A stretch of DNA of 64,000 bases from Rhina ancylostomus (taxonomy: Eukaryota). The position numbers and the translations under genes are program-made. Shown here one piece after another: positions 1 through 64,000 of this stretch. The number at the start of each line of letters is the position of its first letter. Position 1 is the stretch's first letter. The DNA lies in NCBI GenBank assembly GCA_030265395.1, contig JARFYF010000094.1, positions 91,232,636 through 91,296,635 on the forward strand, read 5' to 3'. Below the pieces are notes generated by a model. That model saw only the letters and a list, made by a program, of their open reading frames with translations, did not search any database and was not told the DNA's origin.

Positions 1-1223
1 CTACTTCTTGTGTTCTTATGTTCCTAATCTGGAAATGTATCTTTGTTTCTTCACAGCCGCCGAGTCAGGTTCTGGAATCTCATCTCCCAGTAAATGGAAG
101 TGTCCTGGAGTGCACCTTTCACCAGGTTTGTAACTCCTGCCCTTGCCATAGCTCATGAACGAATTTTTTAAAAACATTTCTATTTTGCCAATTATGGTCT
201 ACTGAGTGCATCTACTCTAATGAAGCCTGTGGCTGTTCAACATTTAATGTGATTGCTCCAAATTTACATACAACCTATAGTACTGATACTGGGCTAAGAA
301 TATTAGTAAAATGTTGTCTTTCTTATGAACTGAATCAAATGTTTAAAATTAGCAAAACCTTTTGAAAACTTGCTACCTTTTAACAAGCCTGTGCTATGTA
401 GTTTAAAAAAATAATTATTCTTCTGTTATTTAGGGAAAAGGGAGTGGTTCAAGTTTTTTTTGTAAGGAGAGCAAATTGAAATAAATGTAAAGCAAATCTG
501 ACCCTGGGCATCCCTCCAGTGTCCATGATTAAGGTCACACGAGCATTCATCAGGTATGAGGGCACTTGACAGCAGTGTTCGTCATCAAGGGAAAGAAACA
601 TCTGGCAGCAAGCCAAAATGCAAAAAAATCTCCCATTGCCCTATGAAGTGTGCATGATAATCCTAAATTTATGTTATATTCTGCACACATGTAATATATT
701 CTTTAATAGTTTTGCAGTAGCAACAAAGGCTTACATTTGAGGAAGCCACAAACATTACACAAAATACCTAAATTCATCTATTCATATAAACATGTACAGA
801 AATACATATTTATCCTGCTGCGATATTTAGACGAACACAATTTGTGAAGGAATGCTGGTTTCCATGGGATTTGCACCAATATCCTCTTGGAACTTTTACT
901 GGTCATGTTCATTTTATACATAATCAGCCAAAGCACCTTCTCTGCCAGTTGTTTTATATCAAAATTTCACAAACAGCACCATTAAATTAAAGCAAACAGG
1001 CTGATGAGTTTCACCTTCATATAATTGGAAGACTCCCTGCCTAGAAACAATCACATATGTAGTTAGTTGTACAGGGCAGAACTCACAACACTGCAGTTCA
1101 CAATTGTGCACAGAGAGCTCACAAAGGAACACTTTGGCTTATTCATAAAGATAATGTTTCAGTGTAGACAGACAGATTATCCGCCCGCCTCCTAGATGTA
1201 GTGCTCCTGCAACAAGATACAGT

Positions 1224-1560
1224 CTTGCATTTATATAGGACATTTCATTTCTCTTTCAGATGTTCTAAGGCACTTTCATAGCCACAGAAGTACTTTTGAA
1301 ACATAAGCACTGTTGTAATATAGGAAACACAGCAATCTATTTGTACCCTGGCAAGCTCCCATTAACAACATAGTCACTGGACGTGGTGCAACGGTAGAAG
1401 GGTTATTCGCCAGGATAGCTGGGATAATTCCCCTATTGTCCCCCTCAAAATAGTGACACAGAATTGTCAAAGTCAACCTGAGAAAGGAGACGAGATCTCA
1501 GTTTAAAGTCTCATCCAAAGAAACAATTCTAAGTGCAGCAATTTCTTGGAACTGTATTGG
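1224..1560 (-). mobile_element. Old Deu-domain SINE remnant (SacSINE1-like)
   Basis: cttgcatttatatagg...gaagtacttttgaa...gtttaaagtctcatccaaag resembles the reverse strand of the recalled DeuSINE tail and core. Confidence 0.55.
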
Positions 1561-1692
1561 AAAATCAACATGACTTTTACTACTCCCAAATATCAGAACA
1601 CCACAATTGCTTGGCTCAAAACTTTATTACAAGAAAAGCATGCGAGGAGAGGTACCTCTCTGAGCAACAATCTTTGTTCCTTCTCCTGTGGT

Positions 1693-2510
1693 TGAGCTCT
1701 ACAATTAAACCAGGATGACAATTAAACGGGCAGGGTATTTCTAGGAATGGATAAGAAATTCAGATAACTCTAATTCATCTCCTGTTTTGTAAAGTTCCTG
1801 TTTGAATTTTGTTTGACATAATTACAATTATTGGTTGAATCTTTCTGCTCTAGCAGTCAAACTGCTCTAGCTGGTTAAACTATACAGATTAGATCCAAAG
1901 ATGTTAAATATCACATCCCAGATGTGCAATAAATGGCCCTTCCTGGAGTCAAACAATGATGGATTCACTATACTGGCTGTAAGGAAAATATCTTTCAATA
2001 GGCATAACATTGAAAAAAATCAATTACAACTGAGAATCTCCACACATCCAAATGTACAAAAAAAACACCAGTAGCGTGCCAGATCAACATCACCTCAGTA
2101 AAGAGAAACACTCTCTGATCCAATCAGAAATTGATACACAGAGCCCAGAAGTTAATCACACCCTTGCCTTGAATAGAACTGTCACCGCAAACGTACAACA
2201 CGGTGTTGTTATTAAGGATCTTGTTTACTGGAGCCATCAGAAATCCAAGGTTAATAAACAATGCAACAAAAGGTTCAACTCAGTCAACAAATGCACATTT
2301 TCCCATTGTGTAAAGAAAAAAAGACATTACCATTAGCAAGATAAACTGAATTTTCTCACAACCAAACAATGGGTGTGAGTTCTACAGTTAAACCAGGATG
2401 ACAATTAAATGGGCAGGATATTCCAGTGAATGAATAAGAAATTCAGATGACTCTAATTCATCTTCACTTTTGTAAAATTCCTTTTTGAATTTTGTTTGAT
2501 ATAATTACAA
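1693..2510. repeat. Pair of ~135 bp direct repeats (1693-1827 and 2376-2510)
   Basis: Both copies read tgag.tctaca.ttaaaccaggatgacaattaaa...aagaaattcagat.actctaattcatct...gaattttgtttga.ataattacaa. Confidence 0.9.
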
Positions 2511-3188
2511 CTACTGGTTTTCAAATGTGCTGGCTTCTAGAGAACATTACACAAAAGCAGACAACAGCGATGTGATAATCCACTCTCTCTTAAAAAACAC
2601 TTTTTACTTAGTGCAGGAGAGAAAGAAGAGATCTATTTCTAGTACTCTATTTGATTAATCCTAGTATCTGATAAAGGACATGAAGTTCCAGAAGGAAAAT
2701 ATACGTTTTCTCTAGATCTGCCAGTGCTGATGTGGTGCCCAAAGTAGACTAGACACAAAGTGATAAGAACCTGTGCAGCAGCAATACTAAAGTTGAACAT
2801 AAACGGAGAGAAGGGGGTGACAATGGTGGTGGTAGATGGGGGTAGGAAAGTGGAGCTAGAACAAGGCCATCCCTAAAGCAACAGAGAAAGAAAATCACAG
2901 CAAATCCCATTCACAAGCTGCGCCACATTTCCATGAGAAGCTGACTGCTAAGCTTTCTTGGTATTCAATAACTTTGAATTTACCCAAAATTCAAAAAGAT
3001 ACAAGTCAATTAACAGTCAATTAATGGTTTTTCAAATAATGAAAGATTTAGAAAAATGAAATGGGTAAAAACTTTCAAAAGAAACTTACTCAAACAAATT
3101 CAATCACTAAATTAAAAGAACAGTAAATTGCCTAATTCTCTTCTTCAAGTCATTGCTCTCTATTCAAGTGAATGGATTTGCTGTTTCT

Positions 3189-3452
3189 GGCATAGTCTGG
3201 TCGAATATAAGGGGGATGTCGGGGTAAGTTTTTTTTACACAGAGAGTGGTGGGTGCATGGAATGAACTGCCGGCAGAGGTTGCGGGGGCAGATATATTAG
3301 GGACATTTAAGAGCCTCTTAGGTAGCCATATGAATGATAGAGAAAGAGAAGGCTATGTGGGAGGGAATGGTTAGATAGATCTTAGAGCAGGATAAAATGT
3401 CAGCACAACATTGTGGGCCGAAGGGCCCGTATGGTGCTGTAATGTTCTATGA
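3189..3452 (+). mobile_element. CR1-clade LINE 3' end (young)
   Basis: ttttacacagagagtggtgggtgcatggaat...gtgggccgaagggcc...gttctatg, a typical CR1 3' terminus. Confidence 0.85.
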
Positions 3453-3869
3453 GTATGCCACAGATTCAATGGGCAGATGCTTTATGTGGATTCTAATGTC
3501 AGAATGTAACCAAAGAGTCACCAAGGAAAAACAGTCACTCCAGCTCAGTTAAAAGAGATATCGAACCTGTTTATGGGAATCCTGAACTTGAGGCACTTGT
3601 GCTGAGCAAGGTTGGAAGTTTCAAATGAAGTGCCAGCATTTCCCAGCAGTTTTAAGCCCAATATTTCAATGTACCACATATTTAATTTAAAATTTATGCA
3701 ACTTTACTATATTTGGATCTTCCATTTTTTTATTTTGATACCAGAGATTTTTAAAATTAGCTTTTTATTTCCAGGTTTGGATTGTGAGAACTCTAAAATT
3801 TGAATGGCTGCTCAGCTAGCCATTGAAGGGCCCAGACAGAAACAGACAATGAGAGAGGAAATTCACAAA

Positions 3870-4400
3870 TTAAAACTTGCAGGTATCATTGAGATCATTG
3901 GTGAGTCCTACCATTTTGCTGCTGATTGAAAATAACCAAGATGACTTTGGCATCCAAATTCCAAAGGACAAAGAGATAAAGAAAATTAGCCTTATCTCTT
4001 TTTGAGAAGGCGAAAAGTCTTGTGGAGGTTCAACTGATGTTTTCATTGACAGTCTCTTGCATTTCTCTAGACTTTCATGTACCTCCTCATCAATTTTTAG
4101 ATCATCCAGAAATTCAATTACATTTTTCTTTGCCGAGTCTTGAGCAACATCATCTTCCTTGATGATTGATGTACTCATTTTGTACTTCAGTCACGCTCTC
4201 CGCCTTCATGAGTAAACTTCCTTTTTGGTTTCTGATCTCTTACTGATCACATGCCTATAGAATACTTTGGATTTCATTTTATGTATATTGCTAGACTTTT
4301 CTTATGCCTTCATTTTTTTTCCTTTCCCTCTAAACATTCTGTAATCAACCTGGCATCTGGCACAGGTCTTTTCTTCTTTGTTCTATTTTACTACATCCTT
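3870..4400 (-). mobile_element. Degenerate LINE ORF2 fragment
   Basis: Decayed CR1-like ORF2 linker reading (EFLDDLKIDEEV...) with no intact frame. Confidence 0.45.
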
Positions 4401-4529
4401 TGGCCATGAAGTACATTATAAAAATCTTATATTAAGAAAATCATTTGAGAACAACAGAGACTACTGTATATATTACAACAAAGTAGCTGAGAATGGCAGT
4501 CAAAGAAAATTAACTGAAAAATAATAAAA

Positions 4530-4650
4530 AAGATGCTGGAACTCTGAAATAAAAACAAAAAATGCTGTAACTTTTCAGCAGGTCAAGCAGCATCTGTGGA
4601 AATTGAAACAGAGTTACATTTTGGGTCAAAGACTCGTCTTCGGACCAGAA
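4530..4650 (+). mobile_element. Penelope-like terminal repeat fragment
   Basis: agatgctggaa...aaatgctg...cagcaggtcaagcagcatctgtgga motif, which recurs many times in the window. Confidence 0.6.
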
Positions 4651-7007
4651 AAGATAAATATAATTAATTAAATTTATTGTTTAATTAAAAGACAAAATGT
4701 TTAACAGTGGCAGGTCAATGATGCCCCTTATAACAAACTGTCATTAAAGGTAGTCAAGACACCATCAACAGACCACACTAAAAAGAAATTGATACTACCA
4801 GAACGGCATCGTTCATGCTCCCATATAAGACATCAGAATGAAATTGTATCCAAGAAGCTTTGTTGGAAAGCAATTACATGCAATGATGAATAATCATGCT
4901 AAAAAGAAAACAGTAGTAAAGTATGCATCCCAGAATGTGTGCTGATTTTTTAGACAGTGTGGTAAAGGTCAGGAAGTCAAATCTGATGCGTTCATGACCA
5001 CTCCTAATCCTCATCTGCCTGGGTCACTAGCTCTTTGTTATTTTTGAACCAGCATGATCACTGTACAACTTCTTGATGTGTCTGATTACTTAAAAAGGAA
5101 CATTTTGCCTTATATCTAGCTGTCTTCCAAATTATGACCCCATCCAAAAACTACATTTGAAACTCTCCATTCACATTGCATGCAGACAAGTCTTCTAATT
5201 CCAGACAAATTTTAGGATTTCAGCCAAGAATTGTCAGATAATATTTACCGGTGTCAAGTTTAGTTTGTTATCATGGCAATTGTGCTATAGAAATGCAAAT
5301 AGCTTAATATCTACATGGGCTAATGGTGGGACTGTTCTTCAATGTAATTTTGTATTTAAACTTCTACCACTACCAGGAAGCAGTATTACGAATAAAAGTC
5401 TGCAGAAGAGCCCTGAACACAATTTCCCAAAAGACAATGGACACTTGGTTAAATGAAATTTTTAACAACTCTGTAAGTGTAGAGTAAGTGTACTCTAGAG
5501 GGATAAGAAGCAATGCCAACTAGGTGGACCCAAGACACAGACCAGACATGAGCTCTGAAGGCTGAACACTGGTCTACTCTTGACCCTTGACCTCATAAAA
5601 CTTATCCTTAATTATTACTTGTCTACAAGTGTGTATTAAAACCAGTGCACTGCAATCTACATGTACAACTTCTAACCCCATAACCAGTTCTACTGATTTA
5701 CTGGATTATTATCCCAATCAAGCTGATGGTCCAAGTACAGAACCAATTTTGACAAGACATTTATTTTGAAATGCACAGATGACAAGGTAACATCAACTGT
5801 AAATAGCCAAGTGTTGATGGTAATGGACTATAAAATGTTAAATTATTTTTAATTATCCATTATTATGTACTCTTCCAAGTACACTCAGGAGTGTTCAAAA
5901 AGGAATTCATGAATTTAAGAATAAAAAGATTCGATTCCCTAAAAGGTTAACAGCTGTTGCTATGTTTGAATATCAGAATGAGCTTTTGCAGAGACTGATG
6001 AATGAACATATTTTTGAAATTCTTTGGAGTGCAAGTAGGAAGATATGCTTCATATTTTCAAACCAGCTAAAATATTGTTGTTGAATATATTAAAAATTAT
6101 CTTTTGCTTCATCCCTTTGGAGTACATTATTGGAGAATACTTAATGGAATTTCTAACACATCCTGTTGCTAAATTTACACCAGCCCACGAGCATTTCTCA
6201 CTGGGAATTAGAATATTAGTTATAACAAATTTTAGAATGATGGATAACTTAGTTAAATATAATTCCACAGTTTTCTATACTACTCAAAGTTGTAAGCTAC
6301 TATACGGAATATTGCATAATGTCAAGGCCAGCTTTCTGCAGGAGCACTCTGATAGTAATGCCACCACTTTGCTCTCCTACAGCTTTGCACCATCCTCCAT
6401 TTCAAATTGTTATTCTACGTTTGCTGAAGTGCTTTAATATTCTCTGTTATAATCTCCCACAAAACATTCCAAGCTCCAACAATCTGCTTGGCAAAGATAC
6501 TCCTTCAACCTCTCCCCTTAATGAGAATTTTGAACTGATGACCTGTCATTACTGAACAGCAAAAAAGAAAAAGAAAATGGTCTTTCCTGATTGATTATAT
6601 CATGATTTAAAGAACTTCAGTCCCTCCCCTGTTCCAGGAGGTACAATTCCATTATTTGAAATCTCTCTGCAACTCTTCCTCCTGCCACATACTCTTCAGC
6701 ACAGGTTTTCAAACTGGGAGTGGGCCTCTCGAGNNNNNNNNNNNNNNNNNNNNNNNNNNNNNNNNNNNNNNNNNNNNNNNNNNNNNNNNNNNNNNNNNNN
6801 NNNNNNNNNNNNNNNNNNNNNNNNNNNNNNNNNNNNNNNNNNNNNNNNNNNNNNNNNNNNNNNNNNNNNNNNNNNNNNNNNNNNNNNNNNNNNNNNNNNN
6901 NNNNNNNNNNNNNNNNNNNNNNNNNNNNNNNNNNNNNNNNNNNNNNNNNNNNNNNNNNNNNNNNNNNNNNNNNNNNNNNNNNNNNNNNNNNNNNNNNNNN
7001 NNNNNNG

Positions 7008-7190
7008 CAGAGGTTGTAGGGACAGATACATTAGGGACATTTAAGAGACTCTTAGATATATGAATGATAGAGAAATGGGGGGTGATGTGGGAGGGAAGGG
7101 TTAGATAGATCTTAGAGCAGGACAAAATGTTGGCACAACATTGTGGGCCAAAGGGCCTGTACTATGCTGTGGTGTTCCATGTTCTATGTT
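7008..7190 (+). mobile_element. CR1 3' end, near-identical to 3277-3452
   Basis: Shares gatagatcttagagcagga.aaaatgt..gcacaacattgtgggcc.aagggcc; preceded by an N gap. Confidence 0.85.
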
Positions 7191-10100
7191 CAATTTGCTC
7201 TCCCAAGCCTGCTCAGTACTCACTGGAAATGTGGGGCCTTGCATGACATAACACCATTACATGGGAGAACCAGAACAAACATTACTCATGAAACAGCTCC
7301 AGAAAACAACCGGTTGAACCATGCCCTGGCTTTGCCAGCTGTTAAACCAGTCAGAAACTGCTTCTGAATGACTCATTTAAAAATATCCAAAAAATTCTAA
7401 AGTAACTAAAATTAATATCCTAAAAGCAAAACACTTAAATCTTTAAATAATTAAAAGTATTAAATTTGCTCAATCGGAAAAATTACAAGTTTCAAATACT
7501 TACCTTGCTCCTAGACAGCTGTTCCTCTCCAGTCAAGTGAGGAAAATAGTTATTTCTGTGCCAAGTCTAATTACAGGTTCAGTGAGCAGATTCCTCAGGG
7601 CAAGTCCTGATGTGATGTTGCAAGTCTGCGCTCTGCTGCTGGAATGCGCAAGGAGCCCAGCATCAGAATGGAGGCAGAAAATTAATTGTGAAGACCAGCC
7701 AGCAAGTTTGGGACTTCCGCCTTCTCATTGGAATCCTGCTCATTGGCACTTGGAGAAATTCCAGCAGTTCTGCACAGAACTGCCAACATCTCTCCGCAAG
7801 ACTTGCCCCATTACATTTGGACTCCCAGGTCTCTGTTCATTCTTACGCTTTAGTACCTTTCTATTAAGTGTATGCTGCCACTTCTTGCTTTTCTCCTGCT
7901 ATGTTAGCAGGAGGAGGAGAAGTAGATGCAATTTTGTTTTTAAGAAGAGACAAAGATGGAAAGAATAATTTGGGGTAGTTAGAAATGTTAGCTTTTTTGA
8001 AGGAGTAGGATGTTGTTAATAATTTATTCTGTTGTCATATGCATGGAAAATGAAGGAAATGGGAGGAAAGCCATTTAGAATTCTTCACTTCCTACCCCTC
8101 TCCTCTCCCAATCCAACCTCCACACCCCAGGTAATGGCAGCTGAGTTGTGATTTACTGGACTAGTAATCCAACAAAATCAACTCATAATCCAGAAACATT
8201 TAAATCGCACCACAGGTGGAGGAAAATTTAACTTCAATTATTTAAATAATCTGGACTAAAAAGATATTCATCATAAATGACAAATCATGAAATTGAATTG
8301 ATGTGAAACTCCATTTGGCTCATAAATGTTTTTCATGAAAGAATCTGCCATCGCTATCTGATTGGGTTTATATCCAGACACTCAGCAGTGTTACTGCTGA
8401 ATTGTCATCTGAAATAACCAAGTCACTTTGTTACAATCAATTTATAACTAAATGAGCATAAATCTAGACAGATAGCCAGCATTCAAATAGCTCCGGAACA
8501 CAGAAACAACAAGGCATGCTCAGGCCAGGCAATTCTGCAAAGCCTTCCTGAACATCAACTGGCTTGTGCTTTATTTGGGACAGCTGTCTCACAGATAAGT
8601 CAAGCAATGGTCCAACTGAGCCATATGTATAAGTTCACAACTTTCAATGCACCAGATTCCTGCATCAGCAATCCTGCATATCCACACCTACCAGAAGTAG
8701 CAGCAAGGTGGCATACAATTACTATCACTAGGTTCCTACACCAAAGGAAACATCTGTCAGTATCTACTAACAAGCTCCTTCCTCAAACCCCCCAACCCAC
8801 CATGTTTCAATAAGTTTAACATTTCCCCATAAGATCACTTCTCATTCTTTTGAACTCAATAGAGGTCTAATCTGCTTNNNNNNNNNNNNNNNNNNNNNNN
8901 NNNNNNNNNNNNNNNNNNNNNNNNNNNNNNNNNNNNNNNNNNNNNNNNNNNNNNNNNNNNNNNNNNNNNNNNNNNNNNNNNNNNNNNNNNNNNNNNNNNN
9001 NNNNNNNNNNNNNNNNNNNNNNNNNNNNNNNNNNNNNNNNNNNNNNNNNNNNNNNNNNNNNNNNNNNNNNNNNNNNNNNNNNNNNNNNNNNNNNNNNNNN
9101 NNNNNNNNNNNNNNNNNNNNNNNNNNNNNNNNNNNNNNNNNNNNNNNNNNNNNNNNNNNNNNNNNNNNNNNNNNNNNNNNNNNNNNNNNNNNNNNNNNNN
9201 NNNNNNNNNNNNNNNNNNNNNNNNNNNNNNNNNNNNNNNNNNNNNNNNNNNNNNNNNNNNNNNNNNNNNNNNNNNNNNNNNNNNNNNNNNNNNNNNNNNN
9301 NNNNNNNNNNNNNNNNNNNNNNNNNNNNNNNNNNNNNNNNNNNNNNNNNNNNNNNNNNNNNNNNNTCCCCTCCCACTAGTTTGGGCACCGAAGAAATAAA
9401 TTCAAGCAAAGCACTTCTTGCACTGAACGGATTAGTTTAATGTAAGACAAACAGAAAACTTTACTATTCCACCGACGATTGAATTTTTGGTTTTCTGTTA
9501 TTTACCACAAGAGATTTTAAGTAGATATGCTGCAAGATACCTCAGGCAGAGATTTCCAGATGACAAGCATAATAAGAAATCATGGGAATTTTGAAGAGGA
9601 AGCAAGTTGTATTTTTAACTACTGCTATGGTTAAATATTAAATCAATTTTAAAAGTCTATTGCAGTCAATATAGAATCAGAGCCTATTTTCTTTAAATTA
9701 ATAATTTTATTCATTAGTGCTTGTGTTAAAAACACAAATTCAGTAAGCAAATAGATGCAGAATTAATTTTGAATTCTATTTCACGGGAATATTGAGGTTC
9801 AATTTTGTTCTGGCACCTCTTTAGTACAGCCATAAATAACTTGTACACTTATTTCAATACAGCAATGAAGAGGACCTGATGAGGCACCAACCACAAAGTG
9901 CAGATCAGGAAAGTGTGCAGTTCGAGAGGTAGCTTTTCAGAGAATCTCTGAAGCTCGGGATTAAGGGGCATGTTAAGAATTACAGAATACTCTTCAGAAG
10001 GGGCTAAATTTATAAGATGATTCACAACATTACACCTGCTTTGAAGTGAAACTCCATAGATCCTTGCTTAAGTAATNNNNNNNNNNNNTTGCTTCTGACT

Positions 10101-12000
10101 CATGCAGACTAGATATCAGATACCAAGAATCTTTGACCCAATTTAACGCAAAACAAAGAGACTTTGTGAGGGACATTTATTTTAAAGTCTCCAACTTGAA
10201 GTGGTAGCATTAAGTTTTGATGGTGGTTTAAAACAGATTGTTTGGTAACCCAACAGAGGTGCTTATGGCAAGTTGAAATAAATAAAAGGACATAGACATA
10301 AAAACAAACTGAAAATTATATTGTTACACTGGGTGCTGATGGTAATCTGCAATTACTGTGTGATGGAACTGAGTAACTAGTGCATCAATTGCAAATATTA
10401 TGTAATCGAAATCATGGCATTTCTTGAATTCATTCTCTAAGATGCTCAGTCAAAACATTATGGGTAGACATTTGTTTTCACTGCCTGCATAATCATCTGA
10501 CAGGAAAGATCACACAACTGCTACATCATTCAGTCGATATTCTACCAAAATCAATGAAATGAAAATCAGACAGACTCTAAGGGCCGGTAATATAGTACTC
10601 CAGATTACTACCCAGCGAAGGCAAAAATCTATTCCGTGGGCTTCATGAGGACATGTTGTAAACACCAGGAAAGTAGGCCAGATGTAGCTGAAATAAAGCT
10701 CAAAACGCTTCTGAGTACAGTAATTATACCTGTCTGAAAAATAACACCATCATAACAGCAATTATAGAGCATCTTTAAAATATTGAAAGAATAAAAGATA
10801 TTACTATATATACTTTAAAAGATAAAAGGAACTAACAATTATGCAAGTTAAAAAAGTAACTGAAAACTTCATCAAATAGATGTCAAGGATTTAGCAAGCC
10901 CTAGAATTGCTGAGAATGCTTGTGAATGACTGCGATTTTTAATGGAATACAGATGGGGGTGGACTGGGGCAACTACAGTCAGCTAATGCGGCCAGGTGGA
11001 TAAGTTTGGAGACCAATAAAAAAACTACAAGTTCACGACAACTTTTTTAAGCCAAGATGAGAAGCATATAGAATGGAAGCAAATTATCACACAAAGGAAT
11101 TTAACATCGTCAGTTCCATCCTGAAGATACTATGATAATAAAGGAACACTGCAGAGAGGGTAAAGCAATGCTTAAGGTGACTAATGAATCTCTGGCATTC
11201 AACTGGGCTAAAAAGGACCATCTGCTCTCAAACCTCACCCACAGATTTGGAGACACAAGTGGGTGCTGTATCAGCAATCACTGGAAGAGACAAGGACAAA
11301 TGTGGCATTGAGGATACATGATTATTTACTTCCAAAAATGCTCAGTATTTCAGATAATAACTGGGACTGCAGATGTAAGTCAAAATTTTAAAAAATACTG
11401 CTAGTCATTCACCAGATGGCTTTTGAGACATTTTGTGATTAAATGTGGAAATGGAGTCAATGTAGTCACTGCAAATGCGAAAAGAATGAGTCAATTTCCC
11501 AGCAGTCGAATAAACCAGGTAGTAGAAACATCTGTTACACACCAGTAGGAGTTAGTTACCAATAGATCAGTGTTAAAAAAATAAATTAGCCAGCAGAAGC
11601 CAGGAGACATCAATCAGGTGTCAGGACAGTTATGGATACTTCAGGTTGGAGAGCCTATCGCTCATTTACAGGAGCAGCCAGCAGTGCGTTGACAGCTCTG
11701 CCTGCCTACAAAAACTCTCCAAAAGGAGTAAATTCTGATAAGCTGAAAACATTAATGTTCTGACAAACAAAAAATACCTGTGCTGAGAACAAGTTACTGG
11801 AGCACCGTGCGTTATTCTTCAAAGCCTACAGCTTTCACATAATGAGAAAACGAGGACAAGGTACTGCATTTTGGAAAGGTAAAGTCTCTTAACCTATTCC
11901 CACCTCCAACAAAAAACACCAATTTCATTACATTGATGGATTTTCTAATTTACAGTTGCTCAGAAAATTGTGGTTGCATTACAAATTCATGAAATCTTAC

Positions 12001-12136
12001 CTGGTCATTTCATCATCACCCACGACTTTAGCAACAGGGGAGTATCTGCCTGGTGACGACGGAGGAAGAGACTGCTTGTATTCTGTACTCCCTAAATAGT
12101 TTGATGGTGTAATATGGTTTTCCAGTTGGGAGTAGG
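12001..12136 (-). CDS. dlg1: dlg1 PDZ2-PDZ3 linker exon (136 bp)
   Basis: (S)[44 protein letters not shown](R), with the conserved RYSP motif. TTCTAG acceptor, GTAAGA donor, phase 1-2. Confidence 0.95.
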
Positions 12137-12576
12137 CTAGAAGAATACAAAAAAAAATTATGTATTGGCAGTGCAATTCTATTTTCCCATATTTTGTGAT
12201 ATTTTTGTCAACGTATTTTGAAAGTCAAAGCAACATAGATTAAGTTATCAACCAAAATCAATCTCAATAAATATTCAATTCCTGCAGCTTTTGCTTGAAT
12301 CTATGCAAAAGTAGCGATCCATTTGACCAGTTTGAACTCAAAATACTTCCAGTATTTTTACCACTATTATTTATTCCTTATTATTAAAAGAGCTCTAGAA
12401 TGAGGGACAGCCTGGAACAGTTCATATTATTGTTAAAGTTTGTGCATGAAGAGTCTAAATGATTCCACCCAGAATAAAATTGTAGTGGTATCAGTCTTTA
12501 AAGGTGGACTAAATGATAATTCTTAAATGCTGAACGTAATATACTGGGATTTACAAAGTTGTGCACAAAAATCACT

Positions 12577-12866
12577 GGGCAGGCACGGTAACGTAGCGGT
12601 TAGCATAACACTTTACAGTGCCAGCGACCCAGGTTCAATTCCGGCCGCTGTAAGGAGTTTGTATGTTCTCCCCGTGTCTGCGTGGGTTTCCTCCGGGTGC
12701 TCCAGTTTCCTCCCACAGACGTACAGGTTAGGAAGTTGTGGGCAAGCTATGTTGGCGCCAGAAGCATGCCGACACTTGCGGGCTGCCCCCAGAACACTGG
12801 ACACAAAAAATGCATTTCACTGTGTGTTTCGATGTCCATGTGACTAATAAAGATATCTTATCTTAT
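12577..12866 (+). mobile_element. tRNA-derived V-SINE (HE1-like)
   Basis: A/B-box-like head (ggcacggtaacgtagcggtt...ggttcaattcc), V-domain gtttgtatgttctccccgtgtctgcgtgggtttcctccggg, tail aataaagatatcttatcttat. Confidence 0.88.
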
Positions 12867-15009
12867 GAGGTTTCTCACAACAGCCATTGTGTCTCACTGG
12901 ATTATTACTAGAAGGCTGATGAATAAGAACGTGATTTTTTTGAAATGCAAAGCTGTTTGGCCCTTGCATGTACTTAAATACATTTAAAATAAAACTTTGC
13001 TCAAAAATAAGTTAATAAGCTTATTTGCTTTAAGAATTATTTGCATTGTATTAACTGGGAATTACACAAATGGGCAAAGGATAGTGTTGCCATTTTGTCG
13101 CCTGACTTGAAATCAGAGTGGAAAAGTATTGACAACTATCAAGCTGGCTAGGCTGAAAAGCACAGCATTTAGATATAAAATGTACACCAAGGATTCCACA
13201 TATATATAATTTTGCAAGCAGAAATGTGAACAAAGTGAAAGATTCAAGTGGAAATTTTATTTACTGGTATCAACTTTGATTCTTTCAGTTGTCACCCAAG
13301 TAGAATCCGGAAACAGCAACTAATTTATTGTAATGCAAGATACAAGTAATGAACATTTTACAATTCACAAAAAAACCAAACAGTCTAAAATCTGAGAATA
13401 TACCATAAAGCCTTGCTGATTTCAGGCAGCAGTTTCCCATCAAGAAATCAATTTGATCTGATTGAAAGCAGTGAACTTGTGCATTGACTATTATACATAG
13501 TTGTTGAAACAGTGGTCAACAAATAAATTCACAATTTATTTACTATGTGTTAGTCTATATTTAATTCTATTTTAAAACTAACAACCTTCTCTCTTCCATA
13601 TGACAAGAATGTCAAAGCAATAATTTATTGTGTTTCCAAAGTTAATTCTGCATGTAGCTTCTATTGAGAATTAATTTAAAATCTATTAACCCTCATCAAA
13701 TTGCATTAGTTTATTCAAATATGATGTGCCTTCATCTTCTAAATTCAAACCAATTGTGTACTTGTATATTCCCAAGGCAATATTTTTTGAAAATCTTACT
13801 AATTCCTCCATTTCAGGAAGGAAGTCATTTACCATTATTACAACTAATATCCTCTTACAACAAACTCAACTATTTGTTTCACATTATTCATTAATGGAAA
13901 CATTTAGCTCTATATTGAATTGCACACCATATCCTGGCTAACAATTATTTACTCACATCATTATCATCTGGATGCAAGGAAGTTGAAAAGGTAGAAATGC
14001 TTTTGTTTACATAATAAAATTAATTTCATGAATTTATGATAAAATTATAGCAAATGGACCATCTACTGGGCTCAGGAACCTAATCACACAAAGTGAAGGT
14101 TTTCTATTCCAGCTTAGTGCACTCAATTATTTATAATAGCCATCAGTAGATTGAAAAGGTTAATCAACTGTGTAGTTGTTCTCAATTTTAAACCATATTA
14201 AGCATTTACGACACTTTTGAGTGCCACTCCACAGCAAACTACCAGCAAAACTCGGCAACTACAATCTAGTGAATTGGTAAGTAATGTAACTGAGTGCAGG
14301 AGCAAGCTTATTGATCTTGACCTTGAGTATGCTCAATAACTAAACATACACAGCTCTTTGTGGGTACAGAATTCCAAATATCTACAACCCTAGATGAATC
14401 CTCTAAAACAATCTTAGCTTCATAGTCACCATAAATTCCACTAGCTTTTCATTTACTTGAAATTTATTTTGTTGAATTGAAATACCCCAGCTTCCATAAT
14501 GGCACTTGAACTCATAATTCTGGGTCAATAGACCAACCTTTCGATTCCAGTCCAGGAACTTAACTGCAATGGTAATGCATTCCTCAAAACAAGTCCTTGA
14601 ATGTAGGTAGAGGAGTGGCCTGAAACTTTCTCTACTGTACAACCACATATTCCTTGCCAACTGAGATTCATAAATCAGAGTCTGGAATTAAACATTTACC
14701 AGTTATCCAAAACCCAAATCCAAGAATGATGGGTAATAATGGTTTGATTAACTCAGTATTGGCAGTGATCACTGCTAGGAGCTTTTCTGTGCAGAGCACA
14801 CAGATGCTTCCCTTGCATACTTCAAAAGAAGATACACTGTGGAGAACTCTGGCTTTCACACAAAATGTCATCTGTGAGAAGAGGACAGTACTGAACTGAC
14901 GTTTAAACTATTTTTTACAAATGCGTTATATTTGATCTCAATTTATTTCACTCTCAATGTTCAACCATAGCTATTGACTCACCGTCTGCATGACAGTCAG
15001 GAAAGCTAA

Positions 15010-15720
15010 TCAATGTTTTGTTCATTAAATTGATCCTTCTCTCAGCCTTTTATGACCACTAATGGCATTGCTGCTCACTTCCCACAGTCATTGCTACGGT
15101 CTGTTGTTGAATGCTTGCATCCAACAAGCTATGTTCATCACCCATCAGTTCACACAAAACCAAGGTTTAAATAGCTTGTGATGACCGACGTTGTTGGGAG
15201 TTGGGGCATGTGGCAAGGCTACTTAGCACTGAGATGTGGGGCTCAGGGCGACATCCTGGCTGGTACCTTGGAGTGCAAGGGATTGCTGCAAGCAGCAAGT
15301 GGCTGTTCCACATGATGACAAACTATCCAGATATTTTGGTCTCTCTCATCACCTCCTGGTAGATGTCATGGGAGTTGTTGTCTCCCCCTTCTCTTTGTTT
15401 GGCTATTGTAACAAGTGAACCAGGCAAATTCCAAACTGGGCATCTGTGAACAGGCTATGAATGAACAGATGCCACCTGACAACACTATTGATGGTACCTT
15501 CTCACACTTCACTGATGATAGAGAGTAGCCTGGGATGTAATTAACCATATTTGATTTGTCCTCTCTAGTAGACAGGGGACACTTGGACAATTTTCCACGC
15601 TGTCATTGGACTGATGTTGTAAACCGTACTGGAGCAGCCTGGATAAAGAACTGCTACTTCAGGGTTGCAAGTTTTCAGTACTACAGCCAGGATGTTGTGC
15701 GGTCCCATAGCATTTGTTGT
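15010..15720 (-). mobile_element. Ancient LINE (endonuclease-region) remnant
   Basis: Decayed sequence resembling chondrichthyan LINE ORF2 on the minus strand; no intact frame. Confidence 0.35.
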
Positions 15721-17099
15721 ATTTTTGAAATGTATAACCTTTGAAAATTGCTAGCACCATTCATCACTCAACCGTGGAAAAACAATCTAAACATTATGAT
15801 GGCCTTTTAGTCTGAAGGTCCAAACACTTTCACAGCTCCAAATGAAATGTCATTCTATTGCTATGATCCTTTCCAAAGCTGGATTACTCTGTCAAATTGT
15901 AAATGGGCCAGAGTGCGCTGATCTGGGCCCACATGATGCAGCTTCTGCCCATGCATTTCCACATCTCCTCCTTCCAGACACAGTGGGTTCCAGAGGTGAC
16001 CAGACCACAGGTGATGCTAACTAAGGTCCTGCCTTCACACCACCCAGTTGACACTCTGACAGCTCAAGCCAGCAGAAAGCCTTCTCACTGAATACAAAGT
16101 CTATAACTGGAGATATTAGGAAATAGCTGAAAAATGTTAAAAGTTAAAATAATTAAAAATTGTATATTGTTAATGTGTTCCTAGATTTTATAATAAGGAC
16201 AGAAAATATTTCCCAAACTTACCAGTTAAATGACGATTAATGACTACATTCAAGTGAACGAGTCCATATCAGATGATTGGCATAAATCAGAGTCAGATTC
16301 CTTATCTTCAGCAGCTGTGAGGAAGTCCCTCTACTGTATGGTGAGCCATAGAACAGGGAGCAAGGGCAGCAGTACAGTGTCTAAATCAGAATATGCTGCT
16401 GTGCAGTCTGCTGCTCACTGGAACATTATTTCTCATTATAAAATGTCCATTTCCCTGGTCTGTTTTGAAACCTTTGGAATAGCTTTATTGAGTTTTGATG
16501 ACAGTGGTTGGTAAGAGCCTCCAAAAACAAGCAATCAATAGGGCTCGAAATTCACTGTTGTGTCCCTCAATTGCCCTTTTTGCTCGACTAAAGCATCAAT
16601 GAAGTCTATCTGTGGCCAATAAAGGATATTTAAGAGCTAGCTGCTGCTCACAAATTGAGGTCTGAGAGAAATAATTGCCGTCTATTTCCAATCAGTGCAC
16701 CTCTGCTGTTTTACTGATACGTTTTCCTGTTTGAAGCATATTGCTTTTTTGCATTATGACACAGGAGTTCTAATATAGTGATAAAGTCACAGTTGTACAG
16801 CACAGAAACAGGCCCTTTGGCCCACCACGTCCATGTCAAACCTTCTGCCCATCCACACTGATCCCATTTACCCACATTAGGTATGTGGGTATCCTTCTAT
16901 GACTTGCCTATTTAAGTGTGGCTAAATAGAAATAATAATATCCAACAGTCTGGAATATCTGCTGGTCTGCTACCAAAGTCCAAGAATGACAGATTATCAG
17001 AATTTTACTGCATTGGAGCTTCTATAAAACAGTTGCTGGATCTTTGTCTTGTTAAACATTGTTTCTGTAACGAGGCTAACTGCATCGGTAAACGAGATG

Positions 17100-17485
17100 G
17101 TTAAGGGGTTGGCTAAGGCATAGAAAACAAGACCAGGGAAATGATTATGAAACTGCTTAAAACGTTAGCTAGGGCACTGAGTGGGTTCTGGTTATCACTT
17201 TATAGGCAGGATGTGAAGACAGTACAGGAAAAAATTGTGCATGTTGCTCCATCTGAGGAGAGTTTGGCCTGGGGTTGAGGCAGGAATGAGGCAGGGAATG
17301 GAGGCATGCAAACTTATTCGGGACAATACGAAGGACCTATTTCCCTGAATGGAAGGGTCACTAATTAATGGATGCAGATTTGGCAGAAGAATTAGGGGAA
17401 GTTAAGGGATTATTTGCTCTCACCCAAAGAGTGGGGGACTGCCTGAAAAGGTGGTGGAGGCAGAAGCCCTCATCACCTTTCAGTG
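17100..17485 (+). mobile_element. Degenerate CR1 3' fragment
   Basis: ctcacccaaagagtgggggactgcctgaaaaggtggtggaggcag resembles the CR1 FTQRVV...LPxxVVEA coding end. Confidence 0.55.
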
Positions 17486-18899
17486 GTATAGTGGTCCCAT
17501 CTGGTGCTGCCCCACAGAGCTTCGATTCATTATCAGAGCTCTTAGCCTTCCAGTCCGAACACTCACAGGAACCTACCCACCGGTAATTTTAACAAGATAT
17601 CAACTTGGGCTGCACATTGAGAACCTTTGCTTTCCTGCAACGATCTCACAGCAACAAATCACTCACTGCTCAGCGTGGAGAGGCAGCCTGCAAGTGATGG
17701 ATGGGCTGTACAAAGTGGTGTATAAGCATGTCTCAATTATCTTTATTTTCTAATCACCTCCGTTCAGGCTTAGTTTCTTTTAAAGAGGAACAAACTTGAA
17801 GATGAAGTTGATACCTTTGATATGTATTCAGTCAAGATAAACTGTTTACACTAAAAATAAAGTTAGACGAATTTGTGTATTCCATCTTTCCCAAGAAAAG
17901 CAGTTCTCATTCCCAGAGCAAACTGGAGTAGCACCAGATCACTTCTCTTTAAGATAAAGTGTGCAGGGCAGTGTAAGTAACACATCATCAAATGTTCTGA
18001 TGATAGAGCATGGATTTGGACAAATTTTACAACAGGTATTGTCAGCCCTATCGACTGGGAACGAGATCACACAAGACTGATGTAAAATAAAAATATAATC
18101 TTATCAAGACTAATGACTGCAGTTTCTTGAATCGATAGTTGTCATAGTCATCATTCCACAGGACCATGAGAAATTGCACAGAACATTTGCCAAGCTCCAA
18201 TCCAAAAACAAATGTCAGGATGGTTGGCCTAAGGAGAGCAACCTCATTCATTTGAATGGGATCATTAACCTCGAGTGAAATAGACTACGTAGCAGCACTT
18301 TTTGGTGTTTAAATTAATTTACAGTTGCTAAGTGAAAGTATTATTTTATTTAAATTTTAATAATGTATTTTTAAGCATATATTTTAAATATTTTATAAAA
18401 GACGTCAAAAGCCATCAGAATTTTCCAGGGACCTGATCCCGGATCCACTGCCTGAGATCTGGGCACTGCAGCAGTCTGCACTGCTTTGCAGGATGGCCAC
18501 AGGAGACAGTCCTCCAGGTTAATTGTACAGTGAAGCTGCAAAAGGCATCCATGGTTGCAGAAGCCACGGTAGGGAGGGAAATAAGGGCATGGGTGGCAGA
18601 CCTGATCAAGTTTAATCCTCTCCATCATCAGCATCATGCTGGTGGTCACTGACCCCATGGCTGCAATGATTTTATATTTAGGGTTTGTTAATTTGTCAGT
18701 TTTTCATTGAATTATGTTACCTTTTCTGAAGCTGATCAGAGTCTGTTAGGTCTCACCTTTCTAAACAGGTCTTGGTCATCTAATTATGTTAACACCAAGT
18801 GCCAAGGCCAAAATAAGCAGAGTCAAAAGTGCCGAGTGGCTCTCAGATTTCCTCCTGATTATCACAGAAAAGAATCCTTGGCCAATTTGATTCACTCCA

Positions 18900-19640
18900 T
18901 GTGATATCAAGAAACAACTGAGAGTACCAGATATAGCAAAAGCTTGGGAACAAATGATGTTGTAGTTGCAGTACTGAGATCTACATTCCAGAACAAGCTG
19001 CAGATCTAGTTAAGTTGTTCCAATACAGTTACACAGCACAGTTAGAAAGATTGTCCCAATATGTCCTGTTCCAAAATGGGACTAGTCTAATTCACTTAAC
19101 TGCCACCCTGACAACTGTGAATAAGCTAAGTGCTGTACTGGGAATATTATCAAGCAGTACTTACTCACTAAACATGCTTATTGATGCCCAGATCGGGGTT
19201 TGCCAGGATGGCTAAGCTCCAGACCTCATCATAGCCTTGGACCAAATGTGGACCAGAAAGCTTAATTTCAGAGGTGAGATACTAGTTTCTGTGCTTGACA
19301 ACAAGACAACATTTGACCAAATGTGACATTGGGGTGCTCTGGTGAAAATTAAATCAATGGGAAAAACACTCATGGTTGGAGTTATACCTGGCACAGAGGA
19401 TGACTTTTGCAATTGTTAAAGGTCAATGATTGCAGCCGCAGAACATCAATGCAGGCGTTACTCAAGGCAGTGTCACAGATCCAACCACCTTCAGCTGCTT
19501 CATCAATGAGCTTCCTCCCATCACAAGGTCAAAAGCAGATAAATGTTTTCTGATAATTGAATAATGCTCAGACCTCACCAAATGAAGTTATCCTTGCCAG
19601 CCAACAGAAAGATCTAGATAACATTCAGGCATTGGCTGAA
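18900..19640 (+). mobile_element. Ancient LINE reverse-transcriptase remnant
   Basis: gcaggcgttactcaaggcagtgtc...ccaaccaccttcagctgcttcatcaatgagcttcc reads as a decayed GVPQGS..PTxFSCFINDLP motif. Confidence 0.65.
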
Positions 19641-20264
19641 ATGTTTCCCCTTTCTCTTTGCACTGATGCTGCCTGACCTGGTGAATGTTTCCAGCATTCT
19701 GCTTTTATTTCAATTTCTAGCATCAGCTTTTTTTTTTGGATTTCCATCAAAATCCCAGGAATCACCACCAACCAGAAACTTAACTGAATCAGCCAAGTAA
19801 ATATTGCAGCTACAAGTGCAGGTCAGAAGCTGTGAAGTCAGAGGCATTTGTCTCACTTTCTGACAACACAAGTCCTTTCCACCATCTACAGTCATTCCTT
19901 CAGTCATGGGGAAAAAAAAATCAGGCAACCTCAACATCATTCGCTAGAATGAGTGTACAATTCAAGACGGCAGGTCCCAGCCATCATCTCAAGGGTAATT
20001 AGGGCTGACCATTAAGACCCAAGTGCTGTGGAATGAAATAAATAAAGCAATCTCATTTCAAAAGGAAGAATACAGTTCACAGTACAGCAACAGAACCCTG
20101 CAGGGTCGATGACCTGACATATGAAGGTCTCTCTTTCCCTCCCCCCACAGTTGCTGCATGATCTGCTATTTCAAGCAATTCCTGTCTTTTTCTTCAGATT
20201 TCCCTTAGCTGCTGATTTTGGTTTTCAATGCACAGCCAGTGTCCAGTATATGTTATGGTAGAAC

Positions 20265-21216
20265 ATGAAACAGTACAGCAGAGGAATCAGCTCTTCTGCC
20301 CACAATATCTGTGCTGATCTTGATGCTCATTTAAACTAATTCCATCTGCTTGTGCATGGTCTATATCCCTCCAATCCTTACCTGTTCATGTGCCTGTCTA
20401 ATTGCCTCTTAAATATTACTATTGTATCGGCTTCCACCTCCTTCCCCGGAAGTGCATTCCAGGCATCTACTACTCTGTGTAAAAACAAAATTGCCTCATA
20501 AATCTTTAAACTTTCTATTTTTCTTCTACTTTCCTTAACTCTATGCATTCTAGTTTTTGACATTTCCACCCTGGGAAGAAAGGCTGACCACCTACTGCAT
20601 CAATGCCTTTCATAATTTTACATACTTCTATCAGGTCACCCCTCAGCCTCCGATGGTCCAGAGAAAACAATCCACGTTTGTCCAACTTCTCCTTATAGCC
20701 AATACTCTAATCCAGCCAACATCCTGGTGAACCTCTTCTACATCCTCTCCAAAGCTTTCACATCCTTCCTGTAATGTGGCGACCAGAACAGCACACAATA
20801 CTCCAAATGTGACCCAACCAAAGGTTTATACAGCTGCAACATGACTTCCCGACTTTTATATTCAATGCCCCAATTGATGAAGGCAAGCATGTTATATACC
20901 TTCTTTACTACCGTATCTACTTGTGTTGCTACTTTCAGGGAGGTATGAACTTGTACCCCAAGATCCCTCTGTACATTGATGATCCNNNNNNNNNNGGGTC
21001 CTGCTATTTACTGCACACATTCCACTCACCTCACACCTGTGCAACACCTCACACTGGTCCCGATTAAACTCCATCTGCCATTTCTCCACCTGATCTACGT
21101 CCTGCTATATCTTTTGACAACCTTCCTCACTATCCATAATTACGCCAATTTTTGTGTCATCTTGCAACGTACGAATCAGCCCACCTACATTTTCGCCAAA
21201 TCACTTATATATATTA
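20265..21216 (-). mobile_element. CR1 LINE 3' fragment
   Basis: Translations EKWQMEFNRDQCEVLH and HRVVDAWNALPGKEVEADTIVIFKRQLDRHMNR; gaacatgaaacagtacagca tail. Confidence 0.9.
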
Positions 21217-21309
21217 CATGCATATGTTAAAAATATAAAAAACAAATTTTCACAAATTAACTTGCAGCCTTGAAATCATTGCATGACCAGTAAACTGAGA
21301 AAGACTTAC

Positions 21310-21454
21310 AATTGGTGATGTCTGGAGGTGCATACCCATCGTGCACGTACATGCTGGTTGGCTTTGCAACCTTCAAATATACTATTTCTGCTGTGTTTTT
21401 TAAAGCCGTCACTGCATCTTCATGGGTAACTTCATCTAGACTGGTTGTGTTAAC
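21310..21454 (-). CDS. dlg1: dlg1 PDZ2 C-terminal exon (145 bp)
   Basis: [54 protein letters not shown] acceptor, GTAAGT donor, phase 0-1. Confidence 0.97.
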
Positions 21455-22049
21455 CTAAAATGCAGAAGAAAACAATGCTAATATGTACATAAATATGCTG
21501 GAAACCAGAGGTGTTTCCCAAGAACAATGTCTTCAAATGCGCATTTGACAGTCAAGAGAGTTCAATATTACATGTCAATTAAATGGAAGTCAGCACACGT
21601 AATTAATAATGTAACTGCTTTTAATACAGAACATATTCGTGCGAACTCCCATGGCCCAAAATGTGCTTCTCATTTAGCAATCGTTCAACTCTGATTTGCC
21701 ACTGCAATGTTCATACTTAAAAGGTGGAGATAAGTGAGTCAACTTACCTCCAACTTCCTAAATTGAACGTTGCAGCAGCAAGTGAGAGGCGAGCTGAAAG
21801 ACGAGCACAGGTCAGCCTGAAACAAGGGCTGTGGTTGTGCTGACCAGAGGAGTCAGATGCACTTCACATCTGACTGTTCAGCTGTGCCTTTCATCTGATT
21901 GTGGACTATAATTCAGTGCTTTTACTGAAAACAAAATTCCTGCTTGATCTACATGTTTTAATCAATTGTTATTACTTCAATGAGTGCAAGTGAATTTAAT
22001 AGTTTGTTTTTTTTAAATTCAAAGGATTTTTTTTATTGTCTATGATCAA

Positions 22050-23143
22050 AAACATATATAGGCAATTTAATGGGCTTTGGCAGCAAGCTTAAGGAGCGGG
22101 AACATTCCAGAATTCAGCAAAAGTGGACCAAGGCATTGATAAGGGGAAGTAGGAAATGAGATTCAGCAAGCAACGTTAAAATGCCTTCCATGTATACACA
22201 TGTAAAAAGGAAAAGATCAGTGAACGTTGACCTGGGTCGCTTACAGACCAAGAAGAAATTATATTGCAAGAAAGAAATTTAGGGATATTTTCAGAGAGTC
22301 TTCAAGGAAAACACAGAAAACCTGCCAGAAATAGTAGAGAACAGCAAATATAGAGTCAGGCAGGGGCTCCAGGAATGAAACGTTAGTAAAAAAAAATTAT
22401 TGGAGGAAGTAATGGTATGGAAAGGCAATAAATCCCAAGGACCTGATAATTTATATCCTATGGTTTTGAAGATATCAACTATAAAAATAGATGCACTGGA
22501 AGTCATCTTCCAAAATTCCGTAGATTTCAGAACAGATCCGACAAATTGGAAGGTAGCGAATGTAACTCCACTTGTTTCATAAAAGAGGGCGAGGGTAAAC
22601 AGGCTACAGATTAATCAATCCAATGTCATTCTGGGAAAATACTGGAATCTGTTAATATGAAAGTGGTAACAGAGCACTTAAAATTGATAATAGGATTGGT
22701 CAGAATCAGTATGGTCTTATGAAAGAAATATCACTTTTGACAAATCTGCTAAGAGCTTTCCAAAGCTGCAGCTAGCAGAATAGACAAGGGTGAACCAGCT
22801 TCAGGAGGCCTTTGTTAAGGTGTAACACAAGAGATTATTAAATAAAACTAGAATGCACAGTATTGGCAATAATGTACTGATATGCATTTGGGACAGAAAA
22901 CAATAAGAATAAATAGGTTATTTTCAGTTTGGAATTCTATGACTAATGGGATACTGCAGACATTGGTGCTGGGGCCCACACTGTTCAAAACTTCTCAAGG
23001 TTTTGGATGAGGTGGTCAAGGGTGATATAGCCAAGTTTGCTGACGATACAAAGCTAGACAACATTGTGGGCTATGTGGAGGATGCAGAAAGGCTTCATGA
23101 GGATGTGGATAGGTTAAGTGAATTGGCGATGACATGACAAATG
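22050..23143 (+). mobile_element. Degenerate CR1 RT, 5' part (continues at ~25345)
   Basis: KSQGPDNLYPMVLK, NWKVANVTPL and IAKFADDTKL motifs. Confidence 0.88.
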
Positions 23144-23577
23144 TACAGAGAGTCCGCTGTTATGTTCTTGGGAATACATATAACAGGCGACCTGTCCTGG
23201 TCAACTAACAACTCCTCCCTCGCCAAGAAGGCACAGCAGCGTCTCCACTTTTTACGGCGGCTGAAGAGAGCTCTCGTGGGGGGGGGGGGGGGGGGNNNNN
23301 NNNNNNNNNNNNNNNNNNNNNNNNNNNNNNNNNNNNNNNNNNNNNNNNNNNNNNNNNNNNNNNNNNNNNNNNNNNNNNNNNNNNNNNNNNNNNNNTTTGT
23401 TCTAACTGTGTTCTTTCTTGTAAAAATTGTGTATAATTTATGTTTGACTTATGTTTTTCTTGTGAATGCTGCTTATCTGATGCTCTGTGCCTGTGATGCT
23501 GCTGCAAGTTTCTCATTGCACCTGTGCACACATGGACTTGTGCAGATGACAATAAGCTCAACTCTGACTTTGACTTT
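23144..23577 (+). mobile_element. Rex1/Babar- or L2-like LINE 3' fragment (spans gap)
   Basis: FLGIHITGDLSWSTNNSSLAKKAQQRLHFLRRLKRA; tail gacaataagctc...ctttgacttt. Confidence 0.75.
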
Positions 23578-24254
23578 TATTCTATCCCCCATTTCCATCA
23601 ACTCCCCCAGATTCTACCACTCACTTTTACACGAGGAGCAATTCTCAGTGGCCAAGCAAGCTCCTAATCATCACGTCTTTGGGATGTGAGAGGAAACCCA
23701 CACAGACACACAGAGAACGTGCAAACACCCCACAAACAGTGCCGGAGGTCAGAACTGAACCCATGCTCCCATTCATTCCTGAAGAACAGATGCCACAGGC
23801 AGTAATTTCCACTCCTTCCTTACCCACCCAAACGTGGATCGATCTGAAACATTGACTCTTGCTTTTCTCTCTCTGCTGCTGCCTGACCTGCTGAGTGTTT
23901 CCAACAAGTTCTGTTTTATTTCATGTTTCCAGCATCCGTAGTTTTTTTTTTAGCTTTTCAGTTACTGTTATATTTCACTTCGTTGCTGCATAAACCTCTG
24001 CACAAAATACACCCAAAAGTAAACTGGACAAGGAAGAAGAGACACTTTGACATACACAATAGGAAAGCTGGCAGCTGTTGCAATTCCACATTGATTGTCC
24101 TTGTTTCTTGACATGTAGATGTATCCGTTATTACCCCAATCTGTGCCCCAGCTAGGAAAAACAAAACATTAGTTAAAGGAGAGTTAAAATCCAAATAATA
24201 CGGACCATTGTGGGAATAATTCATTGACAACCTATCTCATATCCTCATATTATC

Positions 24255-24870
24255 CTATGGCACAGAAGGAAGCCATTTGGCTCATCGATCCTATGCTGGT
24301 TCGCAGAGATTCCCATCAAACCCATTTCTCAACCTACTTCCATGCAACCTGTTCTCTCTCACATGCCCCACATTAGGCGAGACCAAAACCAGAGGGCATA
24401 GGTTTAAGGTGAGAGGGGAAAGATTCAGAAGGGACGTGAGGGGCAAATTTTTCACACAGAGGGTGGTGGGTATGCGGAACTAGTTGACAGAGGAGGTGGT
24501 AGACACAGGTATAATTACGACATTTAAAATGTATATTTGGACAGGTACATGGATAGGAAAGTTTTAGAGGGATATGGGCCAAATGCAGGCAAGTGCGACT
24601 AGCTCAGTGAGGCAACTTGGTCAGCATAGATGAGTTGGGCCGAAGGGTCTGTTTCCATGCTGTTTAGCTCTATGATCACACCCCCTCACTATTGTAGAAG
24701 TAATTTATAGTGACTTGTTAACCTAACAAGTAGCACATCTTTGTGATGTGGGGAGAAATTGGAGCACCCAGGGGAAACAAGAACATGCAAACTCCGCACA
24801 GGCAGCATGGGAGGTTAGGGTCGAACCTGGGTCCCTAGAGCTGTAAGGAGACAGCACTACCTGCTGCACC
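24255..24870 (-). mobile_element. Minus-strand SINE interrupted by a plus-strand CR1 3' end (24376-24676)
   Basis: SINE halves (ctctctcacatgccc... and ...gcaaactccgcaca...gaacctgggtcc) flank a CR1 reading TRGHRFKVRGERFRRDVRGKFFTQRVV. Confidence 0.75.
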
Positions 24871-25139
24871 CCTCTCCCCACCACTGATGAAGCAAATGTG
24901 CAGAAACTGCAAAATACTGGGCAAGTTTGCATTTTATGAACTTTATTGAGAAAGAGTTTATTGAGAAAGCCCCAGGATGTCAGGCTCCTGAATACTCTGC
25001 AGACAGTTTCAGATAAATGCCACATCAAAAGCCCTGGTTTGTACAATGGTGTATAAGAAGGTTGGCTGCTACTGAACATGTTTATACAATTAATGTAACA
25101 CACTGAGTTCAGTATTTTCTTTGTCCAACTCGGTTTAAC

Positions 25140-25343
25140 TTGCACTAACCCTGCACTAATTGTATTCTGTATATACGGTTTTTTGCACTATTTGTACTTG
25201 CACAATTTTATTGTCTGCGTTTATTATACATCCTCTGTTTTATGTATGTCCTCTGTTGTGTGAGTCTGGGAGAAACGACATTTCGTTCCTCCATGTGCTT
25301 TTATAGCATATGGGTGAATGACAATAAAGTATAACTTGAGCTT
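25140..25343 (+). mobile_element. LINE 3' UTR tail (Rex1/Babar-like)
   Basis: T-rich UTR ending gaatgacaataaagtataacttgagcttg. Confidence 0.6.
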
Positions 25344-25344
25344 G

Positions 25345-26025
25345 ATAATGTGGACAAATGGGAGGTCAGCCATTATCATGGAAAAATAGGAAGCTGGAGA
25401 TTTTAAATGGAGATTGAAAGGTGCTGGTGTTCAATGCTTATCCTTGCACATGAATCACTTAAAATCAATAGGTATAACAAACAATTAGGAAGGCAACTTA
25501 TATATTGGCAATTATTGCAAGAGGACTTGACTATAGGGTAGAGACATCTTATTCAACTTATACAGGACTCTTGTGAGATCATAACTCTACCAGGGCCAGA
25601 TCTTTATACCCAAGGATGATATACTTGTGAAAGAGAGTGCAGTGAAGGTCCACTGGATTGAATCCTGGGATGGTAGTTTCGTTGTACATAATAAAACATA
25701 GTGTTCTTTCAGGTCTTAGCAGCATTGATATTTCTGCTGACTAGATTATAAAGAGCCAGGGGTCACAGTCTCAAAGTAATGGGTCAACCATTTAGAACAA
25801 GTGAGAAGAAATTTCTTCAACTGGAAGGAGGCATTCTTTAGAATTTATTATTAAAGAGGGTTGTGGAAGTTCAGTCACTGTATATAAAGAGATGATTCAC
25901 CTTTAGACGTTGTGGGAATGAAGAGGTATCAAGAAAAGTGGCAACAAGATCAGATATTGTTCATATTGAACAATGGGGCAGGAACGAGCGGCCTACTTTC
26001 TGAATCTATTTTGGATGTTCTTATA
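25345..26025 (+). mobile_element. Degenerate CR1, 3' part
   Basis: Resumes at ataatgtggacaaatgggagg (the xNVDKCEV-like segment that follows WQM) and ends with a CR1 tail gttcttat. Confidence 0.75.
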
Positions 26026-27924
26026 AGAGCAATCAAGGGGCCATCTGGCAGTCCAGGTTAACCACGTGTTTTTTGTGACGATCAAGGCAGAAAGGCCTCC
26101 AGGTTAATTGAAACCATGGGGCAGCAAGAAGTATGCTGTGGGTCTGGCTCTGATGGCAAGCAGCTGGCTGCATGAAGAACAACCCAGCTTTTTAATTGAG
26201 GAATCAATGAGCTCAGCACTCAGAAATAGTAAATAAAATTAACAATTTATTTTCTTGGTTGAACACAGCTTTGTGTTTATTCGGCACAGCTTTGTGGGCC
26301 GAAGGGCCTGAATTGTGTCGTAGCTTTTCTATGTTTCTAACATTGAAGTGTTTTATAAATGGACATCAGAAAAGATTGAACAGAGGGTAAAAGAGAGAAT
26401 AAGGTGCAATGTATGGGATCCCACTCAAGGTTTCCCTAATCCACAGACCCCAAATTAATAACTGTTCTTTGATTGAATGAATAAATAATCCATTATCTCC
26501 ACAACTGTCATCTACACCACTAAATGCATTTGATCAACACAGGTAACTGCCTGGATGTGCAATACAGATAAATGGCTTGACCACACCCCCTCACTACAGG
26601 TTTGTATTAGGAAACAGAACTGTCACCAACATCATATTCTTTAAGTTCCCAAACCTTCTCATCAAGTTTTTGCATTTTCATAGGTTTGATAGAGATTCTA
26701 ATTGCATGGACTTGGAAAATGCAGCAGCAACATACAGGAGGTAGAAATTCCTATTCTAATGTGTTAATGGGTATGGTTATGTAATGCTAATTTCTGGAAA
26801 GGAGAAAATTAGGTGTTGCCAGAGAAATGGAAATCATCTGATGTAGAGTGCAATAAAAGTCAGATGTCAGTCTCTCTTTGTCCAGCTCTCTACCAACCTC
26901 CTCAGATAAACAGGCCAATTATACAATGAATATCACTTAACTTTTGTTTTAAATCTTCTGAGAAACAGAGTGTAACCTGAAGCAGTAAATTCGATGGTCA
27001 AAATCTTAATAAATTAGAAGTCTAAGCACTTTGAGGGAATAACGGGCTTAATGGTTACATCAGTGTAGTGCAAAAGAAAGCACTGCAATGCTATAAATTT
27101 TTCCACAGCCATGCCAAATGGATCTTGAACAATAAGAATCTCATTGAGAATTCAAAGGAGCAAATGTTTGAAACATTGATTAGGTTCCGTTCAGTATCGA
27201 CAGTCCAACTGAAAATCCTCAATTAACAAAATTACATTTTATAGCTATTCCAATTAACACTTTATAAACATTGAGGAACAAGGCATAATCCATATCTGAA
27301 GGAAATTACAATTATGGTTCTTACTACTGGAATAAGTTCTCAAGTTCCAGCTGTAATGAATGAAATAATGGTGCTGTTCTTCCATTAATATTTCAGACCC
27401 AAAAGGATGCGATTGGCAGCTAGCTCAAGGTGAACCATTGATCACATCACCCAAAAATCAAATTTTCCTTTAGGACAGTCAAAAATCATTCTGCTGGCTG
27501 CTACTGATGGGCACATTTTTCCTCTGGGGAAATCACACATCAATTATGTGAACTGCACACTCTCTCTTGCTCTGTGTTCGAGAAAGCAGGCTAGTAATTT
27601 CCCTCTCCTGTATAACACAAATACCTTATAATTAAAAATAGTCATCTTGCACTTTATTGACAGGTACCTTAACCTGAATTGTGTTCGACTGATAGCTGGT
27701 AAACACAATCTGTGCTTCAGTGTACACAAGGCAGAATCCGAGACAGGTTGAAGCACAAATACTGGCCTAACTGACTCTTCACTCCACTGATGGACTCTCC
27801 AGCGACTCGGGAGGGGCTAGGGCTGGATGTAGTTCATATCAACCCATCAGCTTTATGCCAGGAAGGGCTAGCATGTGAATGGCAACCTGAACATTTGAAT
27901 GGGATCTTTAAACCTATGGAAAAA

Positions 27925-28830
27925 GAGCAGGTAAAAACAGAAAACACTGCAAACACTCAGCAGGTCAGGCATAGAGAATGAAAGTTAATGCTTCATGTCA
28001 GAGACCCTTTGTTAGAATTGGGAAAGAGGGAAAATAAGTTAGTTTCAGTTGCAGCGAATGTGGGGGGGGGGGGGGGGAGATGGGTAGAACAAAGGAAATG
28101 TCGCTGAGAACAAATGAATAATTTGGTAGTTGGCGGCAGATTATGCTTAAGTGCTACANNNNNNNNNNNNNNNNNNNNNNNNNNNNNNNNNNNNNNNNNN
28201 NNNNNNNNNNNNNNNNNNNNNNNNNNNNNNNNNNNNNNNNNNNNNNNNNNNNNNNNNNTAGTTGGAGGCAGATTATGCTTCAGTGCTAAACGTTGTTAAT
28301 AGAAGGGGCTGTGGAACATGTTCAGCCAGCCAGGCTGTGCTAGTAGAAAGAAAAACTGAGTCACAAATCATAGATGGATGACAGGCAGAAATGGCCAGTT
28401 CTGATACAAACAGGCAGAAAAAGCAACTTAGAAATTAGCAGATTTCCGAACTCACTGTTTGTATCAGAACAGACTATTTCTGCTCATTGTTCTCTGATTT
28501 TGGCTCAGTTTTTGTCTCTCCACTAGTAGAACCTGGACTGCTGGGCATGTCCCACACCCCTGCTATTAGCAATGTTTAAGACACACAAAGCATAATCTGC
28601 CCCTCACTCCTATACTTACACACTGGACTCACCCTGGAGGTATTCCCTTTATCCTACCCCCCCCTCCCTGCCTTCTCTGCAACCAAAAACTTATTTTCTC
28701 TCTCCCAGCCCTGACCAACGGTCTTACATGAAACATCAACAATTTCTCTTTCCAAAGATGTTACACGACCTACTGAGTGTTTCTGGCATTTTCTGTTTTT
28801 ACTTGAGATTTCCATCATCTGCATTTTTTT
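27925..28830. repeat. ~900 bp imperfect inverted-repeat (foldback) element
   Basis: Arms pair, e.g. ggcagattatgct/agcataatctgcc, aaaaactgag/ctcagttttt, gttctgatacaaacag/ctgtttgtatcagaac. The outer arms are the Penelope-like terminal motif. Confidence 0.8.
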
Positions 28831-29344
28831 CAAATGTATAGACAAATGGTTTCATTCCTTTAGTATTCACTACTTTAATGTGCTTTAAGAAAAAAAACCT
28901 AAATCGATTAAAATTCACTCGGCAAGAACTGAGTATCGAGTACAGGCAATGGGCTGGGTTGAAGACAATCTGGTCATTGTATTTCATCAGGTTCTTTTTT
29001 CTGGCTGTCATAAATGCTTTGTGGGACATCATAATCAAATGATAGCCTTTGATCTGGACCTTATTTGAATAAATCTGAATAAAAGTACCGATGCTCTCCA
29101 ATATACACCCAGTTGTTCCTTTTCAGAGCTATGCAGTTGTTCAATTTATGTCTTTAGAATATGCTTCCACACTAGGTAAAGGAGCCACCATTTTGCTTTC
29201 TCCTTTATACTAACCTCCCTTAATTGTTAATGCAATTGCTTAACAGGTTGCAGAAAAGTGCCAGACATCCCTGTGACCTAAGCATTCAAACAACCTCTGA
29301 CCTGACACAGCCTCGTCATAGTTTTACACACCAAATTTTGTTTA

Positions 29345-29548
<204 letters not shown>

Positions 29549-29999
29549 TCAATTAAACCAGAAAATTTGTGTTTGGATGAGGGGAAGAGAAATTATTCAA
29601 ACAGCCACAAGACATTTCCTAAGCCAGTAAGGCACATATCAATAACTCTCAATATGATCATTGTACAATTATATACTCTATGAACTTAACATTTCCAGAG
29701 GGATGGTTACAAATGCATTTGCAGATCTATCATTTATTCATCACCTTCCATTCTTACTTTCATTAGCACTAACTCCTCATTCTTATATTACTAAACACAA
29801 AATGTTTTCTAACAAGTCCTTTGGGAGATGAGTGCAGCTTGATGACGAATGCTGATATCTCAACAAAATGCAAAGCAAAAAAATTAGAATCAGAATACAG
29901 CCAACCTAATCTGCACCAACCATCAAATGCCCATTTAAACTCATCCTGCACTAATAGCATTTATTCTCTGCATATTCCTATCAACTCGAACCATCACCC

Positions 30000-30827
30000 C
30001 ATAGAACAGCACAGAACAGTGCAACACAGGAACAGGCCCTTCGGCCCGTGCTGCCTGTGCAGACCACGATGTCAAGTTAAACTAATCCTTTCTGCCTGTA
30101 CATGACACATGTCCCTCAATTCCCTCATACTCACGTACCTCAAACACNNNNNNNNNNCACCACAATAGTATTTCTTTTGCCACCACCCCGGCAGCATGTT
30201 ACAGGCACCAACTGTTCCGCACATCTCCTTTCAACTTTTCCCCCTCACCTTAAAGCTTATGCCCTCCAGAATTTGACAACCTCCTTCATAGTCCACTGTA
30301 CCATCAATTTCAGTACCACTCTCAAACTTAATAATTAAGTCACCTACATTCTTATCCAAATTATTAATATATATGACAAACAACAAAGGACCCTGCACTG
30401 ATTCCTGTGGCACACCACTGGGCACAGGCCTCCAATTTGAAAAACATCTGTCCACTAGCACCCTGTCTCCTTCCACCAAGTCAATTTTGTATCCTGTTGA
30501 CCAGCTCACACTGGATCCATATGATCTAACCTTCCAAATCAGCCTACCATGAGGGATCTTGTCAAAGTCCTTGCTAAAGCCCATGTAGATAATGCCTATC
30601 ATCCTGCTCTCTTCAATCCTCTTGGTCACCTCTTTAAAAAACCTCAATTAACTTTGTGAGGCACGATTTCCCAAGCACAAAGCCATGCTGACTATCCCTG
30701 ATCAGTCCTTGCCTTTCCCAATGCAAATAAATCCCATCCCTCAGAATCCCTTGAAATAACTTTCCCACCATCGATGCAAGGCTCAACGACCTGCAGTTTC
30801 CTGGCTTAACCCTGCTGCTCTTCTTAA
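30000..30827 (-). mobile_element. CR1 LINE with internal deletion
   Basis: RT motifs (SQHGFVLGKSCLTKLIE, DFDKIPHGRL, SGVPQESVQGPLLFVIYINNLD) joined directly to the terminal FKVRGK segment and tail. Confidence 0.9.
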
Positions 30828-31667
30828 ATGTCTCCTTTGTTTCCTTCCTCATCTCATCTGAATATATTTCCTCTCGGAATATTAATTTCCCAGACGTGCC
30901 CTATGTTGAGTCACATTTCAGTTACATTATATTCACACATTGTGTTTGCGCCTGCGTTCATCAGCCTTGCTTGTTCCAAACCTGAATTTATCTGCCTTGA
31001 CATCTTTGTCTGGGCTCACCTAATACTGTGTACTTCCTACAACGGCACCATGGAGCACACCCACCTTATTCTTAGCTGGTACCCAAAATGTCAGGCAAAT
31101 TGAAATGTCCCACATATTTTTGTGGGATAGAGATATGAAGGGATATTTGAAAAGGGAATGTGAACGTGAACAAGATAAGGCCATTCACTTGTATCATGGC
31201 ATTGTTGTACGGATTTGTTCATGTTCCCATTCTCCTTCTGGGCCAATTCTCAGTTCGAGTTAGTTATGGCAACCTTGAACAGTCACCTTGTGTTTCATGT
31301 TTTACATAAAGCACCTTGAATACTTGAACAGCATCTTACCTGAATCTTCACTTCCTGAGAAAACAAACCTAGACTCTCCAACCAACCCAGATGTATTAAG
31401 CTAATTATCGGTTGTCAGAATGTTCTGCAGGTCTCCCAGGAGCCGAATCAGAATTTTACATTACATTTACCCACAACACAGATTCCTCAGCTGAGAGAAT
31501 CTATAGTGCATTGCTGTAGCTATCTAGCTTCATGCCCACATATGGGAAATTACTTCAGAGAAAAGAAACAAAGGGAACCAGAGCTAATTGATGAACAATG
31601 GCTTTAATGTGCGCAGCCTGTGAAAATTTAACAGCTTTTTACATTTAAAAAGAGATGTAGAACGTAC

Positions 31668-31837
31668 CTTTTGGCCCTTTAACTAGCTTTATCTCTAAGA
31701 TTTTTTCTGTGACTGGTTTCCTTCTCCGCACGTATAATCTCACAATCGATCCAGCCTCTTTTAAAGCTTCTACTGCTTTGCTGTGTGTTACTTCCCTTAC
31801 ATCTACATCATTTACTCGAAGGATGCAGTCATTCACC
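31668..31837 (-). CDS. dlg1: dlg1 PDZ1 C-terminal / PDZ2 start exon (170 bp)
   Basis: [56 protein letters not shown](G). The [12 protein letters not shown] segment is DLG1-type. TAG acceptor, GTACGT donor, phase 2-1. Confidence 0.97.
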
Positions 31838-32419
31838 CTAGAAGTAAAAAGACAGACACTGAAACAAGCTGCAAGCTGGACAGAATGCAGTCTTCTTTTA
31901 AAAAAGGTTGTAAATAAAACTTTAACAAATGGTTACTCTTGCAAAATGGCTCATGACTCAGTTTTCTTGTGCTAGAAATAAATAATGAAAAGGAAAAAAA
32001 AAGAGGGGTACAGTTAATAGGTGTGGTTGAAAATGAAACAAGGAAACACAGAATATTGAATTGCCATGGAAAAAAGCAGTATTGCAACTAAATTTTTTGT
32101 AGTACTGCACCATTGACAGTGGAACAAGTGTTGGAATTTTAGAAAAACTCACAGGGATTTTTTTGGGGACTCCTTTCAGCTAATTGTGAACATTTCCAAG
32201 ATTTGAACAGCTTTCTATACTTTGCAAGCGTGTTTTGTACAGAAGGCTCAGTGGTAGACAAATCAATACAAATACATTAACATAATTAAAAAACAACTAC
32301 AGGGAATTAAATTGGTATTTGCCAGCAGCATAAAATGGGCTGATTACAAATCATGATTTTTTTGTTTAATGCCATGCTGATATTCCCTGTCCACTGCTGA
32401 AGACCAATTTCAATCATGG

Positions 32420-32980
32420 GTTATGGATGGACAAGTTATTGAAAGTGGCAGGGCAGGCTGAGAAATGTTTAATAAGGTTTTAGCGGAAAAAAAAGTCAGA
32501 CTGAAACTTGAAAAACTGGTCCGACCTCGACTACAGTATTGTGTTCAGTTCATATCGCTTCATTATAGGAAGGATGCAAAGGCATGAGGGAGGTCGAGCA
32601 AAGATTTACAAGAATGGTTCTTGGGATGAAGGATCACAGTTACAAGGACAGATTAGAAAACCCGGGACTCTTAAAAACAATAAAGGATGAGGAGAGATTT
32701 AGTGCAAGTACATAAAATGGAGGAAGATCAGGACAAAGTAGATAATAGGAGGCTGTTCCTGTTGATAGGGGCTCAAGGATTAGAGGCTGCAACTGGAATC
32801 TGGAATGCTTGCCTGCAGATGTGGAGGAGGCAGGTTCCATTGTGGGTTTCAAAAGAAAGTTGGGTCAATATACGAGGAAGAAAAATTGACAAAGCCATGG
32901 AGAAGAGGCCAACAGTTGGATCTAGCAAGTCCTTTGACAGAGATCTGGAGCAGGTAATATAGGCTGAATGGCCATTCCGT
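32420..32980 (+). mobile_element. Degenerate CR1 3' fragment
   Basis: actggtccgacctcgactacagtattgtgttcag (LVRPxLxYCVQ) and an aggctgaatggcc tail. Confidence 0.7.
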
Positions 32981-33058
32981 GATTCAAACTCCCAACTCTT
33001 CCTATGGATGGTAGTTCTTCTATGCTCAAGGAACCCTGTGTATGACGTTATACATGGA

Positions 33059-33142
33059 ACTTAAGTGACTTGATTTTCCTGGTGCAACATAAAAAGCTGG
33101 ACTTAAGTGACTTGATTTTCCTGGTGCAACACAAAAAGCTGG
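33059..33142. repeat. 42 bp tandem duplication
   Basis: acttaagtgacttgattttcctggtgcaaca(t/c)aaaaagctgg twice, one mismatch. Confidence 0.95.
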
Positions 33143-33442
33143 AGCTCAGCAGGCCAGGTAGCATTTATGGAGGGAAATGGAAAGTCAGTGTTTTGGATTG
33201 AGACCCTTCATGTGCATGGAAAATTAGCCAGAATGAAAAGGTGGAGGATACCGGCTTATCTTTCAGTTCCGATATCCGGATATCCTCCAGATATCCGGAG
33301 GATATCTTTCAGTTCCGATGAAGGGTCTTAACCTGAAATGCCGACTGTACATTTCCCTTCATAGATCCTGCCTGACCGACCAAGTTCCTCTGGCGTTTTG
33401 TGCGCTGCTCCAGATTCCAGCATCTGCAGTCTCTTGTGTCTC
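33128..33442. mobile_element. Penelope-like inverted-repeat remnant
   Basis: Arms gctggagctcagcaggccaggtagcat... and ...cctgcctgacc...ccagcatctgcagtctcttgtgtctc; ccgatgaagggtcttaacctgaaa core. Confidence 0.65.
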
Positions 33443-34320
33443 AATTATTCTGGAGTTCAGCTTTGTCACATTGTTATATAGAATTTATGAATCATTGTAG
33501 ATCCTTACTCTGCCATTAAAGTTCAAACTTTAATGAGTATAAATAAAATGAGGATGTTATTCTTCTGGTAAAAGTGGTCAGTTCCACCATTGATGTGTCA
33601 AATATGAAACAGCACACACTTGAAAAGGTGCAGAAGCTAAACAGCTGTCTCCCATCTTGCTCATTTATAACCTGACTCCTATATCCCCAGTCAGTGCATG
33701 AAACAATGATGGATACAATATATTTAATATTGGTATTTGTCATTCATGTGCGTTTAGACTGGATTAGGATAATCACATCATCCAAGGAAACAACCTCAAG
33801 GGAGAAGAAGAAACATTACAAACATTCTATGTATTAACTTGTGATGGAAAACTTTCCAATTGTTATAATTACATTGAGCTGTGATCTTTAGCCATAAGGT
33901 CCCAGAAAGAACACATGAAAACTTTTTCAATATGGAACACCAATGTGAGATGAAATTGGGGCATCTTTGCACTAAATTTAACTATCATCTAAAATCCAGG
34001 GGTAACACCTATACTTGTTCCAAAATTCTGCAAATTGGGAAATAGACATCTCCATTTCAATTGCACAGTAAATCTTTTATAAAATATTGTTACAGATTGC
34101 AGACAGACAGGAATGAGTCCAGAGGGGTAGGTGAGGATTTGAGCAGGAAGCATTGAAGGAGAGTTCATGGAAAGCATTTGTCTTTTGCAATTGTCTCTCT
34201 TTTGTATTTAATCTATTTTTAATGTCTTCAATTAAATCATCCCTCAATTTACTATACTGAAAAGGAACAGAAACTGCCTTCATAATTTAAAGCATTAAAG
34301 CCCACTATAGTTCTGGTGAA

Positions 34321-34525
34321 GACACAAGAGACTGCAGAGGCTGGAATCTGGAACAACAAACAATCTGCCGGATGAACTAGCAGGCCAAGCAGCATCTGTG
34401 GGAGGGAAGGAACTGTCGACGGTTCAGGTCGAAAGTTCTGATGCAGGGTTTCGACCCGAAACTCTGACAGTTCCTTCCCTCCCACAAATATTGCTCAACC
34501 TGCTGAGTTCTTCCAGTGGATTGTA
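34321..34525. mobile_element. Palindromic Penelope-like mini-element with a hammerhead-like core and flanking direct repeat
   Basis: Arms tgtgggagggaaggaactgtc / gacagttccttccctcccaca; core ctgatgcagggtttcgacccgaaac; flanked by gttctggtgaa on both sides. Confidence 0.75.
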
Positions 34526-35561
34526 TATGGTTCTGGTGAATCTGCTCTGCATTCCCACCAAGAATAATATATCCATCCTGATGAGCTGTGCTCAGAGCTG
34601 AACACCACACATCAAATGAGGTCTGATGAAGACTCTATGCAACTAAACCTCAACTTCCACACCCGAATATTCCAGTTCCCTTAAGATGACTATTCCATTA
34701 GCCTTTGCTGTTTTCAGTGCCTTTCCAGATTTTTACTGATGCACACATTGATAGCCAAATCTCTCTGCTTCTCCATAGAACCAGATTCCCAATGTCTGAG
34801 AACATCCAAACTGACATGTCAATCCAACAACGTCAGGATTTGTAGGCAAGAACTTATAGCTATTATGTTTTCCTGCCCCAAGAGGTACAAACCAGATGCT
34901 ATTTGACAATATTCCTACTCATGCAAAAAAATCTCATTCTGTAACAAAACCAACAGATATCGGTGATCCCTCCAGCACTACTCACATTGGTCAGATAGCA
35001 GGTAGTGTTATACACACAAGCAGGTCAAATAATACAATACAAAATATACTGTTCTTGAACCAATGTGTTTTATTGTCCGAGGCCAGAAATAATATATGGA
35101 CAGTGTTTATTTGCTTTTCAGATTCAATTAGTCCTCAAGTTGAAATGTGATTGTGAAGGCTATTTTCAAGTTCATAGTCTGCAGAAATTCATTCTCTGTG
35201 CTGTGATACAGTAATACAAGCCTTCTGGATACTCCTAATAATTAGCCTTTTTGTTTGAAAAAGGAGCATTAAAATTGAAGTGAGGAAATGCATTTGTGCA
35301 GACTCTTTCTGAAAGGTGCAACTCCTGCTGTTGTTGGGAGTTGTTCCATGCTTTTGCACTAATTATGAATTCTAGTGGCTACAGTTACTATCATTAACAT
35401 CTGAAGTTTTCTGTATGCCATAAAGCACAAAGGCTACATCTCAATAACAGCTGGGGAACTGGTGATAACTTTTTTTGTACACCCATTAATGCAATTTCAA
35501 GAACACACTTGACTGAATGAATGTTCGTTTTGCAATCAGCAATGTATCCCAATGAGACTTA

Positions 35562-35771
<210 letters not shown>

Positions 35772-35784
35772 TCATAGTATTTAA

Positions 35785-35980
35785 ATAAAAACAAAATGCT
35801 GGAAGTGCTGAACAAGTCAGGAAGCATCTGTGGAGAGTGAAGCTGCTAAGATTTCAGGTCAATGATGTTTTAATTTGCTAATCAATGCATGGCTCCAAAG
35901 AAAGGCCTTTGACTAAATGCAACAACTTTTCTCTCTACAAAGGCCATCCAACCTGCTGAGTATTTCCAATATTTTCATTA
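35785..35980. mobile_element. Degenerate Penelope-like inverted repeat just upstream of the PDZ1 exon
   Basis: aaaatgctggaagtgctg...gcatctgtggagag pairs imperfectly with ctctctacaaagg...cctgctgagtatttcca. Confidence 0.55.
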
Positions 35981-38900
35981 CTTTGCTAGCAGAAACAGAT
36001 ATGCCACAAAAATTCTAAATTTTTCTGGATTCTAACTAGATCATTGGAAGCATTTAATGAAGTAGATTAATTTTTGAAAGTTCAGAGGATTGAGGGATTT
36101 GGCTATCTGGCACAGATGAGGAGTTGAGCCCTGGAGTAGACCTGCTGTGATCATATCAAATAACAGGGCTGGCTTCAGGAGCCAGATTTTGTGTTCACCA
36201 AAAGGAAAATGCAAGCTAGTATTCTTGACTTAGACAAATTTTATGGTCACAAATGAGAATTCTTACAGAAATATTAAAATACAAACTCAAATAAACTAGA
36301 AATCCCAGTAAAACATCAAATTCCAAGGCATTGTTCTTGCAATCCTGATCTTCAGCAGGACACTTGAGAAGGGAAGTGTGTTGTCTGTACCCAGTGGCAA
36401 ATGCAAAATAGCTTTGATTGCCGGCTGAAAACGAATCATGTTCATGTCTTTGTGTCTCCCCCCAACACCCACCCCTGACCGTTTCATGAAAAATCTTGAT
36501 GCATTTCAGCAACGAATCTGCAAAAATAATTTACACTAAAGTTTCCCTGAGACAATGCATATATTTAAAACATTGTATATTACTTTTCATTAATGGGATT
36601 TGGGTGTCGCTGGCAAGCCCAGCATTTATTATTCATCCTTAAATTTCATCCAATTGGTGGTGGTGATCCTTGGATTTCCAAACATGGTTTGGATGCCTCG
36701 ATGCCTTAAAGCACTAAGTTAAATGAGAATTTAGCCATCTTCCTGAATTACTGCAGTGCATGTGGTGGTGGTATTTAGTAGGCCTTTCAGAATTTGGCCA
36801 GCTTTGTCACTGGTGTGGCTTTCAAGCCAACCCTAGTGAAGAACATCTGAGACCCTACCCAGAGTAAATTCTGTGCCCTTCTCATCCTGAATGTTTATCC
36901 AAAATGTACTGAACATGTTGGAATACTGCTCTTCCTTCTACCAAGGAAGATCAGCAGTAATAAGCAGGAAGCTTCTTTGCTTGTTTGATCTCATGCCATG
37001 AAATGCCACAAGTCTTGATTCAATGTTAGGCATGATTCACTGTTGCCAGTGGAATTGCCTACTGAAGACAACATTAGTTCCTTCGCACGCAACACAGAAT
37101 GTGTTGGGACCTAACCACTGCATTTTACCATCCCACATAACTGAATGTGGATCCAATTTGGCATCTGAGCTGAATATAAAATGAGCCATTTTGTGATGAA
37201 ATTTTTGTCTTCACTTTAGAGTAATTGATCATGTTTGCTTATGGCCAGATGCAAAACAAATAGTGATTTCATTAGTTTGAATTAGTACTTTTATTGACAT
37301 AATGAAATAACTTAACTGCTGTTTTTATGTCAAATATTTGGATTCAGAGTTGGGGCATCTGTTCGCTGATGCTGAGTGTTGCAGGGTAATTAACTGCAGC
37401 ATGACCTCTAATGTTGAATTAACTACTCTTTCTATTGGAGGAGAAAGCTTAATTAGTTCAATTTACCGGATAAAATGGTTAGCCTCCTGAAGGGAAACTT
37501 AAAAATTGATTGCTAATTCTGGTGGAATGACTTATTAAAATATCATGCTAAAGTGCACTTCACATTATATGATTGGCATAGGGAACTGAAATAATAGGAC
37601 AATTTGTCACTAAATGGTGAAATCTACAAGTAGACCAACCGTGTTTTTATTTTGCTGGTAAATTATGGCCCTAGTTGATAAATCTTGATCATCATAGCAA
37701 TGATTTGATTGTCAGCAGCAAAATTATTGAGTAAAATACTTCTTAAAATTACTTCATAATATCAAAAGAACTGTAATGAAAGATGTTGCTCTTCAGACAA
37801 CACAGAATTGTTCTAGCAGCAGTGATAGAAATTAATATAGAAACAAAACTTTCACCCTAACTACAAGAAACATTACTTCAGAAGCCTAGACTAATGATCT
37901 GAAGAACTGAGTTCAAATCCCACTGAAGTCGCAGGAGAATTTAAACCAAATGAAATAATGACATAATTAAATAACTAGAATTATGTAAAAATCTAATATT
38001 GGTCATGGTAACAACTGGATTGTTACTAAAACTCATCTGGTTCTCTGCCATACTTTGGAGAATGAAACCTGTGTCCACCCAGACTGCTCTGTATGTGAGA
38101 CCAGATTCACAGGAATGTTATTGACTCTTAACAGAGCCCTGAAGTGGCTGAACAAGCACTAAGCGATATCAAATCTTTGTCAAAACCAAACATGTAGAAG
38201 GTGGCAAGGCTGCTTTGGCCTTGGCATTAGATTCTGATGCAGCAAATGTGCACCCATCTTGGTTGGTTCTGCAGAGTACCTCCTCTACCTAACTTTTAGA
38301 ACTGTCAAAGAACAGTCTGGCATTGTCGTGCTCATGGAATGGTACATTTCAGCCAACATCCCATATCAATATCTTATACCTTTAGTACATCCTGCTCCAC
38401 CAGGAGATGTTGTATGGTGGTAAGCCTTTTGAAGGGAGTGACCATTATTTTAATTCACTAAACTACTTTTCACAAGGAAAAGACTAATATAGTATCCCAC
38501 CAAGTGGTTTTGCATATGCTTGAAAGGAATTAGAAAAGATCAAGGAAAAAATATCTGCATGAGTGTCAGCTTCTCTGTTGTTAAGCTTATACACTATGAA
38601 ACATTTTCCCCTGAGGTACACAGAATTTTTGAAAGCTTGAGAATATTTAGCAGATTTATAGTTAGAACTGGCTTAAAATAACAGCTTGGATAAAGACAAA
38701 TACTTAGTTCAAATCCTATGACAAATCAGCAAGGATCTCCATCCCCAAAAATTCAGAATGAAATGATTCATACTGAAATAACTCTTACTAGTCAAATAAA
38801 TTTGTCTCAGCATGTGACCGAATATCTGGCAAGGATGACCAGTAAGGTGCAAACCGATAGTACTGCCAATTTGGAGATATAGGAATTTATTTTCTTTCTG

Positions 38901-39539
38901 CCAATGCAGTTAAAAATGACTAATTAATGATCACGGTTAAACAAAAGCAAGGGCATCCTCCAAGTCCTGGAAAAAAGACTTGGTGAATAAGCTAAAACTG
39001 TGCACTATTTCTCACTTTTTTCAGCATCTCATATGAAAAAGAATTTTTCAAGGAAGAAAAAAATATGTGGATTTATCACAGTAGGTAAAATCATACCACT
39101 TGGGTTTCAAAACACCTTAAAGAACATTATAAATATCAATTGTACATCTGCATGATATTTTTTTTTGTTAGGAAAATGGGAAAGGGGCTGTTGAGATACA
39201 AGTCTATTAAATAATTATAGCTGTTGAAAGATTTTCTGGTAATTACAGAATGATTCTACAAGCTCAAAGTGATATCAGTTACTAATCCCCTGGTGCAAAG
39301 GTCACATATCAATTAGAGAAAGCACAACAAAATTCTGCCATCAATCTGTTAACCAAAAGTCAAAGCAGCAGGAGAAAACGGAATCTCCTGTTGCACAAAT
39401 CAAGTGCATAGAACAAATCATTAGTTTCATTTAATATTACATAACATCACAGTAGATTTTATGTATTTCAAATTTTGCTCTTGAATTCTAAATGGTTTTG
39501 CAACTATGACTATTCAAACTTTTCCAAATTTTGTAAGCA

Positions 39540-39785
39540 GACTCATTTCTATCGTTAGGGAGGTGGTATAGGAGCCTGAAGACCCACACTCAATGATTCA
39601 GGACAGCTTCTTCCCCGCTATCATCAGATTTCTGAATGGTCCATGAACCTATGAACACTACTTCATTGTTGCTTCTTTTTGCACTATTTATTTTGTAATT
39701 TATAGTTTTTTGTGTCTTTGCATGGGACTGTAGTGCAAAACAACAAATTTCGCATCATAAGACAATGATAATAAACCAGATTCTG
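39540..39785 (+). mobile_element. Rex1/Babar-like LINE 3' end
   Basis: gacagcttcttccccgcta.catcagatttctgaatgg (SFFPxxIRFLN) followed by a tail gataataaaccagattctga. Confidence 0.7.
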
Positions 39786-40029
39786 AAGTAGACTAGTAGT
39801 AGGTAATCAGTTGGTATGCCCTTTATGCTCAGATGAGTAACTGTTCAGCTATGGTGAGTCATGCAACAGTTGCCAGTGGATGTTTGCTTAGAACATGTAT
39901 GAATTAGAAGATAATTATCAAAGAAAGAGAAGTATGAAATACATTTCTATTTTGTTCAAATTCATTGAATTTTTCATGAAAACTCCTTCAACCTGAAAAT
40001 ATCCAATTAAGAAAATATAACTCTCTTAC

Positions 40030-40080
40030 CCTTTCCAGCGTGATTTCTTCATATTCATAGTCTGTATCAGTACCATTGAC
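40030..40080 (-). CDS. dlg1: dlg1 exon leading into PDZ1 (51 bp)
   Basis: VNGTDTDYEYEEITLER. Acceptor TTTTGCAG, donor GTAAGA. Confidence 0.96.
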
Positions 40081-40919
40081 CTGCAAAATTCCCAAAGATA
40101 CAAGTAAATTGTGATGTCAGGTAAAGTAGTTGGGTCATATTAGGAGAAGCTAAAATACTTCACATTTCAATTTGATGGGTCAGAACTGTCATTAGGATTT
40201 TGGTAACACTGATTGTTTTATATGCTGAACACTGTGGTCACAAGAGAGAAAATGAACTTTGAAACTGGATTGCACTTTTGATCTAGGGTTTTTAGGTCCT
40301 CAATATTTTAACTTAAAGATAATGAATACGACAGATGATGAAATGTATTGCTTAACCCTGTGCAATTTCCATACATACATTACATCCAACTGCAGAATTT
40401 CATGATCCACAAATCTAAAAGCATTATTCATGTAACATTTTGCCAAATAAAAGTCACAGTTGCAATTTTTTCCATAGTGCAAATACATTAGATCTTATGC
40501 CACTATAAAAGAAATAAGTAAAGTGACGAATTGCATTGTGGCCTAACTACTTTTAATGTATCAGAGAAAACATTAGCACAATAATGTATAGTTGAAAGTT
40601 TAATAAGTGCTTTGATTTTGCACAAATTTTATTGTTGCTGACTGGCTGCAAACTGGATAAGCTATATTCATTGGAGTGTGAAAACTAATACTCGGAAATG
40701 ACACAATTGGCTAAGGGATAAACCAACATGAAGTAGTCCATAAAACTAGAAAGTGTGAAATCTAAGCAAATGAGAAAAGATTAATGAAGGAGAAATGGAC
40801 ATGCAAAAACAACAAAGAATGTCTTTCCTGAAACTGACTGGATAAGAGGGTAGATATTAATAGAACAGGAAAGCAACATTGATACATGGACATCGGAGAG
40901 CATGAAGCAAAACATTATC

Positions 40920-41495
40920 CAGCAAATTGCACTATAGACAGAAAACTATTGGCTTACGCCCTCAATGGATATGAAAGGTTTCCAGAGTCTTAGGCGGGGA
41001 TGGGCTGGCATGGTTACAGATTGGCTTCTAACAGATAGAAACAGCAGCATCTTACCCAACTTACTGATGCTACTTGATGGTTAAATGTAAGGTGGTATAA
41101 TTATTGGGTCAGAGAAGGATGATGGGAGATTTGATCAAAGTGTTGAGACTATAAGAAGCCTGGACAGGAGTAAATAGGAAGTAGCTTTTTTCCTCTTAGA
41201 AGAATTGAAATAAAAGGGGGCATGGAGCTAAAGTCATTAGTAGAACACTCAGCGAAAGAGAAAAGGAAAATGTTCCCCAACCAAAAGATGGTAAGAATCT
41301 GGAACTCATTTCCTGAAGCATTGGAGGCAAAAAAAGCCTTATCACGTTTAAATACTGTTTGGATGTGCAGTTTAAAACCCTTTGATTAACATAGCTATGG
41401 ACCTAGTGAGGGTGACACTGGATAGCTCTTTTTTTCACAAGTACAAACATGATGGGCCAAATGCCCTTCTTTTGTCCTACAGTTTCTATGATTCA
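40920..41495 (+). mobile_element. Degenerate CR1 3' fragment
   Basis: ggagatttgatcaaagtg, ggaactcatttcctg and gatgggccaaatg...tttctatgattc tail. Confidence 0.6.
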
Positions 41496-41864
41496 TTCAA
41501 TCATTTTAAGCATTCCCCAAGATGTAAACACAACTCTGCAAAATATTTACTTTACACAAATGAAATGCTTTGAAGGATCATAAAAAAATATCTCAACACA
41601 TGACACAAGGGAAGTATTCAGCACCATATGCTGCCATCCAAATTGACAGCAAAATGAAATGAGGACAGAAGCTTTCACTCAGATTGATGGGAAAAGTGAA
41701 AATGAGATTGGTTAATTACACTTCACATTTGTAGAGAAACAAATCTCTTGCCTGGTCTCTCGTTGNNNNNNNNNNNNNNNNNNNNNNNNNNNNNNNNNNN
41801 NNNNNNNAGAAAAAAGGTGCAACCAGTAAAATCCACATTACTATCAATCCTGCACTTGCAAGTT

Positions 41865-42207
41865 GAGTCATACAGTCACACAGTACGGAAACAGGCTTTT
41901 TGGCCTAACAAGTCTGCCCTGACCATCAACTGACCATTTTTTCACTAATCCCAATTTCATTCTCCCCACACTCCCATCAACAGTCCCCATCCCCGATATT
42001 CTGCCATTTACTTGTACACTGGAGGCCATTTACAGCAGTCAATTAACCTGCATGGCTCTGGACCGTGAAAAGAAACCAGAGCCTGGAGGAAACCCACATG
42101 GTCACATGGAGAATGTGTAAACTCCACAGAGACAGGACCCGAGGTCAGTACTGGACACAGGTTGCTGGAGCTGTGTTCAATACTGCAGCTCTCCTAGCTT
42201 TGCCACT
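41865..42207 (-). mobile_element. tRNA-derived V-SINE
   Basis: Reverse V-domain ggaggaaacccacatggtcaca.ggagaatgtgtaaactccaca, with a CR1-like tail. Confidence 0.75.
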
Positions 42208-43934
42208 GTGGATGAGGAACCTGAATAAAAGAAAGCACATTGACTGGGCTTTTCTCAACAAGTCACAAAATTTCTGGCAATCACACAAGCACAATTAAAC
42301 ATGGAAACTGATTCAGTCTCTGAAAAACTTCGGTATACATTCTTCTATCTAATTAGGTTGATCCTTTTCACCAGGCTCTAGATGCCCTGCAGAGCCCACC
42401 ACATTATCTGGAACTCTAATCACAAAAAATCCATAGAATGTCTGTGAATGTCATGAAAGGCAGTCACTGTTCATCCACCACCAGATTCTGCCAATACTCT
42501 TTTCCAATCACTTTAAAATGTATTTTTGACAATGCCAATTATTGATTCCTTATTCAAATGTTGGGAAAGCTAGACACATCTAAAAGAAATTTCTCAATCC
42601 AATTAATGCTACTTTTATAGCAGCAGAGGACAATGGTGAGAGTTGTACTATTGTAGCCAGTCTGAGGGCTTCATTCCCCTCTCCTTACAAGACTTGTGGA
42701 AACTGTGAAGTCTACAACAAACATCCTATTTATCAGCTTCCAAGTTACAATCATACAAGTCTCACAGGTTTCTTAGTTACAAGAACGATATGGGGAGGCA
42801 AAGGAAGAATTACAAACAAAATGGATACTTGGAAGTCATTTTAACAGTATCTGTAAAGTCCAAGAAGACGCTAACCAATATGGAGAAAGTACAAGTGAGG
42901 AAATTATTGAAGAATGAAATCAGGCATCAAAATACATCTTTTGTAATTTGCTCCATGCAACATTCCAGCAAGGGGATTTTCACAGTAGAATGATGGTAGT
43001 TAAATCTCAGAATGAAATTGTATCAGCTAAGCCATCTCTGAGGATACTATTCTTCAGTAGCCACAGCGAACAAATGCACAATTCAGGCCACTCTTATCAA
43101 ACCACAAACCAACAGGTTGGTCAGTATATTCCCCCTTGGGATGCTTGTCCAGTTCAAAGTTCAAGCACTTTGATTTATTCACACACAAGAGAGAAAAATG
43201 GCAGTCAAGCTATGGGTTTCTCCACTTCTCCAATGAAGAGATTGGCTTCATTTCTTTATCATACAAACATATTCCCTCCCTCTAACCAACTCTATTTACT
43301 ATTTTGCTGACAACTAGTAAAGGCCCCCAACAATTTGGAATTTCCTCCGAAGTATTCTGTTTGTGAGACAAGTGCTCAACTATTCAAGTTCATCAGCTGC
43401 ATGCATTCGGGTTTCTAGCTATCCTGAAATGAGGAAATTAGATATTAACAATTGGAAAGAAATAAATGACTGTATCTTTACTGTAAGATTGATGTTGATC
43501 ATGAGTATAAAAAATAAATTAAGAACAACCGAATTAAGAGATGAAATGATCCAACAGAAGATACAAATTTTAAAAGGTCACATTAAATGCACATCACTGA
43601 ATTGATGCAAAGATGCCATCATGTATATTCAACGCACAGCTAATGGTTTTTAATGAAACATACTACGTGGACATTGCAGTGTGCACTTATGTCTTTGAAG
43701 TAATGAAGTGCCCAGGGCACTATAACAGGATGCAACTGAGAACTGGAATGATGTCTGGTTACATTAACAGTAATGATTTCTGGAAAATGGGAAAATTTGC
43801 AGATGCTTCAATAATAGTCTGTGAGAAGACAGAACAAATTCGGAATACCATGGTAACACATGTCATGAGATAACTGGCAGATAATCAAGAATATGGTTAT
43901 TCATCATGTAGGATGTAGAAATTATTAGCTATGA

Positions 43935-44708
43935 CATATAGAACATAGAACAGTACAACACAGTACGGACCCTTCAGCCCACGATGTTGTGCAGACTTGT
44001 ATAAACCTTATTCCCATTCAATCTATCCCCCTCTCTACTACATCTCCCATAAGCCTCTATTTTTCTTTCGTCCATGTGCCTATCTAATAGTTTCTTAAAT
44101 AACCCTATCGTATTGGTCCCTACCGCTAACCCCAGCAGTGCATTCCAGTCACCCATCACTCTCTGTGTAATAAACCTACCTCGGACATCTCCCCTCAACT
44201 TTCCTCCACGCACCTTAAACAGGTGACCTCTAATATTGGCCAGTGCCACCCAGGGGAAATGGTGCTGGCTGTCCACTCTGTCTCTGCCTCTCATAATCTT
44301 ATGTACCTCCATCAAGTCTCCTCTCATCCTTTGTTGCTCCAAAGAGAAAAGCCCTAACTCACTCAACTTCTCCTCTTAAGACATGTTCTCCAACCCCGGT
44401 ATCATTCTCATAAATCTCCTCTGCACCCCCTCCAAAGCTTCCACATCCTTCCGATGACATGGTGACAAGAACTGAACACAATATTCCAAGTGTGGTCTAA
44501 CCAGAGTCTTACACAGCTGCAACATTACCTCTCGGCTCTTGAACTCAATCCGCCGGCTAACGAAGGCCAGCATACCATATGCCTTCTTAACAGCCCTATC
44601 CACCTGTGAGGTAACTTTGAGGGATCTATGAACCTGGACCCCAAGATCTCCCTGTTCCTCCACACTGCTAAGAATCCTACCATTAACCTCTACCTTCAAG
44701 TTCATTCT
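43935..44708 (-). mobile_element. Young CR1 LINE 3' end
   Basis: ORFs with LVRPHLEYCVQF, LGLFSLEQQRMRGDL and RVMGDWNAL; catagaaca tail repeats. Confidence 0.93.
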
Positions 44709-44989
44709 TNNNNNNNNNNNNNNNNNNNNNNNNNNNNNNNNNNNNNNNNNNNNNNNNNNNNNNNNNNNNNNNNNNNNNNNNNNNNNNNNNNNNNNNNNNN
44801 NNNNNNNNNTCACTGGCGCTGTAATAGCGTTACGTTAACCACTGCACTACCATGCCTGTCACTTCAAGGGAGATCAAGTGAAACAAATGTGCAATTCGTA
44901 TTGGTTTATTATTGCCACTTGTACTGAGGTACAGTGAAAAACTGGTCTTGTGTACTGTTATGCTAACTGCTACACTTCTGTACAATGGA

Positions 44990-45172
44990 ACCCAGCACCA
45001 ATCGCCATGTCACCCACTAATCACAGCCTCCCAACCCAAAAATGACCAGTTATTGGCTATCTCCCCTCTTACTTTTCAGTCCTGAGAAAGGGTCTCAGAC
45101 CAAAACGTCAGCTGTCTATTTCCCTCCATAAATGCTGCCTGATCTGCTGAATTCTTCCAGCATTTTGTGTGT
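44990..45172. mobile_element. Penelope-like terminal remnant
   Basis: cctgagaaagggtctcagaccaaaacgtc...atgctgcctgatctgctga...ccagcattttgtgtgtt. Confidence 0.6.
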
Positions 45173-45173
45173 T

Positions 45174-47277
45174 AACATAGAACATATAACAGTACAGCAC
45201 AGTATGGGCCCATGATAGTGTACCGACCTATATTAACCTTATCCGCATTCAATCTATCCCACTCTCTACTTCACCTCCCATAACCTATTTTTCTTTCGTC
45301 CATATGCCTATCTAATAGTATCTTAAATGACCATATCATATCAGCTCCTACCACCCACCCCGGCAATGCATTCCAGGAACCCACCACTCTCTGTGTAAAA
45401 AAAACCTACCTCTGACATCTCCCCTGAACTCTCCTCCATGACCTCTAGTATTGGCTATTACCACCCTGGGGAAAAGTTGCTGGCTGTCCACTCTGTCTAT
45501 GCCTCTCATAATCTTATATTCTTCTATCAAGTCCCCTCATCTTCCGTCGCTCCAAAGAGAACATCCCTAACTCACTCAACCCCTCCTCATAAGACATGCT
45601 CTCCAACCCAGGTAACATCCTTGTAAATCTCCTCTGCACCCTCTCCAAAGCTTCCACGTCCTTCCTACAATGTAGTGACCAGAACTGAACACAATATTCC
45701 AAGTGCGGTCTTACCAGAGTCTTATGAAGCTGCAACATTACCTCTCGGCTCTTGAACTTAATCCCCCAGCTAATGAACGCCAGCACACCATACGCTTTCT
45801 TAACCACCCTATCCACTTGTGTGGCAACTTTGATGGATCTATGTACTTAGACCCCAAGATCTCTGTTCCCACACACTGCTAAGAATCCTGCCATGAACCA
45901 TGTACTCTGCCTTCAAGTTCATTCTTCCAAAGTTTATCACTTCACACTTCTCTGGATTGAACTCCATTTCTGGCACTTCTCCGCCCAGCTCTGCATCCTG
46001 TCTAAGTCCTGTTGCAACCTACGACAACCACCAACCTCCGTGTCATTTGCAAACTTATCAACCCTTCCTTCAACTTCCTCATCCAAATCATTTATAAAAA
46101 TCACAAAGATCAGGGGTCCCAGAACAGATCCTTGTGGAACACCGCTAGTCACCAACCTCCAGGTCGAATACTCCCCTTCTACAACCATCCTCTGCCTTCT
46201 GTGGGCACCAATTTCAAATCAGCCAATTTTCCATGGATCCCATACCTCATAATTTTCTGAATGAGCCTACCAAGGGGAACCTTATCAAATGCCTTGCTAA
46301 AATCAATAAATACCACATCCACTGCACTACCTTCATCAATTTGTCTGGTCACTTCCTCAAAAAAACTCTATTAGACTCATGAGGCATGACCTGCCCTTCA
46401 CTATCCCTATTAAGACTATGCTTCTCCAAATGCTCATAAATCCTATCCCTAAGAATTCTCTCCAATAGTTTGCCCACCACTCACTGGTCTATAATTCCCA
46501 GGAATATCCAGGCCAGGGAGGACCACTAATGCTCCAGCAATCTCTTCCCTTGCTTACCATAGTAATATATCCCTTGGGTATATCCTTTCTGACCCCAGGG
46601 ATTTATCTATCCTAATGTTTGTTAGTAGCTCCAACACTGCTTCTTTCTTAACCTTGACACACTCCAAAACATTTGCCTGTTCTGCACTAACCTCACATTT
46701 GTGGGTGGTAAGTCCCTCTCCCTGGTGAACACTGAAGCAAAATATTCATTTAGGACCTCCCCACCTCCTTTGCTACCAGACACATTTTTTCCCCTTTATC
46801 CTTGAGCGGTTCTACCCTCACCCTAGTCATCCTCTTGTTCTTCACATATATGTACAACGCCTTAGTGTTTTCCTTAACCCTACTTGCCTTTGCCTTCTCA
46901 CGTCCCCTTCTAGCTCTCCTAAGTCCCTTCTTAAGCTCCTTCCTGGCTATCTTATAACTCTCAAGAGCCCTATCTGATTTCTGCTTCCTAAACCTTAAAT
47001 ATGCTTCCTTCTTCCTCTTGACTAAACCTTCCACCTCTCTTGTTAACCATGGTTCCTTCACCCTACCATCCTTTCTTTGTCTCAACAGGACAAAGCTATC
47101 CAGAACCCCATGCAAGTGGTCCCTAAACAACCTCCACATTTCTGTGGTGCATTTGCCAGAGAACACCTGTTCCCAGTTTACACTCCCAAGTTCTTATCTA
47201 ATACCATCGTAATTTGCCCTCCCCCACTTAAATACTTCCCCATAATGTCGGCTCCTATCTTTGTCCATGGCTATGTT
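45174..47277 (-). mobile_element. 5'-truncated CR1 LINE (~2.1 kb) with frameshifted RT
   Basis: [44 protein letters not shown] and KEPWLTREVEGLVKRKKEAY segments in broken frames. Confidence 0.95.
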
Positions 47278-48232
47278 GGTCAGCGAGTTGGTACAGCTCC
47301 TTGTTACAGCAGTTAAAAAGGATAGAAGTTTAGGAAAATTATAAAACTCAACAAAGTTGCTCCTTTAAAAGCTATGCCAATCGTCCAAATACATACAGGT
47401 TAACAGGTTATTCCTGATAATATAAAATAATTTAAGTTTCACAAAGAGCAATTAAAACATCTTTGGCAATAGATATTCTGATGAAATGAGGTAGTCCAAC
47501 TGACTGAAATGGTTTGGTGAATTCTCCTAAAGAATTTATTTGCAAATACATCAACTGCCAATGTATCCAACAACCAAAAAAAAATGATTTGTGGAAATTA
47601 TGAATTCTACAACAAAACAAATCAACATACTTAAATAACAATTCCTACCCTATAAATAACAAATTCTGTTGAATATATCATGTAATCCAAGTTGCTTTTA
47701 ATGTAGGAGTAATGTAAGATTTATTGTCTCGATAAGAGAGGGACAATTTTTTCCATCTGTGGAAAAAACATGTGTCTGCAGAGATAGAGTCAATGTGTTA
47801 ACATCTAAAATGAAGCTACATGATTGCATTTTAAAGCAAAATCATTAAAAATTGACATCCGGGCACAGAACTGGCAGATTACAGAGCCACTGCTCTGCAT
47901 TGAGTACTGCCGGCTACACAGACCAGGAACTTTAACTGAAAAGGTTGACCGCCATAGCTGGTCTGTACAAGAGTTTTCCTCCTCAAGGATCAGGAATGCA
48001 GAAACAACTTGGCAGTATTTGAAAATGCCCAGACGTCTGTCCACTGCTGGCAGCCTGCTTATATTTAATTCCAATGTTTTTATATTAATTTTCAAACACA
48101 AGAAGCACAATCAGAAAAGGCAATTCTTGCTATATGAATGGAAATGGAATTATAAAATGCTGCAAAAAATGTTCCTTTAAAACATTTTTCAAATCATCCA
48201 AGTGCAAACTGGTTTAAAAATAGATAACTTAC

Positions 48233-48286
48233 GTAAGGCTGAGACTCCAAACTATCTGTATTTACCACAACAGGAGGTGGATTAGC
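48233..48286 (-). CDS. dlg1: dlg1 exon I1B (54 bp)
   Basis: ANPPPVVVNTDSLESQPY versus DLG1 ANPPPVLVNTDSLETPTY. Acceptor TTTTTTAAAG, donor GTAAGT, phase 0-0. Confidence 0.96.
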
Positions 48287-50396
48287 CTTTAAAAAAGATG
48301 AAGACAACCAAGTTAAAATGTTAGAAATGCAAATCATGTTAACAATGCAAATCAATACACAATGCCTAAAATTTAAACACCGCATTCATTTTAGCCATTC
48401 CCACTCAAAAACAGTTGAATTACATGAAATACATTATTCTGTCATTCTGGCTGATAAATTGTGCTTCGTTTTGCAGAATTTTCTTGATACAACAGTCTTG
48501 CTATTTTACTGTTTTCTGAATTTTCCACAGAAGTGTTGTGATACAGTAGAGTTCTGTTTCTACGAGACAAATTGCAGCACAGAAACAGGCCACTTATATG
48601 CTCACCCGCCATGTGAGATTATCATTCCAAGTTACATTTATCCATTATTTTTCCATATCCTTCCATCTAACTGTCCAATATAAACCTAAATGTTGACACT
48701 TTCTGCTTCAACTACTATTTAAATTGAACTCAACAGCTTGACATACTTCTGAAGTATCTTCCTATAGCTTTATATCTAATCTGATCTGTGCAACCTCATT
48801 CTTGCCCTTTCAAAACATGGAAGTTTTGTACACCCTATCCTTTCATGATGTTTTAAAAACATTTGTATAATCCATAATAACAAAAGACAACTCTTTTACA
48901 TGATTTTTCTAATCACATATCATTACTCTGTACAGTATTGTTCCTAGCACTGTACACTAAGGTACAGTGTACCTAAGACTTAGTATTCACATTCTAAATC
49001 TGATTTTTTTTAAATGGCTTCATCAACTAAAAGGCATTGAATGCCCCTTGGATGCATGGTCCTGAAATGCTCCTCTTTGCTTGAATCAAAATGCATTACT
49101 TCACACATACTGATGCAGAATTTAAAATTACTTCATTTAACCCATTTACTTTCCTCTAGTTTTATGAAAAAATACACCTTTTGGAATGTAGACCCTCATC
49201 TAGAGGCACATGCAGTGAGCAGTAGAGGCCAGAACAATTTTAACCCCAGTTTTATGCTTTAATCCAGTTTACCATCCTCCAATATATTCCTTGTCCTTTA
49301 AATCCCATGTGGAAAACTTCCAAAAGATATCTTGTCTAAAGCTTTACTACCACTAATGTATAGTGGATTTTCAGCATTTTCCCCTTTTTTGATGAATTCT
49401 TTGTAGTAAAAGGCAAAGGTCTGCCAAGTAGAATTTTTCTTTTGAATTTCATACCAAACTACTACTTTTGCTTTAATTACATCCTTTGAGACCTTAATTT
49501 CTGTTGTCACTTATGTTCATTGAAAAGTATTTGAACTGGATCTGAGTAGAGTAAAAGGAAGCACCAAGTTGACCAAAAGAGGCACAAATATAAAAGAGGG
49601 TAATTGTAAACTTGGCACAATTTCCAAAACTGTTTTAAGATTGCAAAATGCAGAAGCTATGTAGAAAACTATCTGACTGCAGTTTCAGTAAGAGAATATC
49701 ATGTGAATAAGAGGCAGAATCAGTTAAAATAAAAACTCCTTGGAGCAACACACCCCTGTTGAAAAATCCAACATAAATAATTCATTTGGTCTTTTGAAGA
49801 TAAGAATGCATTTTCCTTTATGTTCCTTCATTGAGAAATGGGAATTTTTTATACATTAATAATTCAACTAAAACTTCTTTGTTCCACCTATCTAGGCCAA
49901 ATGCAATTAATATTTATAGCATTTATTCATTAAAAGTTACAGCTGTAAAGTACCTAAAAATGGACAAAACTATTTGATCATTTTAAGATCAGCATCACAA
50001 AGTATTTATTTGAAGCTGATAATTTTATAATGTATTCCATAGAAATCAAAATCAATATTTACTAATAAAATACATCATAACCAAATGATGTACCTCAGCA
50101 GAATTGTACCAAGATAGCCAATGTTCATGTTTTTCTTTGAGTTTTATTCAATGGTTTTATTACTTAATCAGGGATTGATCTTGTTTGTATGGACAGGGCA
50201 GTAAATAAGCACTGGCAAAGACAAAATACAAATAGTCAACCAAGCTTGATTTCATGATCACCTGCATGAGAAGGTACATTCCTATCCAAAAAGCAGGTAG
50301 ATGATGGGAAGAGGGGGAGGGGGAAGNNNNNNNNNNNNNNNNNNNNNNNNNNNNNNNNNNNNNNNATGTGTAAATTTCTTTACCCAAGGGGATCTG

Positions 50397-50655
50397 AACC
50401 ACATCAACCAGAAGTCAAGCAAGCGGCACAGAAATGGGATCAAGCAGACCAAATCTTATCAGTCTGAAAGGAGTTGATCTTGATTTCACACAAGGAACAT
50501 GCAGCTTGGCAATAAACACAAGAAAAAAGGTTTGAAGGCAAAAAGAAAAGAAATCACTGAGAAAGAAACCAAGTTTTGACAAGCTAATATCTGCAGCCCT
50601 TGGTTGGCAGCCATGGAAAAGATGCATTTTGAACAGCTTAATAAATATTAAAAAG
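50397..50655 (+). pseudogene. rpl29: Processed pseudogene of ribosomal protein L29 (eL29)
   Basis: Frameshifted segments NHINQKSSKRHRNGIKQTKS / SLKGVDLDF / RNMQLGNKHKKKGLK match RPL29 ([46 protein letters not shown]). Intronless, stop at about 50577, AATAAA at 50640-50645, then a short A run. Confidence 0.85.
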
Positions 50656-51817
50656 GATCAAAATTTTTGCTCTGTACTGAAAGTGCTTTGAGATCTGCAT
50701 GATTTGAAAACATGCTGCAGTCCACACTTTCATCCTCAGAAACATGTTGGTCTGTACCATGGAGCCCCAGGACTTGGTGTCTAAATTAAATCTTTGTTCC
50801 TACTACTAATTAATATATCAATTTCTGATACAAATGGATCTTTCTGTACTGATGTATATCCACTGAAATTGTTACAGGGTCAGAAATGATCATTTCCAAA
50901 CTTAATGGTTCATAAAATTCAAACAGGGAAAAACTAGGAAATTCAAAACACAAGCCTGAATATCAAACAACAGATTGCTCAGCACAGCAGTAACTTCTGA
51001 CTCTGAGCTGCACTATTAAATTACTGTGACCCAAATCATTTCTATTAGAACCAGATAGGCCAAAGCGAAATAGGCAAATGAAGTATTAAGACAATATATA
51101 TCTACACTGATCCAGTTGTTAAAATTCTACTTCAAAAGCTAGGGTATTTGACATTTTTGTCAGGCTTCCAAAATAAAAATATTTAAGGGTTCTGAACACT
51201 TGTTCATATCTTTGCCTTCTCCATGTTGCCAAATTAGCTCAATGTGTGCAAACATCTCAGCTTTCCCATTACACACGACATTTGCACATTAAATTCAAAT
51301 AGTTTTCAAAGAATCATTCTACTATTTATATAACACCTCTATCTCATCATACTCCTGAGGCAGGCAACCAGAACCAAAGAACACCTTGGACTTTGGGGCT
51401 CCACAAACACATTCACAGAAATTATTTCAAAGCAATAGATAGAACAGAAGTTGCAAATTTTGCTACACATTTTCCTGTGTAGACATCTCTGGATTGGCAA
51501 GTGAAAAGAATTCTGCCACAGTTGATCTGTACAATCAGCCAGATGATCCATTCCATTAATGGGATATTGTACTACATAAACCAGCCATTGTAAAGATGAA
51601 GTAATGCACTATTCTTACAGGAGACTAAAGGAAAGAAGTGGTGCAGTTTGAAGGATTACGTAATGTCAAATAAAACAAAAATAGGCATTTAAGAAATTAA
51701 AATACAAGTTTGCTATACAGGCAGCTGGTAAATCTGGAAATGGTGTACAAAATAATGAAAGGATCGGGCAGTATGCATTAGAAAAGGGCCAGTAACCTAG
51801 CAGGTCAATACTCTGGT

Positions 51818-52075
51818 GGGGCGGCACGGTAGCATAGCAGTTAGCGTGACACTATTACAGCGCCAGCGATCGGGGCTCGATTTCTGTCGCTGTCTGTAAG
51901 GAGTTTGTACATTCTCCCGTGTCTGCATGGGTTTCATCCGGGTGCTCTGGTTTCTTCCCACATTCCAAAGACATACGGGTGGGTTAACATGGGTTTAAAA
52001 TGGGCGACACGGACTTGTTGGGCCGAAAGGGCCTGTTACCACGCTGTAAATAAAAATTAAATTTAATTTAAAAAA
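51818..52075 (+). mobile_element. tRNA-derived V-SINE
   Basis: ggggcggcacggtagcatagcagttagc...gagtttgtacattctcccgtgtctgc...gggccgaaagggcctg with an A/T tail. Confidence 0.85.
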
Positions 52076-52270
52076 AACAAGTGAACTGCAGGATTTGATG
52101 CTTATATTTTCAGCCAAAGTTGGCATGTCTCTTTGGTTCTAATTGCTGTTCATAGAAATGCAGTGATCTAAAAAGAACATGATATTAAGATTGAACAATG
52201 CATAAAATAAGTTTTGAATATACAGCAACAAAATCAAAACATTCAAAAGAAAAAGAAAAAGGAACAAAAC

Positions 52271-52369
52271 CTGTTGACTGTCAGACGAGAAGACACTGGC
52301 TTCAGCGGGGACTGGCATAACAGGGATCACAGGGATTACAGGAGTAGAGGGAGGAGTAGCCTCTATCTG
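52271..52369 (-). CDS. dlg1: dlg1 proline-rich alternative exon I1A (99 bp)
   Basis: QIEATPPSTPVIPVIPVMPVPAEASVFSSDSQQ resembles mammalian DLG1 I1A (PTEAVLPSPPTVPVIPVLPVPAENTVILPTIPQ). Acceptor TTTAG|CAG, donor CAG|GTTTTG, phase 0-0. Confidence 0.9.
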
Positions 52370-54266
52370 CTAAACAATAGCAAAGGGATCAAATTTCAAG
52401 GTACACAATAGCAGAGCAACACATTNNNNNNNNNNNNNNNNNTAAAGAATCCAATAATTTACTGCTTAATAGCCAACTCAAAAATTGAGAGAAAGCACCA
52501 AATAAGAATTTTGAGGAAAAAAAAGTACAAACCGAAGTTCAACCGTGGAATATGAGATAAAGTGAAGAGTTCCTTCTCAACAATTTAAGTAACTACAGTG
52601 CAATCTCAATATAATACCACTCTCTGTGGACAACTTTAGCACTAGCAGCAGCATAAGTAAACCTAACATTTAATTAATTTTGGAACCCCTCTTTCAATTT
52701 CCATTTCATGACATGGCTCCATATGCTAGTGTCCTTATCCAACTGAAAACTACCTCATCAATGCTCTAGTATATACAGAAGCATACACACAGAGTTTGAG
52801 TAGATTTTTCCAATATCTCCCATATTTTTCACTCAATCTCAATTGTTGTATACCAAGCTGCAATTTATGGAACAGTTCCAACCATTCCCCAGCAATGGAT
52901 TGTCAATCCTTTTTCAGAATCTATTACACCCTTATCAGTATTGCTCTTACAAGAGGGACTTTGACAAACAAAGATCTCTTCCATTCTGATGACCTACCCA
53001 TGATCCTGGAAGAAATGGGACACAGCTGTGCATAGAGAACAATCTGAGAACACTGGAGCCATAAAATCCCACCTAACTATAAATAGCAGGTGCATGCACA
53101 CAGACTCTCCCTGGGGGACAAGTCCCATAGCCACTGATTCTCACTGGGTAGAAGTCTACAGACATTTACTCAGAGAATCTGGTCTCATGGACACCAAACC
53201 TTCAGGACTCTGCATTTGCCGAAATTAGAATCCATTTGCCATAACTCTATCCAATCATTCAATGCATTAATCTCTCCTTGTAAATCTAATACAATCTAAT
53301 AAAGCTAATATATCCATGCATGATGGATTACAGACTTTGATCTTTATATCACAATGGAATAAAACATCCTGAAATGGGAGACAAAAACATTTACAATATA
53401 TCCAAAATTATGAGATAAGATGTGCTATATTGAGATTGCACTGTATTGGTTTCATTCACACGCAAAGAAATTCAGCACTAGTTCCACTCTATGCCAAAAA
53501 AATACCCATGCAAGATTTAGCATAAATGTAATAAAGCTACTAAAATACATCATTAAACAGGCGACATCCCAAAGTGAAATTGTGATCTTATGCAATGAGA
53601 CTTGACCATTTCTCTTAATGCATTAAAAAGGATGGTGGGTACATAATGTTCTTTATTATGACCAATTTATTCTTAGTAGGTTTCTGATTCAATTAAAACC
53701 AATCTTCAAGTTATTGTACAAAAGAAGACAATTTCCTTTGTGATACATATTCAATTTCAAAGATTAGATAATTAGTTTGTTAGATAAGTGATTATGTTGA
53801 GAATTTTGAAGTAGAAGTTGAAAACTTAAAAGCTTGAAAATTAAATATAACAATAATATCGTAAAATTTAATAATGTCTGATAAATACTTATGAACCCTG
53901 GAAGGCAATGAATCAGAGGGCAGCACCAATACAAACTTCAAAATGGATATGGCAAATACATGAACTCAGGCAAGATAATTAATCTCAACATTTCGATAAA
54001 AAATGCATTATTCATGGAGAACTGGCCCCCTTTCACTGGACATGGCTAGTGCTTCTACTGTACACAGCATTGACTTCCACAACAAGCCAGCAGACATTCA
54101 CCCATCTGGTCCTACTGTTCACTCTGCGGTTATTTTTCAATTAGATTTACATTCCAGGGAACATGTNNNNNNNNNNNNNNNNNNNNNNNNNNNNNNNNNN
54201 NNNNNNNNNNNNNNNNNNNNNNNNNNNNNNNNNNNNNNNNNNNNNNNNNNNNNNNNNNNNNNNNNN

Positions 54267-54760
54267 AGGAGTTTGTGGGAATGAGGGGGGGGGGGGTGGG
54301 GAACGATAGATCAGTGGAGGAAAGGGGTGGTTGGATACCTTGACATGGAGCAGGCTCGATGGGCCGAATGGCCTTTTGCTCCCTTGTGATCTTGTAATAC
54401 ACTGACAAGCTCTCCTTTTATGTTATAAGGAAATATAAAAAAAAAGAGATGGTCAATTCCAAGAAAGACTCATCTCTAGGAAATAGCAAAAGAGTCTGGA
54501 ATACCTCACACGATTTAGTTCCTGCTTCCTAGTCTAGCCAGAGGGTGGTGAATTTGTGGAATTCTTTGCCACGTACAGCTGTGGAGGCCCAATCATTGGA
54601 GGTGTTTAAGGAGGAGATAGAAAGGTATCTAATTAGTCAAGGTATCAAAGGATATGGGGATAAGGCTGGAAATTGGGTCTAGAAAGGAATATTTTTTTCT
54701 CATGGAGCAGATTCAATGGGCCGAATACCCTACTTCTGCTCCCTTGTCTTGTGATCTTGT
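54267..54760 (+). mobile_element. Two adjacent CR1 3' ends
   Basis: Both end in atgggccgaat...gctcc...cttgtgatcttgt. Confidence 0.75.
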
Positions 54761-57699
54761 GACTGAATTGAGATTGATGGGATGAATTATGCTTACCGAT
54801 TTTTTTAAAATAAGCTGTACAATTACTACCAACTAAAAACCAAATCTCCACAGAAGCTGGAAATCTGACATAAAAGTCTGTTCCTCTTTCCACAGATGCT
54901 GCCTGACCTGCTGAGTGTTTCCAGCATTTTGTGTTTTTATTTATGCCTGACTACTAACAATTAATTCCCTCCTATATGCCTCTTTCTTCTAATTTCAAAA
55001 AATTAATTCTTTTCTACTAGTGAATGGATACCCCTTGTAAGGTCAGTCGGTGGGGTGGGGGAGTGAACAATGAGCTAAACTTAGGTGGAGCAGTTTGTAG
55101 AGAAGCCCAGATTTGAGGACTTGCTATTTTTTAAATTAATCTTAACACAACTCCTGAATAGTTTGCTGGAAAATCCGAGATTCCTTCAAGTCAGATATTG
55201 AATCAATTTTTGTACTGAATTTTAAAAAGTGCGTCAAAAATGATATTGTAATTCATTTGAGGAATTTTACAGCAGCAAACATGACAATGATTATTAGTAA
55301 TTTCTAATTTTATTTAAATTCTCAGCTCAAACTATGGGTAAAATTACCGCAAGGTACATGCATTCTGGAAGGTGCCAGAGTTGTCCCCAGTCAACTACGG
55401 AAATAAACTGGAGCTGATGATGCATGCACCCGAGAACTCCAGCCATGGTGCCTACACACCTGCCATTTACCTGGGCTGGACACAGCAGATTGCATGGGCC
55501 CTCCACAGCCAAGTCAGGCAATGAGATCCTAACAGTGAATAAGCCAAAGGGGAAAACTGGAAGAGGGAGAAGAGCTTTGCCTTCTGCCAAAATTAAATGT
55601 TCCTGACCCTCCAATACAGTGAAACTATTAATCTGCAGGTTTGGATCGCTCATGGAAATCCAACTGATTTCAGATCAGATATCATATGTTGCAGCAAAAA
55701 GACCCTAGAAGTGGTTTCTTCGTAACTACTGGTGAACCCCAGCAAGACGAGGCAACACCCTTGGAATCGATAGGAGTCCAGCAGAACATAGCGCGTAAAG
55801 GATAGAGTCCATGGGTTGGAGCCTGGTCTCGCCCCTCCCCCACCAGCACCATTCAGGTATGTTTGGGTGTGTGGTGTGCTGTTTTCTTTATTATTTTCTA
55901 CCAATGGAACCTGTGGATATTTGATTTTAATCAAGTAGGAACATTGTATCTGCATGGTATCCCATCAAATCTCAGGAACATCACAAAGTGCTTTATGTAC
56001 AATGAAGTATGCTGAAATCAAACAACAGAACATCTATTTTGCACATAAGTAGTTGTCCAGAGAGGAGGAAAATATCTATCACTCAGTAGAGTACTGCAAT
56101 GCCATTCAAGCCAATGAGACAATTATCCTCAAACCAGAGAAAGTTTTAACCATAGCTTTCTAATGAGAACCAAGGGCAAAAAGAACTCATTTGCAGTTCC
56201 TAGTTCTTTGTAAATCACATCCTCTCATTGGAATGAACACAGATTCACGGGTCATTAAAACAAAAATATTGGAAATACCAAAGAGGTCAACAGCATCTGT
56301 GGAGAGAGAAAAAAAAGTTAACCTTTGGGATCAGTTCTTATCAGAACTGGGAGAAAGAAATAAGCTTGTTTTAAATTACAGAGAAGAGGTTGGGATTGGG
56401 ACAATGAAGGAAATGAATGTGATGGGGGTGAATGTCAAGAGAATCCAGGTGGCACAAATGGAACTGATACAATCCAAGAGTGGATATTGAAGGCTTGTTA
56501 ATTATAGATAAACTGTCTGGAGGTGTAAATAGAGGAAGATGAAATAGAACCCATTGGGACTCAATATTATATTAAACGTTCAGATAATCAGCCTTTGCAG
56601 TTTATGCCATAACTAACTAGTTCTGATGCCAGAATTATGAGGGGTTAAGAATGTTACAACATAGGTTCTTGCTCAAAACAATACAAAAGAAATCATGCCA
56701 GCAGATATCTCGCTGAAACCCCGAGATCAAACACTGCTCAAACAAAAATGTCGGCTGAACTCCATCTGAATCACATTTTCACTCAACAGTACCTAAACAT
56801 CCAAGGTTAATTCTGTTAACTAGCTATATTCATAAACCATCCATTCCCCTACAAGCTTTTTATTCAACATGTAAGCTGTGTTATGACGGGATGCATCATG
56901 CCCAAATTATCTGAGCACCAATGTGTACAGGCATGGCTAACTTCATTGTGACATTATGCTCCCTTCCGAAAATAGCATAAAAACAAATCATCCCTGCCAT
57001 TATTCCACTGCAGCATAGTTCAGGAACTAATGGCCCACTCAGACTTTTATCAAAAAAGGATAAGGCATTAAATAGCACAGGGTAGTCGCAACAACAATGT
57101 GCAACTAAAGAAAAATCAAGTACTTATAAACAATGTTTGTAATCAAGTGTTGGAACAACTTAGCAAACAAATTCANNNNNNNNNTGACTGACAACAAAAA
57201 TGAAACATTGAGGATCTCAGCAGGCTTCCACCAAAACACTTCTGACCATCCAAAACCTGGTTATTGACTTAGTTTTGACGCTACATATAAAGTGCAGAAT
57301 CCCTGGAAGGGTCTCACATTTGCAGGACGTTATCCCAGAACAAATCAATAGAACCTGCTGGCCAGCATCTTTTGCTAATGGTGCAATTACATGGATTGCA
57401 AGTAAAATGTTCAGTGTATTTATTCCTCCATTCCAGGAGAACAAATTGAGCTGTACATTTCTAATATAATCCAGGAGGAGGAATATACATAGTTAAGGCG
57501 GAAGGTCTGAGTTGATCAGATTTTGTAAGGGAGATGGGAAAATACGGTGCAGACAAAATTAAAAACTGAAAGGGAATGTTGAAAATAGCAGCCAGAGTCA
57601 GGATACTGTCAGCAATGTGGCAGGTTAAAGGTTGTAGATATCAGACAAAATAACTAACAAGGTGGAAGAACAGCTGCACAAATAAAATTTTAAAATAGA

Positions 57700-57925
57700 A
57701 GTTTTTCTTTACACAGAAAGTGATGGGTGCCTGGAATGTGCTGCCAGACGTGGTAGTGGAGGCAAATATGATAAAGGTGTTTAGAAGGCACTTAGATAGG
57801 CACATCAGTGTGCTGAGAATGGGGGGGATATGGACATCGTGTAGACAGAAGGGATTCGTTCAGTTAGGCGTTTAATTAGTTCGGCACAATATCATGGGCC
57901 AAAGGGCCTGTTCCTGTGGTCTATA
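57700..57925 (+). mobile_element. CR1 3' end
   Basis: ttacacagaaagtgatgggtgcctggaatgtgctgcc...gggccaaagggcctgttcctgtg. Confidence 0.8.
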
Positions 57926-58176
57926 TAAGCTTTGTGCATTAATAGTGTGTGCTAAATAATAAATAAATGTAGAATTCAGCACATCTTTCAGATATCTGAA
58001 ATTAGACTCTAATGGGAACTGAGTAACTCCATTATGAGCTACAGCGGTGGAATATCTTAATGAGAACAGGGGCCACTGTCATAATTGTTATTCCATGGTT
58101 TGCACTTTGATTTACACACTAAAACTGCACTGGCATTACCACCATAAGATCAGCACACAGTTCCACAGATACTGAC

Positions 58177-58497
58177 CTTATCAAAGGAACCAGTTGACCA
58201 AGAGCTGTCCGACCACCAGCCGCTGGTTGCTTTCACTTTAGCAGTACTTTTTGTTGGGCTTTTCTTAACACTGTCACGCAGGTTTGTGAACTTGCCCCTA
58301 TGTTTAGTCGAGGACACAGGCAGAGTTGCAGAGGTATAGTACTTGTGTGTAGTAAAATGCTGCTGCTGAGGCTCCAGACATTGTTGACGCGGATTCACTT
58401 GCAACCTTGGGTTACTTGAAAAATGCATTAATCTCCCCAGTTCACAACCTTCTGGCACACCACAAGAGTATGCATGTTTGTAACAATAAGTTGTCAT
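58177..58497 (-). CDS. dlg1: Putative alternative first coding exon of dlg1 (SAP102/PSD-93-like N-terminus, 107 aa)
   Basis: ATG at 58497 with A at -3 (GCAAAATGA). 321 nt open frame MTTYCYKHAYSCGVPEGCELGRL...YTSATLP...LRDSVKKSPTKSTAKVKATSGWWSDSSWSTGSFDK ending at donor AAG|GTCAGT (phase 0, compatible with downstream exons). Motifs resemble recalled DLG3 and DLG2 N-termini. Confidence 0.78.
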
Positions 58498-58504
58498 TTT
58501 GCAG

Positions 58505-58720
58505 CTCAGAAAGAGAAAGAAATTATTTTGTAATAAGAAAACAAAAATACAAATTGCTAGGTCAGGCAGAAAGCAAACGGGAAAAAAAATCAGTACTGCA
58601 ATGTTGGAGCATTTATCACAGAAGAGCTCCGCTAGGAAAGGCAGAGAAGCAGAATCTGATTCTAGCCAGTAGCGCTCTCCAATTAATGAGCACCAATGGG
58701 CACTGCACATGACAGCCCTC
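58505..58720 (-). promoter_or_regulatory. Candidate internal promoter/5'UTR region of the alternative first exon
   Basis: Two CCAAT motifs (58679-58683, 58693-58697) and an E-box CACATG (58706-58711) about 180-210 bp upstream of the ATG, in sequence with no recognisable repeats. Confidence 0.35.
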
Positions 58721-61324
58721 TTTTCCCAGGCACGAATAATCAATGCACAGCACAGATTTGTCATATGGGTGACAAAGTTCACCTTACAAACACACTCAAC
58801 ACATTCTAACGTACAATCACCCTCAAGAACCTTCCACTTTTTGATATCTCCCTTCCTTCCCCAAAGGAGGGAAAACTTAACGTTTAAAGTGCTGTGGCTA
58901 TAGAATTGGTCACTTTTGAACCTGGCAATGTACCTTATGGCCTTTCAAAATTGAAAGTTCTATGATTATAAATCAGATTTTAAAGATTTCAGTTATGGGA
59001 ATACATTCTACTTGGTTGTCATAAATATTCCATAAATCAAAGAAACAAGACTAACAGAGTCCTTTTCAATCGCATTTTTCCCCCAACACTACAGTTAACA
59101 CTTAATAGTTAATAACCAACACATCAACCACCACTTCCATCTCACCGTGACCAGCCAATGCAATCAAAGAAAAAAACTACATAAAATTTCTGTATAATAA
59201 AATGTCACATACTAAGAAGCACAGAACTTCATTATTGTTAATCTTATGTATCTAATACAAAATTATAGTTGTTGAAGTCTCTTGAAGAGTAAAATACAGA
59301 AATTTGTTAAGATTGTATGGGAAATACACAGGAAAAAGTTTTCAAACAAAACACTAAAGGTATACATCATGGAGCTTAAATCATAGGCAGTCAGCTGGCA
59401 AGCACAGGCAGAGATGAATAAAAACTGACAGCAATCCAGACTAATCACCATGGAGCTGCCACAGCTCATCATCTTTGGTGTACAGATGTAACCAGAGGCT
59501 ACAAAAGCCACACACTAATGCAAAAGTCAAAGCAGTCTGAGCCAGGAGGAGGATGAGTGCATTAAAAGCCAGAATGATGGTGCAGGCTCTGCCAGCAGCT
59601 TTCAGGATTTTCCACTGCATGTGCAAGTGAAAGCAGAAGTTCTCCTGTAGAACAACACTGGATTCAATAAAGCAATATAATACCAGTTCAGTTTACTTTG
59701 TTATAAGATCATACTTGGACCAAAGAGGCTGAACATGTTTGTATCCAAAGCAGCATTCCAGCCTCAAATGATCCTTTCAATTTTTAGATCTTTAAGACAC
59801 TCAACGTTTCAGTCATAAAACAATGGCAGAAAGATGATTTTAAAAGTGGCAATAACAGATGGTCATAAATTAAGACAACACTACACAGTCTGACCTGCCA
59901 ACAATTTCCCCATTTACAATTTATTCACTTGATGTAGTTTCATAATTTACGTCAAAGTTCCTAGTGCAAAATAGAAGTGAAATCTATTGAAACCCATGTT
60001 CTTGAAGGGCTATTCAACTAATACCACAAAAATCTCAGCTTCATTGCAATAAAAACAACTAAAGCCATTACAGCTTCAGAATTAATCTTTGAAACCCAGT
60101 GATGTGCTTTACTCATATTAACTCTGATAAAATATCATTGCTGTACCGAAAGATTACTTCATTTCTGGCATTTGAGAGATTCCGACAATTTCATATAAAT
60201 GCAGCAATTGGCATAGGGTTGAGTTCAGATTTTAAGAGCATCATTTCCTGTTGTTAACAATGCAGAAATATTAAACTCGTTGTGTCTCCTTTTAAGATCT
60301 TCCTTGGTTAAGATTTGTGGAATTACCTTCCTGAATATAAATTGTCAAATGGAGAACTAAAACCAAAGTGCAGAAAACAAGCATGGAGATTAATGACCAA
60401 GAATCTTGATTGAATTGGGCTCTAGCATTGTGAAAGAATCATAAATTGAAAAGCAGGGGCCTCACAGATTTATTGATGATAACACTTTTCATAGGAACTA
60501 ACAACTTGTACCTACGTGACAAGATAACAAAGACGCAAGGTACAGATGGCACATCTTGTAATCAAAAAAACAAGCACAGGCCCTCAGTGGCTAATCAGGT
60601 AATGATTATACATCAATAACAGTGGACAATGACAATAAAGAGTGGGAGATATGATCAATCAGCACAAGCATTTGGAATTGCAGCCAGAAGCAGCTAGAGG
60701 GAAGAGAATATGTAGTCCATAGACTTAAGAATGTCAATCTAGGCTGAACACTTTGTGAGTAACGCTTTGTATACAACTATCACCTGAGTTGAGGATCTTT
60801 GAGGTAATAACAGCTTAAGTGATTTGAAAGTAAAACTGTACAAGTGATTTTATCATTGTTCAAATGATTTATAATAGTGGTAAGAGTATTAATAGTATCT
60901 GTAGAAGGTATAATACATAATCTCGATAAGCTATAAAGTTAAAGCTCCTTGTCATCTGATTTGGTTTAAATTGAAAAGTTGAACCCATATTAGGGTCAGA
61001 AAGGTTATGAAAAAACTCATGTCCGACAGATTCATAGCTTCATTCTGTATCAGAACACAAGCTGCACAACGAGAGCAGGGTTCCCAGTCTGGCTGGACAT
61101 GCCAGAGATTTCATCACCATGATCTCATTTATACAATCAAATGTTACTGCCATGGATCATCAATACATCTATCCTCTCCATGTCTTCCAACGTGAATGGA
61201 GAAATAAATAACTTCTTAACAAAATGATTTGATTGATCTCAATTAATAGCCTGTTTATAACTGTCCTCACCCATTCCCCAAAGTTGGTGCAAACTAATAG
61301 CTAAAAGCAAGCAAAGTAAGGAAG

Positions 61325-62235
61325 GCATAGTGGCACAAATGGTAGAGCCGCTGCCTCAGTGCCAGAGACCAAGGTTCAATCCTGACCGGGTGTACTGTGT
61401 ATGTGGAATTTGTATGTCCTCCCTGTGACTGTCTGCATTTTCTTCCATATCCTGAAGGCATGTAGACTTGGAGGTGCATTGNNNNNNNNNNNNNNNNNNN
61501 NNNNNNNNNNNNNNNNNNNNNNNNNNNNNNNNNNNNNNNNNNNNNNNNNNNNNNNNNNNNNNNNNNNNNNNNNNNNNNNNNNNNNNNNNNNNNNNNNNNN
61601 NNNNNNNNNNNNNNNNNNNNNNNNNNNNNNNNNNNNNNNNNNNNNNNNNNNNNNNNNNNNNNNNNNNNNNNNNNNNNNNNNNNNNNNNNNNNNNNNNNNN
61701 NNNNNNNNNNNNNNNNNNNNNNNNNNNNNNNNNNNNNNNNNNNNNNNNNNNNNNNNNNNNNNNNNNNNNNNNNNNNNNNNNNNNNNNNNNNNNNNNNNNN
61801 NNNNNNNNNNNNNNNNNNNNNNNNNNNNNNNNNNNNNNNNNNNNNNNNNNNNNNNNNNNNNNNNNNNNNNNNNNNNNNNNNNNNNNNNNNNNNNNNNNNN
61901 NNNNNNNNNNNNNNNNNNNNNNNNNNNNNNNNNNNNNNNNNNNNNNNNNNNNNNNNNNNNNNNNNNNNNNNNNNNNNNNNNNNNNNNNNNNNNNNNNNNN
62001 NNNNNNNNNNNNNNNNNNNNNNNNNNNNNNNNNNNNNNNNNNNNNNNNNNNNNNNNNNGTGCTTCTATGCCCAATGCACACATGGTAGAGATATAATACA
62101 CTACCAACAACTGGTGAAACACATACTTCCAAAAATGTACGGGTAGGTTAATTTGGGGTTTAGAATGGGCGGTGTGGACTCGTTGGGCCGGAAGGGCCTG
62201 TTACCACGCTGTAACTAAAATTTATTTATAAATTT
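61325..62235 (+). mobile_element. SINE head (61325-61480) and SINE tail (62120-62235) flanking an assembly gap
   Basis: gtggcacaaatggtagagcc...ggttcaatcctgacc head. The tail gggccggaagggcctgttaccacgctgta matches 52020-52050. Confidence 0.65.
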
Positions 62236-62539
62236 ATCTTTATTCAAACTCTTAATTTGTAAAGATAACATAAATGCACAATACACTGCCTGTGAAGACA
62301 TAAGTTTAACACACTCAGTTAAACTTGTGGCTTCCTTTTGTTCTTAGGCCCAGACTTGGTGTCATTCCTAACTAGCGTGGTCCTTGGGTCTGGGATCCCA
62401 GATTCCTGCATTTTTCCAGGATTCACTAAGGAATTGCACCCTTCTTACAAGACCTATACTCCTCCTATTCCTTCTGTTCTCCTCATGAGAGAATACCACA
62501 TCAATAGTCCACTCCATGTTCACCCCATTTCTTTCATCT

Positions 62540-63700
62540 TTGTCCATTGCAGCTGGTTACCATAGTAACACCTCCATTTTCCACTTCATCAGTTACAGAC
62601 CTTCTTTGTTATTGCTACTGAGCCAGTCAGGTATCTGATAACTTATAGGAGGACCTCACTCTCCAAATGGGTCTCATGACTGGGCCTCATCATTTTGGCA
62701 TTTCAGTGTCTTCAGCTGGGGCTCTAATTATCCATTACTACCATACATAATAGTCAAGTCTTATATCTGCTGTTGAGACATAAGATGTTATTGGAGATGT
62801 CTCAGAATGGTCCAATTGTTTCTTATCCCATTACAATTAGCTGGCCACTGGCTTGTTGCTTCCAATTTGTTAGGCCTCAGACTTTGGGTTTCAGTAAATT
62901 GAGCTAACTTCCTAATATATTACTGCCACTTAGTAGAGTTGAGAAGATGTTACACTGGGGGCTAATGTCCCTTATATCATGCCAGTCTGGTTCCAGCCTG
63001 TAGTTATGTTTATTTCAGAGCCTTCACTGCCACTGATGGTTTCTCAAAAATTTCTAATTCAGAATCCTGCGATCTACAAGTCATTGTCAATCTCCTTGCT
63101 TATATTTTTGCAACATTCTTAGAAATCTTCATAGACCATTAACCATTCTTGTTTGTGTCAACTTCTACATGTATGTTGAAACTAAAAACTTTGCCCATTC
63201 TTCTCTTCTGTAATGATTATAATCCGACTACCACAATGTCCGTGACATTTTCTACATGTCTGATTTCAACTGCCATCCTTTATAACCACTGCTGTGTTCT
63301 GCAGCCTCAGTTATTAATAAGACTGTAACTCAAAGATGAAAATGAATCTTTCAACTCCCCACCAAAACTTCATATGTTAGCTACCAATTCTAATTTGCTG
63401 ATCAGTTACCTGCATGGCTTGTTATGAATCCAATGTGACACATGACTGCCTGACTTAAACTTGCCATTTAACTTCAAACTTATTGCCAAGGCTAGCTATT
63501 TGTACCCTCTACATGCGTGCCTGCTCTCTTCTACCTTCCACATCCAGGACTTTCATAACACCTTTTTGTCATTTTCGGTCAAAACAATAATAATCTCATT
63601 AAAATCTTCTGATTCATCCAATGAGTCCAATAAAAGGTTTTCTTTTGGTCTTGGCCTAGAATTTTGTAGCCACCAGAGGAGTGATGCTGCTCATCATCAA
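62540..63700 (-). mobile_element. Highly decayed LINE remnant
   Basis: Weak resemblance to L2/CR1 endonuclease-region sequence; no usable frame. Confidence 0.3.
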
Positions 63701-64000
63701 ACTCAACGAAAGCGGCACTTAAATTGAGCAACCCAGTAGACTTCTTTTCTGCTGAGTCTGCGGAGTCTCTTCAAGGCATGCCAAGTTTTCTTCCACTCTT
63801 TGATGGGAGTTCTGGAGTCCCCTCTCACCTGTGAAGTCTCTGTGATCCCTTCTACTGAGACGGGTTGCTATTGGGCATCAGCATTCAGCATCAGTGATAT
63901 CAAGTTGGCTGAGCAGCCAATAACATGAAAAGTGACTCACAGACCACAAACCAGACAGCAAAAAGCACAACCTCAACTAATTTTAAATTATTTTGTAAAG

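Follow-up and report, generated by a model that had tools for sequence, protein, structure and literature searches.

The dlg1 locus and its 107-codon exon

The window analysed here, a stretch of 64,000 nucleotides of the Rhina ancylostomus genome, holds part of a DLG gene on its minus strand. The host gene is DLG1, judged by its body exons, which are closest to named DLG1, and by the presence of an I1A exon. The exons of the window are as follows.

58177..58497, minus strand: coding part of the likely delta/SAP102-type alternative first exon of dlg1; 107 codons, ATG at 58497, phase-0 donor after 58177
52271..52369, minus strand: dlg1 exon I1A, proline-rich; tandem acceptor 52369/52366 (NAGNAG) that adds or omits one Gln
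48233..48286, minus strand: dlg1 exon I1B, 54 nt; commonest acceptor in annotated orthologues
40030..40080, minus strand: PDZ1 entry exon, 51 nt; phase-0 acceptor at 40080
35562..35687, minus strand: PDZ1 coding exon
near 31839-31666, 29515-29366, 21454-21302 and 12146-12000, minus strand: further dlg1 PDZ1/PDZ2/linker exons

Two of these exons we take to be I1A and I1B. The I1A, PDZ1-entry and PDZ1/2 exons are 98-100% identical to named stingray DLG1.

Translation of the minus strand from 58497 to 58177 gave 107 residues without a stop, and the exon ends in a phase-0 GT donor (AAG/GTCAGT, the slash marking the exon end). Both features had been described in an earlier sequence-only reading of this DNA, and all of the motifs that it quoted are present in the translation in the order that it gave. 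Its description of the ATG as lying in good context holds for position -3, which is A, but position +4 is A rather than G, so that the context is adequate and short of ideal. Downstream, phase-0 acceptors lie at 52369/52366 (I1A), 48286 (I1B) and 40080 (PDZ1 entry). The proposed in-frame splicing to any of the three therefore fits by phase, although direct joining to the PDZ1 entry exon is rare: of 83 long models of orthologues, 50 continue into I1B, 27 into I1A, 3 into the PDZ1 entry exon and 3 differently. Both forms of the tandem I1A acceptor were found after the 107-codon exon in shark models. The window contains 11 ATG-started frames of at least 107 codons, so frame length alone is not beyond chance; that the exon is real is indicated by conservation that exceeds chance.

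Decayed reverse-transcriptase fragments, presumably LINE-like from the text of their ORFs, are scattered through introns of the window (43974-44834, 45514-47193, 30231-30647 and 57700-57970), and a high-copy repeat adjoins the exon at 58177..58497 on its downstream side.

Orthologues in non-mammalian jawed vertebrates

A search among longer proteins matched the 107-residue exon in 29 of 175 candidates. Shark and chimaera proteins were 83-88% identical (E about 1e-51 to 1e-54), and turtle, birds and teleosts were also represented. Using a profile of 13 orthologues, we matched 68 of 8000 scored candidates, and 49 matches at E <=0.001 were obtained among 1.84 billion cluster representatives, mainly unnamed exon-sized ORFs. 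Named matches were DLG1 or DLG1-like models of sharks, chimaera, paddlefish, sturgeon, many teleosts, Anolis, turtle and two birds, and zebrafish models of DLG1 carry the orthologous exon as well. The matches of the exon protein and profile searches included no named mammal; because amphibians, gar and coelacanth likewise went unnamed, the lack of a mammal weighs little. Five teleost matches labelled 'DLG4-like' were considered as cases of the exon in DLG4 and rejected, since all of them scored higher against ray dlg1 than against dlg4 exons.

RefSeq and UniRef DLG1 isoforms of many non-mammalian jawed vertebrates begin at the same Met as the ray exon, and most orthologues begin at an MTT-type Met. 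The N-termini of isoforms XP_072897470.1, XP_038672350.1, XP_007896298.1 and XP_073808586.1 are orthologous to the ray exon, and the annotated stingray isoform is 93% identical to it. An isoform with the 107-codon start is already present in automatic annotation (RefSeq, UniRef), as an unnamed 'isoform X' whose name carries neither the DLG2/DLG3 homology nor a function. Automatic gene models usually rest on RNA-seq. The exon had been presented as one kept in this DLG1; it is not peculiar to the ray, having orthologues across non-mammalian jawed vertebrates.

In the DNA of run X3, the exon differs by at least 7 substitutions; among those listed, the 6 codons affected comprise 3 silent and 3 replacement changes, too few to show selection by themselves. 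All 6 of the indels listed for this run fall outside the exon. Frame-breaking changes in relatives, which the earlier reading had singled out as a check, are thus not seen in the exon among the run X3 indels listed.

Homologous exons in dlg2 and dlg3 of the same genome

A search of the genome with the PDZ1 exon located three other DLG loci, on contigs C112, C7 and C70. The first is dlg3, its exon being 98% identical to shark DLG3 N-termini; C7 and C70 we take to be dlg2 and dlg4 from their exon sequences, and also from mouse Dlg2 exon sizes and elimination. We ran the DLG1 profile over 5465 ORFs from 29 loci of the same genome. Leaving aside the exon itself, the top match was the exon of dlg3 (E 2.6e-5). 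The dlg2 exon was found as two pieces, its 3' half ranking next (E 0.002) and the other piece reaching E 0.94. An unrelated locus (L005), itself selected with the same query, reached E 0.0035, near the value of the dlg2 half. Profile-profile comparison (hhalign) of the DLG1 and DLG3 families gave a probability of 92-94% with E of 1e-7 to 6e-7. In nine composition-preserving shuffle tests, with the DLG3 comparison made in both directions, 0 of 2000 shuffles attained the real score in any. For the dlg2 exon, 22-28 bits stood against shuffle maxima of 7-9, and an alignment score of 96 against a shuffle maximum of 63. The dlg1 exon and DLG3 are 30% identical pairwise, with gaps (E 5e-5). A single-protein search of the whole genome returned the exon itself and 8 matches at E >3, neither paralogue among them, and profile searches of public collections gave no named DLG2 or DLG3 among their matches.

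The three exons also agree in form. The dlg3 exon has 107 codons and the dlg2 exon has 105 in relatives (runs X2 and X3); all three end in phase 0 and hold the same slot in gene order. They have in common a Cys/His start, an S-x-TLP-like motif, an RD..KS motif and WW near the end, and the dlg1 and dlg2 copies are identical in their first four residues. Because sequence, length, splice phase and gene position agree, we conclude that the dlg1 exon is homologous to those of dlg2 and dlg3. The claim of an alignment to DLG2 and DLG3 N-termini is thereby borne out by exons of the same genome. Exon pair scores were 127 for dlg2-dlg3, 96 for dlg1-dlg2 and 72 for dlg1-dlg3; that dlg2 and dlg3 form the closest pair fits the first DLG split, DLG1/4 versus DLG2/3, given in passages of PMC4685586.

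In this assembly, the dlg2 exon (L023:4314-4612, minus strand) carries a 16-nt frame-breaking deletion relative to runs X2 and X3, which could reflect allelic variation, a loss in the species or a fault of the assembly. Contigs of run X1 stop on either side of the deletion site. No homologous exon was found in dlg4 with the DLG1 profile in the 100 kb upstream of PDZ1, nor with three profiles in the nearer 60 kb (best 3.9 bits); the relevant dlg4 interval contains 2676 N in 23572 bases.

Collinear architecture of the four dlg loci

The ray dlg1 exons run in the order L27, alpha-type, KYRYQD, WYAKK, MNYIFG, 107-codon exon, I1A, I1B and PDZ1. The L27 exon lies about 218 kb, and the separate alpha-type exon about 100 kb, upstream of the 107-codon exon, which is itself downstream of the KYRYQD exon. 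The dlg2 order is collinear with this: KYRYQD-type, WYAKK, the homologous exon, an ANPPP-type exon and the PDZ1 entry. L27, alpha, KYRYQD and WYAKK exons are present in dlg4. The dlg3 locus is collinear too, with upstream L27 and linker exons intact, and no WYAKK exon was found in it. Features identified in these loci outside the window are listed here.

L061:2549-2680, L058 near 5340 and the L053/L052 boundary (G000:C112 71.61-71.70 Mb), minus strand: L27 and linker exons of dlg3
L013:1574-1627, minus strand: I1B-like exon of dlg3, 54 nt, 18 residues
L044:3298-3388, minus strand: WYAKK first-exon candidate of dlg1, short and basic
L026 near 8974, minus strand: WYAKK first-exon candidate of dlg2, short and basic
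L033 near 7393, plus strand: WYAKK first-exon candidate of dlg4, short and basic
L041:7700-7942, minus strand: MNYIFG first-exon candidate of dlg1, 81 codons, phase-0 donor
L049:6623-6721, minus strand: Cys-rich alpha-type first exon of dlg1, 33 codons
L038:1146-1244, plus strand: Cys-rich alpha-type first exon of dlg4, 33 codons

The dlg3 L27 exon precedes the SAP102-type start by 146 kb on the same strand and scores above the Pfam cut-off (E 6e-15); it is followed by two further open exons with canonical splice sites and compatible phases. With these exons upstream, the SAP102 start would be an internal alternative exon in the ray, as in dlg1, and ray dlg3 would encode a predicted L27-bearing SAP102. 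Published accounts differ here: DLG3 is described without L27 in a passage of PMC7962242, and a figure legend in PMC6365469 gives it one. The 54-nt exon of dlg3 matches the size of the SAP102 I1 insert given in part of PMC10620527.

In mouse Dlg2 the order is exon 5, epsilon, delta, gamma, exon 6 (54 bp) and exon 7 (51 bp), and delta, an alternative first exon amplified from brain and joined to exon 6, has a Cys at residue 35 (sections of PMC6389146). The homologous exon of ray dlg2 likewise has Cys35. We therefore read the ray dlg2 exon as delta, a name given by position and Cys35 and not by aligning the mouse sequence, which makes the dlg1 exon a 'delta-type' DLG1 start. By position, the WYAKK exon is a candidate counterpart of PSD-93epsilon, and we found no WYAKK-type start for DLG1 or DLG4 in the literature examined. 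The MNYIFG exon is 54% identical to the N-terminus of a sturgeon model and had no counterpart found in the paralogous dlg loci. The alpha-type exons of dlg1 and dlg4 are 94% and 76% identical, respectively, to the start of a catfish model.

Upstream region and first-exon use

The frame of the exon stays open upstream of the ATG, a feature absent from the sequence-only reading, and spans 264 codons from stop to stop. Three features were distinguished in this region.

58498..58944, minus strand: upstream continuation of the open frame; in-frame ATGs at 58764 and 58710
58679..58712, minus strand: conserved upstream DNA element; contains a pair of CCAAT boxes in inverted orientation (ATTGG), at -200 and -186 relative to the ATG
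58562..58612, minus strand: out-of-frame upstream ORF of 16 codons, terminating before the main ATG

The open frame at 58498..58944 is probably promoter or 5' UTR and not coding. In run X3 a 1-nt insertion at 58581 breaks it, and in the cyprinid model P0030 the conserved upstream stretch switches reading frame midway; together these observations favour a DNA element. The stretch at 58679..58712 is visible in shark, chimaera and cyprinid protein models and shows no change among the run X3 differences listed; we infer that it is likely to act as a proximal promoter. Six AG sites preceded by pyrimidines lie in 58944-58400, of which one, a weak GAG at 58626, is in frame with phase-0 upstream donors; splicing from such donors into the strong acceptors at 58631, 58556 and 58504 would not keep the frame. 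DLG1 models of other species start at the orthologue of exon 58177..58497. Judged by these automatic models and the upstream splice sites, the 107-codon exon is a probable first exon, which may be transcribed from a putative promoter of its own. The 8-mer ATTGGTGC occurs upstream of the dlg1, dlg2 and dlg3 exons and not upstream of six other first exons checked; because random triples share some 8-mer in 364 of 5000 cases (57 of 5000 under a filter chosen afterwards), we regard this sharing as a hint only.

Origin of the exon and rival explanations

Our preferred reading, in which we have good confidence, is that the dlg1 exon is homologous to the DLG3/SAP102 first exon and to the dlg2 exon in the PSD-93delta slot, and is likely to be an alternative first exon inherited from a single pre-duplication Dlg. 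The proposal that an ancestral first exon predates the vertebrate DLG duplications thus stands as to homology and collinear slot, and as to pre-duplication origin it is likely. Transcription would begin at an internal promoter, located at the CCAAT-box element some 200 nt upstream, so that the L27, alpha and other upstream starts are left out of the transcript; the exon would then splice to I1B or I1A and on to PDZ1-3/SH3/GK. The predicted product is a DLG1 that lacks both the L27 domain and the alpha-type palmitoylation exon, with a disordered, basic arm of 107 residues in front. Going beyond this, we lean somewhat towards a pre-duplication Dlg with nested promoters (L27, alpha, epsilon and delta), of which the paralogues lost different ones. 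The SAP102 N-terminus would then be the surviving delta start, and DLG1 would retain a SAP102-like isoform outside mammals.

Alternatively, dlg1 might have acquired a homologous exon from dlg2 or dlg3 through early transfer or gene conversion, in the interval between the duplications and the divergence of jawed vertebrates. Such an event would account for the failure to find a copy in dlg4, the published sister of dlg1, and for the identical first four residues of the dlg1 and dlg2 copies, and none of the searches gave a named copy from a jawless vertebrate or an invertebrate. However, the dlg2 and dlg3 copies resemble each other more than the dlg1 copy resembles either of them, and the dlg4 interval is itself interrupted by N. 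Other first exons are also shared collinearly (the alpha type by dlg1 and dlg4, the WYAKK type by dlg1, dlg2 and dlg4), which makes inheritance and loss the simplest account; we consider transfer improbable. Less probable again is a coding start further upstream, at ATG 58764 or 58710, giving a protein 71-89 residues longer, or a segment that is internal to longer isoforms. Bamboo shark and chimaera models do have an upstream extension aligning at 66%, the frame is open to 58944 with pyrimidine-rich AG sites before the ATG, and the carp model P0111 has the exon behind an L27 region. Yet the extension is disrupted by the 1-nt insertion in run X3, its conserved stretch shifts frame midway in P0030 as a DNA element would, the strong acceptors are out of frame, and most orthologues begin at the MTT-type Met.

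It is very improbable that the exon is conserved by descent but out of use in Rhina ancylostomus. Exons of this type can decay, as the 16-nt deletion in the dlg2 counterpart of this assembly illustrates, but the ATG, frame, donor and upstream element of the dlg1 exon are all intact and its identity to the annotated stingray isoform is high. The idea that the likeness to DLG2 and DLG3 N-termini is convergent or compositional, arising from disordered segments rich in Ser, Thr and Lys, draws on the identity of about 30% with gaps and on the lack of a named paralogue in large database searches that used the DLG1 exon alone. It is largely refuted and the least probable of these alternatives: shuffles that preserve composition never attained the real scores, and three motifs in the same order, lengths of 107, 105 and 107 codons, donor phase and gene slot are shared.

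The N-terminal arm

The most conserved part of the predicted arm lies towards its C-terminal end.

58234..58299, minus strand: invariant basic core, residues 67-88; S-P-x-K site at Ser80

Among 13 sequences, 19 of the 22 core positions are invariant and one more is nearly so. The first half of the core is predicted to be amphipathic (hydrophobic moment up to 0.51). LRDSV and S-P-x-K were each found in 111 of 116 matches, all retrieved via the core itself, with two misses resulting from a 450-residue cut. Cyclin-dependent kinases, Cdk5 among them, have S-P-x-K as their consensus; the dlg3 copy has no Ser-Pro at this core position. The arm has a net charge of +9 and is predicted to be disordered (AlphaFold mean pLDDT 54.6; no helix of 4 or more residues). 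No Pfam family, L27 included, passes for the 107-residue exon, the ESM Atlas gave no usable match for it, and the exon profile had 0 matches among PDB sequences. As a tentative suggestion, the invariant core may be an amphipathic basic motif that docks on an acidic membrane or partner, with a proline-directed kinase switch at S-P-x-K. Such a switch would yield a mobile scaffold without a lipid anchor, like SAP102.

In the first 20 residues, the ray dlg1 copy has 3 Cys and 1 His, with Cys12 the sole invariant Cys among the 13 sequences. This region is without Cys in 26 of 89 DLG1 segments, whereas four Cys are present in 47 of 47 DLG3 N-termini, and the dlg1 exon lacks the SAP102-type cluster of four Cys plus His. 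The N-terminal cysteines of SAP102 are described, in part of PMC10620527, which cites El-Husseini 2000 for the zinc, as zinc-binding and not palmitoylated, and accompany high spine mobility. SAP102 keeps four N-terminal Cys; DLG1 copies keep 0-5, conserving the basic core with S-P-x-K instead. In sharks and rays the N-terminal Cys/His may bind zinc, but this is not the conserved function. The label of an L27-less, SAP102-like SAP97 is therefore apt for ancestry and for the lack of a Pfam L27, but the zinc-type Cys/His motif is only partly kept.

Relation to known DLG N-termini

The dlg1 exon shares with DLG3/SAP102 its length of 107 codons, the Cys/His start, S-x-TLP, RDS..KS..K, GWW near the end, the phase-0 donor and the slot before an ANPPP-type exon. 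The SAP102 N-terminus is termed unique among MAGUKs in a passage of PMC10620527. With PSD-93delta the link runs through the ray dlg2 exon, which is homologous to the dlg1 exon at the same slot and keeps LRD..SP; DLG2 has no I1A acceptor option in the stretch examined, whereas dlg1 has I1A. SAP97alpha and SAP97beta come from the same gene, with the same downstream PDZ body and the same logic of alternative N-termini. The 107-codon start differs from them in having neither L27 nor the alpha exon and in skipping the KYRYQD linker exon; SAP97alpha is a short Cys-pair exon joined to the KYRYQD exon, and the 107-codon exon is not of that type. In passages of PMC6365469 and PMC7962242, the alpha and beta forms alone are given for SAP97, and DLG2 first exons are treated without DLG1 counterparts in passages of PMC5518101. 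We found no description of the DLG1 107-codon start or its homology in open-access full text, subscription journals lying outside this coverage. The exon is apparently an additional N-terminus of SAP102/PSD-93delta type that is modelled in databases and undiscussed.

DLG1 would thus have a third, SAP102-type start from sharks to birds, where the papers cited give SAP97 two N-termini. The gain is evolutionary and annotational and adds no new pathway, and the locus offers a concrete case of paralogues dividing an ancestral promoter set after genome duplication. If this reading is true, the 'unique' N-terminus of SAP102 is a delta start that survived when the gene lost the L27 half upstream of it, a half still kept in the ray. 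In fish, reptiles and birds, DLG1 would in turn still produce a SAP102-like isoform that is kinase-switched and not palmitoylated; in mammals this isoform would have been either lost or overlooked. Knockouts of dlg1 aimed at the 5' exons in fish or chicken would spare the delta-type isoform. Zebrafish models carry the exon, so direct testing there is possible. In the teleost DLG1 copies P0117, P0123, P0146, P0148, P0134 and P0141, the middle of the exon is expanded by long Gln- or His-rich repeats of up to about 300 residues, and the core is fixed.
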